NCBI GenBank assembly: GCA_964510165.1 | Contig: CAZEBC010000098.1 | Location: forward strand, 1-14,323 | DNA length: 14,323 bases | Reading direction: 5' to 3' | Source: an uncultured bacterium | GTDB taxonomy: Bacteria > Abyssobacteria > SURF-5 | Part shown: in pieces, positions 1-14,323 of the stretch | Position numbering within the stretch: position 1 is the first letter of the stretch | Layout of the letters: each line of letters starts with the position of its first letter | Notes under the pieces: generated by a model | Told to the model about the DNA's origin: nothing | Seen by the model: only the letters and a program-made list of their open reading frames with translations | Databases searched by the model: none | Made by a program: the position numbers and the translations under genes

Positions 1-19
1 TAACAAGAACAAGTTCCGG

Positions 20-48
20 TTGCGGCCATGACCGCGCTGTGGTAGAAT
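20..48 (+). promoter_or_regulatory. Putative sigma70 promoter of the Nudix gene
   Basis: TTGCGG (20-25), 17-nt spacer, TAGAAT (43-48), extended -10 TG at 40-41; RBS-like GGGAGAGG at 62-69 before ATG 77. Confidence 0.55.
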
Positions 49-76
49 TCGGCAGAGTCGAGGGAGAGGCTATGGT

Positions 77-652
77 ATGTACGTAACTGATGATATCGTT
101 AAGGAACTCGAGCGGAAATTTGGCGTGCCGGAGGTGATCCAGCTCCGGCAGGACATGTTCGCTGCGGAGTTCGAGATTCTGGTGAAGAGCATGAAGTACA
201 ACCGCGCCCACGATGTCACCATGTTCATATTCAAGGGACCCTACCTGATCGCCATCCGCAAACATATGCATCCGCATGGCGTCTACCGGGCGCCCAGCGG
301 CGGCCTCATGCCCGGCGAGGATTTCGAGAAGGGCACGCTCCGCGAGGCATATGAAGAGACCGGCGCCCTCATCGAGCTTCGGAAGTACATCCTCCGGATT
401 CATGTGACGTTCATTCATGACAACCAGGAGGCGCCGTGGACCTCGCACGTGTTCACGGCGAGGTATCTCTCGGGCGAACTCCGCCCGATAGACACCAAAG
501 AAATCACCGAGGTGAAGGAAGTCTCGCTCGACGAATTGCAAGGGCCTATCAGGGAACGGCTGCTGGCGTCGGGATCGGGCGGGCTTGCGTACCGGGCCGC
601 CTTGACCGACAAGGTGGTCGAAATCCTCAATCATCACCCCGCCGACCACTAG
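77..652 (+). CDS. Nudix hydrolase
   Basis: Complete Nudix box G-x5-E-x7-REUxEExG (GGLMPGEDFEKGTLREAYEETG); RBS upstream; 191 aa. Confidence 0.9.
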   Translation: MYVTDDIVKELERKFGVPEVIQLRQDMFAAEFEILVKSMKYNRAHDVTMFIFKGPYLIAIRKHMHPHGVYRAPSGGLMPGEDFEKGTLREAYEETGALIELRKYILRIHVTFIHDNQEAPWTSHVFTARYLSGELRPIDTKEITEVKEVSLDELQGPIRERLLASGSGGLAYRAALTDKVVEILNHHPADH

Positions 653-678
653 CACGCTCGGTCGTTCTTCAGTATAAT
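650..678 (+). promoter_or_regulatory. Possible promoter of the nuo operon
   Basis: Perfect TATAAT at 673-678 in the intergenic gap; only a poor -35 (TAGCAC, 650-655) at 17 nt. Confidence 0.4.
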
Positions 679-730
679 GTAGTAAATCGGTTGCAGATTC
701 CCAGTTCACCCGCAGAGTTAGAGGATCAGT

Positions 731-1204
731 ATGGGTTTGACCGATGTTATCCCGAAGAACGTGCTCACCACCCGATTGGATGACTTGATCAAATGGTCCC
801 GCAAACATTCGCTCTGGCCGATGCCGTTCGGAACCGCCTGCTGCGCCATCGAATTGATGGCTGTGCTCGCCTCACGATATGACCTGGCCCGCTTCGGCGC
901 CGAGGCGATCCGCTTCTCTCCCCGACAATCCGACCTCATGATTGTTGCCGGGAGGGTCTGCAACAAGATGATGCCTGTCCTTCAAAGAATCTATCTCCAG
1001 ATGCCCGAGCCGAAATGGGTCATCGCGATGGGCGCATGCGCGAGCAGCGGCGGAGTGTTTGACACGTACAGCGTGATCCAGGGGGTTGACAACTTCATGC
1101 CCGTTGACGTGTATATTCCCGGCTGTCCTCCCAGGCCCGAGGCCATCATTGAGGCGGTGCTCCTCATCCAGAACCGTATCGCGGAAGAGAGACAAGAGAT
1201 ATAG
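731..1204 (+). CDS. nuoB: NADH-quinone oxidoreductase subunit B (N2 cluster)
   Basis: [32 protein letters not shown] and [13 protein letters not shown] motifs. Confidence 0.98.
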
Positions 1205-1221
1205 GCGGAGGCGCGCAAACC

Positions 1222-1806
1222 GTGGAAGTTTATCTCACCCCCAAGTCGAAAGAGGAAATTGCCGGGTTTCTGATGAAGACCGTCGGCAGGCTCGAGTCGC
1301 GGTTTCCAGAGCATATCGTCGAGCGGAAGGAATTCCGGGGGGAGACCACTATTGTTGTGAAGCCCGCTGGTATCTTTGAGATAGCCAAATTCCTTCGAGA
1401 TGATTCCGAGCTGCTGTACCGGCACCTGGCGGACATCACGTGCGTGGACCATCTTCACCTGGACATGTCGCTCGGCAGATTCGCCGTCGTGTACCATTTC
1501 TATTCATTCAAGCACGGCGGCAGGCTGCGCCTTAAGGCGTTCCTGCCCGAGCACGACCCCCAAATAGACTCGCTTGCGCCCCTGTGGCACACTGCCGACT
1601 GGCTGGAGCGCGAGGTGTATGACATGTTCGGCGTGGTGTTCCGCAATCATCCAGACCTGCGCCGGATACTCATGCCGGAGGACTCGATACACTTTCCGCT
1701 CCGCAAGGATTATCCGCTGACCGGGAGGGGAGAGCGCGAATCGTTCCCATATGTCACGCGAGACGGCCGCATCATCGAGAAGTCGCGTTCCCCCAGAGCG
1801 AGGTAA
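1222..1806 (+). CDS. nuoC: NADH-quinone oxidoreductase subunit C
   Basis: ADWLEREVYDMFGVVFRNHPDLRRILMP...FPLRKDYPL signature; GTG start after GGAGG (1207-1211); exact start uncertain. Confidence 0.96.
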   Translation: MEVYLTPKSKEEIAGFLMKTVGRLESRFPEHIVERKEFRGETTIVVKPAGIFEIAKFLRDDSELLYRHLADITCVDHLHLDMSLGRFAVVYHFYSFKHGGRLRLKAFLPEHDPQIDSLAPLWHTADWLEREVYDMFGVVFRNHPDLRRILMPEDSIHFPLRKDYPLTGRGERESFPYVTRDGRIIEKSRSPRAR

Positions 1807-1808
1807 GC

Positions 1809-3023
1809 ATGGCAGAGAAGAGCACCATTGACCTTCCCGTGGCGGCGTTTCGCGCGATGACGCTCAACTTCGGCCCGCAGCATCCGGCCACCCACGGCAC
1901 GCTCCGAATCAAGATGGAGCTCGACGGCGAGACCATCGCGAAGGCGACGCCTTATATCGGGTTCCTGCACAGCGGCTTCGAAAAGCTCGGCGAGCATCTG
2001 GACTTCAATCAGTACGTGACCGTGGTTGACCGGATGAATTACATGTCGGCCCTCTGTAACGACATTGCGTGGCATCTGGCAGTCGAAAAGCTGTTCGGGA
2101 TAGAAGTGCCCAAGCGCTGCCAATACATCCGAGTGGTCTGCGCGGAATTGAGCCGGATCGCCGACCATCTCATATTCCTTGGGACGCACGCGCTCGACCT
2201 TGGCGCCTTCACCGCTTTCCTCTGGTGTTTCCGCGAGCGCGAAAAGTTCTATGACCTCGTCGAGATGCTCACGGGCGGCAGGATGACCACCAGTTACACG
2301 CGCGCGGGCGGGCTGTGGGCGGACCTGCCGAAAGGATTCGAGGAGAAAACGCTCGAGTTCTGCAAGCAATTCCCGGAAAAGCTTGATGAGGTTGACGAAC
2401 TGCTCACGAAGAACCGCATCTGGGTTGACAGGACGAAGGGAGTCGCCGTCATATCCGCCGAGGACGCCATAAATTACGGGCTTACCGGCCCATGCCTGCG
2501 AGGCTCGGGTGTCGTCTGGGACATCCGCAAGGCCGAGCCCTACAGTTCCTACGAGGACTTCGATTTCGAAATTCCATATGGCGAGAACGGCGATGTATAC
2601 GACCGCTACCTGATCCGGCTTGAGGAAATGAGACAGAGCGTGAGGATCATTGAGCAGGCCATCGAGAGAATGCCTTCCGGACCAGTGGATGTGGACCAAT
2701 CATGCAAGATTCGGCTGCCGCCGAAGCAGAAGGTATACACCGAGATGGAATCGCTCATCTATCATTTCGAGTTCATCATGCCCGGAAAAGGCCCGAAGCT
2801 GCCCGAGGGCGAAGTCTATGTCCCGACCGAATCGCCCAACGGAGAACTGGGTTACTACATCGTCGGTGACGGAAAGAGCAAGTGTGCGTACCGCGCGCGC
2901 ACTCGGCCGCCTTCGTTTGTCAACTACCAGGCCTTCTCGAAGATGGTCGAGGGTCGGCTTGTGGCCGATGCGGTCGCCGCGCTCGGCAGCCTGAACATCA
3001 TTGCCGCAGAACTTGACAGATGA
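1809..3023 (+). CDS. nuoD: NADH-quinone oxidoreductase subunit D
   Basis: NFGPQHPATHG, GFLHSGFEK, DRMNY, ESPNGELG, C-terminal ELDR; no NiFe-binding CxxC pairs. Confidence 0.98.
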   Translation: MAEKSTIDLPVAAFRAMTLNFGPQHPATHGTLRIKMELDGETIAKATPYIGFLHSGFEKLGEHLDFNQYVTVVDRMNYMSALCNDIAWHLAVEKLFGIEVPKRCQYIRVVCAELSRIADHLIFLGTHALDLGAFTAFLWCFREREKFYDLVEMLTGGRMTTSYTRAGGLWADLPKGFEEKTLEFCKQFPEKLDEVDELLTKNRIWVDRTKGVAVISAEDAINYGLTGPCLRGSGVVWDIRKAEPYSSYEDFDFEIPYGENGDVYDRYLIRLEEMRQSVRIIEQAIERMPSGPVDVDQSCKIRLPPKQKVYTEMESLIYHFEFIMPGKGPKLPEGEVYVPTESPNGELGYYIVGDGKSKCAYRARTRPPSFVNYQAFSKMVEGRLVADAVAALGSLNIIAAELDR

Positions 3024-3035
3024 CGGAGTGACTCC

Positions 3036-3545
3036 ATGGGCTGGCCGTCAAAGATCGAAGAGCACAAGCCGGAAAAGCAGGAACTGCCCGCCGACTTGAG
3101 ACAGCAGCTCGACGAACTCCTCACGCACTATCCGAACAAACGCGCCGCCCTGATTCCCGTGCTTCAGAGGTGTCAGCAGCGCTTCGGGTACCTATCCGAG
3201 TCGAGCATGCTGGCGGTCGCCGAGTACCTGGAGCTGCCGCCGAGCCATGTGGCGGACACCGTCTCGTTTTACTCGATGCTGCACGCGACACCGGTCGGAA
3301 AGTATCACATCGAGTTGTGCCAGACCATATCGTGCGCGCTTCTCGGCGCTGATTCTCTCGCGGACTATCTTACCCGGAAGCTCGGCATAGGCTTCGGTGA
3401 GGTGACCGCCGACGGACGCTTCTCGCTTCAAAAAGTGGAGTGTATTGGCGCATGCGAGCAAGCGCCCGCTTTGTTGCTGAACAATGAACTGTACGGAAAC
3501 CTGAACAAGGAACGGATTGACGAGATACTTGACGGGCTGCCCTGA
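3036..3545 (+). CDS. nuoE: NADH-quinone oxidoreductase subunit E (2Fe-2S N1a)
   Basis: VSFYSM, CQTISC and ECIGACEQAP motifs. Confidence 0.96.
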   Translation: MGWPSKIEEHKPEKQELPADLRQQLDELLTHYPNKRAALIPVLQRCQQRFGYLSESSMLAVAEYLELPPSHVADTVSFYSMLHATPVGKYHIELCQTISCALLGADSLADYLTRKLGIGFGEVTADGRFSLQKVECIGACEQAPALLLNNELYGNLNKERIDEILDGLP

Positions 3546-3561
3546 CCCCAGAGGATTTGTC

Positions 3562-3927
3562 ATGCTTGGAGACTACATTCCGATCCTGCTGATGTTCGCG
3601 TTCATATTCGGCTTTGCCGCGTTCAGCCTGATCATCACGCACCTCATCGGGGTGCGGCGAGGCGGTTCGGTGAAGCTCGAGCCGTATGAATCGGGCATGC
3701 CGCCCCTCGGCGACCCGCATCATGGCGCCACCATCAAGTACTATCTCTTCGCCATGTTCTTCATCATTTTCGACGTAGAGGTGATATTCCTTTATCCCTG
3801 GGCCGCCATTTTCAAGCGGTTCATTGAGGAACGTCCGTTCGTATTAATCGAGATGTTCATCTTCCTGCTTGTCCTTATCGTCGGACTCATATACATATGG
3901 CGCAAAGGGGCGCTTGAATGGGAGTGA
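3562..3927 (+). CDS. nuoA: NADH-quinone oxidoreductase subunit A
   Basis: KLEPYESG, YYLFAMFFIIFDVEVIFLYPWA, YIWRKGALEWE; start moved to ATG 3562 after GAGGA (121 aa). Confidence 0.97.
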   Translation: MLGDYIPILLMFAFIFGFAAFSLIITHLIGVRRGGSVKLEPYESGMPPLGDPHHGATIKYYLFAMFFIIFDVEVIFLYPWAAIFKRFIEERPFVLIEMFIFLLVLIVGLIYIWRKGALEWE

Positions 3928-3953
3928 GACAGCGCGGCAGAACCGCCCAAAGC

Positions 3954-3997
3954 CCCCTCACCCTGCCCTCTCCCAGCGGGAGAGGGTTGGGGTGAGG
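3954..3997. repeat. REP-like palindromic repeat, copy 1
   Basis: CCCCTCACCCTGCCCTCTCCC-AGC-GGGAGAGGGTTGGGGTGAGG, an imperfect inverted repeat; 42/44 identical to 9509-9552. Confidence 0.9.
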
Positions 3998-4030
3998 AAA
4001 AATATCTCGGCAAGATTCAAGAAACCGACA

Positions 4031-5326
4031 ATGAGTGCTACAGTGGAACCCGTTCTTCTGAGAAACCGCCACGTCGAGAACTCGACCGATATTGACGTGT
4101 ACATCGCGCGAGGCGGCTACGAGGCCTTGAAGAAGGCGCTCACCGACATGTCGCCCGAACAGGTGCACAAACAGGTGACCGATGCCGTCCTGCGCGGGCG
4201 CGGGGGCGCGGGCTTCCCGGCCGGCTTAAAGTGGAAGTTTCTCGATAAGGACCCCAAGAAGACGCGCTACCTGTGCTGCAACGCCGACGAGAGCGAACCC
4301 GGCACATTCAAGGACCGCGTGTTGATGGAAACCGACCCGCATCAACTTCTCGAGGGAATGCTCATCGCCTGCTACGCGATTGGCGCGCATGTGGCGTACA
4401 TCTTCCTTCGGGGTGAATACGCCAATTCCTATAGAATCCTCGACAAAGCGATTTCGCAGGCGCGCACGCGCGGGTATCTTGGGAAGAGTATCCTCGGCGC
4501 CGGCTTCGACGCGGAAATATACCTGCATGAGGGCGCCGGCGCGTACATTTGCGGCGAGGAACTGGCCATGCTCGAGTCGCTCGGCGGCGCGCGAGGCTGG
4601 CCCAGGCTCAAACCGCCCTACGCCGCAACGAGAGGCGCGTTTTATCAGCCCACTGTCGTCAATAACGTCGAGACCCTTGCATGCGTGCCCCACATCGTCT
4701 TGCGGGGCGCCGAATGGTTCAAGAGCATCGGCAACGAGAACAATTATGGGCCGAAGCTGTATTGCCTCAGCGGCCACGTCAACAGGCCGGGGCTGTATGA
4801 ACTCCCGATGGGCACAACGCTCAAGACACTGATATACGATTTCGGCGGCGGCATTCCCAAAGGGCGTAAACTGAAGGCCGTCTTGCCGGGCGGTTCCTCA
4901 TCAGCGGTGCTGACCGCCGACGAGGTGGACGTCCCCATGGATTTCGACACCATGTCCAAAGCAGGCAGCATGCTTGGCTCGGCTGGCGTCATTGTGATGG
5001 ACGATGCGACCTGCATGGTGAACGCCTGCTGGAATGTCGCCCGGTTCTACGCTCACGAATCCTGCGGTCAATGCACCCCGTGCCGCGAGGGAACCAACTG
5101 GGCGGCGCGCATCCTGGGCCGCATCGAGCATGGCCTCGGCAAACTCGACGACATCGAGATGATCCTGAAGATATGCGACAACATGCTCGGCCAGACCATA
5201 TGCGCGCTCGCCGACGGCGCGGTGTTCCCGATACAGAGCATCACGAAGAAGTTCCGGAGCGAATTCGAGCGGCACATCCGCGACGGCGCATGCCCATTCA
5301 ACTCGGGAAAGAGCAAGACGACATGA
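4031..5326 (+). CDS. nuoF: NADH-quinone oxidoreductase subunit F (FMN/NADH, N3)
   Basis: LRGRGGAGFPAGLKW, NADESEPGTFKDR, GAGAYICGEE, HESCGQCTPCREG, TICALAD; start moved to ATG 4031 (431 aa). Confidence 0.97.
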   Translation: MSATVEPVLLRNRHVENSTDIDVYIARGGYEALKKALTDMSPEQVHKQVTDAVLRGRGGAGFPAGLKWKFLDKDPKKTRYLCCNADESEPGTFKDRVLMETDPHQLLEGMLIACYAIGAHVAYIFLRGEYANSYRILDKAISQARTRGYLGKSILGAGFDAEIYLHEGAGAYICGEELAMLESLGGARGWPRLKPPYAATRGAFYQPTVVNNVETLACVPHIVLRGAEWFKSIGNENNYGPKLYCLSGHVNRPGLYELPMGTTLKTLIYDFGGGIPKGRKLKAVLPGGSSSAVLTADEVDVPMDFDTMSKAGSMLGSAGVIVMDDATCMVNACWNVARFYAHESCGQCTPCREGTNWAARILGRIEHGLGKLDDIEMILKICDNMLGQTICALADGAVFPIQSITKKFRSEFERHIRDGACPFNSGKSKTT

Positions 5327-5339
5327 CGCGGGGTTCATC

Positions 5340-6923
5340 ATGCCGGTGATTCGCATAAACAGACGCGAGATCGAGGTGGACGAGGGAACCACCATCATGC
5401 AGGCCGCCGACAAGCTCGGAATCTATATTCCCAGATACTGCTATCATGATGGCCTGTCAATCGCCGGCTGCTGTCGCATCTGCGGGGTCGAAGTCGAGGA
5501 GTCGCCGAAACTGATGATGGCGTGCGCCACCCCCGTGAAGGACGGCATGGTTGTCCGCACCGACACTGAACGCGTCAGGATGGGCCAGAAGACGGTGCAG
5601 GAATTCCTTCTCATCAACCATCCGCTCGACTGCCCGGTATGCGACCAGGCCGGCGAATGCTGGCTCCAGGACTACGCCTATGATTACGGCTTTGCCGAGA
5701 GCCGGTTCAGGGAACAGAAAATCAAACAGCGCAAGAAGGACGTCGGCAAGAACCTGCTCCTGTATGCCGACCGCTGCATCATGTGCACGCGCTGCGTCAG
5801 ATTCGCGCGCGAGGTTTCGGGATACAATCAGATCGGGGTATTCGGTCGAGGCTCGCAGAGCGAGATTGACATATTCCCCGGCCTGAGAATTGATGACAAC
5901 CTGTCGGGCAACATCGCCGACATCTGCCCGGTCGGCGCGTTTCTGATAAAAGACTTTTTGTTCAAGAGGCGCGTGTGGGAACTCCAGACCACGATGAGCG
6001 TGTGCCCCGCCTGCACGGTGGGCTGTAATGTGTTCCTTCACCATGCGGAAGGCAGAATCCAGCGAGTTCTTCCTCGCTACAATCCGCGCGTGAACGGCCA
6101 CTGGATGTGCGACATAGGACGGCTCGATTATAAGTTTGTCGCGAGCGGGGACAGGCTCAAGAAGCCGATATTCAAGCGTGAAGAGTTGTTCGAACAGCCC
6201 GCCTGGAACGAGGCCCTCTCGCGCGCAGCGGCGCACATAAGGGAGATCATCACACGGCGCGGCCCCGATTCCTTCGCGTTCGTCGTCTCTTCCGATGCGA
6301 CCAATGAAGAGGCCTTCGTCGTCGCGCGCCTGGCCGACGCGCTTGGCTGCGCCCAAAACCTGCGGCTCTTGCCCGGCGAGCGGGGGGAGGAGGAGCATTT
6401 CCTCGGCGGCTTCGTCATTGAGAGCGATCGCTCGCCGAATGCGCGGGGTGTCCTCGCCATACTCAAGCATTTCATGCCGGAAGACGCCAAGGACAAAATG
6501 ACGGACCCGAACTCGATCTCGGCGAAGGCAGGCTTTTTCATATTGTGCGGACCGCATTCGAACAAGGAGGCTGTCGAGACGCTTGCGCGGTCGGCGAAGA
6601 AAGCCGAGTTCTCGCTCGTCCAGGCCATTTTGCCGTCGGCCTTGACTGAGGCGGCGACAATGGTTCTGCCCGGAGCGGCATACGCCGAGAAGGAGGGCAC
6701 ATACACAAATTATCGCGGCATCATCCAGCGCCTGTACCCCGCGTTCGAGCCACCGGGCGAGGCAGGCCATGACTTGAACATCATGTTGGAGCTTGCCGAA
6801 GCGATGAAAGAAGGCCTCGATTTCAAGACGATTAACGAAGTGTCGAGAGACCTGTCCCGCCGAATCGAGGGTTACGTCGCGATCGAGCATATTGACCCTA
6901 TGGGCTGGGCCGGCATTATGTAG
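5340..6923 (+). CDS. nuoG: NADH-quinone oxidoreductase subunit G, short form
   Basis: N1b (CYH...GCCRIC...MAC), N5 (HPLDCPVCDQAGEC), N4 (CIMCTRC...ICPVGA), N7-type CPACTVGC...MCDIGR; C-terminal LPGAAYAEKEGTYTN. Confidence 0.93.
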   Translation: MPVIRINRREIEVDEGTTIMQAADKLGIYIPRYCYHDGLSIAGCCRICGVEVEESPKLMMACATPVKDGMVVRTDTERVRMGQKTVQEFLLINHPLDCPVCDQAGECWLQDYAYDYGFAESRFREQKIKQRKKDVGKNLLLYADRCIMCTRCVRFAREVSGYNQIGVFGRGSQSEIDIFPGLRIDDNLSGNIADICPVGAFLIKDFLFKRRVWELQTTMSVCPACTVGCNVFLHHAEGRIQRVLPRYNPRVNGHWMCDIGRLDYKFVASGDRLKKPIFKREELFEQPAWNEALSRAAAHIREIITRRGPDSFAFVVSSDATNEEAFVVARLADALGCAQNLRLLPGERGEEEHFLGGFVIESDRSPNARGVLAILKHFMPEDAKDKMTDPNSISAKAGFFILCGPHSNKEAVETLARSAKKAEFSLVQAILPSALTEAATMVLPGAAYAEKEGTYTNYRGIIQRLYPAFEPPGEAGHDLNIMLELAEAMKEGLDFKTINEVSRDLSRRIEGYVAIEHIDPMGWAGIM

Positions 6924-6942
6924 GGGCGCACGGCGCGCGCCC
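6920..6942 (+). repeat. Degenerate GTAG-type REP-like hairpin overlapping the nuoG stop
   Basis: GTAG followed by GGGCGC-acggcgc-GCGCCC. Confidence 0.4.
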
Positions 6943-6965
6943 GCCGATATGAAAGGCTGAAGCCG

Positions 6966-8009
6966 TTGTCCGATCTTCTGGTAACAACCATTATTGCGCT
7001 GATAAAGATCGTCATCGTTTTCGGTGCGATTCAGGTGGCGGTCATGTATCTTGTGCTCGCAGAGCGAAGAGTCAGCGCGTTCATCCAGGACAGGCTGGGC
7101 CCCAACCGCGTCGGCTGGGAGGGCCTGCTCCAGCCCATTGCGGACGGCCTCAAGTTCCTGTTCAAGGAGGATGTCATCCCTGAACGCGCCGACAAGGTAG
7201 TCTTCATCATGGCGCCCGCGATGATCGTGATTCCCGCGCTCATGACGTTTGCGGTCATCCCATTCGGCGATTCCGTCACGGTGGCCGGTCGGCAGGTCCG
7301 GCTGCAGATTGCCAGCCTGAACATAGGCCTCCTGTATGTGTTCGCATTGGCGTCCATCAGTGTGTACGGGATCATTTACGGCGCGTGGGCGTCCCGGAAC
7401 AAATATTCGATGATGGGCGGCCTGCGCTCATGCGCGCAGATGATAAGCTACGAGATTCCGCTCGGCCTGTCCGTGATGGGCGTCCTCATGCTGACCGGTA
7501 CGCTTGAGCTGGAGAAAGTAGTGGAGGCGCAGACCTCGTATCTTTGGGGCGTGATTCCCCGCTGGAACATCCTGTTTCAGCCGCTCGCGTTTCTGCTGTT
7601 CCTCGTTTCGGCAGTTGCCGAGAACAACCGCCTTCCGTTCGATTTGCCTGAGGCCGAGCAGGAACTCGTCGCCGGCTACCACACCGAATACAGCAGTATC
7701 AAGTTTGCGATGTTCTTCATGGCCGAGTATGCCGCAATGGTCACAAACTGCTCCTTGATTGTGGTATTGTTTCTCGGAGGATGGCATGTGCCTGGCCTCG
7801 GAGCGCTCGGCCTGCCATCCCTTATCACGGAATTGATCCAGGTGGCGGCGTTCGTTCTGAAGGTCTCAGTGTTCCTGTTTTTCTACCTGTGGATACGCTG
7901 GACGTTTCCACGCTTCAGGTATGACCAATTGATGGGGATGTGCTGGAAAGCGCTTCTCCCTCTGGCCCTGCTCAACATCTTCATAACCGGCATCGTTATG
8001 GCGCTTTGA
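6966..8009 (+). CDS. nuoH: NADH-quinone oxidoreductase subunit H
   Basis: ERRVSAFIQDRLGPNRVG, QPIADGLKFLFKE, NRLPFDLPEAEQELVAGYHTEYS, RWTFPRFRYDQL; TTG start. Confidence 0.98.
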   Translation: MSDLLVTTIIALIKIVIVFGAIQVAVMYLVLAERRVSAFIQDRLGPNRVGWEGLLQPIADGLKFLFKEDVIPERADKVVFIMAPAMIVIPALMTFAVIPFGDSVTVAGRQVRLQIASLNIGLLYVFALASISVYGIIYGAWASRNKYSMMGGLRSCAQMISYEIPLGLSVMGVLMLTGTLELEKVVEAQTSYLWGVIPRWNILFQPLAFLLFLVSAVAENNRLPFDLPEAEQELVAGYHTEYSSIKFAMFFMAEYAAMVTNCSLIVVLFLGGWHVPGLGALGLPSLITELIQVAAFVLKVSVFLFFYLWIRWTFPRFRYDQLMGMCWKALLPLALLNIFITGIVMAL

Positions 8010-8024
8010 AAACGGGAGTATCCG

Positions 8025-8552
8025 ATGGAAGAAGAATCAATCAAGAAAGTGCAGGCTGAGGAGTATGCCCGACAGGCATACGAGATGAACTTCATAGATC
8101 GGCTCTACCTGCCCGCGCTGTTGAAGGGGCTTGCCGAAACATTCCGGCACCTGCTCGACAAGAAGTTCACGGTTGAATATCCCGAGCAGAAGCGGCAGGT
8201 CTTCCCGCGCTATCGCGGGCTGCACAGGCTCAACAAAGACGAGCTTGGCCGGGTCAAATGCGTGGCGTGCTTCATGTGTTCCACGATTTGTCCGGCGCGC
8301 TGCATCTACATCCAGGGCGCCGAGGCCCCGTGGCCCGACCGCGAAAAGTATCCCGTCCGGTTCGACATAGACGAACTCCGCTGCATCTATTGCGGCATGT
8401 GCGAGGAGGCGTGCCCCGTCGAGGCGATCGAGCTGACCGAAATATATGATATGGTCGGTTATTCGCGTGAGGGGTTCATCTACAACAAGGAAATGCTTCT
8501 GGACATATACGACAAGACCAAAGACAAGGGCGGAATGAAGAAATGGCTCTAG
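8025..8552 (+). CDS. nuoI: NADH-quinone oxidoreductase subunit I (N6a/N6b)
   Basis: TVEYPE, RYRGLH and two ferredoxin motifs, CVACFMCSTICP and CIYCGMCEEACP. Confidence 0.97.
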   Translation: MEEESIKKVQAEEYARQAYEMNFIDRLYLPALLKGLAETFRHLLDKKFTVEYPEQKRQVFPRYRGLHRLNKDELGRVKCVACFMCSTICPARCIYIQGAEAPWPDREKYPVRFDIDELRCIYCGMCEEACPVEAIELTEIYDMVGYSREGFIYNKEMLLDIYDKTKDKGGMKKWL

Positions 8553-9190
8553 TGGTATACCTGCTGTTCGGCTCGCTGGCCGGTACGACTGCGTGGCGCG
8601 CCTGGAAATCTGACAGCCGCCTCATTCGGGCATTGTGGGGCTTTTGCGCCTCGCTCTCGTCGCTCATTGCGCTTTTGGCAGCGTGGCGCGGCATCGCCGA
8701 TTTCCCTGGACTGCTCTTCTATTTCTTTGCGCTGATCTGCGTCTTCGCCGCCCTAAGGGTGATCCTCCAGCCCAACCCGGTCCACTGCACCATCTGGTTG
8801 ATCACGGTATTCCTGTTCACGGCGACCCTGTTCATCCTGAAACAGGCCGAGTTCCTTGCGGCAGTGCAGGTGATCATCTACGCCGGCGGCATCATGGTGC
8901 TGTATGTGTTCATCATAATATTCGTTGAGCCTGGGACCATCGGCGAAGAACCCTCGCCCGCGTGGATGACTGCTGGCGCTTCTCTCGTCGGGCTTGCGAT
9001 TCTGACGGCGCTCATATGGGTGGCATCACGGCTCAAGGTGGAACCGGCCGCGGCGTTTCCCGGCTATCAGGTGAAGGAATTGGGCGAAACACTCTATTTC
9101 AACGCTGTAATCCCGTTCGAGGCGACGTCCTTGATCTTGCTCGTCGCGCTCATTGGGGCCGCCCTTATCGGAAAGGCGGAGAAGGACTGA
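8543..9190 (+). CDS. nuoJ: NADH-quinone oxidoreductase subunit J with N-terminal hydrophobic extension
   Basis: NPVHC, AEFLAAVQVIIYAGGIMVLYVF, PFEATSLILLVALIGA; ATG overlaps the end of nuoI by 10 bp. Confidence 0.93.
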   Translation: MALVVYLLFGSLAGTTAWRAWKSDSRLIRALWGFCASLSSLIALLAAWRGIADFPGLLFYFFALICVFAALRVILQPNPVHCTIWLITVFLFTATLFILKQAEFLAAVQVIIYAGGIMVLYVFIIIFVEPGTIGEEPSPAWMTAGASLVGLAILTALIWVASRLKVEPAAAFPGYQVKELGETLYFNAVIPFEATSLILLVALIGAALIGKAEKD

Positions 9191-9492
9191 TGACAACCCC
9201 ATCGAATTATATGATACTTGGTTCGATCCTCTTCGTCATTGGCTTCGTCGGGTTCAGCACCCGGCGCAACATAGTGGTCATGTTCATGTCGTCCGAACTG
9301 ATGCTGAACGCCGCCAATCTCAATTTCATCGGATATTCGTCGGCATGGGGAAACCCGACCGGCCAGATATTCGCCGTGTTCGTCATAGCCGTGGCGGCGG
9401 CCGAAGCGGCAATCGGATTGGCGATACTCATGCTGTTATTCAGAACCCGCGCCAGCGTAAGCGCAACCGACTGGAAGACGCTCAAGGGGTAA
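9190..9492 (+). CDS. nuoK: NADH-quinone oxidoreductase subunit K
   Basis: RRNIVVMFMSSELMLNAANLNF, GQIFAVFVIAVAAAEAAIGLA; TGATG overlap with nuoJ; 100 aa. Confidence 0.97.
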   Translation: MTTPSNYMILGSILFVIGFVGFSTRRNIVVMFMSSELMLNAANLNFIGYSSAWGNPTGQIFAVFVIAVAAAEAAIGLAILMLLFRTRASVSATDWKTLKG

Positions 9493-9508
9493 CGGACTGC
9501 TTCCGAAG

Positions 9509-9552
9509 CCCCTCACCCTGCCCTCTCCCACTGGGAGAGGGTTGGGGTGAGG
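9509..9552. repeat. REP-like palindromic repeat, copy 2
   Basis: CCCCTCACCCTGCCCTCTCCC-ACT-GGGAGAGGGTTGGGGTGAGG; same orientation as copy 1, differing only at 2 loop bases. Confidence 0.9.
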
Positions 9553-9617
9553 GAAAAACAGGACAGAAATCCGCGATTTTCGGGATCAGTAATATAGAGA
9601 CAGGAGAACCAATACCG

Positions 9618-11099
9618 TTGAACACTGACCTGAACCTGGTGGTTCCCGAAATATTCCTCTCCGTGACAGCGATGGGTGTCCTGATCCTGGAGACATTCCT
9701 GGCGGGCCGCGCGAAGCGCGTTTTCGCGCATCTTACAATCGCCGCGCTTCTCGTGACAGGAGTGTTTCTCGCGCGCTGCAACCTGACCGAGACAACGTTC
9801 GCGTATTCGCGCATGTTCGTGCAGGACGGGATTGCGGTGGTGTTCAAGATGCTGTTCATGCTGGCCGGCATTTTCGTCGTGCTGACGGCATACGATTTTC
9901 TGCTGTCTCGCAATGTGTTTCGCGGCGAATTCTTCGCGCTCTTGATGTTCTCCACGGTCGGCATGATGCTCGTGGCCTCCGCGTTCGATTTCCTGACCCT
10001 GTTCGTGGGGCTGGAGCTTGCGTCTCTCGCGACCTACATCCTCGTTGGTCTGACCAAGAAGGACCTCTGGTCCAATGAGGCCGCGATCAAGTACTTTCTG
10101 CTGAGCATATTCGCGTCGGCCATCCTCGTGTTCGGGATATCGGTAGTGTATGCCGCTGTGGGCACGACCAATTTCGGGGAGATCGCCGGAAAAATCGGAG
10201 AAGTGACGCGCAGGCAGCACACCACTGCGGTTGTGGCGCTCATCTTGCTGGTGGCCGGGTTCGGGTTCAAGATTACCGCTGTCCCCTTTCACATGTACGC
10301 TCCCGACGTGTATCAGGGCGCGCCCACGCCGGTCACCATCTTTCTCGCGATCGGGCCGAAGGCCGCCGCCTTCGCCGGCCTCGTCCGCGTCTTGGGATAC
10401 TTCGCGCACACGATGACCGACGACTGGCTGGCGCTCACGTGGGTGCTCGCGTTCATGACGATGACCGTGGGCAATGTGGCCGCCGTGTTGCAGACCAACG
10501 TGAAACGGATGCTGGCATACTCGAGCATCGCGCACGCGGGCTACGCGCTCATCGGGGTCGCCGCAATGGCAAGGGAGAATGGTGCGGGCGCGTTGCCGGG
10601 CAGCGTATCGAGCGTGATCTTCTACCTGTTCGCGTATACGCTCATGAACGTGGGCGCGTTCAGCCTGTTGATATACATGAAGCGCGGGAGCGATTATGGC
10701 GAGGAATTGTCCGATTTTTCGGGACTCTGGCGGCGCAGACCGGCGGCGGCGGTCGCGATGTTGGTGTGTCTCCTGTCGCTCACCGGCATTCCGCCGTCCA
10801 TCGGCTTCCTGGGCAAACTGTACATTTTTGGCGCCGCCATCAAGGCCGAACTCTATGGTCTCGCGGTCATCGGAGTATTGAACTCCGTCGTTTCGCTCTT
10901 CTATTATCTCCGCGTCGTCGTGCACATGTTCGTGTATTCTCAGCAGCGCGAGGTCACCGATGTGCGCTCGTTTTCGCTCGACCTCGCTCTCGCGGCGAGC
11001 GCCCTGGCGATCGTGTTGCTGGGAATCTTCCCGCATGTCATCCTGTCCGCAATCGAGCGGTCTGCCGCCAGCTTCCTGACGGGAGGGATCATCCAATGA
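9618..11099 (+). CDS. nuoN: NADH-quinone oxidoreductase subunit N
   Basis: VPEIFL, GEFFAL, FVGLELASL, EAAIKYF, FKITAVPFHMYAPDVYQGAP, KRMLAYSSIAHAGY, GFLGK; probable TTG start at 9618 after AGGAGA (9602-9607); 493 aa. Confidence 0.95.
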   Translation: MNTDLNLVVPEIFLSVTAMGVLILETFLAGRAKRVFAHLTIAALLVTGVFLARCNLTETTFAYSRMFVQDGIAVVFKMLFMLAGIFVVLTAYDFLLSRNVFRGEFFALLMFSTVGMMLVASAFDFLTLFVGLELASLATYILVGLTKKDLWSNEAAIKYFLLSIFASAILVFGISVVYAAVGTTNFGEIAGKIGEVTRRQHTTAVVALILLVAGFGFKITAVPFHMYAPDVYQGAPTPVTIFLAIGPKAAAFAGLVRVLGYFAHTMTDDWLALTWVLAFMTMTVGNVAAVLQTNVKRMLAYSSIAHAGYALIGVAAMARENGAGALPGSVSSVIFYLFAYTLMNVGAFSLLIYMKRGSDYGEELSDFSGLWRRRPAAAVAMLVCLLSLTGIPPSIGFLGKLYIFGAAIKAELYGLAVIGVLNSVVSLFYYLRVVVHMFVYSQQREVTDVRSFSLDLALAASALAIVLLGIFPHVILSAIERSAASFLTGGIIQ

Positions 11100-11833
11100 A
11101 ATGTTCACAATGCGGAACCGAAAACAAGGAAGGCCAGAAATACTGCGGTCACTGTGGAAACTCGCTCGGCGAAGTGAAGGCAAGCGACCTGTTCGAGGCC
11201 GCCTTCAAGAGCGAGGCGCGCGGCGACCTCAAGGAGGCGCTGACCATTTACGGCCAGTTGCTCGATATGAGGCCGAAAAGCCAGGAAATCCTTTTCAAGA
11301 TGGGGACGGTCGCATACGACCTCGGGCGCGTCACGGAGGCGATGGAGAAATTCAGCAAGGTCATTGAATACAACCCCAAGTTCGTCTACGCTCATTATCG
11401 GCTCGGGCTGTGTCAGTATCAGAGATGCATGATCGAGGAGGCCGTCGAGTCCTACAAGGCCGCGCTCGCCATCACGCCCGAATTCGTGCCGGCGCTCCTC
11501 CAGCTCGGCCTCGCTCAATATCACATCGGCCGGCTCGACAAGGCCAGGGAAGCCCTCCTGAAGGTGACTCAGATCGAGCCTGCCTGCACAATCGCACACT
11601 ATTATCTCGGGCTGGTCTATGAACGGATGCGCCGCATTGATGATGCTGTCGCGCAATTCACCCACGTCGCAAAGGAAAACCCCAGAGACCCGTCAACTCA
11701 TTACCACCTGGGAATCCTTTATAAGAGGAAATTCATGCGAGATGCCGCCATCGGCGAATTGATGCGCGCTCACCAACTCGACCCCGACGATGAGGCCACC
11801 ATCGAGGAACTGAGTTCGCTCCAGCAGAAATGA
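11096..11833 (+). CDS. Zinc-ribbon plus tetratricopeptide repeat protein
   Basis: Start moved to ATG 11096 (ATGA overlap with nuoN stop); MKCSQCG...YCGHCG then about six 34-aa TPR units (e.g. AHYRLGLCQY, AHYYLGLVY, THYHLGILY); 245 aa. Confidence 0.88.
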   Translation: MKCSQCGTENKEGQKYCGHCGNSLGEVKASDLFEAAFKSEARGDLKEALTIYGQLLDMRPKSQEILFKMGTVAYDLGRVTEAMEKFSKVIEYNPKFVYAHYRLGLCQYQRCMIEEAVESYKAALAITPEFVPALLQLGLAQYHIGRLDKAREALLKVTQIEPACTIAHYYLGLVYERMRRIDDAVAQFTHVAKENPRDPSTHYHLGILYKRKFMRDAAIGELMRAHQLDPDDEATIEELSSLQQK

Positions 11834-11842
11834 CCGTAACAT

Positions 11843-12886
11843 ATGCCGCGTAAACCGAAACAGCCCGACCCGTGGGGGCCTTCGTGGCTCAAGGACGAGA
11901 AATTCTCGCCAATGGACCTATTTACCAGGTCGCTCGTGCTCATGGTCGCAAATGAGCTCGGAGTGTTCCGGCGCCTCGTCGGCGGCCCGCTTCCGCTCCG
12001 CGAAATCGCGAGGCGACTGAAGACCGACCTCAAAGGAATCAGAATCCTTCTCGATTCGCTCGTCGTCCTCGGGTACCTCGAAAAAGCCGGTTGCGATTAC
12101 TCCAATTCTCCCGATACCGCGCGCTTTCTCACCAGCGCATCGCCGGAGTTCGTCGGAACCAGGCTCAGCCATTCATATGAGGGTCTCGTCCGCTGGCTTC
12201 GACTCGAAGACCTCGTGCGCAAAGGACAGAAATACAAGCACAGACTGCCGGAGTTCCAACGCGACGAGGCCGAAGAGCGGCGCCGCTCGAAAACGTTTGC
12301 GCTCGGGCTCGCGCAGTCAAGCCGGGAGACCGCTGAAAAGGTCGCCAATATGCTTGACCTGAGGAATGTGGACACGCTGCTTGACCTCGGAGGCGGCGCG
12401 GGAACGTACTCAATGGCGTTCGCGCGAAAATGGCCGAATCTCAGGCCCGTCGTCTTCGAACTGCCGGTCCCCGCCCAGGTTGCCCGTCAAGAAATCAAGA
12501 AGGAAGGCTTGGCCGACCGCCTCTCCGTCGTGACGGGCGATTTCCTGAAGGATGATCTGGGTGGTGACAGATACGACGCCGTGTTCATGTCGAACATCAT
12601 TCATATCTACAACCCTGAGACCAACCGAAGAATCCTCCGAAAAGTTCATCGCGCCTTGCGAAGCGGCGGCAGGATATTCGTGAAGGACCTTCTGGTGAAT
12701 GAGGACCGCCAAGGGCCTTTCTACCCCGTCATGTTCGCGCTCACGATGCTGATGTTCACGGACGACGGCGACACATACTCCCTCCCTGAACTCGAGGCCT
12801 GGCTCACGGATTGCGGCTTCTCGCGCATCACGCATCGAGTAGTCATACCGCATGAGTCATCGCTGGTGATCGGCCACAAAGCATAG
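11843..12886 (+). CDS. SAM-dependent methyltransferase, O-methyltransferase family 2 (CrtF/BchU/ASMT-like) with N-terminal winged-helix dimerisation domain
   Basis: ELGVF...EIARRL...LLDSLVVLGYL...YSNS N-domain; LLDLGGGAG motif I; GDFL; YDAVFMSNIIH; LRSGGRI. Confidence 0.9.
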   Translation: MPRKPKQPDPWGPSWLKDEKFSPMDLFTRSLVLMVANELGVFRRLVGGPLPLREIARRLKTDLKGIRILLDSLVVLGYLEKAGCDYSNSPDTARFLTSASPEFVGTRLSHSYEGLVRWLRLEDLVRKGQKYKHRLPEFQRDEAEERRRSKTFALGLAQSSRETAEKVANMLDLRNVDTLLDLGGGAGTYSMAFARKWPNLRPVVFELPVPAQVARQEIKKEGLADRLSVVTGDFLKDDLGGDRYDAVFMSNIIHIYNPETNRRILRKVHRALRSGGRIFVKDLLVNEDRQGPFYPVMFALTMLMFTDDGDTYSLPELEAWLTDCGFSRITHRVVIPHESSLVIGHKA

Positions 12887-13029
12887 CTTCGCCGCCTTGC
12901 CCGCCCGGATTCCCGTCCCTTTGCCCCCACGTAATGGCGAACACCACCCCTTCTTGCCATAGTTATAAAAAGACCATAAAGAGAATGCGAAATCTCATTC
13001 CCTTTAACGAGACAAAGGGGGAAGACGAG

Positions 13030-13437
13030 ATGATCCCGAAAAAATATCTCTTCTTATCGCTATGCGCGGCGCTGATCCTCTTCCTGGCCACGCGCGGAGG
13101 CCAGAAGCCAAGCGTGGGCCACGTCGTGGCGCCGTACACAGAGAGAGAGTTGCTTGAATTCCAGCGGCAGATGATTGCAGATGTCAAGTCGCAACTGGAG
13201 GCAGACCGTCAGCAAGTGGCCGCGACGACGGAGCCATCCGCAAAGCAGAAGGCTAGCGTGGGCGACATCCTGGCGCCCTACACAAAGAGGGAGTTGCGTG
13301 AGTTCCAGCAGCAGATGGCCGAAGATGTCAAGTGGCAACTCGAGGCAGACCAGCGACGATTGGCCGCGATGGCAGAGTCATCCACACACGCAACCGAATC
13401 TGAACCGGGTGTGGCCGCGCAGAGAGAAGAACTTTAG
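13030..13437 (+). CDS. Hypothetical exported or membrane-anchored protein with internal tandem duplication
   Basis: ATG 13030 after AAGGGGG; MIPKKYLFLSLCAALILFLA signal/anchor; two in-frame 48-aa repeats. Confidence 0.7.
   Translation: MIPKKYLFLSLCAALILFLATRGGQKPSVGHVVAPYTERELLEFQRQMIADVKSQLEADRQQVAATTEPSAKQKASVGDILAPYTKRELREFQQQMAEDVKWQLEADQRRLAAMAESSTHATESEPGVAAQREEL
13102..13389 (+). repeat. Two diverged in-frame 144-bp tandem repeats
   Basis: Unit 1 13102-13245 (QKPSVGHVVAPYTERELLEFQRQM...), unit 2 13246-13389 (QKASVGDILAPYTKRELREFQQQM...). Confidence 0.9.
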
Positions 13438-13462
13438 GAACGCTCTCCGAAGACAGAGTTCT

Positions 13463-13486
13463 CGGGGCACGGTTCGCCGTGCCCCG
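13463..13486. terminator. Perfect hairpin between convergent genes (possible bidirectional terminator or REP)
   Basis: CGGGGCACGG-TTCG-CCGTGCCCCG, 10-bp stem; no strong U-tract on either strand. Confidence 0.55.
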
Positions 13487-13517
13487 CGCAATTTCCACCG
13501 GTTGACGCTCCGTTTTC

Positions 13518-14144
13518 CTACTTCAGCGGAGCGGTCATGATATAGTCGTTGTCTTTCTTCGTGCCGTGGCAGGCGATGCATGCCTCGACTTTACCTTCTG
13601 CCTCAACCGTGCCGTCCGGCAAATATTTCAGCCAGAACCAGTCCCCTGCGTCGGGGTTGTAGCCCTCCACCCTGTACATGATTGTGAGGGCCATCAGGTT
13701 CTTGTCCGGACCATAATTTTCCTTGACGATGAGCGAGCCGGCCGGAAGCTTTCCCTGTTTGCCCTCGATGGCCGCCAAGGCGGCGTCGTTCACGTAGGTG
13801 GTCAGCAAAACGCCGTGTGGCTCGGTTCCCTGATAGAGCGCTTCCTTTCCCGGCCACATCTTCCAGGTCTGCTGATAGTTGGCCTGCGTCAGAAACTCCT
13901 GCAATGCGGCGCCAGAAGCTTCGGGCGCTGCAGCCGCGGGAGCTTCCATCGGAGCCTGCTCCATGGGCGGTTGCTCAGCTCCCGTGGGCGCTGGCTCAGC
14001 CGGAGTTGGCTCAACCGGGGCTGTCGTCGGTTCGGCTGGCTGCGGTGGCGCGGGCTGCTCCTCCCGTTGCCCGCACGCGGGCAGAAAAACGATCCCGACA
14101 ATCAAGACCAGTACGAACATGCCCAGCAGTGGTGTCCTCTTCAT
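13518..14144 (-). CDS. Cytochrome P460-family lipoprotein
   Basis: Signal peptide with lipobox LPAC; Pro/Ala/Glu linker; TYVN...LPAGSLIVKEN...GDWFW...CIACH...DYIM, with a single near-C-terminal CxxCH (13566-13580); RBS GGAAGGAG. Confidence 0.88.
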   Translation of the reverse strand: MKRTPLLGMFVLVLIVGIVFLPACGQREEQPAPPQPAEPTTAPVEPTPAEPAPTGAEQPPMEQAPMEAPAAAAPEASGAALQEFLTQANYQQTWKMWPGKEALYQGTEPHGVLLTTYVNDAALAAIEGKQGKLPAGSLIVKENYGPDKNLMALTIMYRVEGYNPDAGDWFWLKYLPDGTVEAEGKVEACIACHGTKKDNDYIMTAPLK

Positions 14145-14204
14145 CTGTCGCTCTCCTTCCTGATAGCCTTTCCGTTGCCAAGAAACTCCATTGCACTTGT
14201 TGCT

Positions 14205-14228
14205 AAGGACGGTTCGCGAGCCGCCCTT
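14205..14228. repeat. Degenerate REP-like palindrome upstream of the cytochrome gene
   Basis: AAGGACGGTTCG/CGAGCCGCCCTT inverted repeat with one mismatch and one G-T pair. Confidence 0.4.
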
Positions 14229-14262
14229 GCAGGATCACCATACTACACTTGTTCAAAAACCA

Positions 14263-14271
14263 ATTATAACA
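14263..14271 (-). promoter_or_regulatory. Putative extended -10 promoter of the cytochrome P460 gene
   Basis: TGTTATAAT on the minus strand within an AT-rich stretch about 120 nt upstream of ATG 14144. Confidence 0.5.
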
Positions 14272-14323
14272 ATAGAATTAGTGAAGCGCTATTGTAATTT
14301 GTCTCGCTCCGACCCGTCCGACA

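Follow-up and report, generated by a model that had tools for sequence, protein, structure and literature searches.

The window, by which we mean the whole 14,323-nt stretch of DNA analysed (contig CAZEBC010000098.1 of assembly GCA_964510165.1, from an uncultured bacterium of the Abyssobacteria), carries a complex I (nuo) operon in which nuoJ has an N-terminal extension and nuoN is the sole antiporter-like gene. Its features, with the evidence for each in brackets, are as follows.

731..8009, forward strand: nuoB, C, D, E, A (3562-3927), F, G and H (Pfam; order the same in 7 of 7 loci)
8025..8552, forward strand: nuoI (stop codon overlapping the nuoJ start)
8528..8533, forward strand: Shine-Dalgarno-like GGGCGG box (inside the 3' end of nuoI, 9 nt 5' of the nuoJ ATG)
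8543..9190, forward strand: nuoJ, 215 aa, with the N-terminal extension (open reading frame; PF00499; 27 full-length relatives)
8543..8701, forward strand: clade-specific N-terminal extension, residues 1-53 (alignments, dN/dS, extension-only profile)
8546..8608, forward strand: predicted extension helix 1, residues 2-22 (AlphaFold2 secondary structure, conservation)
8609..8617, forward strand: inter-helix loop, residues 23-25 (sequence, predicted helix limits)
8618..8689, forward strand: predicted extension helix 2, residues 26-49 (AlphaFold2, helical periodicity of conservation)
8702..9187, forward strand: canonical five-helix NuoJ core, residues 54-215, with Y113 in TM3 (solved-NuoJ alignment, helix positions, Y113 invariance)
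9190..9492, forward strand: nuoK, 100 aa (E36 and E72 invariant)
9618..11099, forward strand: nuoN, 493 aa, TTG start, with AGGAGA at 9603-9608 (TIGR01770, alignment to solved NuoN/NdhB)
11096..11833, forward strand: zinc-ribbon and TPR protein, 245 aa (Pfam; ATG overlapping the nuoN stop as ATGA)

The gene order nuoB-C-D-E-A-F-G-H-I-J-K-N is shared by all seven loci with the extension, which represent seven species-level genomes and all belong to one GTDB family. No match to nuoL or nuoM was detected in up to ~8 kb 3' of any of the seven operons, so that the full set NuoA-N that defines a 14-subunit complex I is not encoded there. The NADH module (NuoE, F and G), the quinone module (NuoB, C, D and I) and NuoH, A, J and K are each matched by Pfam models, and the nuoN product matches TIGR01770 with 432 bits (cut-off 332.6). 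The E-channel residues E36 and E72 of NuoK are invariant, as are E133, K218, K248 and K400 of NuoN, which lie in the motifs GLEL, FKITAVPFH, GPKAAAF and GFLGK and align to solved NuoN; we take these four to be equivalent to the E. coli TM5, 7, 8 and 12 residues. Judged by these invariant NuoN and NuoK residues and by Y113 of NuoJ, the enzyme of the extended operon looks functional.

The zinc-ribbon/TPR gene directly 3' of nuoN is found in 6 of 6 related loci with 70-75% full-length identity. In a tblastn search of canonical loci (L007-L082 and the genome's own contig C127) it was absent, save for one weak match on the opposite strand. Separately, a palindrome between nuoK and nuoN was considered as a deletion scar and rejected, because it is a genome-wide repeat and is missing from the relatives, in which nuoK and nuoN are 0-41 nt apart.

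The N-terminal extension of NuoJ

Profile and structure-based alignments agree on where the canonical part of the protein begins. PF00499 (Oxidored_q3) matches NuoJ with 115.6 bits (cut-off 33.2) over residues 70-209 only, the matches of the NCBIfam NuoJ models begin at residues 55-59, and the alignments to the 17 solved NuoJ/ND6 sequences found all begin at query residues 43-65 and chain residues 4-22. These starts leave ~54 extra N-terminal residues (53-54), close to the ~56 proposed in an earlier note on this DNA. The two additional helices proposed there were recovered as well: the AlphaFold2 model of the NuoJ monomer (mean pLDDT 64, moderate confidence) puts two helices, at residues 2-22 and 26-49, before the five canonical ones (54-75, 79-99, 104-128, 140-163 and 190-213), and the Kyte-Doolittle hydropathy of the second peaks at 1.8. 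The identity of the core is consistent with the position of the gene between nuoI and nuoK and with Y113 in TM3, which is invariant across the relatives; a conserved tyrosine on TMH3 of the NuoJ fold is described in PMC7419157.

The conservation of the extension goes beyond chance. Among 27 proteins of 215-219 aa that carry it, M1, Y6, G10, T16 and A43 are invariant, and A13, R19 and A20 of helix 1 are conserved at 90% or more. In helix 2 the conserved residues (W32, position 39, A43, A46/A47, then G50) form one face, and the observed moment of this periodicity was reached by 0 of 2000 shuffles. The residues R19, K22, R26 and R29 create a basic region around the loop at 23-25. The dN/dS ratio of the extension is 0.15-0.61 and stays below 1 in all 21 pairs, which indicates that it is under purifying selection, evolving faster than the NuoJ core (0.03-0.21). 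The contigs from runs X1, X3 and X4 spanning the extension region show no indels, and by codon reading their 12 variable places are synonymous or mostly conservative; the replacements are I to V, S to L and L to F, plus S to G in the loop, with one variable column G to H. Within the core, TM4 of NuoJ shows low conservation across the clade (mean 0.67).

As the earlier note had seen, nuoJ overlaps the end of nuoI: its ATG, at 8543, comes before the nuoI stop codon (TAG, 8550-8552), and the two genes share 10 nt. All 7 extended loci retain the ATG, this overlap and the Shine-Dalgarno-like box, which reads GGGAGG in L172. The start precedes the NPVH-type motif by 77 residues in the window and in L003-L006. 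In canonical loci with a located motif, the farthest in-frame start is mostly 24-36 residues before it; the exceptions are five loci with longer open frames, four of which also start at 24-25 (L072: 24-32).

The earlier claim that no start codon is present near the usual beginning of NuoJ holds for in-frame ATG and GTG in the window and fails for TTG, which occurs in frame at residues 31 and 45. Initiation at an internal TTG had been named as one outcome that would refute the proposal, the upstream frame then being open by chance, and GTG codons at residues 44-51 of L004 and L006 could serve it too; it is nevertheless highly improbable, since the TTGs are not conserved among loci, a near-identical strain (run X1) has CTG at codon 45 (place 8675), four of the seven loci (L003, L005, L172 and L173) lack a start codon anywhere in residues 32-57 as well as any in-frame start that would yield an intact TM1 without the extension, and the invariant residues, the dN/dS ratios and the retained box and overlap all speak for translation from the ATG. 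We regard it as almost certain that the extension is a real, translated two-helix membrane hairpin preceding a normal five-helix NuoJ.

Distribution and descent of the extended operon

A profile built from the extension only was compared with 1.84 billion representative proteins and gave two matches. One is the extended clade itself; the other is a repetitive protein of 871 aa matched in 11 short stretches, and is probably spurious. Coverage of 99-100% of the query is confined to P0001-P0027 among the best 120 NuoJ relatives listed, and the extension was found in none of the 17 solved NuoJ/ND6 sequences and in none of the 80 metagenome loci listed by a contig scan with very general patterns, which added no new gene contexts. 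Some tblastn matches in loci of Magnetococcales, Nitrospira and Poribacteria reached residues 12-19, and were rejected as extensions because their upstream frames are hydrophilic or closed. The upstream frames inspected included those of every locus whose tblastn match entered the extension; the other canonical loci with a located NPVH-type motif have an in-frame start 24-36 residues before it. Thus, among the NuoJ sequences examined, the extension is restricted to the one clade.

The genes that follow nuoJ separate the same two groups. In 7 of 7 extended loci nuoK is followed by nuoN, whereas, among the loci listed with a canonical NuoJ, nuoK is followed by nuoL in 70 of the 80 from genomes and 59 of the 80 from metagenomes, the remainder ending at a contig edge. 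The order nuoK-nuoN without the extension occurs in none of these 80 genome and 80 metagenome loci, and none of the 129 nuoL-containing operons among them has the extension. The earlier note had asked whether extended NuoJ co-occurs with loss of nuoL across genomes; it does, with all seven extended loci lacking nuoL and nuoM, in a single clade. The extended loci are monophyletic (SH-aLRT 100), so the co-occurrence counts as one event and could be a coincidence.

In the tree, the extended clade is sister to canonical 14-subunit operons of the Poribacteria type. This position points to a secondary loss of nuoL and nuoM. The genome also has a canonical operon of its own on contig C127, with a 179-aa NuoJ alongside NuoL, M and N; NuoD plus NuoH of C127 share no more than 51% identity with any other row of the tree and sit on a long branch. 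We propose that the hairpin would have arisen once, in one bacterial family, within a second nuo operon of canonical 14-subunit descent, and that in this operon the loss of nuoL and nuoM would have been joined by a move of nuoA and the gain of the zinc-ribbon/TPR gene after nuoN. Whether the hairpin is an adaptation tied to the loss of the two subunits is, in our estimate, evenly balanced.

An unlikely, but still substantial, alternative is that the hairpin is a lineage-specific decoration that is unrelated to the loss of NuoL and NuoM and merely shares its ancestry with the truncated operon. It might then serve to dock another respiratory complex or a protein such as the zinc-ribbon/TPR one, or it might help membrane insertion or assembly. 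The carriers form a single clade, in which the association is inseparable from shared descent, and the same branch shows the moved nuoA and the added TPR gene. Terminal additions without subunit loss also exist, for instance in E. coli, where NuoB, NuoI and NuoF have ordered C-terminal extensions (PMC8357420), and the extension does not resemble NuoL TM15/16 in sequence. However, a membrane extension at the NuoJ N-terminus was seen nowhere else among the best 120 relatives and in none of the 129 nuoL operons listed, and the tether of ~4 residues to TM1 would confine the hairpin to the membrane-arm face of TM16 and NuoJ TM4, given the contacts described in PMC8762328.

It is improbable that the core encoded by the truncated operon borrows NuoL and NuoM from the canonical operon, in the manner of cyanobacterial NDH-1 with its exchangeable NdhD/NdhF modules, in which case the hairpin would have another role, for example in selecting or excluding a distal module. 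The subunits would be at hand: a canonical complex I with full NuoL and NuoM is encoded elsewhere in 7 of 7 genomes that have the extended operon, and a NuoL match occurs in 11 of 11 genomes of the phylum, 10 of them above the family cut-off. Cyanobacteria are described as switching NuoL/NuoM versions with conditions (PMC8235220). Against this, the two operons are only distantly related, so that foreign L and M subunits would have to fit; the canonical operon has its own J, K and N; and the conserved NuoJ hairpin would probably collide with an incoming TM16. The complex I of the extended operon is likely to be truly free of NuoL and NuoM.

Proposed position of the hairpin in the membrane arm

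Two structural premises of the earlier note are borne out by published descriptions. The homology of NuoJ to the C-terminal part of MrpA agrees with PMC7419157, where TMH17-21 of MrpA are described as having the NuoJ fold; TMH16 of MrpA thus directly precedes that fold. The packing of the last NuoL helix on NuoJ, NuoK and NuoN agrees with PMC8762328, in which ND5 TMH16 adjoins ND2 and ND4L and TMH4 of ND6, in bacteria, lies between TMH16-ND5, TMH1-ND4L and TMH6-ND2. Since the lateral helix of NuoL is placed on the N side (PMC3274701), TM16 would run from cytoplasm to periplasm. The positive-inside rule, taken alone, suggests that the basic inter-helix loop of the NuoJ hairpin is cytoplasmic, and if so helix 2 would have the same direction as TM16.

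We propose that the conserved face of the hairpin, formed by small residues, packs at the junction of NuoJ, NuoK and NuoN, where its most likely role would be structural. Helix 2, ~4 residues from TM1 of NuoJ, would stand at the site where NuoL TM16 is anchored, and the hairpin would stabilise NuoJ TM4, NuoK TM1 and NuoN in an enzyme with one antiporter-like subunit. The low conservation of NuoJ TM4, the helix for which such support would be expected, speaks against this role. Taken as a whole (junction packing, stabilising role and TM16 site), this explanation could as easily be wrong as right. We infer the topology, position and stabilising role of the hairpin, and it probably helps to hold the shortened complex I together. 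That it fills the exact TM16 slot of NuoL, a proposal based on connectivity, orientation and one-sided conservation, is plausible but less likely than not.

Structure prediction gave no placement of the hairpin. The NuoJ monomer model superposes on solved NuoJ with a TM-score of 0.3 and an rmsd of 16 Å, and in a Foldseek search of the PDB it matched NuoJ chains weakly (best E 4e-3, TM-score ~0.3); with such superpositions the geometry of the monomer cannot place the hairpin. Modelling of the complex (NuoN, NuoK and NuoJ core 54-215, with extension 1-53 as partner), run without controls, gave a score of 0.00 and no contacts, which is evidence neither way.

An origin of the extension from NuoL TM15/16 or MrpA was considered and rejected for want of significant sequence or profile similarity. 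Against 68 NuoL C-termini and MrpA sequences the best full-sequence E-value was 0.13, and hhalign against the NuoL/MrpA C-terminal helices returned a probability of 0.35%; this leaves a TM15/16 origin unsupported. In the AlphaFold2 model, no long amphipathic lateral helix separates the two extension helices, which are joined by residues 23-25 only.

Known systems and a possible minimal complex I

Compared with canonical NuoJ/Nqo10/ND6 (E. coli 3RKO/7P61, Paracoccus 8QBY, Thermus 4HEA), the core at residues 54-215 aligns over its full length and shares the NPVH motif, the TM3 tyrosine and the nuoI-nuoK position, whereas the 53-54 N-terminal residues with their two helices have no counterpart. 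MrpA (TMH15, lateral helix, TMH16, NuoJ-fold TMH17-21; PMC7419157) is alike in that membrane helices precede a NuoJ fold in one polypeptide, the helix directly before the fold having the connectivity of TM16 and, presumably, its direction. Unlike MrpA, the extended NuoJ has a short basic loop in place of the long lateral helix, has no upstream antiporter domain and is not similar to it in sequence or profile. The membrane-bound hydrogenase MBH (6CFW_H; subunit equivalences as given in PMC7419157) also sets one antiporter-like subunit beside NuoJ-like and NuoK-like subunits, but with a hydrogenase module and Mrp-type extra subunits, whereas the extended operon has full NADH and quinone modules.

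A natural departure from the usual set of antiporter-like subunits, in a complex I of otherwise normal make-up, is also seen in the '2M' type with an extra NuoM, which Chadwick et al. 2018 reportedly described from Nitrospirota and others. One subunit was gained there, and two were lost here. The plant assembly intermediate CI* is said to be a form of complex I without the ND4/ND5 (NuoM/NuoL) part; in the extended operon, by contrast, the loss is genome-encoded, is conserved in seven species-level genomes and is accompanied by the NuoJ hairpin and the TPR gene. The same differences set it apart from the Yarrowia lipolytica subcomplex without the distal pump module, a mutant product that also has no ND4/ND5 part and is reported to keep half of the proton-pumping capacity (PMC3160329).

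The extended operon might encode a natural minimal complex I with an arm ending at NuoN, in which the hairpin, perhaps together with the TPR protein, replaces the clamp formed by the lateral helix and TM16 of NuoL, and which pumps ~2 H+ per NADH instead of 4. We put this forward tentatively, as somewhat short of an even chance. The zinc-ribbon/TPR protein would, under this proposal, be translationally coupled to nuoN. In energy-poor habitats a lower H+/NADH ratio of this kind would, if correct, go well with low-potential quinones or a high membrane potential. NuoN would itself have to release protons to the outside, and the enzyme would provide a direct, natural test of the model that has every pumped proton exit through NuoL/ND5 alone.

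In the literature searched, subscription journals and supplements aside, we found no description of a naturally occurring complex I that lacks NuoL and NuoM, and a term search of the text of the 'Candidatus Abyssubacteria' description (PMC6121073) returned no mention of nuo genes. Truncated forms described so far are the subcomplex of a yeast deletion strain (PMC3160329) and in-silico models (bioRxiv 10.64898/2026.10.02.756245). How quinone reduction is coupled to four pumped protons in complex I is still disputed, and a naturally selected enzyme that ends at NuoN, with all catalytic residues conserved and with structural additions of its own (the NuoJ hairpin and the TPR protein), would offer a system in which to study proton stoichiometry, the exit path of NuoN and the replacement of the NuoL clamp. 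Surveys that require all 14 subunits, as in PMC4453560, would score the extended operons as not encoding complex I.

The extended NuoJ and its limits

The window is an entire contig of 14,323 bp from a source genome that is 97% complete, and its single nuo operon runs nuoB, C, D, E, A, F, G, H, I, J, K, N. The NuoJ gene is:

8543-9190, forward strand: nuoJ, open reading frame of 215 aa

The Pfam Oxidored_q3 match of this protein covers residues 70-209 only, matches to the NCBIfam NuoJ models begin at residues 55-59, and the solved NuoJ/ND6 chains that were found, 17 in total, all align from residue 43-65 of the protein with chain residue 4-22. These alignment starts leave about 54 residues upstream of the normal NuoJ start, close to the roughly 56 claimed in the earlier note, which also expected two probable transmembrane helices there. 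AlphaFold2, given a clade alignment of 27 rows, places helices at residues 2-22 and 26-49 ahead of the five canonical ones (mean pLDDT 64.4), and hydropathy bears out the second. In the monomer model, NuoJ is not packed as it is in complexes.

Among the best 120 of 578 NuoJ relatives from a word-indexed search, only P0001-P0027 (proteins of 215-219 aa) cover 99-100% of the query, and scores then fall sharply to ordinary NuoJ covering about 74% of it. A profile of the extension only (5 rows, 58 positions) had two matches among 1.84 billion representative proteins: the clade representative (E 6.5e-25) and an 871-aa protein hit in 11 short segments, taken as a hydrophobic repeat. Thus, this profile search revealed no stand-alone form and no other fusion of the extension in that set. 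The inspected frames upstream of canonical NuoJ, including all tblastn matches that seemed to enter the extension, were hydrophilic or closed. One clade member, P0028 (193 aa, on a 3.5-kb contig), lacks 26 residues from the end of extension helix 2 to the start of TM1; the gap would leave an odd number of extra helices, so that an assembly error or a broken gene is possible.

Operons without nuoL and nuoM

Scanning one genome per species yielded 80 loci, which were then mapped by tblastn. Full-length extended NuoJ occurs in four, all in the order B-C-D-E-A-F-G-H-I-J-K-N; 70 have canonical NuoJ with nuoK and then nuoL, and six end at a contig edge. NuoJ is canonical in 80 of 80 metagenome loci, with nuoK and then nuoL in 59 and 21 ending too early. 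Across 11 genomes of the window's GTDB phylum, the extension profile was positive in seven, all of one family (7 of its 10 genomes, the window's own included). Source labels of the carriers vary (Abyssubacteria, Poribacteria, Lindowbacteria); genome taxonomy places them in that one family. Since two additional loci, L172 and L173, share the gene order of the other extended loci, all seven extended NuoJ genes lie in operons without nuoL and nuoM. Extended NuoJ thus co-occurs with the absence of nuoL within one clade, which counts as a single event, and every locus with nuoK followed by nuoL has a canonical NuoJ. The extension is a clade-specific, two-helix addition to NuoJ, which shared descent ties to a conserved complex I operon that lacks nuoL and nuoM.

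These truncated operons have other peculiarities. In all seven, nuoA (3562-3927 in the window) lies between nuoE and nuoF instead of first. At L003, another extended locus, a gene for a 597-aa thiamine-pyrophosphate enzyme (3338-5131) is inserted between nuoE and nuoA, and L172 has an equal-sized gap of about 1.9 kb there. The window's NuoG (5340-6923, forward strand) is a short form of 527 aa that includes only a part of the molybdopterin-like domain; it has end-to-end matches in the sister Poribacteria-type operons, and Nitrospirota NuoG matches as two separated pieces.

We placed the operons in a NuoD + NuoH tree (738 columns, quick IQ-TREE, SH-aLRT support), whose 32 rows were hand-chosen from 62 loci with both proteins as every clade member plus a spread of others. 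All seven truncated operons group together (support 100), their sister group being nine Poribacteria-labelled canonical operons with L, M, and N (support 93), and both are nested among canonical operons from other phyla. A long, distant branch carries the canonical operon of the window's organism. The simplest reading of this tree, for which no root was inferred, would be that a 14-subunit ancestor lost nuoL and nuoM secondarily, in one event. That branch would also have seen nuoA relocated, the hairpin acquired by NuoJ, and a gene added after nuoN.

The canonical complex I of the window's organism is split over contigs C37 (locus L083, 14481-19035, minus strand) and C127. C37 encodes a 179-aa NuoJ, NuoK, NuoL (706 aa), NuoM (613 aa), and NuoN (524 aa), C127 a second NuoA, NuoD, and NuoH, and a further contig, C33, Mrp. 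All 11 phylum genomes have a canonical-type NuoJ and a NuoL match, which is above the family cut-off in 10 (the eleventh genome is 77% complete and its match is cut at a contig end). Thus, wherever the truncated operon occurs, it encodes a second enzyme. Just upstream of nuoJ on C37 are genes for an 862-aa NuoG/formate-dehydrogenase-like protein and a 653-aa fusion of the NuoF C-terminal iron-sulfur part with a glutamate-synthase-small-subunit-like NAD(P)-binding part, with no nuoH or nuoI between them and nuoJ; together they look like an unusual electron-input module.

Possible role of the hairpin

The sole antiporter-like subunit of the truncated operon is NuoN (TIGR01770, 432 bits against a cut-off of 332.6), with a TTG start at 9618 preceded by AGGAGA. 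Its E133, K218, K248, and K400, invariant in a seven-row alignment, are located in motifs common to solved NuoN, and we take them to be equivalent to the E. coli TM5, TM7, TM8, and TM12 residues. NuoK E36 and E72 are invariant in the corresponding seven rows. NuoJ Y113 is invariant in the 27-row alignment; an essential tyrosine on NuoJ TMH3 is described in PMC7419157.

According to PMC8762328, ND5 TMH16 adjoins ND2 and ND4L, and in bacterial structures ND6 TMH4 is bound between TMH16-ND5, TMH1-ND4L, and TMH6-ND2; PMC7419157 gives MrpA TMH17-21 the NuoJ fold. Two premises of the earlier note, that the last NuoL helix packs against NuoJ/K/N and that NuoJ is homologous to the C-terminal extension of MrpA, agree with these descriptions. 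It follows that in ancestral-type MrpA TM16 directly precedes the NuoJ fold. In the window's NuoJ, a link of about four residues keeps helix 2 near TM1. Four basic residues in the region where the two helices meet suggest a cytoplasmic loop, in which case helix 2 would run from cytoplasm to periplasm, as NuoL TM16 does. Along helix 2, conservation rises and falls with a strong helical period (reached by 0 of 2000 shuffles), with W32, position 39, A43, A46/A47, and then G50 on the conserved face and a variable opposite face, as would be expected of a peripheral helix that packs on protein and has its opposite side in lipid. In helix 1, conservation is spread more evenly (its period is reached by 221 of 2000 shuffles). 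Connectivity, predicted direction, and one-sided conservation make the hairpin a reasonable candidate for a TM16 replacement, although none of these features fixes its position; most likely it would act as a structural substitute at the site vacated by NuoL. The short tether, we infer, rules out a role on the distant side of NuoN that faces NuoM. The observation behind the earlier note is therefore confirmed, and its TM16-replacement interpretation is supported in part.

Alternatively, the hairpin may be a lineage-specific decoration unconnected with the loss of L and M, which is conceivable because every carrier descends from one ancestor. It is also possible that the core borrows L and M: judged from the genomes alone, the canonical operon could supply them in trans, and cyanobacterial NDH-1 uses exchangeable modules (PMC8235220). 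However, distantly related subunits would then have to fit, and the hairpin would have to leave their site unobstructed.

Several lines of evidence indicate that the extension is translated. As noted earlier, the nuoJ ATG and the nuoI stop overlap; the overlap is 10 nt, and a GGGCGG box stands 9 nt before the ATG. The in-frame TTG codons at residues 31 and 45 had been overlooked. The ATG, the overlap, and a purine-rich box are kept in all seven loci with DNA. Residues M1, Y6, G10, T16, and A43 are invariant in the 27-row alignment, and conservation reaches 90% or more at L12, A13, R19, A20, W32, F39, A47, G50, and F54. By Nei-Gojobori, dN/dS is 0.15-0.61 for extension codons 2-57 (21 of 21 pairs) and 0.03-0.21 for core codons 58-130 (15 pairs with computable dS), both rough ratios given mostly saturated dS. 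Contigs of three runs contain no insertion or deletion across the region; of the 12 places that vary, as we read the codons, the changes are synonymous or for the most part conservative (I28V, I51V, S37L, L38F, S40L, S25G), with one change, G33H, at a variable column. An internal start is very unlikely given this conservation and because codon 45 is CTG in a near-identical strain (run X1) and residues 32-57 of L003, L005, L172, and L173 offer no in-frame start codon, so that in these four loci only the upstream ATG gives an intact TM1.

Literature searches covering a minority of subscription journals turned up neither a natural complex I that lacks NuoL and NuoM nor an extended NuoJ, and a term search of the 'Candidatus Abyssubacteria' description returned neither an L/M-free complex I nor an extended NuoJ. 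In a broad survey of bacterial complex I, genomes lacking even one of the 14 subunits were scored as non-encoding (PMC4453560), which would conceal the truncated type. The closest experimental parallel is a yeast subcomplex that retains half of the pumping capacity (PMC3160329); a 2026 preprint simulates an in-silico truncated enzyme (bioRxiv 10.64898/2026.10.02.756245).

Neighbouring genes and repeats

Other features of the window are:

77-652, forward strand: NUDIX hydrolase gene
3954-4002 (nuoA-nuoF gap) and 9509-9557 (nuoK-nuoN gap): 49-nt palindromic element
11096-11833, forward strand: 245-aa protein with N-terminal zinc ribbon and TPR, ATGA overlap with the nuoN stop
11843-12886, forward strand: plant-type O-methyltransferase gene (PF00891)
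12934-13437, forward strand: 167-aa open reading frame, signal-anchor-like start, no Pfam match
13102-13386, forward strand: tandem 141-nt unit, two copies, 80% identical, spacing 144, inside the preceding frame
13518-14144, reverse strand: secreted cytochrome P460 domain protein with a Pro/Ala/Glu-rich linker

The zinc ribbon/TPR gene follows nuoN in all seven truncated operons (70-75% identity), with a 4-nt overlap in six, and canonical loci of the same tblastn database gave one weak opposite-strand match only. Its product may serve as an accessory subunit or an assembly factor specific to the clade. The 49-nt element was considered as a scar of the L/M deletion and rejected: blastn gives 110 matches of 35 nt or longer, spread over 108 of the genome's contigs, read depth over the element exceeds that of the flanks hundreds-fold, and contigs from other runs break off there, as for a genome-wide REP-like repeat. 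The NUDIX gene lies upstream of nuoB in six of the seven loci (L173 begins at nuoB), and the O-methyltransferase gene follows the TPR gene in four.
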